DNA of 64,000 bases, from the NCBI RefSeq assembly GCF_030684315.1, contig NC_081364.1, positions 19,266,343 to 19,330,342 of the forward strand, given 5' to 3'. The position numbers and the translations under genes are program-made. This stretch comes from Stegostoma tigrinum. Lineage: Eukaryota. The notes below the pieces were generated by a model. That model ran no database searches, was not told the origin of the DNA, and saw only the letters and a list, made by a program, of their open reading frames with translations. Shown here one piece after another: positions 1-64,000 of this stretch (positions within the stretch are counted from its first letter, which is position 1; every line of letters starts with the position of its first letter).

Positions 1-230
1 AGAATTCCGAATTTGGATGAGAAAAGCTAATTCAAACCCCACCTGAAATCAACTTTTCCCCTCCGGGAGCAAATAATGATCATAACACAGGGTGTTGCCT
101 CGCTGTTTGCAGGCGCGATCTCCCGCTAACTAAGCACTCCGTTGACCACCACCTCCCCTTGTCTTCCTCTTAGTTCAAGTGAAAATGCTGGAAAACACGC
201 CGCAGAGACGATCAAGAAAAATAATTGGGT

Positions 231-395
231 TGAAAACAAAAAAAATGCTGGAGATCTCAGCGGGCGAGAGCCGCTCTGATGAAGAATCATCTAAACTCGA
301 AAACGTTAGCTTGTTCTCTCTCCGCAGATGCTGCCTGACCCACTGTGATCTCCAGCATTTTTTGTTTTCACTTCATATTCCAGCATCTGCAGTAA
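231..395. mobile_element. Palindromic PLE-derived mini-element with a degenerate hammerhead motif in the loop
   Basis: The arm tgaaaacaaaaaaaatgctggagatctcagcggg (231-264) pairs with cccactgtgatctccagcatttttttgttttca (about 339-370). The centre has CTGATGA (276-282)...cgaaaacgttagc. A PLE-type tail (tccagcatctgcagtaatt) follows. Confidence 0.65.
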
Positions 396-904
396 TTTGC
401 TGCTACAAAATAACAGGGTTTCAGGTCACCTGGAGGATATCAGCTCAGAATTGGGGCGGGGGTAGTATGGGGAGGTTGTGATGTGCGGTGTGTCCTCCTC
501 GATTAAACTTTTCTCCTCATTTCCAAGCAGTAAAAGTTGCTGGGGGGACTGCTCACAAAGGTAAGAGACAATCTGGGTCCCTGGTAACAACAGGGTCAAA
601 CAGTCTGGAGGCATATACGGAGATAGGCAGCTCCTTCAAGCCTGTACCATCAGTCAACACAATGATGTTCTTACAAAACCTAATGTAAAGCAATAAGAAA
701 GAAACAGCAAAGACAAAAAAGAAAATTGGGTGAATTAGAATCCAATTAGGAACAAACAGAGATGTAAGGAAAGGGGGAAAGGACAGGAGACAAAAATCAG
801 AATTAACAAAGAAAAAATTTGTAAAAATCCAAAATATCTCAGGATCTAACAATCTGCCACCTAGTGGAACGAGATTTCACAACTTCAAATTCTTTCACAG
901 AAGC

Positions 905-2170
905 TGGGTGTCACTGACAGGGTCAACATTTGGTTGCCTAACCCTAACTGCCTTCAGGAAAGTGGTAGTGATTTGGATTTTAAACCACAGTACACTTGGA
1001 AAGGGAGCTCCAGAAATCTGACCCATTGGAGAGTGGTGAAGTAGTTCAAAGTCAGGTGTATGGCTTGGAAGGGAACTTGCAGACGGTGTTGGTGTTCCCA
1101 TGCATCTGTTGCTGTTTCCCTTCTGGGTAGAGGCCATGGGTTTGGAAAATAGTGTCAAAGAAGGCTTAGTGAGTTGCTGCAGTGCATCTTGTATTTGGTA
1201 CACACTGCTCTCACTGTGCATTAGTAGTGGAGGAGGGAATGTTTAGGAATGTTTAAGGTGAGCTGTGCGGCACCGTTCAAAGTGCTGTTTTGTCCTGGAT
1301 GATGTCTGACTTTTTGAGTGCTTTTAGAGCTTTACATATTCCGTTCACACTCCTGACTTGTGGCTTGTAGATGTTGTACAAACTTTGTGAGCCAGGAGGT
1401 GAGTTACACTCTGGAGAATTCCCAGCATCTGTCCTGCTTGTTTAGCCATTATATATATAACTGATCCAGTTCAGTTTCTGTTAATGTTGAAGAATTCAGC
1501 AAAGATTAGGCCATCGAATGTTAAAGGAAAGTGATTCGGTTCTCTTTTCATGAGATGGCCATTGCCTGACACTTGCAGCTTATCAAAACAGCTTATTGTG
1601 CGGCTTGATGGCTCAGTGGCTCAGTGGTTAGCACTGCTGGCTCCCTGTACCCAGGACCTGGGTTCAATTCCAACCCTTGTGTGACTGTCTGTGAGGAATT
1701 TGCATGTTATCTGTGTGGTTCCCCTTGGTTCCCCTTCGGGTGCTCTGGTTTCCTCCTACAGACAAAAGATATGTAGGCTAGGTGGATTACCCGTTATAAA
1801 TATAGAGTAGCAGGTGAGTTGGATGCTCTTCAGAGGGTCTGTGTGGACTCAATGGGCCAAATGTCCTGCTTCCACACTGCAGGGATTCTAGGAAACAAAT
1901 GTGGATATTGTCCAAATCTTTCTAAATGCTGGTATGGACCTCTTCAGTATCTGAGGAGTCACAAATAATGCAGGAGACAGTGCGATCATCAATAAATGCC
2001 CCCACATCTGAATTCATGAGGGAGGCTCACTGATGAAATAGTTGGAGATGTTTGGGCCTTGGACAGCGGTTTGAGAAACTACTTTACCAGTGCCCTAGAA
2101 CTGAGATAATTGATCGTCAATGACCAGAGTCATCTTCCTTTGTGTATAGTTATGACTCCAAGCTGTAGAG
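905..2170 (-). mobile_element. Decayed non-LTR retrotransposon (CR1/L2 group) fragment, split by a SINE
   Basis: Similar along its length to the better-preserved copy at 58420-59780 (e.g. cagtgcatcttg, cctgacttgtggcttgtagatg). Boundaries are approximate. Confidence 0.55.
1608..1890 (+). mobile_element. tRNA-derived SINE, HE1/V-SINE-like
   Basis: A box-like tggctcagtggttagc, B box-like gggttcaattcc, core gactgtctgtg..tttgca, and 3' tail acactgcagggattcta. Confidence 0.75.
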
Positions 2171-5100
2171 ACTTTTCTGAATTTGGGTTTTCAGTGTCAT
2201 TGCAAGCGCATAAATCTCCTGACAAACTAGGTACTCATACTGTTAAGTACTAGCTTTGCTTGGCTTGGATGAATTTCAAAAGCAATTTGTACGCAAATAG
2301 AGCAACTTCTTGAATCTCACTGGCAGGTTGAGGGTGAACTGCCATTTTTCGGAGGCTAACAGCAGAGTGACAGTTCAAATCTCAGTCCCAACCCAATATG
2401 TCAACTTTCCTGCTCCTTTGATGCTGCCCTGGTCTGCTGTGTTCCTCCAGCTCCATACTGTGTTGTCACTTCACAGGGTGTCTTCTTCTACACAAGTTGC
2501 TACATGCTTTTACATTGCAACAAATTTCTCCCCAGAGTTTGGAAGCTATATTCAAAAACCACAGTTTTTATTTCCTATAAAACTAAAGCGACTACACTTC
2601 TGAAGTTCTTCAGTGGTTGTAAAGTACTTAGAGTTGCCCAGAGATCATGATAAGATGTTTTACAAATATCTGTATTCTCTTCTTTTACTGTCCAGTCTCA
2701 GGTCTGTCTACTGACTATATGTTCACTAACTCAAATGTCCCCAGAATGCTGACCAGAATGAATAATGTGGGTGTAACCAAATTATTTAACTCTTTAATGC
2801 CACAAGACAAAACTGAAATCTTGTATGCCAACACTTTACAGAATGTTAGTTATATCAAATATATTCCATCTGTCTTGAAACTTTGAAGGAAAGGACATGA
2901 AAAAATACCAACCATGAGAAGAATTGGGATACGTATAGCCATAATTGAATAATGGTATTACAAATAATTGTCCAACCTGCTCTGACCATGTTCCCTGTTA
3001 AGTAGAACAGGAATAGGATATTATTGTTCACTCTCAAGTTCTCAAGTGTAAGGATAATGTTTCCCTCAAAGAAAATTTTGGAAAATCCTGACTCCATCAG
3101 TAAAATTGCATGCACTACAACATTTGCAACAGCCCAAGAAAAGAACACATATATTTCAGCAATAGCTTATAGGTTTCTCTGCAGGCTGAGTATTTTTGCA
3201 GCTCTAACCCAGAAACAGTTACATTCACTTTCAGTCTCAAGTACAGCCAGACATGCTCCTGAATACGTGACATTTAATTTCTCAAAACAGCCATTCTAAA
3301 TAAAAGCTTAATTAAGGGAAAATTTATGTTTCAGACTTCCAGCCATGAAAAATTTGAGGCGAGCTTTATTTTTTAATCGAAAATTAAGCTGCATGCAGCT
3401 TTCAGGAATTCAGTCTATGTCTTCATTTGAGTTCAATTTGAAATTCGCTCATTGTTACAGATTATAGGTTAGTACAGTAAATTGCTATGCATATATTAAC
3501 CAGTTCTTAAGGTCAGGCAGTTGTGCCCTCTAGTGTTCTACTGGGAAATGGAGAAGGAGTCCTGTTTTGTTTTGTTAGTAGCCCTTTAGGGATTGTGTTA
3601 TTATGACAAAATGAGGCATAGTACCCGAACCACAATTCAAACCCTATTTTAGTTACGAAGATCACAGCTAAAATGTTCAGACTGTCACAACACACTCACT
3701 CCCTGTGTCCAAAGTTAGAAATGAAAAACATTACCAAGCTCTTTAACTATGGAATTTTAGAAAAGCATTGCTTTAATTTTAATCTCTAACCATTCACAAT
3801 GTTTCAAAAATTCATAGTTTAATGTAGTTCTCCAAATGTTTGCCAGAAAAATGTGGCTCACCATTGGTTTGAGCCACCTCTTTCATTCTTCCCACAGATT
3901 CACTGAAATCAGCTAGATGTCACTTCTTTTAGAACTAACATGATGTGGAGCATAAACAATGAAGATCCTCAGCTTTTTATACCCTTATTTATTAAAAGGA
4001 TGAGGACTAGGCTGCTTTTATTGTCCTTCCCTAATTGCCCAGAGTCAACCACATTGCTGTGGACCTGGAGTCACATGTAGGCCAGTTTCCTTCTGTAAAG
4101 GACATTAGTGAACCAGGTGGGTTTTTCCTGACAATGGATTAATGGTCATCAGTAGATTTGTAATTTCAGATATTTTTATTGAATTCAAATTAAAGCATCT
4201 GGCTGGTGGGATTTGAACCTGGGGTACCCAGAACATTATCTGGGTGTCTGGATTACCAGTTCAGCAATCATATCACTAGGCCATTGCCTCCCTGGCAACA
4301 CTGATGTCCCTTTAAACATCTTAAATGTTCACTGCAATATATTAGCAATGATATTCAACAATTTCTCAATTGTACTGTGGTCTCTATTCAAGGGTTTCTG
4401 TTATGTAGTTCAACTCATCCATATATGGAGTCACATGAAGTACATAATGGAGTTAATGTTTTACACAGTCCTGCCATCAGAGGTGCAGCTATGTCTATGG
4501 AAGGAAAGTGGCATAAAGTAATTCTAACATTATTTTGATCAAAGCTGATGGGATCGGACAATATGCTCAAAATGTTCTGCTGTCTGAAGTGGATGGGGGA
4601 CATGTCAATAAGGCACAGTTGTTCCCCAAGAAGGTGGGCTTAATATTTATCTTACTATTGTGAAGCACCAGTTAAAGGAACTACCTAAAATGAAGTTCTG
4701 GCCTTCAACTGAAAAACAAATTCAAAAATGTGTTACATATTGTTATCTCTATACTTTCATTTCGTTCTGAAAGCTCTAAATCCCAAAAAGGTTCTTGTCA
4801 GCCATTAGAACTAATTCCACAGAAATTGATTCTAAGAATATCCAGATATCGTATGGACAATCGCTGTTTGTAAGAGATGAACTTTGTAATCTCAATTCAG
4901 TGTAATTGTTACAAATTCATCTGTTATCATTCTATACCATAGTACAAATCCTGGAATTCTTAACCAGTAATCGCAGATTGTATAAAATATTTACCAGAGC
5001 ATTCATTTCAGCTGCAAAAAAATTGTAAACACTCAATACAAATCAGCAAAACCTCTCAAAAACATAGGAGGGAATGTGAGCATATATTCAGCCCAACAAA

Positions 5101-5306
5101 TTTATGCATTACATCGGCATTGGGATTGCTTCTATTTCAACTGCACTCTTACAAATTCATCAGTTTAAATCTTCATTTCTGGGTGCTTGGGAGACTACAA
5201 GATATGGAATGAAAAGATCTTTTATTTAAAGGACCTTAAGTCAATTGAGATATCTGATTATTAAAAGGCAAACACAAAATGTGAAAAAAAGTTGAGAAAG
5301 GAATTA

Positions 5307-5497
5307 AAGTTGATACAGTGTGGAGCTGGAGGAACACAGCAGGTCAGGCAGCATCAGAGGAGCAGGAAAGTTGATGTTTCAGGTCAGGACCCTTCATCCT
5401 GCTCTTCTGATGCTGCCTGACCTGCTGTGTTCTTCCAGTTCCACACTGTAACAACTTCTACTTCCAGCATCTGCAGTTCTAGCTATTTCCTAGTTGC
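5307..5497. mobile_element. Palindromic PLE-derived mini-element with 14-bp TSD
   Basis: Inverted arms 5314-5367 and 5397-5450. A truncated HHR remnant lies in the loop (minus strand gatgaagggtcctgacctgaaacatc). The tail cttccagcatctgcagtt follows. TSD tgagaaaggaatta is at 5293-5306 and 5498-5511. Confidence 0.8.
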
Positions 5498-7744
5498 TGA
5501 GAAAGGAATTAGAATGTTATTCTGATATCCCGACAACTGATTGTTGTGGAACATCACAATCAATGAATGGATTTAATTGGAGTTTTCAGGAAAGTATGTC
5601 TTGATTGGTTATTGTTAACCAATTTTCAATTACTACCTAGAAATAAATATAACTATAAAACCAAAATGGAATAGTCACAAAACATGGAAAGATTGTCACC
5701 TCAGTGGTACTACCAGGTGATCCTCTTTTCTAAGATGAATTAAATACAAAAGTCAATCACATATACCCAACTTCCATTTGTAACTGATCTGTAAAAGATT
5801 GAGGAAAGGCATCTCAAATGAGTTTCTAAACAATCCAATTACAGGACCTAACCATTTAGACATGTATCATGCAAAACTGAACTGCTGATTTAAAAACAAT
5901 TTCAGCCTTCATGGAGGAACAGTATTTTTCCCGATAATTGTGTAGCACGATGCAGCTGCTATTCATTTAGCAGGATAAATCACCATTCATATCCATGTTT
6001 CTGAATAAAATGATCATTAATTCATAAGTGTAGAGGTGATGTTATTTCATGTGTATCCAAAATGATCTTCATTTATCCAGCAAGATAAGGGTTTAAAGTT
6101 ACTACTGACTTTCTAAGACTGCATGAAGTGTCGATTCAGGATGGAAATACATGCAACTGCTCTTCACATTAATTGGTATTTCATGGAAAGACTGTCAATA
6201 CAATGCAGTAATGGATAAATATTCATGCCAAACACTACTCAACTCTATTACTTTACTGTACAAATGGTAGTAATTACACAAATTATGTTTCCCAACAGAA
6301 TAAATACATTTTAAAAAATATGAACATTTACAAACAAAATTATTCAACTTAATCACATTGAAGTTATACTGCATATTTATACAGATCAAAAAATTGCCAT
6401 TTTATTTGTAAGACACTCTATTTTTGTGTAGATAAAAGATTAGGGTTTACTTCAATTTTTATAATTTAAGTCTCTCATTAAGTCAAAATTTTGGCAGTTG
6501 ATTACAAATGAATTCCATGAGATGAATAGTGAACAAAATGGTGCAATCACACAGCCTTGCTTGATTCTAGTCAGGATACAACAGAGTTTAGTCCCCAATA
6601 CAGAGCAAAGCACAGTTACGGTAATAGTCATGCAACGGTCACAGCATAGAACCAAACTTTGTTTGACTGCCAAGTTTCTGGAGAACATTCCAAAGGGCTT
6701 AATGGTTGATGGAGTCAAAGCTTTCCAGAGATCAATAACAGCTCTATGGAGTAGCTGGATTGCTCCAGACCTTTATTGGATTTCTTGAATGTCGATGGTT
6801 CCTTTGGATAGCTGGAAATCACATTGGGTCTATAGAAGGATGTTGTTTTTGATAAATAGGAAACAGATCAGAAGGATACATCTGAGAATTTTCCCAAGAG
6901 TGAATAGAGAGAGATATGCCTCTATAGCTGCAACAAATCAATTTAATGAAGAATAGTGTTGGTATTGTGGAATTTGAGAGGTTTTTGTATAAGTTCTGGA
7001 AGTTTGAGTGAGATTTTATGACCACCAGCTTTATAGAGCTTGGCACAAAGTTTGTTCTGAGCTTGTTATTTTTCATCTGATGGATAGGCTTTTCTAAGTG
7101 CTGGTAGTACACCCAAATTTGATCTCTCAAACTGCTAAGGGATGGTTTTGCCCTATTATTGACTTGCAGTTGAGAAGTTTGAGTTATATTGCTTCTATTG
7201 ATCTTGGATGGCTATATTGTCTTTGGGAAGATTATTGCTGTCTGAAAAGGGAGGAAGACTGTACGATTTTGGTCCATAAATGGTCTTTGTAAACTGGAAA
7301 AGCTGAATATGCTGGGCAGGTTGGCATAGCATTGGAATTTGTTGGCCTTTCATACCCACAAAGTATTCTTGTTGAAACATATGTTCTGAACTTTGAGTTG
7401 TAGGATAAATGTAAAGTGTTCAGAACTGCATTGCTCTCTCAATCCTAATACCCACCCATAAGAAGTGAAAATGGACTTGATGCGATTACCAAATATGGAT
7501 CAGATAAATATAATGCATTATCATGTACAGACTACTAAGGGTTTAATAGAAAATCTCTGCATATTTACAAACTGACTGTTCAATTTTTATAAATTAATCT
7601 GACCTATACAGGTCAGAATTCTGTTGCCAGTGATGATACCATGTCTAAACAGATGTTTCTGCCTCAATTTTACCTGATCAAGTGACAACAAAACCGGTGC
7701 TAAAAGCAATAACTTTTATTTATATAGAAACCTTAATGAATAGG

Positions 7745-8075
7745 GCAAGGTGATGGTATGGTGGTGATGTCACTGGACTAATAATCCATAGATCCAGAAT
7801 AACCATCTGGGAACATGGTTTTGAAATTCCACCTTGGCAGCTGGTAAAATTTAAATTAAACAAATCTGGAATATAAAGTTAGCCTCAGCAATGGAACTAT
7901 CATCAACTGTTACAATAGTGCCCTTTTAGGAGGGAAGTCCAACATTTTTATCTGGTCAACTTGCACAGGACTCCAGGCCCACAGCAATGTGGCTAACTCT
8001 CAACTGCCCTCTGAAATTGTCTATCAAGTTCAAAGGCAGTTAGGGCTAGGTATCAAAAGCCTTGCCAATGACAGC
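7745..8075 (+). mobile_element. SINE-like repeat (possibly SacSINE1/DeuSINE type)
   Basis: tRNA-like head (gtggtgatgtcactggactaataatcc...gaaattcccacc). A related copy lies on the opposite strand at about 4000-4290. The family name is from recall only. Confidence 0.4.
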
Positions 8076-11000
8076 CATGTAAGGACAGAGAAAAAAATCT
8101 TGCCAAGGTGCTCCCCAGGAACATATTACGTCAATATGCAACACTTAATTTCATAAGGAGAAATTAGAATATATGGCCAAAAGTTGGTAAAGGAGGTACA
8201 TTTAAGGAATATCTGAAAGCAAGGCGGAGGGTTAGAGAGTGAATTCCACAGTTGAGGACACAGGTACAACCAAAAATAGATCAGTTGAAATCAGGGATGC
8301 TCATGAAATCAAAATAAGGGGTGTGTTGATATCTTAGAAGGTTATGGAAGGTTGACTTTTTTTTTTAAAAAGGGCAATGTAGGTGTGTGTGGAAAGGTGT
8401 GATGGGTGAACAGGACTTGGTTTAAATAAGGGCACAGGCAGCAGTTTTGTTTCACCCTAGGTTTGACAATGGGATACTGCCAGCAGTGCATTAACAAAGA
8501 TATGGATAATATTGTGTACACAATACAGCAGAAAATAAGCTGACACAGGGATAGAATGGGACACTACTACAGAAGTGGAAATTGGTGGCCTGAATGACAG
8601 AATGATCATGTGGTGAGAAGTTCACTTTGTGGTCAAATATGACTGCAAGTTGCGAACAGACTGATTCAGACAAGTTGCCAGGAACATGGATGGAGCCAAT
8701 GTGGGGAAGAGTTTCTTATGCGAATCAAAGGGGATGTTGGACAAGATGCCTAATAATTTTTAGCAGGTGTGTGAGTGTGTCTACACAAGGTAGTAAGATT
8801 GAGCTTATATGGAAATTGATGCCATGTTTTTAGACTATGGAGCTGAAGGACAGTTTATAGACAATAAATTGGGGGACCAAGGATTGTGCACCGGAAATAA
8901 CATGCAGGAATGGAAGGAAAAGCCAATGTAGGTGGCTGTGATTAGATAGACAGAAATGGAACTTAGGTGAGTGGAGTCCAAGTACCCTTATGCTGCAACA
9001 CAAATGCTGCAACACATGCCTTGCAAGTCAACCCTCTTATGTACCATATGTGTGTGGCAGCACAGAACAATTTAAAAAGCTTGTGTACTTACATGGGAGA
9101 GCAACACACTACAAAAGAAAATTTGAGAGGCCATTGGTGCAGTTCCACCCAAATGCTTGACAGAGGAAATCATAGATCATACAATCATAGAATCCCTACA
9201 GTGTGGAAACAGGCCCTTCAGCCCAACAAGTGGACAAGGGTCGTTTGGTCAACCTTATCAAAGGATATTGACAGGATGAGCATATGGATGGATATGATGA
9301 CCAATATCAAGCAAATAGACCTAAGTTTCGTTGTCTTGCTTATTTCTTTCCTGAGTACCAGCATTACATTTTTACGTTCCAATCCATTGTGTCTATTCCA
9401 GAACCTCAAGAATTTTGTTTGATTACAACCAGTACATTTGCAAGCACCTCTTAAAGAACCCTAGGATGCAGGCCATTTACTCCAGAGAATTTGCTGACTT
9501 TCAATCCCACTAACTTCTCTAGTACATTTGCTGTAATACATTGTATGAGAACAAGGTTACTCTCAGCATATATTAGATCCTTGGTTCTCCATTATTTGTG
9601 GTATGATTCTGTGTCTTCTACTCTAAAGAGATATACAGATTATTTGTTTAATGTATCTGCTATTTTTTAATTCCACATTATAACTTCTGTCTCATTGCTA
9701 GGTCATCCACATTTACTTTTGCCATTTTCTTCCTTTCACATGTTTATAGAATATCTTACAATCTGGTTTTAGAATTTTTGCTAATTACCTCTCCTAATTT
9801 TCTGACCAAACATTTTTTTGGTGTCTGATTGAATCATGGCCCACCTCCTTCAGGGCCTGGGACGATTCCACTCTGGAACACTGTCATGGGTATATGATGT
9901 GACTCATTTTTGCACTTAAATTGAGAACTTTTCCAAATATGAGGCAAGCTCAATTGTCTTTGCTTTACAGCACAGAGGCAAAACTATAAAAAAAGCTAAG
10001 TGGTATTAGATTATATGTGGAAGGTAATTAAAAATCTCTCAAACTCCTCCTTAAATTTGCTCAACATCTTGGCATCCACTGGGGAAATGAATTCCACAGA
10101 TTCACAGACCTTCGAGAAAAGTAATTTCTCCTTTTCTCTTTTAAATCTGCTACCTGCTATCACTTATCCTAAAACTACAAACTCTCATTCTATGATGCCC
10201 CACAAGACGAAACATCCTCACTACATCAACTTTGTTAATCACCCTCAGCATCTTAAATTCTTCAAGTAGATCTCTCATTCTTTTAAGCTGTAGATGCAAT
10301 GTTGGATTATAGATACAAGGATAACATGGTGATTATGATACGTTGATTACTGATTGGGTGTGTAATATTTGAACAACTGTATTGTATTGTATCTCCACTG
10401 ATAAACTGTGATTTTATGAGAAATTTATTTATTCAGTAAGGCAGATTGTAACTGCCAGTCAACATTATATAGTGTCAAAGAAATCATCCTGGACTCAAAA
10501 TGTTAACTCTATTTTCTCTCCAAAGATGTTGCCTAACTTGCTGAGTTTCTCCAGCACTTCCTGTTTTTACTTCAGACTTCCAGCATCTAGCACTATTTTG
10601 ATTTTATTTCAGTCAATTTTACATTTGTAAGGAAAGAAATTTCTCACAGAATGGCTAGGAACATTCATCGAAGATTGATAAAGCAGCTTTCCTTCAGAAG
10701 TTTCAGTAATTATTATTGGCTCAGAATTTGGAAAGGATAGACAATGTACATATAGCACAGCTTTCCCTGCAATATGCTATTGCCATGGCAGGCATTATGA
10801 AGCTACTTCGGCAATTACATCTTCCCAATGTTCATGGAAGACATGAGGGTAAGTACAAGCATGTAGGAGTAGTAATTTTCTGGAATCATACTCTGTATAC
10901 TTTTGATGTCAGCATAGATATGAGAGTCAAGTTCTGTAAGACTGGCCACCAAGATAGGGTGTTGTGAGCATCCAAGTGGCAGTCACTCACTTTAAGCCTA

Positions 11001-12685
11001 TTAGAACAAGTGAACAACTCACAAATGAAGTCTGGTACAAGCCATCAGCTAGGTATATGCCCCTGAGCACCAAGTATCCTTTGCAACATTACAATAGCTG
11101 CCATTTCATCTAAGGTGCAGCTTTGAAGCTCACTGTAAGTGGATCAGAGATTTGCCATGAGGGTTTTTAGCAGCTGACACATTAGATCCAAATATCCATG
11201 GGCTAGGGGTGCATTTGGCATGTGGCCATGGATCATGCACTGAGAAACTAGTGCCTGGTTTCAAACATAGAGGTTCTTTGAAGCAAGTTGTCAAATGCCT
11301 GTTCTCACTTCTATATTGAGAATGTTTAGCATGCAGTTTGCTAGCAAGTAATAAACCCCCTTAACAGGCAACTTAGTGCTCTGTCAGGAGAATCTCACCT
11401 CATCATCCAGAACTTAGTAAAAAGATGCAGCAAGTTTCTTCCGGTGCCCAAAATAGTTCTTATCTAACTTCTGGCATTATTCTGTTACATTTCTCGCCGG
11501 ATTGTTCAGGTCCCCCTAAGATCCTATGTTTTATCCTGGTGGAAAGTGACATATCCCAATGTTAAATTGGTGATTATATCCGGTACTTTTTGGTTCAGGA
11601 ACCATTATTTCTAGCCCTGGTTTTAAGGCACATTCTGTCGCCATCAGCCTATGAAGCAAGTGGAGGAAAAATTTCAGATAATGTACCTTAAGCAACTGTA
11701 GTGTTTGTACGTCCTGTACTCTCCTGTCAGTTTTAATCTAGTAAGTAACAGATACAGCATGGCTGCTTCTAAAACACACCTAGTAGAAGTTCAACAAAAT
11801 AGAATTTTAAAAGGGGACTAAGCGTTTTAGGAGCTCATTCATAGCAAGTATAATACAGTAAAAGAGCCGAAACTACCTGCATGTCTCACAGCCCCATTGT
11901 TGCCCAGATAGTACTGATTTGAAGTATCATTGGTTAGTTGCTGGGGATTTTAGAATTAATAATGAACTACCGATTAAAAATAATGGTGTGATTGATGTAC
12001 AAGTGAACAATCAGAAAGGGATTTTTCTTCATTCTCATGTATGGGACTGTAAGCTACCCCAATTACCACATCTATGTATATTAAGTTTATTCTCTATGTA
12101 TAAAATTTATGGTTTTCTTTAACATAATAAAATGTTTAAAAATAGCCAATTTCCACAATACCTTAGTGTTTGATTTGTCAGTGTACAATCTACCTGACAC
12201 CTCGGTTCAAGTTGTATGAAATTTATGTTCCTTGCTTTGTTTCCACCGACACAGTAGGAATCAGTGAATCAAGGCAGTTTTGAAATTAAAAAAAAAAATA
12301 GAATAACAGCTGGTATGTGTCATTTTGAAAGAATACATTGTTTCTACAGGCTTTATGATATATTTCTCTGTACATTCACACCTTACAGTTATCATAAGTG
12401 TCTGGACTTGGTTTGATACAAATGAACAAGACTTGTTGCAGACAATGTTCTGATGTGAGAATCGAGCTTATTACAATTTCCACAGTAACCATAAATAATA
12501 GATCATTTTCAAAGCAATACATCACTGTGATTATTTCTTTACAACTCAGCTAATTTATCTGTCATCTTCACTTTTGTCCCAAATATTAAAAAAATTACAT
12601 ACAGCTTTATTATCCAGTTTTATTTTCAAACGTGCCCTGAGTTTTTCACCTATCTGAGCCTGATAATATATTAGGTAGGATATCT

Positions 12686-12856
12686 TCAATTTGAAAGTGC
12701 AGTGTATTTACTGTAATTTTCTTCACATTGTTGAACACATTTGATGAAGTAACTCCGGTCACGAATGGCTCTGAGAAGATCAGTCTGAACGAGACAAATA
12801 TCATACAACTCTGAGGTTGCTGCAGTTCTGATTCCATCACCACCCTTCACAAAAAC
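12686..12856 (-). CDS. Uncharacterised HAD-like protein (si:dkey-32e6.3-like), last coding exon
   Basis: Acceptor aaataaatag|GTT, phase 0. Translates VFVKGGDGIRTAATSELYDICLVQTDLLRAIRDRSYFIKCVQQCEENYSKYTALSN*. TGA at 12688-12686. Confidence 0.8.
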   Translation of the reverse strand, partial: VFVKGGDGIRTAATSELYDICLVQTDLLRAIRDRSYFIKCVQQCEENYSKYTALSN

Positions 12857-12969
12857 CTATTTATTTATTAAACAAAAGAAGAATAGGTGATTTGAAAGTT
12901 GTGCAGAGTTCGGTATACGTAAATTTCAACAAATAATTGCTATCAATAAGTGAAATACAATAATTCATT

Positions 12970-13480
12970 AAAAACCGAAAGAATTGTGGATGCTGCAAAT
13001 CAGAAACAAAAACAGCAATTGCTGGAAAAGCTCAGCGGGTCTGGCAGCATCAGTGGGGAGAAATCAGAGTTAAGATTTCAGGTTCAGTGACCCTTCTTTA
13101 GAATTGACTGTAGCTAGGAATTTGTTTATTTTTAAGCAGAACTGAAGGTGGAAGGAGGGGTTGTGAAAAAAACAATAGGTGGAAATAGAGTCTAAAGAAA
13201 TAGAAGGACAGTTGGACAGACAAAGGAGTGGAAAACAGTCAGCCTAGGAGAACAAAGACAAATCTACTAATGGGGGTTATTACTGGAAAACAATGGGTTA
13301 TGTGTAATAGCAGACCATATCAGAACAAGGCCTGGTGTGTGGGGCCTGAGGTAAGGACATTGGAGAAAGTGCCTCAAACATTAAAACTGTTGAACCCAAG
13401 ATTAGAGTCCAGAAGGCTGTAGAATTCACAGTGGAAAATGAGATGCTGTTCTTCCAGTTTGCACTCTACTGGATCACTGC
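12970..13480 (-). mobile_element. PLE 3' fragment (second family) with decayed HHR motif
   Basis: Terminal sequence aaccgaaagaattgtggatgctgcaaatcagaaacaaaaacagcaattgctggaaaagctcagc is shared with 31278-31490 and 42298-42430. A decayed endonuclease end lies at about 13370-13480. Confidence 0.6.
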
Positions 13481-15024
13481 GACAGCCACTCCATTCTATG
13501 GTAACAACTTCTACCAATCTCTCCAAATTTTCACGAGACAAGCATTAAATGCAACATGAATTGTGAAACTTTACGGATCAAGATTTCTCCAAAGGGCATA
13601 GATTAATTCCTATGCATTTTAGGGTAAGTGAAAGAGATTTAATGATTCACACAAGTTAGCAAGAAGCAAAGTACTGCAGATGTTAGAAATAAAAATTAGA
13701 ATATGTAGGAAATATTCAGCAGGGAACATCCGTGGTGCAAGAAGCAGATGGCCAAACTGGAGGATAGCTGTTACAGCATTAGACCCCAAAAGATGTGTGA
13801 TGGCACCACTCGGTAATTTTGATGCTCAAGTTCCCAGGAAGGTAAAAATTCCACTGGGCAATTACCCAGCTTCTGTGTCCCTTCAAAAAAAAACAGAAAA
13901 AGCCCCTTACGGTGTGAGACAGTCACAAACTTCAGAGGGTTCTAACCTGCTTACCTTGTAGTCCATAATCGAAAAATGAGGTGTTGTTCCTCAAATTCGC
14001 CACAGTGCCACAGGCTAAAGGCAGGGAAGTCAGCACATTAGAAAGGTCAGGAATTAAGTGGCAGGTCAGTGGAAGCTTGGGGTGTAAGCAGAAGCATTGT
14101 ACAAGGTGGTTTACCAAACCTTTGTTTCTTCTCTCCAATATGGAACAGGCCACAAATCATGCCTGGTCAGTACTACTGAAAATTGGTGTCTTTGGTGGCT
14201 GATTGTCGCTATGATAAACAATGTCCAAGACCAGAAATGACTTTCCTGATCACCTTAAGAATGGCTGGGTTAGGGGAGACTGAAAAACAAAATAGAGTGG
14301 CTTGTGTGTCTGCAAGGGTTTTATTACCTAGGCTTTCTCTGTCAGAAAATAAAAAATGAGTGGGAGGACATTGGAGTTGGAACATAACTAGATTTCCTAT
14401 AAATATTCATTACAACCTTGAGAATATTTGAGAATGGAACTTAGTTCAAAAACTGTCTAAATAACAAATCCTGGAAATTGTAACTGGTACAATGAAGTCA
14501 ATTAGAGGTACAGGTTCTAAACGACAAATTATTCTAAGGTAGCATTTCATCTGTATCTTTGGTTTTGTAAATTACATAAATGGAAAAACATTCAATCAGT
14601 ACTTTAACCTGTGCATAAATTCTAGTAATCAATTCACAGTGACTGGATGCTTGCAAATGCTAACTTAGCACAGTGGAGACTGGATGGTAGCAGTTCAAGT
14701 ATGCTGATGTTACAGAAAGAATCCTCATAAAAAGTCCTTTCTGTTAAACACAAGTGTTCATTATTATTGACCATTCACCAGCATATTGGCAGTATGAAGT
14801 TATCAATGATCCAAAACAAGCATGAGAAGTTGAATGCTTATTTAAGCCACTTGAGCACAAGTGCAAATTTGAATAGAACAGAAATCAAGGTACTATAAGC
14901 CTTTCACATCATGTTTTAAAACAATTTTTTGTACCATTTTCTAGTTTAATGTATTCTAATTTTTCTAAAACTTTTCTGTAAAGTTAATGAACAGCAATGA
15001 CGATGACTCAGGATGATCATGTGG

Positions 15025-15365
15025 GACATTGATAGGGTTAATGTTAGGTGTCTTTTCCCCAGGATGGGAGAGTTCAAGACTAGGGAAAAAAACTTTTTAA
15101 GGAGAGAGACACGAGATTTAAACAAGACATGAGGGGCAAATTTTCTACACAGAGGGTAGTTCGTGTGTGGAATGAACTTCCTGATGAAGTGGTGGATGTG
15201 GCCACAGTTACAATGTTTAAAAAAAGATACTTGGATAAATACATGAATAGGAAACGTTTGGACAGTTATGGGCTAAGAGCAGGCAGGTGGGGCTAGTTTA
15301 GTTTGGTATCATTTTCAACATTGACTGGATGAACTGAAGGGTATTTTCTGTGCTGTATGACTCTA
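15025..15365 (+). mobile_element. CR1 LINE 3' fragment
   Basis: Typical CR1 C-terminus (decayed RGKFSTQRVVRVWNELPDEVV) followed by a 3' UTR. Confidence 0.7.
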
Positions 15366-16099
15366 ATGACTCCTTCATCCAGGATGCTAAGCAATGAACA
15401 GAACTCACTGTAGAAAGGCGATTATAAGCAGGGATAAAACTGATAAAATTTTGAGAACTATAGGTAACTAGATGCAAAATGATTATTTAATTTGAATGAT
15501 GACGAGTGCCGTATTAGAGGAAACAGGTTAAAAATAAACCAGTCCCAGACTTTACTCAAAATTAGAACATTGATTTATTCACTATTGTGTTGGATGAAAA
15601 GGCAGCAACTTCAGGCAAAAGCTAAAATACAAATATCTGAACTGAAAACTGAAGGTTATAGCTTTAACCAAATCAAAATGTAACTTTTATGATCAACTAA
15701 ATGTTGGCATAGAAGCTATGGCAGTCCTCAATATTCAAACAAAGCCTTTAAAGAATTTGGAAAAGCAAAATCACTTGTCTAATATTGGGTTAAATTTTTG
15801 CCAAGGAGCTGGGTAACAACAGCCATATTTGACTTTTGCTCAGAAGCCCACCTCTGATGGAAATCTGTTTAAAGCTGTCATTTTCATGGAAAGTTGGGGT
15901 GGGGTTCAGTACACCCTTAATACAAATCAAAGTGGTTTCCTTGACAAATTAGAGCCAGCTTGAAAAGGAATGATGAATACATCAAGCGTGAAATTCACTA
16001 CAGTTTATATATTCCAAAGCAGCTATTATGAAGGCTGCTGGCTATACTGAAAGAGAATTGCAGTTTGTGTAGAAATCTTTCACTGCTGCAAAGGGATGT

Positions 16100-16330
16100 G
16101 AAGTCATGGATGGAACAGGAGGACTGGCACACAGGGCAGGGTTGCTCCCCTGTTCATTGACGGAGGCCTGGATCTCATGTTGGAAGCTGGAGGAGGAGGA
16201 AGAGGAGGCTACCTTTGGTGATTACACAGATGAAGCTCCAGATGGCCACAGGCAAGTGGCAAAGGTGAGACAAGGAGAACTCAGTTACAGTGTTTCATGA
16301 ATTTAATGACCTCATATGTTCTGCTAAAGG
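16100..16330 (+). mobile_element. Possible decayed Myb/SANT-like ORF of a PIF/Harbinger transposon
   Basis: The frame RVAPLFIDGGLDLMLEA resembles the APRFSD..LE.LLEAV start of Harbinger-associated Myb/SANT proteins. It is heavily decayed and no TIRs were seen. Confidence 0.25.
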
Positions 16331-17384
16331 TAATGCCCCCAACATACTGAGGACACCTCAGGCCTTGCACTAACCAGCAGAAACACCACCAGAGCAGCCT
16401 CAGAATGCATGCTGCTTCTAAACTAGGGCTGTACAACCAGAGCATTTAGTGGGTCCTTAGAATTGCTTACAGCCAGAGGGTTCCTGAGAGCTTTTACCAC
16501 CAAGACATATATTTGTAAAAGAACAGGAGAGAAGGCACCCAAAAATGTGGAAGGGATGGTGGGCACCCTTCCTCTAATCGAACAGCCATAAAGCAAACAA
16601 CAATGGAGATCACAAGAATGTGGGTGAGGAGGAATTTGTGCCTGGCAAAACAGAAACTACTGGTTAACCTGGCGATTGCACAGGGAAAAAAAAATCGCTG
16701 AATAAAGAAGTAGGGATGCAGTGTATATGCTAGCATGTCATGCACTGAGTAGCATTTCGAAGTCTCAACATTACAGAGGTTTCTAATCTCCCGGATGAGG
16801 TCTCATCATCTCTTCAAGTGCAGACTTCCAACCAGTGTGACACACTTTTTCCCCTCTAGAAGCAGCAGCTTGGTCACACTTTATAAATGCATCATCTATC
16901 CTCACAGGTACTTTCCCATGTAGAGCCTCGCATGTGTGTAGATACTGTGGCAGAAGATAATTATCATATCAATAGTATGCAGCTGGAGGCACCAGAGACA
17001 GAGGGATTTGTAGTCAACTCCGAAGTAGGGAGGTCATACACAATTCTGTTCAGCTGGACACAGATGCAGGATTCAGGGTTCAGGGTTCACAGAAAATATG
17101 GTCCTACTTTGCACAGCTGCAAGAAATATGCTCCCCCATGTCAATGTTCAATGAGATAATTCAGATTCTGCACCAGCCTGTTTTTTTTCCAAAGAACTAG
17201 ACTGTTTTTCAAAGAATTAATTACATGGTATAGACCACACAAAACTAGCAGCACAATGAAATCTATAGAGAAGACATACAAGTTACATAGTCACAAATTT
17301 GGTTTTAGAAATAAATTTTGTCAGTTTGCTGCAGAATCCAGTCATTGACGTAAATTCTAAATCAATATCCTAGTAATGTTGTAC

Positions 17385-17517
17385 CTGTGGATGAACAATG
17401 CTCTCAGCATCATTCAGGCGAATATTGTCATCTATAAAGATATGTTGTATTCCAGTTTCAGAAGGATCAATCCAAAATGGTTTACCACCTTCATTTGAGA
17501 AGCTATTCCGAGACCAC
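17385..17517 (-). CDS. Uncharacterised HAD-like protein, coding exon 4
   Basis: Acceptor ttttttcag|G, donor CAG|gtacaa, 133 nt, phase 2 to 0. Translates WSRNSFSNEGGKPFWIDPSETGIQHIFIDDNIRLNDAESIVHPQ, containing a HAD motif IV-like IFIDDN. Confidence 0.85.
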
Positions 17518-17888
17518 CTGAAAAAAATTAAGAAAATGAGACACTTTTCAAAAATCGATGAAGCAATTTTCTAATATTTGGGATTATGCTTCTGCACAAT
17601 AACAAAACAATAACAAGTTTCTTACAGTTAGTCACGGTTAGGAAGTTCAGTATGAGAGTATTTGAAGGGTTCCCCACCATTTCCTAATAATAACAACAAG
17701 CTGTTAACATGCTGATTATACAGGTGTTAGGATTCTTTTTCGTGAATAATGAACTGTAGAAATCAATCTGTTTTTTCAAATCAGCAAATTAAAATTTGAG
17801 TAAAGTGTCTGGGAACTAAACAATTCTTTTTGATTTTGCTATTGTATTCCTTAAAATTGGCAGTGGGTAATTAATGTCCAAGACTCAC

Positions 17889-18049
17889 CAATCAAAATGA
17901 TCCTGAAAACCTACAATTCCTTCCAATGAAGAGAAGTAGTTATACAGAGCTCTAGCACCTGATTGTGTAGAAATCCGCTCAGATCCCAAGGTCAACACAA
18001 CATTATTTTTGTTACAACGGATTTTACCCGGTGCGACTGTCAATGGAAG
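17889..18049 (-). CDS. Uncharacterised HAD-like protein, coding exon 3
   Basis: Polypyrimidine acceptor ttttcccctttag|CTT, donor TG|gtgagt, 161 nt, phase 0 to 2. Translates LPLTVAPGKIRCNKNNVVLTLGSERISTQSGARALYNYFSSLEGIVGFQDHFDW. Confidence 0.85.
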
Positions 18050-19834
18050 CTAAAGGGGAAAAAAAAGGGACATCTGTTAGTTAATGATTTACAAAAGCCT
18101 TTCATCTTAGATTGGAAGAATCGTGTGCTGTCAGCTGTTACAAAAATCTAACTGAATCTCTAAACATTAAATTGTTCATAAAACAAAACTAGACTTAAAC
18201 AAAACACAGTAGAACAGTCAACCTAGGTGAAGGGAACAGAAAAAGGTAATGCTTCAAGTGCAGCTCTCTATTTGGGAAAAAGGATTCAGATCACAAACAT
18301 TAACTTAACTGTCAGCTCCAAAAATGCCAATCACCAAATCCACTGTTTCAAATTTCCAATTAAACAGTGATTAACAGCATATGAAGTATTTACCTTTCAC
18401 TTGAAACAACCAAGTTATTTATAGTTATATTACAGTGTTCAAACATATCCACACATAAAAGGACACCTTTTAATCTTTCAACAGAGTTATTAAATACTTT
18501 TACCCCTCTAATTCATTATTATTTACTTCAAATTCCATTATGCAAAAAGCATAAGTAGATGACCCATATTTGGCTTCCCCAAGGTTCCACCTGAGTTAAC
18601 TACGAGGTGGTGCATAACAGTAATCTGGGTTAACTTGCCTGACTGTTTTTCTTTTCCTCCTGGTAGGAAAGTAACAAGTTCGAGGTGCAAATTTTAATAC
18701 ATGCACAAGGAACAAGAGTAGGCCACTCAGCCCTTTTAGCCTGCTCTGCCACTTGATTCTGATTTTAACTTCAACTTCAAATTCCTGCACATCCCTAGTA
18801 TACTTTCATTCCCTTGGTAATCAAGTATTTATTCTACTTCTGCCTCTGCGCCCACTGCCTTTTGAGGAAGGAGCTCCGAAGACTCAGCCCTCTGAGAGAA
18901 AGTCCTTGCTCATCTGTTTTAAATGGGCACCTCCTTTAATGTTAATTAATAACACTTAGTTCTAGATTCTCCCAACCAAGGAAACATGCTTTCAACAATC
19001 AGCTGGTCAAGTCCCCTCAGGATTTTATTTGTTTCAACTGAGTCACCAACTCCAACGTTTACAGGCCTAACCTGTCTGGCCTCCTTCTTGTGCCAAGATT
19101 CAGAACTGGAGAGGCAGAGTTTAGCATCCCCTACACACTCTAGGCAGGGTCCATGGTATGAGGAGTGGGAGGGTGTGGGTTTGGGACCCTATCGTCACCA
19201 CGCATCAAGTCTAAGGTAGACTTGTGGGTCACCTATTAGCCTGGACAAACTGAAGGTCTTAATTAGGTAATTAATGCCTACTTAAGGGTCTCCTACTGCT
19301 ACCTCTGGTTAACTCACCATGTGGAGAGACTGGCAAGCAAACCTTATTAGATTTGGAAGAATAGTACCCTGTTCAGAGTGACACCCATGTCTTTCCTCAC
19401 CCACCCTTACCTATCTTTGTTGTAAGGATTTATTGATAAACCCTGGTGAGGGCCTAAGCATGTTACAGGCAACAACTGACACTAGAGAGCTTCTGGCTTC
19501 TGACTGACAACTCTCATGAGGGAGATTCCCATTCTGTTCAGGGAGACACCGCAACTAAATGTTCCAGTGGAATCAGGAGTCATGGCAGCAGGGTTTCTGC
19601 TACTAATTAGGTACTTCATTCCTTGAGGGATTCCAGTATTCGCAACACTGGTGAGGTACCTTCAGTTTTAGTTGTCAAGCCCCTTCTGACCCTCATTAAA
19701 TTCTGTCCAAATTCTGTTCATGTTGTTTGGTTCAGAAAAATATCAGAATGAGTAAGAACTATAGTTTATCGGACCAATCTTAAAAAAGAAAATCCAGTGT
19801 TTATGCAGATATCTGAAAATTAAGTTTTGCTTAC

Positions 19835-20220
19835 ATGTTTCATTTGAAGACGTTGATACTGAGGATGTTGACCTGACAGGGTGATTTGAATGGTCTTTAA
19901 TGTTCTACACAAATCCGACCCAAAGGTTCGAAGTACTATAGCAAATTCTCTACCTTGTGATGATAAACAATCAATTAACTCAAAGAAAGCTGGCAGGATC
20001 TGATGGTACTCTTTGCCATCTTCATCAGTCATAGACAGAAGCTCATTGTGGGGACCCATCCATTCTACTTTCTGTAGGTGGTCAGTAAAAATCTTTTTAA
20101 AGAGGGAACCATCACCAGTCTCTGTGAAATCCAATGGCCTCCCGAACTGCGAATAATAGCTCACAGCACCATCACAGGGTGGGATCAGGGAAGGTACTTC
20201 ACTCAGCCATTCCCACTTTC
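19835..20220 (-). CDS. Uncharacterised HAD-like protein, coding exon 2
   Basis: Lies inside ORF 19820..20236. Acceptor tatgtttcag|GA, donor CAT|gtaagc, 386 nt, phase 1 to 0. Contains GKWEWLSEVPSL...FAIVLRTFGSDL. Confidence 0.85.
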
Positions 20221-20539
20221 CTGAAACATAATTCACATTGTAATCAGCTTAACCTATATCACATTGCCTTTATCAGAGCCACTAGCATTGTGATGGTAAC
20301 AACGTCAAATAGGGTAAATACAGAAACTATTACTTCTAGTGGAGAACTCACAAAACGAAAGCTGTGTGACATCAAAATTACCATTAGGTAGGTTAGGATG
20401 GAATAAAGACACACATCGTCACAAGAAGCATCGTGGAAAAGTTGAAATGTTCTTACCTTAAAACATTCTTGGGGCTAACTCAAGTGAAAATGCCAAAACT
20501 GAAACTAAAATGTTTTTGTTATGCAAAGCCCATGTAGTA

Positions 20540-22010
20540 CATGGAACCAAGGGCAAAAGAGTAACTCGGGAGAAAATAGGCCCCTTAAAGATTAACAAGG
20601 TCATCTATGTGTGGAACCATAGAAGGTGGGCGAGATACAAGATGAGTATCTCATGTCAGTATTTACTGTGGAGAAGGGCACGGAAGCTAGAGAGCTTGGG
20701 GAAATGAACAGTGATGTCTTGAATAGCGTCCATATTACAGGAGAGTAGGTGCTGGATATCTTAAAACGCGTAAAAGTGGATAAATCCCTAAGACTTGATC
20801 AAGTGTATTCCAGAACTTTGTGGGATTATTATTTATTTATTCCTAGAGTCACAGATATAAACAGCACGGACATGGACCCTTCGGTCCAACTTGTCTACAT
20901 CGACCAAATATCCCAAATAATCTAGTCCCATTTGGTCCATATCCCTCTAAACCATTCCTATCCATATTCCCATCTATAATTGTACAAGCCTCCTCATTCG
21001 ATACATACATCACCCTCTGCATGAAAAAGTTGCCCCTTAGGTCCCTTTTAAATCTTTCCCCTCTCGGCTTAAACTTGTGCCCTCTAGCTTTGGACTCTCC
21101 CACTCCAGGGAAAAGACCTTGTCTGTATATCGATCCACACCCCTCATGATTTTATAGAACTAAAAAAAAACAAGAGAAGCACAGGACAGGAAGAGGCCCT
21201 CCAAGCCTGTGCTGATCATCATGCCCTAACTAATCTAAAAAACAAACCTTCTGCACTTATTCGGTCCGTATCCCTCTATTCTCTCCATCCTCGTGTAACC
21301 ATCCAGGCACCTCTTAAATGTTGTCAACATGCCCACTTCCACCACCTCTTCTGGCAGTGTATTCCAAGCTCCTGTTCGCTAAAGACATTTCATGGCCCCT
21401 TTTAGCCTAATTCCTCTATAAGATCACCTCTCAGCCTCTTACACTCCAGGGAAAACAGCCCCAGCCTTTTCAGCCTCTCCCTATAACTCAAGCCCCCCAA
21501 CCCTGGCAACATCCTTGCAAATCTTCTCAGAACCCTTTCAAATTTCACAACATCCTTCTTATAACAGGGAGACAAGAACTGCATGCAGTATGCCAAAAGT
21601 GGTCTAACCAATGTCCTGTAAAGCTGCAACATGATCTCCCAACTCCTATGCTCAATGCACTGACCAGTAAAGGCAAGCATATCTAACACCTTCTTCACTA
21701 TCCTGGTCTACCTGTGATTCCACTTTCAAAGAACTATGAACCTGCACTCCATGATCTCTTTGTTCAGCAACACTCCCCAGGAACTTATCACTAAGTGTAT
21801 AAGTTCTGCCCTGATATGCCTTTCCAAAATGCAGCACCTCACATTTATCTAAATTAAACTCTATTTGCCATTCCTCAGCCCATTAGCCCATCTGATCCAG
21901 ATCCCATTGTAGTCTGAGGTAACCTTCTTTGCTGTCCACTACACCTCTAATTTTAATGTCATCTGCAAAATTACTAACCATACCTTCTATGTTCACATTC
22001 AAATTGTTAA
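20540..22010. mobile_element. Cluster of CR1 LINE fragments (plus-strand piece 20540-20825, minus-strand pieces 20845-22010)
   Basis: ORFs 20849..21103, 21402..21698 and 21652..21837 translate to CR1 ORF2 C-terminal motifs (LYRTLVRPLLAYC, RGNFFMQRV). Confidence 0.8.
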
Positions 22011-22150
22011 ATATTATTTAATTATTATTTTTTAAAAATTTTCCTTTCAGGTTATTTTGTTTGATTGTTAACGTCAATACTGATCTATAACTACTTCCCT
22101 TGCCAAACAAGGTTGAAATATTTTTGTTATGGTTTAATACGATTTCTTAC

Positions 22151-22376
22151 CTTCCTGATTGATCCGGCCCCAAGTAACAGTGGTTAGAAAGGAACTGAGC
22201 GCTCTCCTGGGCCCTTGTCTGGTAACTGTGTCAAACAGCAGGACTGTGTTATTTAAATCCAAGTGCACAATCAGTTTTGACCTACAACAATTTAAAGTTT
22301 TGGGGATCTTGGTGATCATTTGGGTGGAAACAGATTCCACTCTTTCAGTAACTTGATCTGGATGAAGCAATGCCAT
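22151..22376 (-). CDS. Uncharacterised HAD-like protein, first coding exon
   Basis: ATG at 22376 with an upstream in-frame stop, donor GAAG|gtaaga, 226 nt, phase 1. Contains KLIVHLDLNNTVLL (HAD motif I-like). The exon probably starts at an acceptor before 22559, so it includes 5' UTR. Confidence 0.8.
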
Positions 22377-23597
22377 TTGTAATTTCAGGACTGGATGATA
22401 GAAGTCAATTATCTTGTCGGAACGGCACTGTTACTTGTAGGCATTGTTGCTATTTAAATTCTGTGTTTTTGGTCACCAAGGATTCATTCGTCAAACTTCT
22501 GCTTTCAGCAATATCTCAGAGATATGGATTATGAAGTAGACTGGTTGGGCCTCACAGACCTTCAGGAAAAAAGATGAAAATTCTATAATTATTAATATGA
22601 CTCCAGTTAGATTCTGTATGTTCTAAATCAGTAAGTAAATATAGACTAAAGCAAATGGCAAGTAGCGAGAATTATAAAATACAACAGGGTAAACATAAAC
22701 TACTGTCAATACAACAGCAATTACAAATGAGGCACAAAGGCAACACTAATTACAGTAGATAGACTGAGATGGCAAAGATAATTGAAAATGGCCCATTACT
22801 TCCTAAATGAATGAAGAAGATTTTCCCCAGAGTGAAAATAAGTTCTAACTTTTAATGCTCTCCACTACACATTTACATAGCTTGCCTGACTATTCCACAC
22901 AATTAGCATTCTCTACTCTATCGTGTTCTGCTCCTCCATGATTGGCTGATGTGTTCAAATTTACCAATGGCTTTCCAGGAACTATAAAATATATGTGAAG
23001 TGAGAATTGCTCAAGTGCCAGAAGTAAGTCTAATTCCACTACTTCAATAATCAGACAAATCTTTTGGAACCAAATGCATGACATTTTTACTTATATTCAT
23101 TTTGCTTTTCCTTAAACTAGCATTTATATGGCACATTTATAAAACACTTTAAATTGAACAACTGTTGGACTGAAGTACTGCACTTGCAAGGCAATCTAAA
23201 TTGTATGCTCAAATCCTGTTGTTGCAGTGAACGTAAGTATTTCCAAAGCTACAGGCAAAAACCTACACACTTGGATGATTCATGGATTTTGCCACAGAAT
23301 GTGATTACATTTTACAGATTTTTTTTATTCTGGTCAGCTTGTTACCAAGACACATCTTGCTGACTGAAGTCCAAGCACATATTAGAAAAAGCCAAGGCTC
23401 CTGAAAGATACAGGAGTTCAACAAAAAACCAAATCATACAGCTTAACAGTACAAAGCATTATAAAAATTCCAAAAATCATGTGGCATAAATGTAATCGGA
23501 GATAATGGGAACTGCAGATGCTGGAGATTCCAAGATAACAAAATGTGAGGCTGGATGAACACAGCAGGCCAAGCAGCATCTCAGGAGCACAAAAGCT

Positions 23598-23625
23598 GAC
23601 GTTTCGGGCCTAGACCCTTCATCAG
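23598..23625 (-). ncRNA. Minimal hammerhead ribozyme motif (inverted arm copy)
   Basis: Reverse complement reads CTGATGA-a-gggtc-ta-ggccc-GAAA-CGTC. Confidence 0.65.
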
Positions 23626-24249
23626 AGAGGGGGATGGGGGGAGGGAACTGGAATAAATAGGGAGAGAGGGGGAGGCGGACCGAAGATGGAGAGTAAAGAA
23701 GATAGGTGGAGAGAGTGTAGGTGGGGAGGTAGGGAGGGGATAGGTCAGTCCAGGGAAGACGGACAGGTCAAGGAGGTGGGATGAGGTTAGTAGGTAGCTG
23801 GGGGTGCGGCTTGGGGTGGGAGGAAGGGATGGGTGAGAGGAAGAACCGGTTAGGGAGGCAGAGACAGGTTGGACTGGTTTTGGGATGCAGTGGGTGGGGG
23901 GGAAGAGCTGGGCTGGTTGTGTGGTGCAGTGGGGGGAGGGGATGAACTGGGCTGGTTTAGGGATGCAGTGGGGGAAGGGGAGATTTTGAAACTGGTGAAG
24001 TCCACATTGATACCATATGGCTGCAGGGTTCCCAGGCGGAATATGAGTTGCTGTTCCTGCAACCTTCGGGTGGCATCATTGTGGCAGTGCAGGAGGCCCA
24101 TGATGGACATGTCATCAAGAGAATGGGAGGGGGAGTGGAAATGGTTTGCGACTGGGAGGTGCAGTTGTTTGTTGCGAACTGAGCGGAGGTGTTCTGCAAA
24201 GCGGTCCCCAAGCCTCCGCTTGGTTTCCCCAATGTAGAGAAAGCCGCAC

Positions 24250-25967
24250 TCCCCCGCACGGCCCGTTTCTATCTCCTTCCCAAAATCCACAAACCTGCCT
24301 GCCCTGGTCGACCCATCGTCTCAGCCTGCTCCTGCCCCACCGAACTCATCTCCACCTATCTGGACTCCATTTTCTCCCCTTTGGTCCAGGAACTCCCCAC
24401 CTATGTCCGTGACACCACCCACGCCCTCCACCTCCTCCAGGACTTCCAATTCCCTGGCCCCCAACACCTCATATTCACCATGGACGTCCAGTCCCTGTAC
24501 ACCTGCATTCCGCATGGAGATGGCCTCAAGGCCCTCCGCTTCTTCCTGTCCCGCAGGCCCGACCAGGCCCCCTCCACCGACACTCTCATCCGCCTAGCGG
24601 AACTCGTCCTCACACTCAACAACTTCTCTTTTGACTCCTCCCACTTCCTACAGACTAAGGGGGTGGCCATGGGCACCCGCATGGGCCCCAGCTATGCCTG
24701 CCTCTTTGTAGGTTACGTGGAACAGTCCATCTTCCGCACCTACACAGGCCCCAAACCCCACCTCTTCCTCCGGTACATTGATGACTGTATCGGCGCCGCC
24801 TCTTGCTCCCCAGAGGAGCTCGAACAGTTCATCCACTTCACCAACACCTTCCACCCCAACCTTCAGTTCACCTGGGCCATCTCCAGCACATCCCTCACCT
24901 TCCTGGACCTCTCAGTCTCCATCTCAGGCAACCAGCTTGTAACTGATGTCCATTTCAAGCCCACCGACTCCCACAGCTACCTAGAATACACCTCCTCCCA
25001 CCCACCCTCCTGCAAAAATTCCATCCCCTATTCCCAATTCCTCCGCCTCCGCCGCATCTGCTCCCACGATAAGACATTCCACTCCCGCACATCCCAGATG
25101 TCCAAGTTCTTTAAGGACCGCAACTTCCCCCCCACGGTGATTGAGAACGCCCTTGACCGCGTCTCCCGCATTTCCCGCGACACATCCCTCACACCCCGCC
25201 CCCGCCACAACCGCCCCAAGAGGATCCCCCTCGTTCTCACACACCACCCTACCAACCTCCGGATACAACGCATTATCCTCCGACACTTCCGCCATTTACA
25301 ATCCGACCCCACCACCCAAGACATTTTTCCATCCCCACCCCTGTCTGCTTTCCGGAGAGACCACTCTCTCCGTGACTCCCTTGTTCGCTCCACACTGCCC
25401 TCCAACCCCACCACACCCGGCACCTTCCCCTGCAACCGCAGGAAATGCTACACTTGTCCCCACACCTCCTCCCTCACCCCCATCCCAGGCCCCAAGATGA
25501 CATTCCACATTAAGCAGAGGTTCACCTGCACATCTGCCAATGTGATATACTGCATCCACTGTACCCGGTGCGGCTTTCTCTACATTGGGGAAACCAAGCG
25601 GAGGCTTGGGGACCGCTTTGCAGAACACCTCCGCTCAGTTCGCAACAAACCACTGCACCTCCCAGTCGCAAACCATTTCCACTCCCCCTCCCATTCTCTT
25701 GATGACATGTCCATCATGGGCCTCCTGCACTGCCACAATGATGCCACCCGAAGGTTGCAGGAACAGCAACTCATATTCCGCCTGGGAACCCTGCAGCCAT
25801 ATGGTATCAATGTGGACTTCACCAGTTTCAAAATCTCCCCTTCCCCCACTGCATCCCTAAACCAGCCCAGTTCATCCCCTACCCCCACTGCACCACACAA
25901 CCAGCCCAGCTCTTCCCCCCCACCCACTGCATCCCAAAACCAGTCCAACCTGTCTCTGCCTCCCTAA
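24250..25967 (+). CDS. PLE ORF, 5'-truncated but stop-free: reverse transcriptase, Cys-rich linker and GIY-YIG endonuclease
   Basis: RT motifs FTMDVQSLYT, GVAMGTRMGPSYA and FLRYIDD. Linker CNRRKCYTC. GIY-YIG VIYCIHC...YIGETKRRLGDRFAEH...GIN. The first ~20 aa of the 592-aa ORF come from the inverted arm. Confidence 0.93.
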
Positions 25968-26191
25968 CCGGTTCTTCCTCTCACCCATCCCTTCCTCCCA
26001 CCCCAAGCCGCACCCCCAGCTACCTACTAACCTCATCCCACCTCCTTGACCTGTCCGTCTTCCCTGGACTGACCTATCCCCTCCCTACCTCCCCACCTAC
26101 ACTCTCTCCACCTATCTTCTTTACTCTCCATCTTCGGTCCGCCTCCCCCTCTCTCCCTATTTATTCCAGTTCCCTCCCCCCATCCCCCTCT

Positions 26192-26219
26192 CTGATGAAG
26201 GGTCTAGGCCCGAAACGTC
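26192..26219 (+). ncRNA. Minimal hammerhead ribozyme motif in the PLE 3' terminal region
   Basis: CTGATGA 26192-26198, stem II gggtc/ggccc, GAAA 26212-26215, palindromic ACGT mini-stem III and a GTC cleavage triplet. Local stem I is only about 2 bp. Confidence 0.65.
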
Positions 26220-26458
26220 AGCTTTTGTGCTCCTGAGATGCTGCTTGGCCTGCTGTGTTCATCCAGCCTCACATTTTGTTATCTTGGCATAAATGTAAGT
26301 TTTTTTTCATACAACAGCTTCCACAACCAGCACATCACTGACCACAGATGCCACCATTCCTGACCCCCTGAATCCCTCCTCAACATCCTGTCCACCCATT
26401 TATTATTCAGTCATAAGGAGCAATAGCGTGTCATGATTTCAGTCATCCTACCACACTG

Positions 26459-26494
26459 ACACGCGCACGCACGCACGCACACGCACGCACACAC
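26459..26494. repeat. (GCAC)n/(AC)n microsatellite
   Basis: acacgcgcacgcacgcacgcacacgcacgcacacac. Confidence 0.85.
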
Positions 26495-26974
26495 TATCAG
26501 CTTTCAATTCCTGGTTTAAATTTCATAACTTCACCACTGACTTTCCTCTTCCTTGCCTACTAACTTGGTAGGGAAATCAAACTGTTCACAAATTGATTGA
26601 CCGTGAAAGGGTTGCTGACCCTTAAATTTTCTCCACTTTCTACATCCACACCTGTAAAGTTAGCCATCTCAGTCTCCGATTCAACTAAACTGTAACTGAA
26701 ACCCGTGTTTATATGAGGCCCAGATACAATTAAACCAATTTCCTGCTGCCAAAGCAAAAACCAAAACAACTGCAAATGCTGGAAGTCAGATACAAATCAA
26801 ATCGGACTTCTTGCGAGTGAACCTGAGTAAGGCAACGGACCGAGACGGAGTGTCCGACTGTGCATATCCTGCGTGGACCAGCTGGTGCAAGTATTTGCTG
26901 ACATCTTTAACGTCTCCTTACTACAGTCTGAAATCCCCGGCTGCTTCAAGACGACCACCATTTCAGGGTCAGCA

Positions 26975-29900
26975 ACCCTTTCATGGTCAATCATATAAAA
27001 AGTGTAGGAGCACACTTAAGAGGGTAATTCGAAGAGCAAAAATAAGGTATAAGATGGATCTGGCAGATAAGGTTAGAGATAATCCTAAGAGATTCCATAC
27101 TTATATTAAGAGTAAAAAGAGTGGCTAGGGAGAGAATAGGTTCTCTTAAAGATCAGATGTGAAAGCAAAGGAGATAAGGGAAATTTTTCATGAATATTTC
27201 TTATTAGTGTTTACGGAGGACAGAATCATGAATTCCAAGGAAATAAGGGAAACAATTGGCGATGTTTTGGACTGCATACATGTTACCAGAGTGGAAGTGT
27301 TTGCAGCCTTAAAGCACATTATGGTGGATAAATCCCCTGGGACTAACCAAGTCCATCATTGGATGTTGCGGTAGGCTAGGGAAGAAATTGCAGAGGGCCT
27401 TGCAGAGATTTTTGCTTCAATCTTTAGCCAATAGTGAAGTTCCAGAAGACAGGAGGGTGGCTAACGCTGTTCCATTGTTTAAGAAAGGCAGCAAAGACAA
27501 GCCAGGGAACTGCAGGCCAGTGAGCCTGATATTAGTGGTAGACAGGTTATTGGAGAGGATTTCAAGGGACAGGATCAAACAATGTTCAGATAGGGCAAGG
27601 TTTGATTTGGGGCAGCAAGCACGGATTTATGCGCAGGAAGTCATGTCTGACAAATCTTTTAGAGTTTTTCAAAGAGGCAACCAAAGAGGATATATGAGGG
27701 TAGGGCAGTGGAAGTTGTCTACATGAACTTTAGTAAGGACTTTGACAAGGTCCTTCACAGCAGGCTTGTCATGAAAGTTAAGTTGCAAGGAGAGCCAACT
27801 AATTGGATTCAAAACTGCTTCGATGGTAGGAAGCGCGGCGGCGGGGGGGGGTTGTTGGTGGTGGTGAGGAGGAGGAGGAGGAGGAGGACGACAGGTGAAG
27901 GTTGTTTCTCGGACTAGAGGCCTGTGACTTGTATTGTGCCACAGGTGTCAGTGTTGAGACTTTTGTTGTTAGTTATTTACATAAATGATCTGGACGTGAA
28001 CGTACAAGGCATGATTAATAAGTTTGTGGATGTTACAAAATTAGGAAGAGGTATCATTCATAGTGAGGAAGGTTATCAAACTTCACCGAGGGATCTTGAT
28101 CAGGTGGGTAAGTGGGCTGAGGATTGACAAATGCAGTTCAATACAGGCAAGTGTGAGGTGTTGCACTTTGGAAAGTCAAACCAAGGTAGAATTTATACAG
28201 TAAATGTAAATGTCCCGATGGGAGTTGTGGAACACAGGAACCGAGGAGTAAAGTACATTGTTCATTGAAAGCAATATCACAGGCAGACAAGGTGGTGAAG
28301 AAGTATTTAGCATGCTGGCCTTCATCTGTCAAGGCATTGAGTATGGGAGTTAGGACTTAGGTTACAGTTGTGTAAGTTGTTGGTTAGGCCCATAGAACAT
28401 AGAACATTACAGCACAGTACAGGCCCTTCGGCCCTCGATGTTGTGCCGACCTGTCATACCGATCTCAAGCCCATCTAACCTACACTATTCCATGTACATC
28501 CATATGCTTATCCAATGACGACTTAAATGTACCTAAAGTTGGTGAATCTACTACCATTGCAGGCAAAGCGTTCCACTTCCTTACTACTCTGAGTAAAGAA
28601 ACTACCTCTGACATCCGTCCTATATCTTTCACCCCTCAATTAAAAGCTATGCCCCCTCGTGCTCGCCGTCACCATCCTAGGAAAAAGGCTCTCCTTATCC
28701 ACGCTATCTAACCCTCTGATTATTTTATATGTTTCAATTAAGTCATCTCTCAACCTTCTTCTCTCAATGAAAACAGCCTCAAGTCCCTCAGCCTTTCCCC
28801 ATAAGACCTTCCCTCCATACCAGGCAACATCCTAGTAAATCTACTCTGCACCCTTTCCAAAGCTTCCACATCCTTCTTATAATGCGGTGACCAGAACTGT
28901 ACACAATACTCCAAGTGCTGCCACACCAGAGTTTTGTACAGCTGTAGCATAACCTCTTGGTTCCAGAACTCGATCCCTCTATTAATAAAAGCTAAAACAC
29001 TGTATGCCTTCTTAACAGCCCTGTCAACCTGGGTGGCAACTTTCAAGGATCTGTGTCAATGGACACCGAGATCTCTGCTCATCTACATTACTAAGAATCT
29101 TACCATTGCCTCAGTACTTTGCCTTCCGGTTACTCCTACCAAAATGCATCACCTCATACTTGTCCGCATTAAACTCCATTTGCCACCTCTCAGCCCAGCT
29201 CTGCAGCTTATCTATGTCTCTCTGCAACCTACAGCATCCTTCGTCACTATCCACGACTCCACCGACCTTAGTGTCGTCTGCAAATTTACTAACCCATCCT
29301 TCTACGCCCTCATCCATGTCATTTATAAAAATGACAAACAGCAGTGGACCCAACACCGACCCTTGCAGTACACCACTAGTAACTGGTCTCCAGGATGAAC
29401 ACTTCCCATCAATTACCACCCTCTGTCTTCTTTCACCAAGCCAATTTCCGATCCAAACTGCTATACCTCCCACAATTCCCTTCGTCAACATTTTGTACAA
29501 CTGCCTACTGTGGGGAACCTTATCGAACGCCTTGCTGAAATCCATATACACCACATCAACCAGTTTACACTCATCTACCTGTTTGGTCACCTTCTCAAAG
29601 AACTCAATAAGGTTTGTGAGGCACGACCTTCCCTTCACAAAACCATGCTGACTATCCCTAATCAATTTATTCTTTTCTAGATGATTATAAATCCTATCCC
29701 TTATAACCTTTTCCAACACTTTACCAACAACTGAGGTAAGGCTCACTGGTCTATAATTACCAGGGTTGAGTCTACTCCTCTTCTTGAACAGGGGAACCAC
29801 ATTTGCTATCCTCCAGTCGTCTGGCACTATTCCTGTAGACAATGACGAGTTAAAGATCAATGCCAAAGGCTCGGCAATCTCCTCCCTGGCTTCCCAGAGG

Positions 29901-31050
29901 ATCCTAGGATAAATCCCATCCAGCCCAGGGGACTTATCTATCTTCACCCTCTGTAGGATTTCTAATACCTCCTCCTTGTGAACCTCAATCCCACCTAGTC
30001 TAGTAGCCTGTATCTCAGTATTCTCGACAACATTATCATTTTCTAGAGTGAATACTGTTGAAAAATATTCATTTAGTGCTTCCCCTATCTCCTCTGACTC
30101 CACATACAACTTCCCACTACTATCCTTGACTGGCCCTAATCTTACTTTCGTCATTCTTTTATTCCTTAAGTACCTATAGAAAGCCTTAGGGTTTACCCTG
30201 ATCCTTTCCACTAACAACTTCGCATGTCTCCTCCTGGGTCTTCTGAGCTCTCTCTCTTTAGGTCTTTCCTGGCTACCTTGTAGCCCTCAAGCGTCCTAAC
30301 TAAGCCTTCTTCTTCCTCTTGACCAGAGATTCCATCTCCTTCGTAAGCCACAGCTCACATGCTCTACAGCTTCCTCCCTGCCTGGCAGGTACGTACTTAT
30401 CTGGGACACACAGGAGCTTTTCCTTGAATAAGCTCCACATTTCTAATGTGCCCCTCCTCTGCAGTTTCCTTCCCCATCCCATGCTCCCTAAATCTTGCCT
30501 AAATCTCTCACACTTGGAGTTTTGTGTACAGTTTTGGTCACTTTGTTATAGGAAAGACATAGTTAAACTGGAAAATCTGCAAAGAAGATTTACAAGGATG
30601 TTGTTTGGACAAATAGGCCTGAGTTGTAGGGAGAAGTTGGCCAGGATAGGACATTAATCCTTGGAAAATAGGACAATGAGGTGTGACTTTATTGAGGTGT
30701 GTAAAATCAAGAGGGGCGGAGATAGGATGAATGCATGTCATCTTTCTCCCAGGGATGGGGAATTGAAAACTCACAGGTTTAAAGGTGAGAGGGGAAAGAT
30801 TTAAGGATGACCTGAGGGGCAACTTCTTCACGCAGAGAGTGATGCATATATAGAATGGGCTGCCAGAGAAAGTGATTGAGGCAAGTACTATAGTAACATT
30901 TATAAAACTTTTGGATAGGTACATGGATAGTAAGGGTTTAAGAGGGATATGGACCAAATACGGGCAATTGGAACTAGCTGAGTGGGCACCATGGTCAGCA
31001 TAGATCAGTTTGGGCCAAAGAGCCTGTTTCCATGCAGTATTGCTCTATGA
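26975..31050 (+). mobile_element. Older decayed CR1 LINE, interrupted by a younger CR1 at 28391-30508
   Basis: ORF2 fragments (ANAVPLFKKGSKDKPGNCRPVSL, VYMNFSKDFDKV). The sequence breaks at ...ggttaggcc (28390) and resumes at cacacttggagttttgtg (about 30509). Confidence 0.85.
28391..30508 (-). mobile_element. Younger 5'-truncated CR1 LINE with short tandem-repeat tail
   Basis: 368-aa ORF 29111..30217 has an RT domain (VYMDFSKAFDKV, QGSVLGPLLF, KFADD). The 3' tail is (ATGTTCT)n on the minus strand at about 28391-28407. Confidence 0.92.
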
Positions 31051-31277
31051 TTCTAAAATACATGCAAAGTGCCTCAAAGATTACCGCCCAATGGCTCTGA
31101 CCTCCATAATCATGAAGTGGTTCAAGACAGTAATCATGGCTCACATCAGTTCTCGTCTCCCAGTCTGTCTCGATCTCTTGAAATCTGCCTAACGGCAGAA
31201 CAGGCCCACAGCAGATGTCATTTCCACAAGCCTTCACTCATCCCTGGAAAATCTGGATGTCAGCCTCCTACCTACCA

Positions 31278-31490
31278 ACCAAAAGAGCTGCAGATACCGT
31301 AAATCAGAAACAAAAACAGAAGTTGCTGGATAGCTCAGCAGGTCTGGCAGCATTTGTGAACAGAAATCAGAGTTTCTGGTTGGCTGAGGAAGGGTCACAA
31401 CAGGAATATTAACCCAAAACGTTAACTCTGATTTCTCTCCACAGATATTGCCAGAACTGCTGAGCTTTTCCAGCAACTTCTGTTTTTGTT
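31278..31490. mobile_element. Palindromic PLE-derived mini-element (second family)
   Basis: Inverted arms about 31309-31374 and 31424-31490. The loop holds ctgaggaagggtca...cccaaaacgttaa (degenerate HHR). The tail is on the left. Confidence 0.7.
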
Positions 31491-31849
31491 CCTAGTCATT
31501 AACTACAGCTCTCCCTTCAACACTATAATCCCAAACAAACTAGTCTCAGAACTTGGGTTTTGGCTCTGCCCTCTGCAACTGCATCCTCAGCTTCCTGACC
31601 CACACACTGCAATCTGTGAAGATAGGCAACAGTACCACCTCCACAATAATACTCAATACGAGCACTCTGTCAGGATGCGTATTCAGTCCCCTACTGTACT
31701 CTCTGTATGGTCGTGATAGTGTGGGCAAATTTCGTACTAACACCATCTACAAGTTCACTGACAGTGCCACTGTTGTAGGATGGATATCAAACAATAACGA
31801 GTCAGAATATGGGAAGGAAACAGAATGTGTCACAGTGCAAAGATAACTG

Positions 31850-32610
31850 TCTTTGAGTTTGTTGGCTTACTTGCTGACCTGGATGGTTATTGTTTAGATG
31901 TTTCATCACCATGCTAGATAACATCATCAGTGCAGCCTCCAATGAAGCAATGTTGTTCTACTCCGCTTGGAATTTATATGATCTGGACTAATAAGCTAGG
32001 TTGTGTCATTTCCAGTTCTATTCTGCACGGGCTTGTATATGGGGTCTAATTCCACGTTTGTTGCTTGCATTACAGGTTGAAAACCAAGCCTCAAGGAACT
32101 TCCTGTGCATGTCCGTTGGCTTGAACTAGAACGGTCATGTTGTCCCAGTAAAATTGATGGCCTTCATTGTCCAAGTGCGCTGAAATATGGGAAAGTTGGT
32201 CATGTTGTTTTGTTGCTAGCTGGTGCTCCGCGTATCCTCAAGGCTAGTTTCTTACCAGTATGGCTGACGTGATGTTTGTTGCGGTCATTGCAAGGTATTT
32301 TGTAAACTGCAATGGTCTTGCATGTCATGGGTATGGGGTCTTTGGTCCCCCAGTGTTTGTTGTAGTTTGGCTGTGGGCTTGTCTGCTACCATGATTCCTA
32401 ATGGTCATAGGAGTCTTGTTGTCAGTTCTTAAATGTTCTTTGACTCAGACTATTTAAATTCCAAGCAGAGTAGAACAACATCGCTTCATAGGAGGCTACA
32501 CTGATCATGTTACCTAGCATGGTGACAAAACATCTGATAACAACCAGCCAGCTCAGTGAGCAAGCCAACAACCCCATCCATGACCCAAGCTTCAAATCTT
32601 CACAAGAATC
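31850..32610. mobile_element. Older inverted-arm PLE of a third family (Penelope/Poseidon-like GIY-YIG)
   Basis: Arms about 31858-31976 and 32455-32572 each carry a ctgat(g/c)atgtta(t/c)ctagcatggtga..aaacatct HHR remnant. The minus strand encodes decayed KDPIPMTCKTIAVYKIPCND...TGKKLALRI. Confidence 0.75.
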
Positions 32611-33669
32611 TTAAATAACAATCCCTCCCTCAATGTCAGCAAAACTAAAGAACTGATCATTGATTTCAGAAAGAAAGGAGGAGTACACAACGCTACCTAC
32701 ATCAATGGAGCTGAAGTGGAGACGGTCAAGAGTGTCAAGTTCCGAGGGGAGATGATCACCACTTGGTGTGGCAACTGCTGTGCCCAGGACCATAAGAAAC
32801 CACAGAAAGTTGTGTACACAGCCCAGACCTCCATGAGAGCCAACCTCCCATCCACAGACTCCATCTAAATTTCTTGTTGCCACAGAAAGTCTGCCAACAT
32901 CAAAGACCCCTCCCACCCCAATAATACCCTGTTCCACCCTCTTCCATCAGGCAGAAAATACAGAAGCTTAAACACACATACCAACAGGTTCAAGAACAGC
33001 TTCTTCACTGCATTTATTAGACTGCTGACTGGACCTCATTGATTTCAAATCTAATGTTGATCTTGCTTTTATGCACCTCCTGTGCAGCCGTAACCTTGTA
33101 TGCCTTGCCCTATCGAAAGATTGTATGTTATGATCTGCCTGTACTGCATGCAAAACAAAGCCTTTCACTGTACTTAGATACATGTAATAAGAAAAAAAAT
33201 CAAAATCAAATCAAGAACAAGTCAACAAAATCAGAAATTGTTAGAAAAATTCAGCAGGTCTGGCAGCATCTATGGCAAGAAAGCAGGGTCAACAGAATAA
33301 AGGGGGGGGGGGTAACAGGACCTCAAACACTGACTGCTTTCTTACCACAGATGCTGTTCGGCCTGCTGAGCTTTTCTAGCATTTTCTGATCTTGTTCCAT
33401 TCCTCAGCCACCTTCCATACATGGAATGAAACTTCCACACCCAGAACAGCTCCATTTTTATCCACCGATTGGTTCTTGACGGCTAATTCCACTTTCCCTC
33501 AAAACCTCTCCATTTCTCTCTAAAGATCCCATTTTAAATGTACCCGCCAAGCTTTGAGTTTCACTCCCTTGTATCAAATTTGATTTCGGGTCTGGTTTGC
33601 CACACCACCCACGCTGTTGTAAAGCGTCGTGGGTCGTTGTTTTGCAGGATTCAGGTCCTGTTAACTGAC

Positions 33670-33970
33670 CTTGAGTTAGGAGCAGTCACTGGAGTTTCAA
33701 CCTCCGGTACAGGAGTGATCTCTGATGATGGAGAGACACAGGTTCTCCTCAATCTAACACAGCTCTTTACAGCTCCAGAACCCGGCCGGCAGATTCCGCC
33801 CAGGATCAAAGACCTGCCGCTAATCAAAACGCGTAAACATTTTAAAAGATTTCACCTCCTGTCATGCCGGAGCGACTCTGATACTTTTAACTCATCCACA
33901 CACACACACCCTCCTCATAACGTTAGACCCATTTAAGCGGCCAGCTGCCTCTCTGAGAATTGTGGGATAC
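33670..33970 (-). promoter_or_regulatory. Probable non-coding first exon and CpG-enriched promoter of the minus-strand gene
   Basis: Local CpG enrichment at 33540-33970 and a good minus-strand donor AAG|gtcagt at 33670/33669. Nearby ATGs hit stops within 8 codons. The TSS is not determinable. Confidence 0.45.
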
Positions 33971-34756
33971 CGGAGGACCAATGAAACTGATTCTGGAGAA
34001 GGAGCCAGCCAGTGGTTTTGGTTCAGATAGCAATGCTCTCAAAGTGCTTTGATAGCCTTGAAACAATGCAGTTTTTTTTATTTTCAAAGAAATTATCGCG
34101 TTAAATGGGGGTCTGTTCAGTCTTCAGACCCTCCGGTGCATCAAATGCACGTCAATGTAGTCTTCTAGTTCGTTCTGTTAAACTCAAAATCTAATGTTTG
34201 TTTCCTTGATAAGCTGCTGTACAGAATCAAACTCCATTTGTGATTTTTTAAATGAATAAGGTATATTTTTGAAATTAAAAAAATTAAATCAGAAAATACT
34301 ATTACATCTAAATGTTGAAAACACTCAAAAATATGTTTTGAGCTAATTTGCTCCATTCATGTCAGTTTCTCTAAAATCTCTTGTGTCACCTGACCTCTTT
34401 TTCTGACCTACTGAAATATTGGCTAATTTTGTATGGGTTTGGGGGTTTTCAATGGGCCCTTTCTTTTAAAAAAGTCTTTATTATACTGACTAAATTTTGA
34501 ATTAACACAGGATAATATAGCACTGACTGCATCAATCAACAGTGCAGAAACAGTATTAATTGTTTTGCAGAGATAACAAGGTGTAGAGCTGGATGAACAC
34601 AGCAGGCCAAGCAGCATCGTCGGAGCAGGAAGGCTGATGTTTCAGGCTTAAACCCTTCACTTTTCCGTGTTCTGGAGGTAGACTGCAAGTTTTAACTGAA
34701 ATGAACAGGTGCAGAAAATAATGAAAAAGGCTGATGGAATGCTGGCCTTTATATCC

Positions 34757-35040
34757 TAGGATGGTGACGGCGAGCACGAGGGGTCATAGCTTTAAATTGA
34801 GGGGTGAAAGATATAGGACAGATGTCAGAGGTAGTTTCTTTTCTCAGAGAGTAGTAAGGGAATGGAACGCTTTGACTGCAACGGTAGCAGATTCGGCAAC
34901 TTTAAGTACATTTAAGTCATCATTGGACAAGCATATGGACGTACGTGGAATAGTGTAGGTTAGATGGGCTTCAGATTGGTATGACAGGTCGGCACAACAT
35001 CGAGGGCCAAAGGGCCTGTACTGTGCTGTAATGTTCTATA
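34757..35040 (+). mobile_element. Young CR1 3' end nested in an older CR1 fragment
   Basis: STRGHSFKLRGERYRTDVRGSFFSQRVVREWNAL. It matches the reverse complement of 28400-28680 and ends in taatgttcta. Confidence 0.85.
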
Positions 35041-36002
35041 TCGAGAGGAGTAGAAGAGGAGTACAAGTCAAGGTCTGGACAAATAAAGCCCTGGCTAGAT
35101 CAGATGTGGAGTATTATGAGCAGTTCTGGGACACACCTTAGGAAGATATGTTTTCTAGCACTAGAGGAAGTGCAGTGTGGGACAGTTGAAGGTGAGATTA
35201 CACAAAATACGGTATTATTTAAGGAGTGATCCACTCAAAGTTTCTAAAATATGAAGGGGAACAGATAACCATACAGGCTGAAACAATATCTGTTCATTTG
35301 GAAATCTATGATTAAGCAGCATTATTTAAAATTAGATCTAGATCTTTCAGGGTAAGTTACAAAGAAAGGTTTTCTACAGTACTAAAGTGGCTACACAGGA
35401 AAAAGGTTTTAATTGGTTGCAAAAAAAATTGAGTCATTCTGTTGTCAACAAAACACATAAATGTAAATTTTTTTCTTTAAAGCTTGAACACTATTCTGTG
35501 AACAGCAATTAGTGCTGGATCAACTACCTGTAAATTAAAACCTTAGATTGATAGATTGTAGCTAATCAGAGGAGTTAGAGAATATGAAACATAAATGGGT
35601 ATATCAAGCTATGTTGCTAAATTGGCCATGGTCTCCGTTGGCTGAGGAGAAAATCGGCCTATTCAATTGCATACGTTCTTCAACTTTTTCTTGTATCGAG
35701 AAAATAGTTTCCAGTCTTTTCAATATTCCCTAATCACTACAACCTCATAAAGCCTCATTTTTAACAGACGACACAAATTAAAATCAATCATAGTTTTTAA
35801 CTTTTGAAGAAGGGTCACTGCACCTAAAACACAGACTGTGGTACGCCTCAAAAAGATGCTGCCAGACCCATCGAATTTCTCCAGTAAATTTCTGGTTTTG
35901 GTTTCAGATTTTCAGCAGTTTTTTGGTTTACTTTTTTTTTAAACTTGCTGCTGCTAATACGCGGCATGCTTGCCAATGCTACTAATCAGAGGGCACAGTG
36001 GG

Positions 36003-37851
36003 AGATAATGGGACCTGCAGATGCTGGAGAATCTGAGATAACAAAGTATGGGGCTGGATGAACACAGCAGGCCAAGCAGCATCTTAGGAGCACAAAAGCT
36101 GACATTTCAGGCCTAGACCCTTCATCAGAAAAGGGGATGGGGAGAGGGTTCTGAAATAAATAGGGAGAGAGGGGGAGGCAGATCGAAGATGCATAGAGGA
36201 GAAGATAGGTGGAGAGGAGCGTATAGGTGGGGAAGTAGGGAGGGGATGGGTCAGTCCGGGGAGGACGGACAGGTCAAGAGGGCGGGATGGGGTTAGTAGG
36301 TAGGAAATGGAGGTGTGGCTTGAGGTGGGGATAGGTGAGAGGAAGAACAGGTTAGGGAGGCGGGGACGAGCTGGGCTGGTTTTGGGATGCAGTGGGGGAA
36401 GGGGAGATTTTGAAGCTTGTGAAATCCGCATTGATACCATTGGGCTGCAGTGTTCCCAAGCGGAATATGAGTTGCTGTTTCTTCGGGTGGCATCATTGTG
36501 GCACTGCAGGAGGTCCAGGATGGACATGTCGTCGAAGGAATGGGTGGGGGAGTTGAAATGGTTCGCGACTGAGAGGTGCAGTTGTTTATTGTGAGCTGAG
36601 CGTAGGTGTTCTGCAAAGCGGTCCCCAAGCCCCCGTTTGGTTTCCCCGATGTAGAGGAAGCCACAACAGGTACAGCAGACGCAGTATACCACATTGGCAG
36701 ATGTGCAGGTGAACATCTGCTTAATATGGAACGTCATCTTGGGGCCTGGGATGGGGGTGAGGGAGGTGGTGTGGGGGCAGGTGTAGCACTTCCTGCGGTT
36801 GCAGCGGTAAGTGCCAGATGTGGCGGCGTAGGAGGGGAGTGTGGACCGGACAAGGGAGTCCCGGAGAGAGTGGTCTCTCCGGAAGGCAGAGATGGGGATG
36901 GAAAAATGTCTTTAGTGGTGGGGTCGGATTGTAGATGGCGGAAGTGTCGGAGGATGATGCATTGTATCCGGAGGTTGGTGGGGTGGTATGTGAGAACGAG
37001 GGGGATTGTCTTTTGGCGGTTATTGCAGGGATGTTCAAGGACTGCAACTTCCTCCCAGCAGTGGTCAAGAACGCCCTCGACCACGTCTCCCACACTTCCC
37101 ACACCTCCTCCCACACCCCCATCCCAGGCCCCAAGATGACTTTCCACATCAAGCAGATGCTCACCTGCACATCTGCCAACGTGGCATACTGCATCCACTG
37201 TACACAGTGTGGCTTCATCTACATTGGGGAAACCAAACGGAGGCTTGGGGACCACTTTGCAGAACACCAAAGCTCGGTTCACAATAAACAACTGCACCTC
37301 CCAGTTGCGAACCATTTCAACTCCCTCTCCCATTCCTTAGGTGACACGTCCATCCTGGGCCTCTTGCAGTGCCACAATGATGCCACCTGATGGTTGCAGG
37401 AACAGCAACTCATATTCCGCTTGGGAACCCTGCAGCCCAATGGTATCAATGTGGATTTCACCAGCTTCAAAATCTCCCCTCCCCCCACTGCATCCCAAAA
37501 CCAGCCCAGCTCGTCCCCGCCTCCCTAACTTGTTCTTCCTCTCACCTATCCCTTCCACCCACCCCAAGCCGCACCTCCATTTCCTACCTACCAACCTCAT
37601 CCCGCCCCCTTGACCTGTCCATCCTCCCCGGATTGACCTATCCCCTCCCTGCCTCCCCACCTATACTGTCTTCTCCACCTATCTTCTCCTCTATCCATCT
37701 TCAGTCTGCCTCCCCCTCTCTCCCTATTTATTTCAGAATCCTCTCCCAATCCCCCTTTTCTGATGAAGGGTCTAGGCCAAAAACATCAGCTTTTGTGCTC
37801 CTAAGATGCTGCTTGGCCTGCTGTGCTCATCCAGCTCCACACTTTGTTATC
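36003..37851. mobile_element. Inverted-arm Neptune-like PLE (older subfamily) with 17-bp TSD
   Basis: Minus arm about 36003-37030 and plus arm about 37031-37851 each encode a decayed GIY-YIG. TSD tcagagggcacagtggg is at 35986-36002 and 37852-37868. HHR motifs are decayed (36100-36127; 37760-37787). Confidence 0.92.
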
Positions 37852-37949
37852 TCAGAGGGCACAGTGGGCATCAGTCGTGGAGTGAAGCGAATGAAGAAGT
37901 TTGAGGAGATCCAAGCCCCTTCAACAACCCTCGTCCTTGACATCCTGCA

Positions 37950-38238
37950 ATACCTCACCTCAACCGCTAGGACGGGGTTCTATGTGTGACGCATCACTGC
38001 GCCAGGGCGTGAAGCCGGCCGCAGAATGATGACGTAGGAGATGCACTTGGTAGCGTGTTTGAAGTGGGATTGAGTTTAGTGTTCATCACCTTGTTCTTCA
38101 ATACCTTTCGATCAGAACTAGTCACTTTTGTTTTAATTTGCTGTCCACCTAACGCTTAGTTTTCCACCGGTTCCGTCCTTTACTTCCGTGGTGTTTGAGT
38201 TCTCCCCCTTTTATTAGGAAACAAACTTGGATCAAGGA
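37950..38238 (+). promoter_or_regulatory. Probable SURF6 promoter / 5' UTR region
   Basis: CpG-enriched stretch directly upstream of the ATG, with ATF/CRE-like motifs tgacgca (37987-37993) and atgatgacgta (38026-38036). Confidence 0.45.
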
Positions 38239-38338
38239 ATGGCTGATCCCAGCCTCGCCGCCAAAGACAAGTATTTTCAGATTTTGGGAAGCAAAGTGTG
38301 CGCATCCCAGAACCAGGAACCTCGTAAACGAAAGCTGG
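38239..38338 (+). CDS. SURF6: Surfeit locus protein 6, coding exon 1
   Basis: MADPSLAAKDKYFQILGSKVC resembles the SURF6 N-terminus (SLLAKDAYLQ). Donor G|gtaagg, 100 nt, phase 1. Confidence 0.85.
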
Positions 38339-40189
38339 GTAAGGAACGCGTTACTCATCGTAATATGAAGGGATTTCCTGGCTTTCGTGATTTAATGAAT
38401 GACGAGGAACGAAAGCAGTCCTGGTAGTACTATTCAAAAAGTCATACATTGTACAAGAAAATGCTATTATGGAAACTTCTAACTGAATTCCTCCAGCTTT
38501 ACCCATCTCCGAGAATTGCGACCCCGCACCGTGCGGAGACATACTTCAACTTTTGTACTCCCCAAGCCTTGAAATCATCCCCCGAAATATCATTTTCTCA
38601 CATTCTGTGTCACATCCTTTTAAAGTGCTTTTGAAACCGGCATTCTTGACCAAGCTTTTACTCATGTGTCTTCATACGTTCTCCTTCAACAGAGATAGGA
38701 AAAAGCCAGAACGTTGCTTTGTAGGAGGATGAGAACGTGCAGATTGCCTTTGAGCCCTTTAATGCATCCATTGTAGGCCTTCAAGGTCAAGAGTAAACTG
38801 ACATTTTGTATGGAGTGGAAGTAAACCTATTGGAATTGTAGAATCAGGAGGTGACAATGTCATGAATAGGATTTCAGTAATAGATGAACTGGAGCAAGAA
38901 GAAGTGGAAATAGGTGATTTTTTTTGTATCACTGAAGGTGTGTGGAGTTAGAATCTCCACTCTGTTGTGTAGGATGATGAGGCTAAGAATGTGTTTTTTC
39001 AGTCTGTGGTGGAGAAACAGATGGAATAATTGGAAAAGTTTGAGCATGTTTGTGAAACAAATTGAAAAGTTGGTTACTGTCTCTCCAATATTTATGTGGA
39101 ATAAACTGTAGTTAATCCAAGACTGAATGTTAGATAAGCATTTTAACAATATGGGAGGTGAAGAGATGTCATGGGACGTTGTTACCTTGCATATGAAATA
39201 CATCCAATTTCTGCACAATGCTGTCAAGGTACGCTACACAGATGAGTAAAAGGATCCAAGCAAAAATTGATCTTTCAGGAATGTTGAGGCAACAGAGCGT
39301 GTGAAAGAATTAGCCACTGCAGCAGATATTCTGGATACAATTTAACAGATGAGGATGCTGAGTGAGTGTCATTGTACTTCGCTGAACAGTAGAGGGGGTG
39401 GTTGGTGTGACAGAAGTAAGGAACATGTTCCATGGCATTTAAAAAATGAATTAAACCATACAATGTATCATCTGGAGAAGGAGAAACAAAGAGGTCATTG
39501 ATTCTAAAAGTTGAATATTTTTCTTTCATTGATGCTGTTTGACCATATGCAGCAGTTAATTCTTATCCCGCATCCACAGTTTTTTTAAACATTTACATTT
39601 TACTATTGCAGAAACTAAAAGTAAATTGGCATTATAAAAACATGGCAGAAGTGAGGATTAGAGTTTGGTGGATTGCAGGCTAACCTTTTGGAATTGTGGA
39701 ATCTGGAAGTGTCAATGGCAGTAACATATTTTCAGCAATAGATGAAGGCAAAGGGAGGTGGAAATGGCATCTACAGAGTTCCTACAGCATTTTCCAAACC
39801 CATAGTCCGGTGCCTGGATGGAAATTGGCAGCAGATGCAAGGGAATAAAACCATCTGGTGTGCTTCTCCAAATGATATGTCATCATCACTTGGAATTTTT
39901 ACGAAAATGAAAATACTGCAAACACAAAGCTGGAGAGAATAAATTAAGGTTAGTATATTGTGTTGAGGCCCAGATGCAGTGGCTCACTGAAACAACAGTA
40001 TCTTTTGTTTTGAATACTGGTAAGTGGGTGGTTTCTTTCTTAGAAATCATGCAGATAATTATAATGTTACAGTGTGGAGATTAACTTGGAGAAATTTTCA
40101 AGTGATGCTGTTAATTATTAAATGTGAATTAAATGAAATTTTGAGTCTTGTTTAGATTATATGTGGTTTTGTTTGTGGTTTTTTTTTAG

Positions 40190-40354
40190 TTTCGAAGAAC
40201 GAGATCTCAGAAGGTATGACCCAACCTAAAAAGAAGAAGAAAAGAAGAAAGGAAGCTCCTAAGGAGTTGAAAAATGTTCAACCAATGAGTGGGGGTCAGC
40301 CTAAAACTGTTCAAGGTGGAGTGAAAATGGACAAAATCAAGAAAAATACCAGAG
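40190..40354 (+). CDS. SURF6: Surfeit locus protein 6, coding exon 2
   Basis: Acceptor tttttttag|. Basic tract PKKKKKRRKE. Phase 1 to 1 using donor AG|gtttga, which is weak, so the 3' end is less certain. Confidence 0.7.
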
Positions 40355-42109
40355 GTTTGAGAACTATATTTTGCTATGAGTGCTGTTATCCTATTCTCCA
40401 CTGGGGTAGTGAATTTAATCTTTCACAATTTAGTTACTTAGATTAAATGCTTCTACCTTCATTATTATCATTACCTTCAGATTTGATTATTTCAATGCAC
40501 TCTTGGCCGGTCTCTTACATTTTACCTTCCATAAACTGGAGGTCATCCAAAATCTGCTGCCTGTGTCTTGATTCACAGTGAGCCTTGTTCACCAAACACC
40601 TCTTGTTCTCTGCCCCCCACCACCTCCTCTGTTTTCTGCATGTAAACTGATGTTTTCCCAGCTACTATCTGTTCTGAGGAATAATCACCAGATTCGAAAC
40701 TCTGTTTTTTTTTTCTTCACAGATGCTGTCAGACCTGCTGAGCTTTTCCAGCAACTTCTATTTTTGTACCTCCTAACTGATCCACTTTGGCTCCCAGATA
40801 AATAGGCTCTGATGTTAAAATTCTTATCCTTGTTTTCAAAGGCCTCTCGTCTACCCCCTCCTAACATCTGTAATAGATATTTTTTAATCGTCCTGTTCAG
40901 ATGTTATTACAACATCTGTCTGGTGCAGGTAGAATTTGAATCCTGACCTGCTGGCCCAGGGATAGGGATATTACCACTGCAGTGCAGGCGTCTCAGCATC
41001 AGCCAAGCACAGACAGCCGGGACTAGTTTAGTTTGGGGGAATGTGATTGGTATGGACTGAGGAGCCTGTTTCTGTGCTGTATGCCTCTGTGACTGTAATA
41101 TCATCTAACCTTCTGTGATTCTAATCTCTTGCATATTCCTATTAATAACCACCGTGCTTTTAATGGCCATGTCTTTTGATTGCCTAAGTCTCAAGCTCTG
41201 GAATTCCCTCCCTACACATCACCTCACTTTCCTCCTTAAAGACTCTTCTTATTACAAAGTTTGTCAAGTTTTCACTATCTGACTATGATTTCCTTATGAA
41301 CTTTGTAGTTTGTTTTATACTGCTCCTCTGAAGTACCTTGGAATGTTTTATTATGCTAAAGAAATATGCTATTTTTATTCCTGTCCTCATCTGCTCCCAG
41401 CACACTCATGCTTCCACCTTTCTATGTTTGTATTTTCAATATAAAATAGGAGCAGGAGAGGCCATTCAGCCTTTTGATGCTGCTGTGCCATTTATTATGA
41501 TATTGGCTGTTCATCCAACTCAATAGCCTATCCCCGCTTTTCAGCACCCCCCAATATCCTTTGATTCCTTTAGTCTCGTGTTAAACCTAACTTCTGCTTG
41601 AAACCATACAATATTTTGGCCTTGACTACTTTCTGCGTTGTGAATTTTACAGGCTCTGGATGAAAAGTTTTTCCTCACCTCAGCCCAAAATGGTTCCCCC
41701 TGTGTCCTTAGATTGTGACCCTGGTTCTGGACTCCTCCATCATTGGAACATGCTTCCTGCATCCACCGTGTTTAGTCCTGTTAGAATTCGACAGGTTTCT
41801 ATGGGATCACCCTTAATTCTTCTGAATCCTGAAAATAATCCTAACTAATTAAACAAAAACCTGGCCTCATATGTCTTGTCTTTCCAGAAATTAGTTTAGT
41901 AAATCTTTGCTGCACTCCTTGTACAGCAAGAGTATTCTTCCAGAAATGCCCACAACCTTCCAGGTGTGGTATCATCAATGTCCCTGTTCTTTATTTTGTA
42001 TTATCGCATTGTTTCAAAGCTCTTTTTACGTAGCTAATCCAAATTCAGAACACACATAATTGGTGATTAAATATGATTTATATGTTATAACTTTCAATTT
42101 GCTTTTCAG

Positions 42110-42195
42110 TCAGCGAAGTGGACACAAGCTCGTTTTCAACTGTAAACATTCTTCGTCAGAGACTACATGAGAAGATCCAAGAAAGCCGTGGGCAG
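42110..42195 (+). CDS. SURF6: Surfeit locus protein 6, coding exon 3
   Basis: Acceptor gcttttcag|, donor CAG|gtatat. Encodes VNILRQRLHEKIQESRGQ, a conserved SURF6 motif. Confidence 0.9.
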
Positions 42196-42297
42196 GTATA
42201 TTTTCACATACCTTAAGTTTTGTGTGCTGGGTATCTTTAGAGTTGTTTTTGCAGATTACTAGTCAGTCAGTTCAGAAATGAATACATCTTGAGTAAC

Positions 42298-42430
42298 AAC
42301 CAAAAGGACTACAGATGCTGTAAATCAGGAGCAAAAGCAGAAGTTGCTGGAAAAGCTCAGCAGGTCTGACAGCATCTGTGAAGGAAAAAATCATTTAACA
42401 TTTTGGGCCTGGTGACCCTTCCTCAGAACA
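42298..42430 (-). mobile_element. Short PLE terminal remnant (second family) ending at the HHR motif
   Basis: Reverse complement begins ctgaggaagggtcaccaggcccaaaatgttaa and runs into the family tail. Similar remnants lie at about 10477-10600, 33225-33395, 35805-35925 and 40670-40770. Confidence 0.6.
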
Positions 42431-42602
42431 GTGTTCAAATAAATAAATGGGACAAGAAGAATGGCATGCAATTTAAAAGCAACTTCTGCTAAACATATAT
42501 TTGAGAGTAATTCTAGTTTTTTAATTGGTCTGCATGCCAAACAAATTTATATGTAGTTTACATAACTTGCCAGCTACTCATACTCTACAAAGGTTTTTAT
42601 TT

Positions 42603-43733
42603 GAGATAATGGGAACTGCAGATGCTGGAGAATTCCAAGATAATAAAATGTGAGGCTGGATGAACACAGCAGGCCAAGCAGCATCTCCCTGCAACACATC
42701 CCTCACACCCCGCCCCCGCCACAACCGCCCTAAGAGGATCCCCCTCGTTCTCACACACCACCCTACCAACCTCCGGATACAACGCATCATCCTCCGACAC
42801 TTCCGCCATTTACAATCCGACCCCACCACCCAAGACATTTTTCCATCCCCTCCCCTGTCTGCTTTCCGGAGAGACCACTCTCTCCGTGACTCCCTTGTTC
42901 ACTCCACACTGCCCTCCAACCCCACCACACCCGGCACCTTCCCCTGCAACCACAGGAAATGCTACACTTGTCCCCACACCTCCTCCCTCACCCCTATCCC
43001 AGGCCCCAAGATGACATTCCACATTAAGCAGAGGTTCACCTGCACATCTGCCAATGTGGTATACTGCATCCACTGTACCCGGTGCGGCTTCCTCTACATT
43101 GGGGAAACCAAGCGGAGGCTTGGGGACCGCTTTGCAGAACACCTCCGCTCAGTTCGCAACAAACAACTGCACCTCCCAGTCGCAAACCATTTCCCCTCCC
43201 CCTCCCATTCTGTAGATGACATGTCCATCATGGGCCTCCTGCACTGCCACAATGATGCCACCCGAAGGTTGCAGGAACAGCAACTCATATTCCGCCTGGG
43301 AACCCTGCAGCCATATGGTATCAATGTGGACTTCGCCAGTTTCAAAATCTCCCCTTCCCCTACTGCATCCCTAAACCAGCCCAGTTCGTCCCCTCCCCCC
43401 ACTGCACCACACAACCAGCCCAGCTCTCTCCCCCCCCCCCCCCCCCACTGCATCCCAAAACCAGTCCAACCTGTCTCTGCCTCCCTAACCGGTTCTTCCT
43501 CTCACCCATCCCCAGCTACCTACTAACCTCATCCCACCTCCTTGACCTGTCCGTCTTCCCTGGACTGACCTATCCCCTCCCTACCTGCCCACCTATACCC
43601 TCTCCACCTATCTTCTTTACTCTCCATATTCGGTCCGCCTCCCCCTCTCTCCCTATTTATTCCAGTTCCCTCTCCCCATCCCCCTCTCTGATGAAGGGTC
43701 TAGGCCCGAAACGTCAAAAAAGCTTTTGTGCTC
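42603..43733. mobile_element. Young Neptune-like PLE with inverted terminal segment and 15-bp TSD, in SURF6 intron 3
   Basis: Inverted terminus about 42603-42687 is joined to a forward GIY-YIG body. TSD caaaggtttttattt is at 42588-42602 and 43734-43748. HHR motif at 43688-43715. Confidence 0.93.
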
Positions 43734-43804
43734 CAAAGGTTTTTATTTACTGCCTTTTTGTTACTCTATCATTAATTGTGTTATGTCTTTGTGTTTTTTG
43801 ACAG

Positions 43805-44491
43805 TGTAATCCAAAAGGCTTGCTTCCTGAAGAATTAGAGAAGAAACGTCTGCACAGGAAGCGGGAGAGGGAAAAGAAAAAACAGAAACGGAAAGAGATG
43901 CGAATGAAGAAAGAACATAAAATTGTCCAGGAAGATAGTACTGCACCAAAGGCTGAAGATACAGAGAAAAATGACATGTCCAAGAAAGCGGAAAATCAAC
44001 TGCTTTTCAATAAAGTAGACGTGCCATCTGAGGTAGTTAAAGACAAAAAGCTGAAAAGAAAAGAGAAACGGCAGAATACTAAAGGTGGCATCACACCTCT
44101 CACTGGCAAAAACTACAAGCAACTCTTATCTAGACTGGAAGCCCAAAAGAATAAGATTGAAGAGTTGAAGAGTAAAGATGAAAATAAAGCAAAAGAAGTT
44201 GAAACAAAGATGAAGTGGACCAATGCTCTGTATAAGGCGGAGGGCCTGAAAATCAAAGACAATGAAGAATTGCTGAAAGCGTCACTAAAGAGAAAAGAAA
44301 AACACAAAGCCCAACGACAGAAGAACTGGGAAAAGCGAACAGAACACCTTGTTGAAAAGATGCAACGTCATCAAGATAAGAGGAAAAGAAACATCATGAA
44401 AAAGAAACGAGCCAAGGTAGAAAGGAAAAAGGACAAGGCAAGAAAGAAAGGACGTATTCTACCTGAAGATTTAAAAAAAGCAAATCTTTGA
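43805..44491 (+). CDS. SURF6: Surfeit locus protein 6, last coding exon
   Basis: Acceptor gtgttttttgacag|TGT is in frame with ORF 43820..44491. SURF6 domain motifs LTGKNYKQLL, WTNALYKAEGLKIKDNEELLKASLKRKEK and ARKKGRILPEDL. Confidence 0.95.
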   Translation, partial: CNPKGLLPEELEKKRLHRKREREKKKQKRKEMRMKKEHKIVQEDSTAPKAEDTEKNDMSKKAENQLLFNKVDVPSEVVKDKKLKRKEKRQNTKGGITPLTGKNYKQLLSRLEAQKNKIEELKSKDENKAKEVETKMKWTNALYKAEGLKIKDNEELLKASLKRKEKHKAQRQKNWEKRTEHLVEKMQRHQDKRKRNIMKKKRAKVERKKDKARKKGRILPEDLKKANL

Positions 44492-44929
44492 GAAACAAGA
44501 GTTGAATTTCATGTTACATTAAAATAGCCTCAAACCCATGGTGCGACCAATTTTTGTGAAGCGTTAATGTATAATGGTGTTGCTCATTAGTATTGTATTT
44601 GCTGTACTATATTGAGTAAAGGATCTTGGCACTGTTTAATATCTGATTTTGTATTAACATTAAATATTCCACGGTTCTATAAATGGTAACTTATTTGGCT
44701 AATCAAATATACAGTCATGCAGTAATATTTTCTTGCAGGATAGTTTGATTCATGTAGCAGATTCAAATTCTGCCCGATCAACATTTGCTGTTAAGAGTGA
44801 GTGTATAAATAATGGACTCTTCAATAGGTAGCTGGCATCTATACAATAGTACTCTTAGTAGAAAATCAATACCTGCAGCAGTGAGAGTGAATATTGAAAG
44901 GAAAGCCTGGTTTTGAATGAGAAACCTGT

Positions 44930-45900
44930 CATAGAGTAATACAGCATGGAAACAGGCCCTTCAGCCCAAACTGATCCATGCTGACCGTGGTGCCCACTCA
45001 GCTAATTCCAATTGCCCACATTTAGTCCATATACCTCCAAACCCGACCCATCCATGTATCCATCCAAATGTTTTATAAGTGTTGTTACTGTACGTGCCTC
45101 AACCACTTTCTCTGACAGCCCATTCTACGTATGCAGCACTCTCTGTGTGAAGTAGTTGTCACTCAGGTCCTCCTTGAAACTTTCCCCTCTCATCTTAAAC
45201 TTATCCCCTCCAGTTTTCATTTTCCTCATCCCTGGAAAAAAAAGACTTTATGCATTCATTCTATCTATGCTCCTCATGACCTCGTGCACTGCAATAAGGT
45301 CACCCCTCATTCTCCTATGCCCCAAGGAATAATGTCCTATCCTGGCCAACCTCTCCCTGTAACTCAGGCCTAATAGTCCTGGCAACATCCTTGTAAATCT
45401 TCTTTGCACGTTTTCCAGTTTAACTATGCCTTTCCTGTAATAGAGTGACCAAAACTGCACACAAAACTCCAAGTGTGGCTTACACAACTGTAACCTAAGT
45501 CTTAACTCCCATCCTCATTGCCTTGACCGAGGAAGGCCAGCATGTTAAATACTTCTTCACCACCTTGTCCACCTGTGATGACACTTTCCACAAACAAGTA
45601 CCCCTAGATCCCTCTGTTCCACAACCCTGCTCAGGACCTTACCAGTTACTGTATAAGTCCAACCTTGGTTTGACTTTCCAAAGTACAACACCTCACACGC
45701 ATCTGTATTGAATTGCATTTGCTAATCCTAAACCCGCTTCCCCACCTAATAGATCCCTCTGTAATTTTTGACAACCTTCCTCACTATGAATGATACCTCC
45801 TAATTTTGTCTAATCTGCAAATTTACTAATTATGCCATGTACATTCAAGTACAGATCATTTATGTAAAGAACACACAACAAAGGTCCCAGCACTGACCCC
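44930..45900 (-). mobile_element. CR1 LINE 3' fragment
   Basis: ORF 45248..45487 (PHLEFCVQFWS...QRRFTRMLPGL). Same subfamily as the 30509-31050 segment. Confidence 0.85.
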
Positions 45901-46579
45901 ATTTTTGGGATTGTTTGTGAAACAGTAAATGGACCCTTTAGAAAGTACATCTGAAGAGAAACTAAATTTTAAAATGGAAATGAATCTGAAAATAGCATTA
46001 TAGTGACTGTATACAGAACATGCAATTTACCAGCTTGCCCATAGTTCAGATAGTAATCCAGAGATCAGTACTGATTTCGCTCTTAGCTATTCAAAATCTT
46101 ACAACAGAACCTCCTTTAAAGCTTATTAATGTTATTGGTCAAAACATGAACGACGACGATGATTATGGGAGCTGTCCCCCTCCAAATTCTTTTCTAGTCC
46201 TGAAGAGCTATCCATAACCCTGGCACTGGGTATCAGTCAACCTTACTTGACAATAATGATAAATAATAAGTGAGACATAGTATTCACCAACTCAATTCGA
46301 ATTCAGCTCAAATTAGTTTTGATGGATTTTAAATCCCTTAAATTTTGAAGACCAAGCTTATGTATCTTCATATTCCAAAAAACTTAGGTACACAGACTAT
46401 CAGACCAAAAGGCACACAATACCCATTTTCGAAAAACCTGCAACTTGAATGTGACAGCTGCAAAGAATAATCAAAGATGAGGTGTTTGTATTGTTTTAAA
46501 TGGTATCCAACTTCAAACAATTGTCCTTTTCTAATCATCTTAGAACAAGGCAAAGTGGAATTATGAGATGTTTAACTGT

Positions 46580-49250
46580 GCTAAAATATGGGTATTTACA
46601 GAGGAATGATGGTTGAGCTAGCCGGAGTGGACTAGGAAAGGAGTTGAGCAGCAAAAATGATTGAGGAACAATGGCTGATACTCAAGGAAATAGTTCATGG
46701 CTCACAGCAAAGATATCTCCTAGTGAGAAAGGAGGATTCTAGGAAGAGAAAAAGCAAACCAAAGCTAACCAGAGAAATTAAAAGTGGCACCAAGTTAAAG
46801 AAAAAAACAATCAATGTGGCAAAAACTAGTGGTAAGACCGAATATTAGAAAAGTTACAGAAATAAACAACAAGCCAAAGAAAAGGAGGGATATGAAGTCG
46901 ATAATCATGCATGTATACAAGGATGGGGAGGGATAATAGCTAAGTTTGTAAATGACATAATGATTGGTTGGATTGTTGACAGTGAGGAAGACAGTCTTCA
47001 GTTACATAATGATATAGATGGGTTGGTCGGTTGGCCAGATCAGTGGCAGATGGAATTTAACCCTGATTAATGTGAAGTGATGGAAGAAGCTATGAGACAA
47101 CGGAATGCTCAATGAATGGCAGGACAGTAGATAGCTGAGAGTGAGTTTGGAGTCCCTGTCCACAGATCCCTAAAAGTGGCTGGAAGGGTTAATAGGGTAG
47201 TTAAGAAGGTATATGGATGCTTGTTTATCAATCAAGGCCTGGATTATCAGAGCAAGAAGGCCAAGTTAGAACTGTACAAAACTTCAGTTAGGCCACAACT
47301 GGAGTACTTTATGCAGTTCTGGTTAACTCATATCGGAAGTATGCAATTGCATAGGATATCTGAGATGGAGCATTTCAGCTTTGTGCACAGGCTAGATAAG
47401 CTTGGATTGCTTCGTTAAGAGCAGAGAAGAATGAAGGGGAACCAGATAGGGGGGTATTAGATCGAGGGATGTGGACTGAGTGAATAGCATACAACTGTTT
47501 CTCTTAGTTTAAGGGTCAAGAACAAGTCTATTTCACATGAAAGGCAGGAGGTTTAGAGGGGATTTGAGGAAAGTATTTTTCCATCCTGAAGATGGTTGAT
47601 GGCTGGAATGCACTGCCTGGGAGGATTGTTGAGGCTGGTAATCTTGCAGCCTTTAAAAAGTATTTGGATGAACACTTGAAGTGATATAACTTTCAAGGCC
47701 AAGGCCTAATACTGGAAAGTAAGACTTGTGTAGCAAGTGTATTTTTGGTGGTAAAGACTGATGGACCAAAGGGCCTGTTGTATACTTTATCTGATTCTAA
47801 GTTAAACTCAGGGTAAGTTTGCAAGTAATGTCAAGACAGACAGCAAGAACTTCTTTAAATATGTTAAAAGTAAATCAAAAAGTCAAAGCAAACATAGACC
47901 CCTTAGAGAATGAGGCTGAGTAAATAATAATGGGGTACAAGAGAATGGCGGAGGAGTTAAATAAAAATAGCATTTCAACATTACTAAATATTCAAGGGGC
48001 AAAAGGAAGAGAGGAAATAAACACAATAACAGTCCCCAGAGAAAAAATACTGGGGAAACAAATGGAGCTAAAGACTGATAACTGCACATGGTGTGATGCG
48101 TCCTTGGATAGCAAAAGAAGTAGCTCCAGGGAGGCGCGTTGGTAGTAATCTTCCATGAATTTGCTGATTCTGGGAGAGTCCCTGAGGAGTAGATAACTGC
48201 CAAGCAAACACCTTAAATTCAGAAGGGAAGCCTTTAAAAAAGACAAAATACAGGTGCGTGAGGTCTGTTATTGGGACTATGAAGGAGCCTGTTATGAAGG
48301 ATATAACAGCAGGGCATTTAGAAATATATACGATCAAGCAGAGTCAGTATGTCTGCATGAGGGGGAATTCATGTTTGACAAATTTATGAGAATTCTTTGA
48401 AGAAATAACAAACATGATAGATAAAGGGAAAGCAGATGACATAATATGTGTAGATTTTCAGGAAGCATTTGATAAAGAACCAAACATTGTTGTAAGTAGT
48501 AAGATAAGAGCCCTTAGTTTTGGTAGTAATATATTAGAATGGATATAGGACTGGCTAACAAATGGAAGACTAGACTTGGGACAAGGGAGACACTTCCAGG
48601 GTAGCAACCTGTAATTAGTGATGTGTCACAGGTATCGGTGGAGGGACCACAATTGTGTACAACACATATTAATGACCTAGATGACTGAAGTGAATGTACT
48701 ATTGCCAAGTTTTCATTCACCACAAAAATGAATGAGAAGGCAAGTGGCGAAGATGGCAGTAAGAGTTTTCGGAGGGATACAGACAAGTTAAGCGAATGGT
48801 CAAAAACTTGGCAGATGAATATAATGTAGGAAAATGTAAACTTATATACTTTGGTTGGAAGACTAGAGGAGCTGAATCATATTTAAATAGAAAAAGATTG
48901 CAGAAATCTCCAGACGAGGGGGATTTGGGGTCCTCATGCATGAATCACAAAAGACTAGCGTATGTATTCAACATGCAATAAGGAACAGAAATGGAATGTT
49001 GGCATTGATTTCAAAGGGAATGGAATTTAAAAATAGGAAGGTTTGTTAAAATTATACAAGGCACAAGTTAAGTCAGAGGTGGAATACTGTGAACATCTGT
49101 GCTTCCCTTGTCTGAGAAAGAATATACTGGCTATTTGGAGAAAGTTTATCAGGCTGATCCCAGGTATGGAGCGATAGTCTAATGAGGAGAGGTTGAGAAG
49201 GTTGGACCTGTACTCACTGAAACTTAGAAGAAGGAGAGATGACCTTAGAT
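46580..49250 (+). mobile_element. Old decayed CR1 with a second CR1 fragment nested at about 46890-47800
   Basis: Scattered ORF2 motifs (EEQWLILKE, LYKTSVRPQLEYF, DFQEAFDK, EYNVGKCK). Confidence 0.75.
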
Positions 49251-50578
49251 CCGTTTAGAATATCCAGTCAGCATGGACAAGTTGCACCAAACAGTCTATT
49301 ACTGTGCTTTGTAATTCTATGACTCTATTTATGATGGGCTTCTGCCTCTTTAAATTCAGAGTTTTAATACATGTCTGCTGGAGAAGGTGGGATTTGAATC
49401 TGGGTCTGTAGCTCAAAGGTAGCAACATTACCACTACAGGAGGAATATTGCACCACATAAGGAACTGTTGTGAATGCCCAGTTAATTTCCATCCAATACA
49501 CACATTGTAACAATTCATATACAATTTATGGAGAAGCAAACTTTAGAGGACATAAGCTGGTTAAGTACAAGTAAGTCAGAAGAGAGATGACAATTTAATG
49601 AAAAGAGGTACATTTGTAGGATAAGAGATGTACAGTAGAGTACACATAATGGAAGCTAAACAACACTGACGAATATAAGAATAAAATCAAAAGTGTACAA
49701 TGCATTATGGTTTTGGCAGGGCTGCAGTATCATAAGTACGAGTAATAATTAAGTTGGGAAATCAGAGCATTAATTACAAAAGAACAGTAGAATACAGCTG
49801 AGTTGGAAATTATTTAAAATATTTGCAGTTTGCATCTGAGTTGAAGTCTGTAAAAGAACCTGAGAATTGAACACATTAGATTTCTACATGACAGAAAAAG
49901 TAAGCAGTAAAATTTGTAGGCAATAGATTTACAGTCATAACCAAGTTGCAATTGCAAACAGTTGTGGTTGTCTTAAGACAAAATGTGTTAAGCCAAATGT
50001 GGTGGAGTTTTGAAAATATGCCCAGGATGATTTTGAGGATTTCAGATAAACATATGTTAAGTATTCACCTGCTTAAATCTCAACGCTAACAGTGTTAAGT
50101 ATTAGTTAAAACTAGAGGTAAAGGTTGAATCACCATAGACCTACTGGACTATAGGCTGCTTTCCCATTAAGGACAACAGGTGGTGGTTTCACCTGAGGGT
50201 CACCATGCCTCTGACAAGGTGAAAGGTTGAGATCAGTCCTTCATGGTAACCTCAACCAATGCAGGAATAGCCACGCAGTTGGTATCTCACTGCATTACAT
50301 ACCAGCCATCTAGCCAACTAAGCTGAAAGTATTGTGGAGAATCGTGACTTACAATGAAAAACATCCAGGAGTAGTAACTCTTTTCACCCACTTGATGGCA
50401 GAATATGTAGCTAAAGTACATGATACACCTCCAAACATTTCGCCTGTAAGGAAAGTGTCATCTGATTAAATGATAACTTGCGTTCATTTAGTTGTGCTTA
50501 ACGTTGGCCAGCCTGACACCTATATTTCTGCAATTCAATGAAACCAGTTTAAAAATGAACAAAGTCTAGATAGCTTGG

Positions 50579-51582
50579 AGATAGTAGGAACTGCCAATGC
50601 TGGAGTCTGAAATAACAAGGTGTAGAGCTGGATGAACGCAGCAGGCCAGGCAGCATCAGAGGAGCAGGAAAGCTATTGTTTTGGTTCTGGACCTTTTTTC
50701 AGAAATGGGGGAGGGGAAGGGGATTCTGAAATAAATAGAGAGGGGCAGGCGATGATGGAAGGTGGATAGAGGAGCAGATAGATGGAGAGAAAACAAAGAG
50801 GTCAAGGAGGTGGGGCTGGAGCCAGTAAAGGTGAGTGTAGGTAGGAAGTTGGGATGGGGGTTGGTCAGTGAGGATGGAGGGGCAGGTAGTTAGGAGGGGA
50901 GATGGAAAGGACAAGGAGGTGGGGACGAGGCTAGTAGGTAGGAATTGGGGGTGGGGGTTGGTCTGTGAGGTGGGAGGAGTGGATAGGTGGGAGAAAAGAC
51001 AGATAGGCCAAGGAGACGGGGACAAGATGGGCTGGCCTTGGGATGAGGTCAGGTGTGGGGAGATTTTGAATCTTGTGAAGTCTGCATTGAGACCATTGGG
51101 CTGCAGGGTTCCCAAGCCGAATATGAGGTGCTGTTCCTGCACCCTGGGCGGCACTGGAGGAGGCCTAGGGTGAACTTGTCATTCAAGAGGTGGAAGGGGG
51201 AGTTGAAATTGTTCGTGGCTGGAAGGTGTATTCGTTTGTCACAAACCGAGCGAGGGTACTCCACAAAGTGGTCTCCAAACCTCTGCTTGGTTCCCTGATA
51301 TAGAGGAGGCAACATCTGGAACAGCGGATACTGTATACTCCATTAGCAGATGTGCAGATGAACATCTATTTAATGTGGAAGGTTTTCTTGGGGCCTGGGA
51401 TGAGGGTGAGGGTGGAGGTGTAGGGGCAGGTGTAGCATTTCCTGCAGTTGCAGGGAAAAGTGCCAGGGGTGGTGGGCTACTGGGCAGTACGGAGCAAATA
51501 AGGGAGCCATGGAGATAAGCGTGAGGAGGGAAAAATGTCCTTGGTAGTGGGGTCAGATTGCAGGTGACGGAAGTGGTGGAGG
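50579..51582 (-). mobile_element. Older 5'-truncated Neptune-like PLE with 12-bp TSD and no inversion
   Basis: Decayed GIY-YIG (CTSANGVYSIRCSRC..LYI; QEQHLIFGLGTLQPNGLN). TSD tagatagcttgg is at 50567-50578 and 51583-51594. Confidence 0.88.
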
Positions 51583-51611
51583 TAGATAGCTTGGGTTATT
51601 TTCTTTAGAGC

Positions 51612-51960
51612 AGGGGCAGCACAGTGGCTTAGTGGTTAGCACTGCTGCCTCACAGAACCTGGGACCTGGATTTACTTCCATCCTCAGGCTACTGTCTGTG
51701 TGGAGTTTGCACATTCTCCCCGTGGCTGTGTGGGTTTCCACTGGGTACTCTGGCTTCCTCCCACAATCCAGAGATGTGCAGGTTAGGTTGATTGGCCACG
51801 TTAAGTTGCATGTAATGTCCAAGGGAATGTAAGTTAGGTGGATTAGCCACGGGAAATGTTGTGTTACAGGGGAATGGGTCTGGGTGGGAACCTCTTCAGA
51901 GGGACAGTGTAGACTTGTTGGGCCGATTGACTGTTACAACACTGTAGGGATTCTATGATT
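51612..51960 (+). mobile_element. HE1/V-SINE-like tRNA-derived SINE
   Basis: Head ggcagcacagtggcttagtggttagcactgctgcctcacag, core ctgtctgtgtggagtttgcacattctcccc, tail actgtagggattctatgatt. Confidence 0.85.
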
Positions 51961-52319
51961 CAGAGAATGCTAAAAGGGGACCTATTAAAGTATATATGAT
52001 TTTGAGGAAGAGGGTCGATAGGAAGCATCTGTTCCCATTAGTTGAAGGGTCAAGAACAAGGGGGCGTAATTTTAAGGTAGAAGGCAAGAGGTTTAGAAGG
52101 GATTTGAGGAAAACCTTTTCAACCAAGTGGGTTATGGTGGGTGGCTGGAATGCACTGCTGAGCAGGTCGTTGAGGCAGAAAATTCCATAATCTTTAAAAA
52201 ATACTTGGATGGACACTTGAAATGTCATGATATACAAAGCTATGGCCAAGTCCAGGAAAAGAGGGACTAGTGTAGCTTTAGGGTGATTTTTTTGTCAGTA
52301 TGGTCTTGATAGGCCAAAG

Positions 52320-53665
52320 GACCATTGGAGAAAATTCTTAGGGACAAGATTCATTCACATCTGGAAAACTATGGATTTGTGTGAGGAAGGTCATGTCTCA
52401 CAAACTTGATTGGGTTTTCTAAGGAAGTGACGGAGGTGCTTGATGAGGGCAGGGCACTGGAGGCTGTCTACATGGACATTAGAAAGGCTTTTGACAAGGT
52501 CCCTCATGCCAGGCTGATACAAAAGGTAAAGTCACATGAGATTGCAGTGACATGATAAGATGGGCACAGAACTGGCCTAGTCATAGAAATCAGCGGATAG
52601 CAATGGAACAGTGTTTTTCTGACTAGAGATCTGTGAACAGTTGTGTTTGCAGGGATCAGTGCTGGGACCCCTGTTGTTCGGGAGATATGCGCTTGATTTG
52701 GACGAGACTGTAGGTGATCTCATTAGTAAGTTTGTGGATGATGCAAAGATTCAGGGAGTTGTGGATGGTGAGGAGGATTGTAGGAAGACACAGCAGGATA
52801 TAGGTAGGCTGAATAGGGATTCCATAATTCAATGATTCCGTAGAGACTTGGACAGAGAAATGGCAGATAGAATTTAATCTGGACAAGTGTAAGGTAGTGC
52901 ATTTTAGAAGGCCTAAGTCAGGAGGGAAGTATACAGCAAATGGCAGTAGCCTTAAAAGCATTAACATACAGAGGAATCTAGGTGTGCAGGTCCATAGCTC
53001 CCTGAAAGTGGCAACACAAGTGGATAAGGTGGTCAAGAAGGAGTATGGAATGGTTGCTTTCATTGGTCGAGGCATAGAATATAAAAATTGGCTAGTCATT
53101 TGCTCTTATGTAGGACTTTAGTTTAGGTCATATTTGGAATATTGTGTACAGTTCTGGTTGCCACATCACCAGAAGTAATCTGGAGGCTTGGGAAAGGATA
53201 CAGAAAAGGTTTACCAGGAAGTTGCCTGGTTTGGAGGATATTAGCTACGAGGAGAGATTGGACAAACTTAATCTGTGAATGTCAGAGGCTGAGGGGTGGC
53301 CTAATAGAAGTTTACAAAATGATGAGAGGGGTATGGATGGAATGGACAGTTGGAGTCTTTTTCTCAGGGTAGAAATGTCAATTAGTGGGGAACATATGTT
53401 TAAGGTAAAAGGGTGAAAATGTAAAGGAGATGTGAGAGGTGCATTTTTTTTTACACAGAGGGTGGTAAGTGCCTGAAATGCACTGCCAGAAGGCGTGACA
53501 GCTGATAAAATAGCAACATTTAAGAGACATCTTAACAGATATGTGAATAGTGTGGGAGTAGAGGGATACAGACAGTGAAGAGTTAGAAGACATTTTGTTT
53601 AGAAGGATGTCAAGTTTTGGTGCAGTCTTAAAGGACTGAAGAGCCTTTTGCTATGCTATAATGTT
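52320..53665 (+). mobile_element. Decayed CR1 LINE 3' part
   Basis: QGSVLGPLLF..SKFVDDAK and LGVQVHSSLKVATQVDKVVKK. Confidence 0.85.
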
Positions 53666-53679
53666 CTTTGTTCTTCGTT

Positions 53680-53942
53680 CTGTACCTATAGTGTGGAAAA
53701 AAGTCAATCAACCCAACAAGTCCACACCACCCCTCCCAACAGCATTCCACAGAGACCCAGCCCCTACCCTTTCCCTGTATCACTGCATTTCCCATGGCTA
53801 ATCCACCTAACTTACACACCCCTGGACAGTACCAGCCATGGCCAACCAACCTAACTTGCACATCTTTGGACTGTGGGAAGAAACCGGAGCACTTGGAAAC
53901 CCACGCAGACACAGGGAGAATGTGCAAACTCTACACAGTCAC
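53680..53942 (-). mobile_element. HE1-like SINE fragment
   Basis: The reverse complement matches the core and tail of the SINE at 51612-51960. Confidence 0.8.
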
Positions 53943-54779
53943 CTGGGGGCTACTTCCATGTTCCATTTTCATGAGCACTTGGCATGTTCTGGATGTCCAA
54001 AGAGAAATACAAACTGATTATTTTACCTTCAACACAACTGTTTGATTCTAATGGTATTATTTCCCATTCTCCAGATTTCCTGGCTTCACTTCAAGAGCTG
54101 GCTCCACTTCGAGAGCTTGGAGAGCTGGAAAACCTAGTTCGATGTCCTTTGCCTGTTATGTCTATCACAAATACATACATAACACAGCAGCATGTAGCCC
54201 TATTTTAATAATATTTTTATTGGTATTATCTGTTTTGTTTTCACTCTCTATGTCTACTGTAATAAAACATTCAGATATCATTCAACATAAGCCCTATTAC
54301 ACGGGTGAAAATTGTCATTAAGTACTTCAAAAACTGCTTGGAGTTATTTTGAGAATTGTGGCTTGCCCATTGTTAAATCACATAGTTCAGTTTGATTGGA
54401 GAAGCCTCATACTTGAGCACAAAAATTATTTGAACACATGAACATTTGATTTTCACAAGTGTATTTACGCAGTTTTTTGTACTATTTTCTCCATTTAGGC
54501 TAGTGAATCACAAAAATGAACATTAACTCCAAAATAGATACTGAAGGATTTTCAGCAGAAATGTCAACATGAAAAACATGTTGTTTGCCTTCAACTTTTT
54601 GGAGTTTGTTTTGATGGTAAATATGTACTATTATTAACAGAGGTTTAAATAAAGCCATTTGGCTCAGGCCAATTGGCTGCAATCACATGCTGGGGCTTTT
54701 TGCCTCGGCGACAGGGAGCTCTGAGTGGGGGGAGAAAAAGGACAAAACCACCTGTGAAAGAGACCTACTCTTTTTAAAA

Positions 54780-54869
54780 ATGAGGCCAATGTTAGTTTAT
54801 CTTTTGCTAGTTTCTGTTCCGACCTTAATATCAGCTGATTTCATAATAACAGAATCAGAAGATCATGGG
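54780..54869 (+). CDS. Inter-alpha-trypsin inhibitor heavy chain (ITIH3-like), exon 1, signal peptide
   Basis: MRPMLVYLLLVSVPTLISA is a hydrophobic signal peptide. Donor GGG|gtaatg, 90 nt, phase 0. Confidence 0.7.
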
Positions 54870-54963
54870 GTAATGTAGAACCTGAATTCAAAATGTATGT
54901 ATTTTAGGTATTGAAAATATTATAATTAATGTCAATTTTTGTTTTTTCTTATTGATGTGGTAG

Positions 54964-55017
54964 GTTGGGTATGGAAGACTTTCACCAAACTATCGGCCAT
55001 TAAAAACGTTACTAAAG
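54964..55017 (+). CDS. ITIH-like candidate 54-nt exon (propeptide)
   Basis: tggtag|GTT...AAG|gtctgt, open, phase 0-0. Translates VGYGRLSPNYRPLKTLLK. Confidence 0.45.
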
Positions 55018-55575
55018 GTCTGTGTAATTAAAAGATAATCTTCTACCTACGAATTTCTTTGCATTCCATAAGTTAATCCTGAAAATTTCAAATGTTGAAC
55101 CAATCATAAGACAGTCATAAAAATCAGCTATTAGAAACTTAATTCCAGATAAATCTTGTCATAACAAAGTTGTTTCTCCATTCTCTGGTGCAGATTGCCT
55201 TCCTCTAACACCAGAACATAAACATTGATTGAAACAAACTGCTTTGTTGATTCTTTTGAGTTTGCTGTAATCAGGGTTAATTTGTTCATACTTAATTATT
55301 ATTTGCAATAATGTTTGCTAGACAATACAATAACATTTGATTTAAGTTGTTATTTATTGCTCCTGATTGTCCAATCTAATGTCTAGATCATTAATTTATT
55401 GAGTCACTACTTAAAATAGGAGGTGACTTCTCTCTTATTTTACACTGCACTACTATTTCTTGTTATGTTATATTTTGCATGTAATATCGAAAATACATTT
55501 CCTCTCAACAGCCAATGTACTTATACACTCATTAAAAATGTTGAAAATGCTGGTCTTTTTATTTCTTGATAATAG

Positions 55576-55605
55576 AAAAGAAGCACAAATGGACTGCAAT
55601 ACAAA
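55576..55605 (+). CDS. ITIH-like 30-nt micro-exon
   Basis: ttcttgataatag|AAA...AAA|gtaagt, phase 0-0. Translates KRSTNGLQYK, resembling the KRS-containing micro-exon of ITIH3. Confidence 0.65.
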
Positions 55606-56410
55606 GTAAGTCATATTTGTCAATTATTTTAAGTAATAATTACCCTCTTTGCTAATGCAAGTCATACTGAGAATGCTTAGTTTGGTTTAACTCTGGAATG
55701 TAAGGGTAACACCCATCTTCCTTCCACTATCGCAACATGTCTTTTAATCTCCTTTCCCCTCTCTCCTCCATCGTCGTGACTAGCAGCAACTGTGATAACC
55801 TCCTGCACCTCTCTGTCGCTGAGATTTATCACTATTTGACCAATTGCCCCTCCCACATCTCTCCCTTCATCTCTCTCACTCAACCAAAAGTCCCTAAGGT
55901 ACCCCCCTGCCCTGGCCGTGAACTCACATCTTTCTCTAATTTCTCTCCTATTTCTTGTCATGCACTTTCCAGAATCACTTGTCCATCTCCAGCTTCCTTA
56001 ACCTTTTTGCCAATAAGCTGCTGACTACCGACTTCCTTTCTTAATTCAGTGGTATTGTTACTGGTTCTCTCTCTTCATGTACAGTACCCCTCTCTTCCAA
56101 ATCTACAATCATCATTCTTCTTGGACAATCAATCCTTGAAACTAAGGCCTCATTCCTGGCTTCTATTTTGTCTCCAAAGTTCTTAACACATTGGAAATCT
56201 GTGTCCTTTATTCCCAGAATTCCATGTTCAATCTTCCAAACAGCACTGCTCCTTCCAAAATAAATAGATATTCCTAAAATGCTTCAGTTTTTGAAATCAT
56301 GAAGGGGCTGAATGTAGTTGATAGGAAAAATCTGTTCCCTCTTACAAAAGGATTGAGAAGGTCAGAAATCACACGATACTAGGTTATAGTCCAACAGGTT
56401 TATTTGAAAA

Positions 56411-56445
56411 CACTAGCTTTCGGAGCATGGCCCCTTCATCAGGTG
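56411..56445 (-). ncRNA. Minimal type I hammerhead ribozyme motif (best-formed in the window)
   Basis: Minus strand reads cac-CTGATGA-a-ggggc-cat-gctcc-GAAA-GCTA-gtg. Stem I is cac/gtg, stem II is 5 bp, with a palindromic AGCT and a CTA cleavage triplet. Confidence 0.75.
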
Positions 56446-56888
56446 AAGTGAGAAAGAAGAATACAGAACACAGAATTTATAAGTAAAAGATCAAAGGGTC
56501 ACACAACTGATGTGGATGTATTAAACAAACCTAAGATGCTGCTAGATATTTAATCATTTAAAAGGTTTTAATTTATTACCATCTATATAAGTAAATCACT
56601 GAATTTCCTTCATCACTGCCCTGAGAGAACTGAAGGTTTTGTCAATGTAAAGAAGATGTGACGTTTTGGGTCAGACGATGCATGTTAGGTGTGAGGCCTT
56701 GTTTAGAATCTGTTGTATTTTGGTTTGGAGCCAGACTGGTTTTATTTCTAAAGTAGGAATTTATAAAATGCCTATTTGACTGACTGTCTATAAATTGTGT
56801 ACTTTTTGAGCAAGATAGAATGTGTCTGCAAATACACATTCGTCCCATAGATTTGTATGTGTGCGTATGAGAGGGGTGTAGTGAGAGA

Positions 56889-57104
56889 GAGATACCAAGG
56901 TGTAAAGCTGGATGAACACAGCAGGCCAAGCTGCATCAGAGGAGCAGGAAAGCTGAAGTTTTGGGTTTGGACCCTTCTTCAGAAAGGGTCCAGACCCAAA
57001 ATGTCAGCTTTCCTGCTCCTCTGATATTACTTGGCCTGCTGCATTCATCCAGCTCTACACCTTGGTATCTCAGATTCTCCAGCATCAGCAATTCCTACTC
57101 TCTC
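56889..57104. mobile_element. Palindromic PLE-derived mini-element nested in the PLE above
   Basis: Inverted arms about 56889-56976 and 56984-57071 meet at two head-to-head HHR remnants. An unpaired tail (57072-57104) follows. It sits in a (GA)n tract. Confidence 0.8.
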
Positions 57105-57144
57105 TGTAGAGAGAGAGTGTGTGGTGGAGGTGCTAGAGGGAGTG

Positions 57145-57145
<1 letters not shown>

Positions 57146-57180
<35 letters not shown>

Positions 57181-57200
57181 TGTGAGAGAGAGAGTGTGTG
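57146..57200. repeat. (TG)n(AG)n microsatellite
   Basis: Direct read of the dinucleotide run. Confidence 0.9.
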
Positions 57201-57239
57201 CATGTCTGCATGTGTGAGAGTGTTTATGTGAGAATGTAT

Positions 57240-57883
57240 ATTTCAGTGGGGTCACATGTAGTGCCTCTTGAACGCAAGATCCTGGTTGAGGTCGTCCTCA
57301 TGGATACTGAACTTGGCTATCAGCCTTTGCTCGGTGACTCTTCATCGTTGTGTATCCTGAAGTCTGCCTTGGAGGACGTTTACATGAAGATCCCAGAAGG
57401 ATTGAGAATCAGATTGCATAGCTTTAAGATCATTGACAAAAGGAGCAAGTGTGACGTGAGAACATTTTCTTTCACACAGTGAATAATTGGGGTCAGGAAT
57501 ACATTGTCTGGAAGTGTGGTGGAAGGAAGCTTAATTGCGGCATCCCAGAGGGCATGAGAATTCCTATTTGAATAGAATAAGCTTATAGGGAAAAGGCAGG
57601 AAAAAAAGGCAGAAAGCTAATATGGGCACAATGAGATGAATGACCTCCCTCACGAAAATGTTCTCACGTCACACTTGCTCCTTTTGTCAATGATCTTAAA
57701 GCTATGCAATCTGATTCTCAATCCTTCTGGGATCTTCATGTAAACGTCCTCCAAGGCAGACTTCAGGATACACAACGATGAAGAGTCACCGAGCAGAGGC
57801 TGATAGCCAAGTTCAGTATCCATGAGGACGACCTCAACCAGGATCTTGCGTTCAAGAGGCACTACATGTGACCCCACTGAAAT
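57240..57883. repeat. 230-bp near-perfect inverted duplication with 184-bp spacer
   Basis: 57240-57469 is the reverse complement of 57654-57883, with one mismatch noticed. The same peptide appears in ORFs 57198..57482(+) and 57650..57877(-). Confidence 0.95.
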
Positions 57884-58419
57884 TGTATCAATTCTGTGTT
57901 TCGGTGAGCACTAATTTGGCTCTTCATCGAAGTCACAGGTTACGGCCTAGAAGACTGTGACATAAGTAAACTGTCTCTCCCTGTTCTTGTAGACCAGTCT
58001 GCAGCCTATAAACATGAATGAGAAAATCACTCTCCTCCAATACTTCTCCACTCTCATCCAATTAGGTGGGACTGCACTTGCCTGGTTCAAAATTATCTGT
58101 CAAATCATAGGAAGAGAGTAATTTGTAATATTTTCCTCTTCCCAAACCCCTACTATATCCTCTCTTACTTTTAAGAATTTAACTTGGTCCCTCCTGTTTC
58201 TGCATATTGCTCCTCAGCAACATCAACCAAAAATAGTGTTGGCTTCCACATATGTGCTGATGGCACAAAGCTGTATCTCACTGTAAGTTCTCTTGATTCA
58301 TCTGTTGTGTACTCCTTGCCAGATTATTTGCCAATGTGGACTTGCAGAAATTTCTTCCAGCTAAACAATGGGAAGACCAAAGTCATTGCCTTTGTTCCCC
58401 ACAACATACTCTATTTTTT

Positions 58420-59780
58420 CTGTTCATTTGTGGGATGTGTGCATCACTGGCTGGCCAACATTTATTGACAATCCCTAGTTGTCCTTGAGAAGGTGGTGGT
58501 GAGATGCCTTCTTGAACTGCTGTAGTCGTACTGTAGTAGGTTGACCCACAGTGCTATGAGGGAGGGAATTCCAGAATTTTGATCCAGCAACGGTGAAGGA
58601 AAAGCGATATATTTCCAAGTCAGGATAGTGAGTGACTTGGAGGGGAACTTGGAAGTTGTGGTGTTCCTATATGTCTGCTGCCCTTGTCTTTCCAGATGGA
58701 AGCGGTTGTGGGTTAGGAAGGTGCTGTCTGAAGATCTTTGGTGAATTTCTACAGTGCATCTTGGAGAGAGTACCCACTGCTGCTACTGAGTGTCAAAGGT
58801 GGAGGGAGGGGATACTTGTGGATGTAGTGCCAATCAAGTGGGCTGCTTTGTCCTGGATGGTGTCAAGCTTCTTGAGTGTTGTTGGGGCTACACTCATCCA
58901 GGCAAGTGTGGAGTATTCCATCACACTGCTGACTTGTGCCTTGTAGATGGTGGACAAGCTTTGAGGAGTCAGGAGGTGACTTACTCGCCGCAGTATTCCT
59001 AGCTTCTGGCCTACTCTTGCAGGCACTGTGTTTAAGTGGTGAGTTCAGTTGAGTTTCTGGTCAATGGTAACTCCCAGGATGCTGATAGTGGGGGATTCAG
59101 TGATGGTAACACCATCGAATGTCATGGGGTGGTGGTTAGATTTTCTCTCATTGGTGATGGTCATAACCTGGCATTTGTGTGGCACGAATGTCACTTGCCA
59201 GTTGTCAACCCAAGCCTGGATATTCTCCAGATCATGTTGCATTTGAACACGGACTGCTTCAGTATCTTAGGACTCATGAATGGTGCTGGACATTGCGCAA
59301 CCATCAACGAACATTCCCACTTCTGACCTTATGATGGACGGAAGGTCACTGATGAAGCAGTAGAAGATGGTTGGGCCTAGAATACTACAATGAGGAACTC
59401 CTGCAAACATGTCCTGGAGCTGAGGTGATTGACAGCCAACAACCACAACCATCTTCCTATGTGTCAGGTATGACTCCAACCACTGGAGAGTTTGCCCCCT
59501 GTTACCCATTAGTTCCAGTTTTGCTAGGGCTCCTTGATACCACACTCGGTTGAATGCAGCTTTGTTGTCAAGGGCAGTCACTCTCGCCTCACCTCTGGAA
59601 TTCAGCTGTTTTGTCCATGTTTGAACCAAGGCTGTTATGAGGTCAGGAGCTGAGTGGCCCTGGCGGCACCCAAATTAGATGTCATTGAGCAGGTTATTTC
59701 TGAGCAGATGCTGCTTGATAGCACTGTTGATGCCACCTTCCATCATTTCACTGATGATCAAGAGTAGACTGATGGGGCCA
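58420..59780 (-). mobile_element. Non-LTR retrotransposon (CR1/L2 group) 3' part, inserted in an older L2-like remnant
   Basis: EARVTALDNKAAFNRVWYQGALAKL, GVPHCSILGPTIF and STIYKAQVSSVMEYS. L2-like remnants flank it at about 57970-58410 and 59870-60600. Confidence 0.8.
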
Positions 59781-60932
59781 ACACCCTAGAACATCAGCTG
59801 GGTTTCTGGATTAATAGTCTAGCAATAATAATATCAGGCCATCGCCTACCCTTTGCCTCAGCTATCTATTTCATCCCTCCACCTAGCCACTGTCTGGAAT
59901 TGAACTGGGTTCTTTGCAATCTTGTCATCATATTTGACTCTGAGATGAACTTTCCACCATTATGTGCACCATTACTAAGTTCACCTTTATAAAATTGCCC
60001 AACTCTACCTTAAAAGCTCATCTTCTGCTGGACCCCTCACTACTTTCTTTGCCACTTCTAGATTGGCCATTCTGATGTTCCTTTGGGTGACCTCCTCCCA
60101 TGTTTCTACCCTCAATTTACTTGAGGTCAAACTCTACTGCCTAGATTTTTGTTCACATCAAGTCCCCTCCCGTGCTCAATGGCCTATGGAGGTTCCTTGT
60201 CAAGTAAGGCTTCAATCTTAAAATTCTGATTTTTGTTTACTAACGAAGCCTTGTTCATGGCTTCAACTTCCTTACCTCTGTGCTCCTCCAGTCCCATGGT
60301 GCCAAAAAAATTCTCCACTTCTGTTTCTGTATGTGCCTTGATTTTAATCATTCCAGCATCGTTTGTTATGGCTTAACTGTTAAGGCAATTAGCGCTGGAT
60401 TGGCCTCCCTAATCTTCTCCAACTCTCTACCCCTCCTCTACCATTAAAAATGCCCCATAAACCTACCACACTGACTGAGCGTTGGCCATCTGTCCTATTA
60501 TTGCCGTATGTAACCATATGTTTGTCCTATAATAGTCCTTTGAAGTGCCTTTTTATTATGTTAAAGGCGAAGAATAAATACAAGTCCATTTCATTTGTTT
60601 CTAAAATGTTTAATTCTTCAAAATAAATAGCATACATATCTGCAGATAGTTAATCTGACATTTTGACAATGCCAATGTTATCTCAGAATTCACAATATGC
60701 ATTTGGTGAACATTAAGCATTTGATGTTGGCAACTGACACCAAAGAAGCTCAAGCTGATGTGCGCTAAGAGCTATTCTCACAATTCTTTGAATTCCAGCA
60801 TGACAGTGGTTGCTGTGATTTGTTCAGTTTTCCTGAAAAAAAATCGTAATTTGATACTAGTTAGTACAATTCTATTTTTCTGGCTCTGGGACATTCTGCC
60901 CATTCAGGAACATCCTGCCAAGGTATTATAGA

Positions 60933-62117
60933 ACTTGGTTGAGTTTTTTGAAGAAGCAATGAAGAGGATTGATGAGGGCAGAGGAGTTGACGTAATCTAT
61001 ATGGATTTCAGTAAGGCATTCAACGAGGTTCCTTCTTACGGACTGGTTGGCAAGGTGACATCATATGGAATACAGGGAGAACTAGCCATTTGGATGCAGA
61101 ACTGGCTTGAAGGTGGAAGACAGTGGGTGGCGGTGGATGATTGCCTTTCACACTAGAGCCTTGTGATTAATAGTGTGCCGCAAGGATCGGTGCTGGATCC
61201 ACTGCTTTTCGTCATTTATATAAGCGATTTGGATGTGAACGTGGGAGGTGTGGTTAGTAAGTTTGCAGAAGGCAGGAAAACTGAACAATTCACAGCAACC
61301 ACTGTCATGCTGGAATTCAAAGAATTGGACGTGTAGTGGACAGCGAAGAAGGTTACCTCAGAGTACAATGGAATCTTGATCAGATGAGTCAATGAGCAGA
61401 GGAGTGGCACATGGAGTTTAATTTGGATAAATGTAAGGTGCTGCATCTTGGAAAGGAAAATCAGGGCAGGACTTATGTACTTAATGGTAAGGTCCTGGGG
61501 AGTATTGCTGAACAAAGAAACCTTGGAGTGGAGGTTCCTTGTTCCTTGAAAGTGGAGTCACAGGTAGACCAGGATAGTGAGGAAGGTGTGTGGTATGCTT
61601 GGCTTTATTGGTCAGTGCATTGAGTATAGGAGTTGGGATGTCATGTTGCAGCTGTACAGGACATTGGTTAGGCCACTTTTGGAATACAGTGTGCAGTTCT
61701 GGATTCCCTGCTATAGGAAGGATGTTGTGAAACTTGAAAGAGTTCAGAAAGGATTTTCAAGGATGTAGCCAGGATTGGAGGATTTGAGCTATAGGGAGAG
61801 GTTGAATAGGCTGGGGCTATATTCCCTGGAGCATGGGAGGTTGAGGGATGACTTTATACAGGTTTATAAACTAGGTTTAAGGTGAGAGGGAAAAGGTTTA
61901 AAAGGGACCATTTGGGAAAATGATTTCACACAGAGGGTGGTGTGTGTATGTAACGAGCTGCCAGAGGAAGGGGTAGAGGCTGTATATGAATAGGAAGGGT
62001 TTAGAGGGATATGGACCAAATTCTGACAACTGAGACTAGATTTATCTTGGATATCTGGTCATCATGGACAAGTTGGACCAAAGGGTCTGTTTCTATGCTG
62101 TTCTTCTCAATGACTCT
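60933..62117 (+). mobile_element. CR1 LINE 3' part
   Basis: VDVIYMDFSKAFNEV, MEFNLDKCKVLH and LYRTLVRPLLEYSVQFW. Confidence 0.9.
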
Positions 62118-62522
62118 AGTTTGAACACAGGCCGTGAGGAGATACGTCACCTCTTCAGCAGTGCTCATATGATTCTATAGCATGGGAAAAAAGATGTAAG
62201 TGATGTGATGTTAGGTGTACACAATTGATTTAACCTTAAGTAGGGCCTGACTCTTTCACAGCTATGAAGAACGACTTATCAGTTAATACCTGGATGGATC
62301 TTGGTGGATATTGTTTAAACCAGTGACTAGAAACAATCTCTTTTACCAGGCATCCATCACTTCTGCTGGTTATACTCAAGGAGATAAACATGTTTTTCTA
62401 ACAAGCTACATGCTGTGAGAGCTAGCCTAGCAGAACTCCAATATAAAAGCAACTTTTTGATCTTGTTTACTGTGAATCATTGTAATTCTTCACCAGTTAA
62501 AACTAAACACTCTATTTTTCAG

Positions 62523-62689
62523 GACAGAGAAAAGATTCAAGTCTACAGCTTGAAGATCAATTCCAAAATTACATCTCGATTTGCTCACAATGTGATAACA
62601 AGCCGTGTGGTAAACCGAGCAACTAAATCCAAGGAAGCCCTCTTTGAAGTTGAGCTGCCCAAAACAGCTTTCATTACCAACTTTACCAT
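62523..62689 (+). CDS. ITIH3-like heavy chain, VIT-domain exon
   Basis: Acceptor tatttttcag|GAC, donor AT|gtgtgt, 167 nt. Translates [52 protein letters not shown], a typical ITIH VIT domain. Confidence 0.92.
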
Positions 62690-63969
62690 GTGTGTATCTG
62701 CCACAATTACCTAACAAACAACCAAATTAGAGTTAAAATGCACATATTCCCTCATCTAATTTTTGTTTTATACTATTAGCGAGTAAGTTATTTCTTTGTA
62801 CCTGACCATTTTTTGGTCTTACTATTTTTCCTCTCAAATTTTAGTGACTTTGCCACTTATCATGCTTTGGGCTGTAGTCTTCACTGCATATAATGGATGC
62901 ACTTTTGTTTACAAAATTTGCCTATTACATGTGGTGAGGCAGTTAAAGTGCCTGAACTAAGCTGCTTGAGCTCTTCACTTTCTGATTGCCTCTTGCAGCT
63001 GTGAAGAGTGCAAACGACTAATGGGAGCTGCTGAAATCTCTGACAACTGTTCGCGCTATTAGTGAGGCCATGCTATTGATAGGACCAGGAGGAGATTACA
63101 GCTTGAGTACCACTAACAATCACACTTTCTGCTGCTGCTTCTTTTAACTCTATGCACCGTCAGAAGATGGTTAACATTCTTAAAAAATAAACGTCAAACG
63201 GATTTGACGTTTTGTCAATTTTGCATTGAATTGCTATTACTTTAAAAACTATTTGAAAGTAATACACACTGTGGCAATCTGGGAAATGCATTGCTACTTT
63301 CAGGTTTGAATAAAACATGATTTAGTATTGTGCTTCAGCCATGTTTTTGGTATGCATATTAAGTGTGAGGCACTTTAATACAGTTATTGTTCTACCACAC
63401 AAATTAGTTTTGAAAAAGATTACAAAGATGGCTGCACAGATTGATTTCTGAGCAACTGTTAAGTAAGTATGAACATTTTTCAATTTATTTTTGAGTATTT
63501 GAATGTTCGGACTCTTTCCAGTTTGGATTATTGAAGGATTATCTTGTTCAATAGTTCTAGCACATACATTCTCAATGCATAAACTAACTTTCCATATTTA
63601 CTTCTCACGAATTTAATTATGAATTAAATCCTCCAATGGTTAATAACAAACCTAAAGAAACAAAACTGATTGTTATGATATTTTTAAAGGATTTGATTCT
63701 ATTAATTGTAAACAGAAATTTAATTTTCAGTTCTTCATATTGAAACACTTCAAAAATTGTGGATTCGTTTGCAGAAAATAGCCAGGCTGCAAAATTATTT
63801 ATTCTTTTGATATTTCAGTTTAAACACAGCAAACTGTCATGAAAAATTCACCTTATTCCCTCTTTCACCATTCTCCCTCCTGCTCAGTCTATGTGGATGA
63901 TCAACCAGAGATTTAACAACCAGTGGCATTCGAATTTACTAATACACTTTCTGATACCTTCCTCTGTAG

Positions 63970-64000
63970 GACCATTGATGACGTGAAATATTTTGGAGAA
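63970..64000 (+). CDS. ITIH3-like heavy chain, next exon (truncated by the window end)
   Basis: Acceptor ccttcctctgtag|G, phase 2 completing ATG. TIDDVKYFGE matches the ITIH TIDG.TY.G pattern. Confidence 0.85.

Follow-up and report, generated by a model that had tools for sequence, protein, structure and literature searches.

Head-to-head insertions have already been described for PLEs. Inverted pLTRs of rotifer PLEs carry a 31-bp tail on one of the two and are flanked by TSDs of 8–10 bp (PMC3846280). An inverted 5'-truncated copy with a 30–40 bp tail at one end is given as a general PLE trait in PMC8557442, where the formation of both the inverted ends and the tail is described as undefined. 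The inverted repeats vary in size by copy (PMC2377424), and inverted pLTRs as well as short 3' extensions are presented as copy-level peculiarities (PMC8969392). The protein of an anole PLE, a predicted dimer, cleaves and extends both target strands; RT starts at two internal sites bounding the tail, in a region close to the ORF start, and a dead ribozyme leaves insertion equally good in vitro (PMC11167929). Masses of dispersed minimal hammerheads, mostly single and tied to truncated PLEs, are reported from metazoa together with opposite-strand hammerhead pairs 100–700 bp apart (PMC4209133), and non-LTR retrozymes are present in a cartilaginous fish (bioRxiv 10.64898/2026.07.22.740005).

The window, i.e., the whole 64-kb stretch of shark DNA analyzed here, contains five small palindromes, all of which are head-to-head pairs of PLE 3' ends. 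Like the inverted-pLTR insertions in PMC3846280, PMC8557442, and PMC2377424, they combine a head-to-head terminal segment with a 30–40 nt tail, a TSD, variable 5' truncation, and a hammerhead in the pLTR; unlike those insertions as described, the shark arms measure only 45–100 nt, lack coding sequence and include a long arm that ends preferentially at the ribozyme edge. They share the features of EN+ inverted-pLTR PLE insertions, and our verdict is a minimal variant of this known form with one possibly unreported regularity. The two tail-bounding RT starts and the both-strand extension of Anolis PAc (Poseidon) in vitro would give the same geometry, although stub palindromes are absent from the accessible account of that element (PMC11167929). 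As with non-LTR retrozymes, the units are short, non-coding, hammerhead-bearing and derived from PLE pLTRs; retrozymes as described, however, repeat head to tail in tandem and contain two or more complete ribozymes, whereas the shark units are joined head-to-head and have a single near-complete core at best (bioRxiv 10.64898/2026.07.22.740005), and the combination that defines a retrozyme (head-to-tail order, two complete hammerheads) is not found in them.

Small palindromes and larger inverted insertions

The 5307 unit is composed of the following parts:

5293–5306, + strand: left TSD, 14 bp, repeated exactly at 5498–5511
5307–5398, − strand: long arm, a PLE 3' terminal segment without tail
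5373–5398, − strand: minimal hammerhead remnant, G5 to C17, placed by alignment and stem II pairing
5397–5457, + strand: short arm, placed by the arm alignment (63/68)
5458–5497, + strand: unpaired PLE tail of about 40 nt, with no left-arm partner in the fold
5498–5511, + strand: right TSD, exact copy of 5293–5306

The long arm stops 2 nt inside the hammerhead core (G5) and matches the terminus of an RT/GIY-YIG element of the same window (element A, below) at 81% identity across 80 nt; the tail is homologous to those of elements A, B, and D. The hammerhead cut is predicted between 5373 and 5372, and the short arm starts at C3+33, about 6 nt 3' of that predicted site. The arms share 2 nt at the apex (microhomology) and are identical at 63 of 68 bases (5300/5307–5367 vs. 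5397–5465), and the stretch 5307–5497 folds with −124.8 kcal/mol (z −15.5), a stability equaled by none of 200 shuffles. The clean 14-bp TSD that an earlier note on this DNA had claimed for this copy is exact and scores 14 vs. a maximum of 9 among 300 random boundary pairs. Flanks and outer arms (5180–5335 and 5420–5630) show zero differences from independent contigs; among the listed contig records, none spans the whole stretch or the apex of that copy. In a second species, the right arm, tail, TSD, and flank are together on a single contig (6 differences over 126 bases), which makes the insertion old and shared, and no empty site was seen in the contigs.

The other four palindromes (strand not applicable to the units as a whole) are:

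232–406: small palindrome; short arm 232–278 (−), long arm from the hammerhead (C3 = 276), with the tail; arms 231–278 vs. 325–370, 40/45 identical; TSD 218–231/407–420 degenerate (12/14, score 8) and marginal, as 4 of 300 null pairs reach 8
31277–31493: small palindrome; tail-bearing short arm 31277–31374 (−), about 9 nt of filler, long arm from C3 = 31384; arms 31306–31374 vs. 31424–31493, 61/69 identical
33224–33399: fifth, older small palindrome; 33224–33286 vs. 33334–33396, 52/63 identical; neither tail nor TSD recognizable
56890–57104: small palindrome; the long arm (−) stops about 3 nt 5' of C3 (56982), and the short arm, which has a 33-nt tail, begins at 56984; arms 56889–56976 vs. 56984–57071, 78/88 identical; TSD 56877–89/57105–17 (12/13, score 10) within a GA/GT repeat

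The four units that the earlier note had named (at 5307, 231, 31278, and 56889) are indeed palindromes with inverted PLE terminal copies (63/68, 40/45, 61/69, and 78/88); the one at 33225 was absent from it. Arms of one unit differ by 7–17%, and in all five units no sequence in the window matches the left arm better than does the right arm of the same unit. The PLE origin agrees with the 78–83% identity of the 5307 and 56889 arms to the end of element A. That the units carry their own TSDs stands for a part of them: a TSD is clear in two of the five and marginal in one, and the boundary-pair search found none for the 31278 and 33225 units; nor was a paralogue found from which the empty site of the 31278 unit could be read. 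Similarly, the one-sided tail, put earlier at about 30 nt, spans 29–40 nt in four of the five units, the one at 5307 being longer than claimed.

When the window was searched with a profile of ten PLE ends, 26 matches had E below 0.01 (none of five shuffles came below E 0.36); they reduce to 19 loci in two sequence families. Six of these loci are single-arm stubs, for which the TSD search gave nothing above the null. Further copies were sought outside the window with an exact pattern, which had no match in viral contigs or in metagenomes. The matches of a looser pattern, 31 in metagenomes and 19 in prokaryote genomes, were rejected as chance, all 50 loci scoring at most 20.9 bits against the profile, mostly from the search pattern itself.

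The same geometry is seen in three larger insertions (strand again not applicable):

23496–26290: element A; 723-nt inverted arm with a 31-nt tail, 2-kb sense arm, 14-bp TSD
36003–37851: element B; large inverted PLE insertion with the tail on the left and a 17-bp TSD
42603–43734: element C; 85-nt inverted arm with the tail, 1.05-kb sense arm with GIY-YIG; TSD of 14 bp exact, 17/18 when extended

The frame 24183–25967 of element A encodes a 5'-truncated RT followed by GIY-YIG (RVT_1, then GIY-YIG, both under the Pfam curated cut-off); its best homologues have E below 1e-150, the closest named relatives being from zebra shark (94%) and whale shark (88%), both carpet sharks, so that the host is itself probably a carpet shark. 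The coding arm of element C is 94% like element A. The geometry that the earlier note had seen as common to the small units and the inverted PLEs at 23496 and 36003, head-to-head with a one-sided tail, holds, and it extends with TSDs of 13–17 bp from 200 bp (5307 and 56889) through element C to elements A and B. Since element C is a coding insertion with an inverted arm of 85 nt, very short inverted arms arise on ordinary insertions. The small units grade into full PLE insertions, and element C bridges the size gap.

Several further observations concern these insertions and their surroundings. The left arm of element B stops at the equivalent of position 25200 in element A, and next to it comes a piece in sense orientation that corresponds to 25110–25197, as if the last 90 nt had been inverted a second time. 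In element C, five additional A occupy precisely the position where the hammerhead is predicted to cut (43688–43734), and the sense arm stops about 14 nt past it; in this one case, the pattern could reflect cleavage followed by tailing, a template jump, or quasi-palindrome correction. A host SURF6 coding region (43802–44491, + strand, Pfam E 7e-39) begins about 50 bp past the right TSD of this element. Near-perfect inverted duplications other than PLE termini are found at 57240–57469/57654–57883 (230 bp, 99.6%), 60781–60835/61273–61327 (55 bp, 98%), and 26594–26627/26960–26993 (34 bp, 94%), with copies 180–440 bp apart and, judged by eye, at or in LINE-like fragments; their appearance is that of templated insertions made during end-joining repair. 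At the boundary of terminus and tail, several copies (regions of 23527, 36032, 57072, and 10575) have a run of pyrimidines with AG after it, and the second PLE family has another such run before a conserved ATG-like core; both look like splice acceptors.

The ribozyme edge and the diversity of apexes

A strict minimal hammerhead descriptor matched seven times in the window, while 200 shuffles gave 0.045 matches on average (maximum 1), and the stem II base pairs in the hammerhead alignment vary between PLE families; the shark PLE terminal segment carries a minimal hammerhead. Numbering follows the standard scheme, as in PMC4209133 and PMC11167929, and two of 15 rows of the hammerhead table, one base out of register, were excluded. 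Like the metazoan PLE hammerheads of PMC4209133, the shark ones have a minimal type I core, a bulged base before stem II and a palindromic mini stem III; unlike the opposite-strand pairs in that account, the palindromes usually hold one core each and their arms abut directly. Cores were tabulated for four of the five small units (the 33225 core, being degenerate, lies outside the table): the 231 core has both catalytic boxes intact along with stem II mismatches, and the other three have core changes or a clipped first base. A search of Rfam returned no hammerhead family and only miRNA-hairpin matches far under gathering scores, including sub-threshold matches to miRNA precursor models for the hairpins at 5335–5428 and 56935–57024; such hairpins, if transcribed, could be substrates for small-RNA processing or editing. 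Two more minimal hammerheads (56418–56442 and 42134–42159, both − strand) are unlike both families studied and are probably those of other PLE lineages.

The earlier note had placed a hammerhead remnant at the apex of each unit. The apex is indeed tied to the position of the hammerhead, but the ribozyme is off-centre, on one arm, with its 5' edge abutting the apex. In all five small palindromes the longer arm ends within about −6 to +7 of C3, beyond which lies the other arm or a short filler. Six single-arm stubs (2386, 10478, 34568, 35804, 39493, and 42298) likewise end within −6 to +10 of C3, bringing such ends to 11 of the 19 PLE loci in the window; two of these 11 are weak members (35804 aligns loosely to −32, and 39493 is degenerate). 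Six loci extend far upstream of C3, namely, elements A, B, C, and D (50572) and those at 12973 and 40672, and two more are degenerate fragments. Under geometric truncation with means of 50–1000 nt the clustering has P of at most 2e-6, for an interval chosen post hoc. Contigs point the same way: 2,256, 1,030, and 2,307 of them, in runs X1, X13, and X2, respectively, have loose ends after 5395, with about eight letters in common, to about C3−3, followed by A/T-rich sequence (agreement 0.44–0.45); as contig counting is biased toward unique junctions, these numbers are support rather than proof. The ribozyme edge is a preferred and not an absolute stop, since 455 X1 contigs run past 5398 into the purine-rich upstream tract. 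Elements A, B, C, and D have a C-rich tract that begins 0–4 nt upstream of C3. No C-run comes closer to C3 than about 15 nt in the second family (12973, 40672), the stubs of which (231, 10478, 31278, and 42298) end at the same place relative to C3.

All five long arms cross the predicted cut site and end about 27 nt farther 5', so that the long arm cannot have been copied from a cleaved 3' RNA. In the literature searched, mostly open-access papers without their supplements, we found neither a report of a PLE stop at the hammerhead 5' edge nor a description of stub palindromes in sharks; the preferred stop at this edge is, therefore, possibly an unreported regularity.

The apexes, in turn, differ in all five small units. 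Short arms start at about +52, +33, +29, +24, and +7 relative to C3 (with the predicted cut near +27), and the arms overlap by 2 nt at 5307, about 2 at 56889, 3–4 at 231, and up to 7 in element C; the 31278 apex has filler and no overlap. Contigs of four runs were aligned to 5180–5630 at 80% likeness, with the reservation that contigs represent palindromes badly. Run X1 alone gave 65,130, nearly all aligned to the 5307 unit, with a summed depth (to be read as a ratio only, not as copy number) of 576,663 at 5387 and 977,165 at 5420 vs. 2,235–3,725 at 5396–5399. The 15 listed of 154 joints comprise four normal terminus-to-tail joints, eight of apex type and three of other kinds. Those of apex type connect 5389–5398 to the opposite strand at 5340, 5343, 5350, 5351, 5353 (twice), 5362, and 5365, i.e., seven short-arm ends, each on 2–5 contigs of about single-copy depth, and are read as the apexes of other palindromes; by coordinate conversion, these listed short-arm ends lie +8 to +33 from the predicted cut. 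Compared with the 5307 apex, apex-crossing records have length offsets of −6 to +12 nt (by subtraction from the listed records); three X1 records share an offset of −4 nt and could represent a shared junction, i.e., a minor subfamily. Back-jumps at varied points (12 listed of 180 rows) are consistent with the partial tandems known for PLEs.

Routes to a head-to-head insertion

Overall, we consider the units to be the shortest ordinary insertions of endonuclease-bearing PLEs, primed at both nicks with the cDNAs joined head-to-head, and the hairpins to be dead-on-arrival products rather than templates; for this explanation as a whole we estimate a probability of about 0.7. The enzyme of the element would nick both target strands 13–17 bp apart, a separate cDNA would likely be primed from each nick, and the two would then be joined head-to-head at a few matching bases, a step with which the apex overlaps fit as microhomology. 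By analogy with another PLE studied in vitro, the one-sided tail may result from RT starting at two sites spaced by about 30 nt. Two cDNAs from two nicks would yield outward-facing ends, a TSD and a one-sided tail together; these features, the overlap or filler at the apex, the differing apexes, and the edge-ending long arm are all directly observed. In five of the seven scorable head-to-head insertions (5307, 31278, 56889, A, and C) each arm has sequence that the other lacks, the ribozyme or body being on one arm and the tail on the other, and thus neither is a DNA copy of the other and both were copied from a longer template. There are counter-cases (the 231 unit has the tail on its longer arm, and element B is ambiguous or opposite), and five of seven is not significant; a rule that the tail is always on the shorter arm was downgraded, since element B and the 231 unit disagree.

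Concerning the edge itself, RT may start at the start-site copy near the transcript 5' end and run off the RNA. Such run-off requires an RNA beginning just 5' of the ribozyme, which we take, within the two-nick explanation, as roughly an even bet. An initiator-like motif with A at C3−4 occurs in element D and at 12973, and not in A, B, 40672, or 42298. Translating the terminus plus tail failed to reveal where the shark ORF starts, and N-terminal homologues had no alignment in this region. Transcription of PLEs begins in the pLTR of the upstream partner (PMC6765202). The D. virilis start is upstream of the ribozyme and separated from it by 46 nt plus a 75-nt intron that ends at the ribozyme 5' edge (PMC4209133, PMC2377424); a start that far upstream argues against run-off at C3−3. 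We also considered splicing to an acceptor at this edge, as in D. virilis, and disfavor it, as the loose ends have no shared upstream exon. With the odds somewhat against it, we tentatively suggest that the arm of about 100 nt from ribozyme to terminus is a PLE "strong-stop" cDNA, made by run-off at the RNA 5' end, with a second RT 30 nt behind giving the tail arm.

The main alternative to run-off for the stop at C3−3 keeps the same insertion route and assumes that RT stalls in the C-rich tract that begins immediately upstream, or that the cDNA, being G-rich, folds, the link to the ribozyme being coincidental. RT pauses at homopolymer runs, and the tract is well placed in elements A, B, C, and D, but the stubs of the second family end at the same place without a C-run near C3, and we regard stalling as unlikely. 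A larger role for the ribozyme, in which self-cleavage frees a short 3' RNA that templates the arms, draws on short arms that start 3' of or near the cut in four of five units (about +1, +6, +24, and −4), on listed contig ends lying wholly 3' of it, and on the extra A of element C exactly at the cut site. Nevertheless, all five long arms, as well as the 56889 short arm, cross the cut with the core retained, the short-arm starts are scattered with no pile-up at +1 among the listed joints, and ribozyme mutants left in vitro insertion unchanged (PMC11167929); we find this route improbable. Of the two options offered in the earlier note, a stereotyped by-product comes closer, though not in the form defined by ribozyme cleavage. 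Snap-back self-priming, i.e., folding of cDNA or antisense RNA at a small palindrome and subsequent copying, was proposed for inverted PLE junctions (PMC3846280, Discussion), and at the 56889 apex the arms close tightly around a loop of 7 nt; however, neither arm contains the other in five of seven insertions, which excludes copying of the first cDNA (but not an antisense RNA template), and we think it quite improbable.

The other option of the earlier note, a self-propagating hairpin mini-retroelement with one palindromic master, the transcript of which PLE RT and GIY-YIG copy in full, would be in keeping with compact units in two sequence families, each with the RT start region at both ends, with the three X1 contigs crossing the apex at one 4-nt offset, and with the known mobility of short pLTR-only PLE derivatives (PMC8557442, PMC3846280). 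Yet no apex is common to any two of the five units, the listed joints (15 of 154) have at most five contigs each at single-copy depth, the offsets of bridging records relative to the 5307 apex range from −6 to +12 nt, and an equally short inverted arm sits on the coding element C, which bridges the sizes. A single apex repeated in many copies was thus not found in the window or among the listed contig joints, and whole-hairpin copying seems to us very improbable; on balance, the mirror half is likely made anew at each insertion. Finally, almost no weight can be given to a MITE moved by a DNA transposase or to an assembly fold-back artefact. The units are short, palindromic, and high-copy, as MITEs are. 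MITEs of DDE superfamilies have fixed, short TSDs of 2–9 bp; those here are long and variable (13–17 bp overall, 13–14 bp in the small units). The inverted repeats of the units do not reach both ends, since 29–40 nt of unpaired tail lie between one arm and the TSD and break the terminal symmetry, and the sequence is that of a PLE, so the claim of the earlier note that the units are retrotransposed and not MITEs is upheld. Against an artefact speak the differences between arms (7–17%), the contigs confirming flanks and outer arms, and the second species with right arm, tail, TSD, and flank.

Implications for PLE biology

The aspect that a specialist might not expect is a stop at the 5' edge of the ribozyme and not at its cut site. 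For annotation, the lesson is that stub palindromes can pass for MITEs or miRNA hairpins. Eulor and UCON13 are ancient hairpin repeats. UCON13 is listed as Penelope in PMC5753468, the accessible part of which gives no structure for it, and PMC9004415 contributes nothing further on these repeats.

Within 220 bp, the stubs bring together both RT starts, both stops, and the TSD and thereby provide evidence on the mechanism of PLE integration; their regularity makes two-nick priming, snap-back, and a role of the ribozyme testable. If the strong-stop reading were true, shark genomes would hold tens of thousands of natural snapshots of two-primer integration, in which the RNA 5' end and both RT start sites would be mapped to the base.
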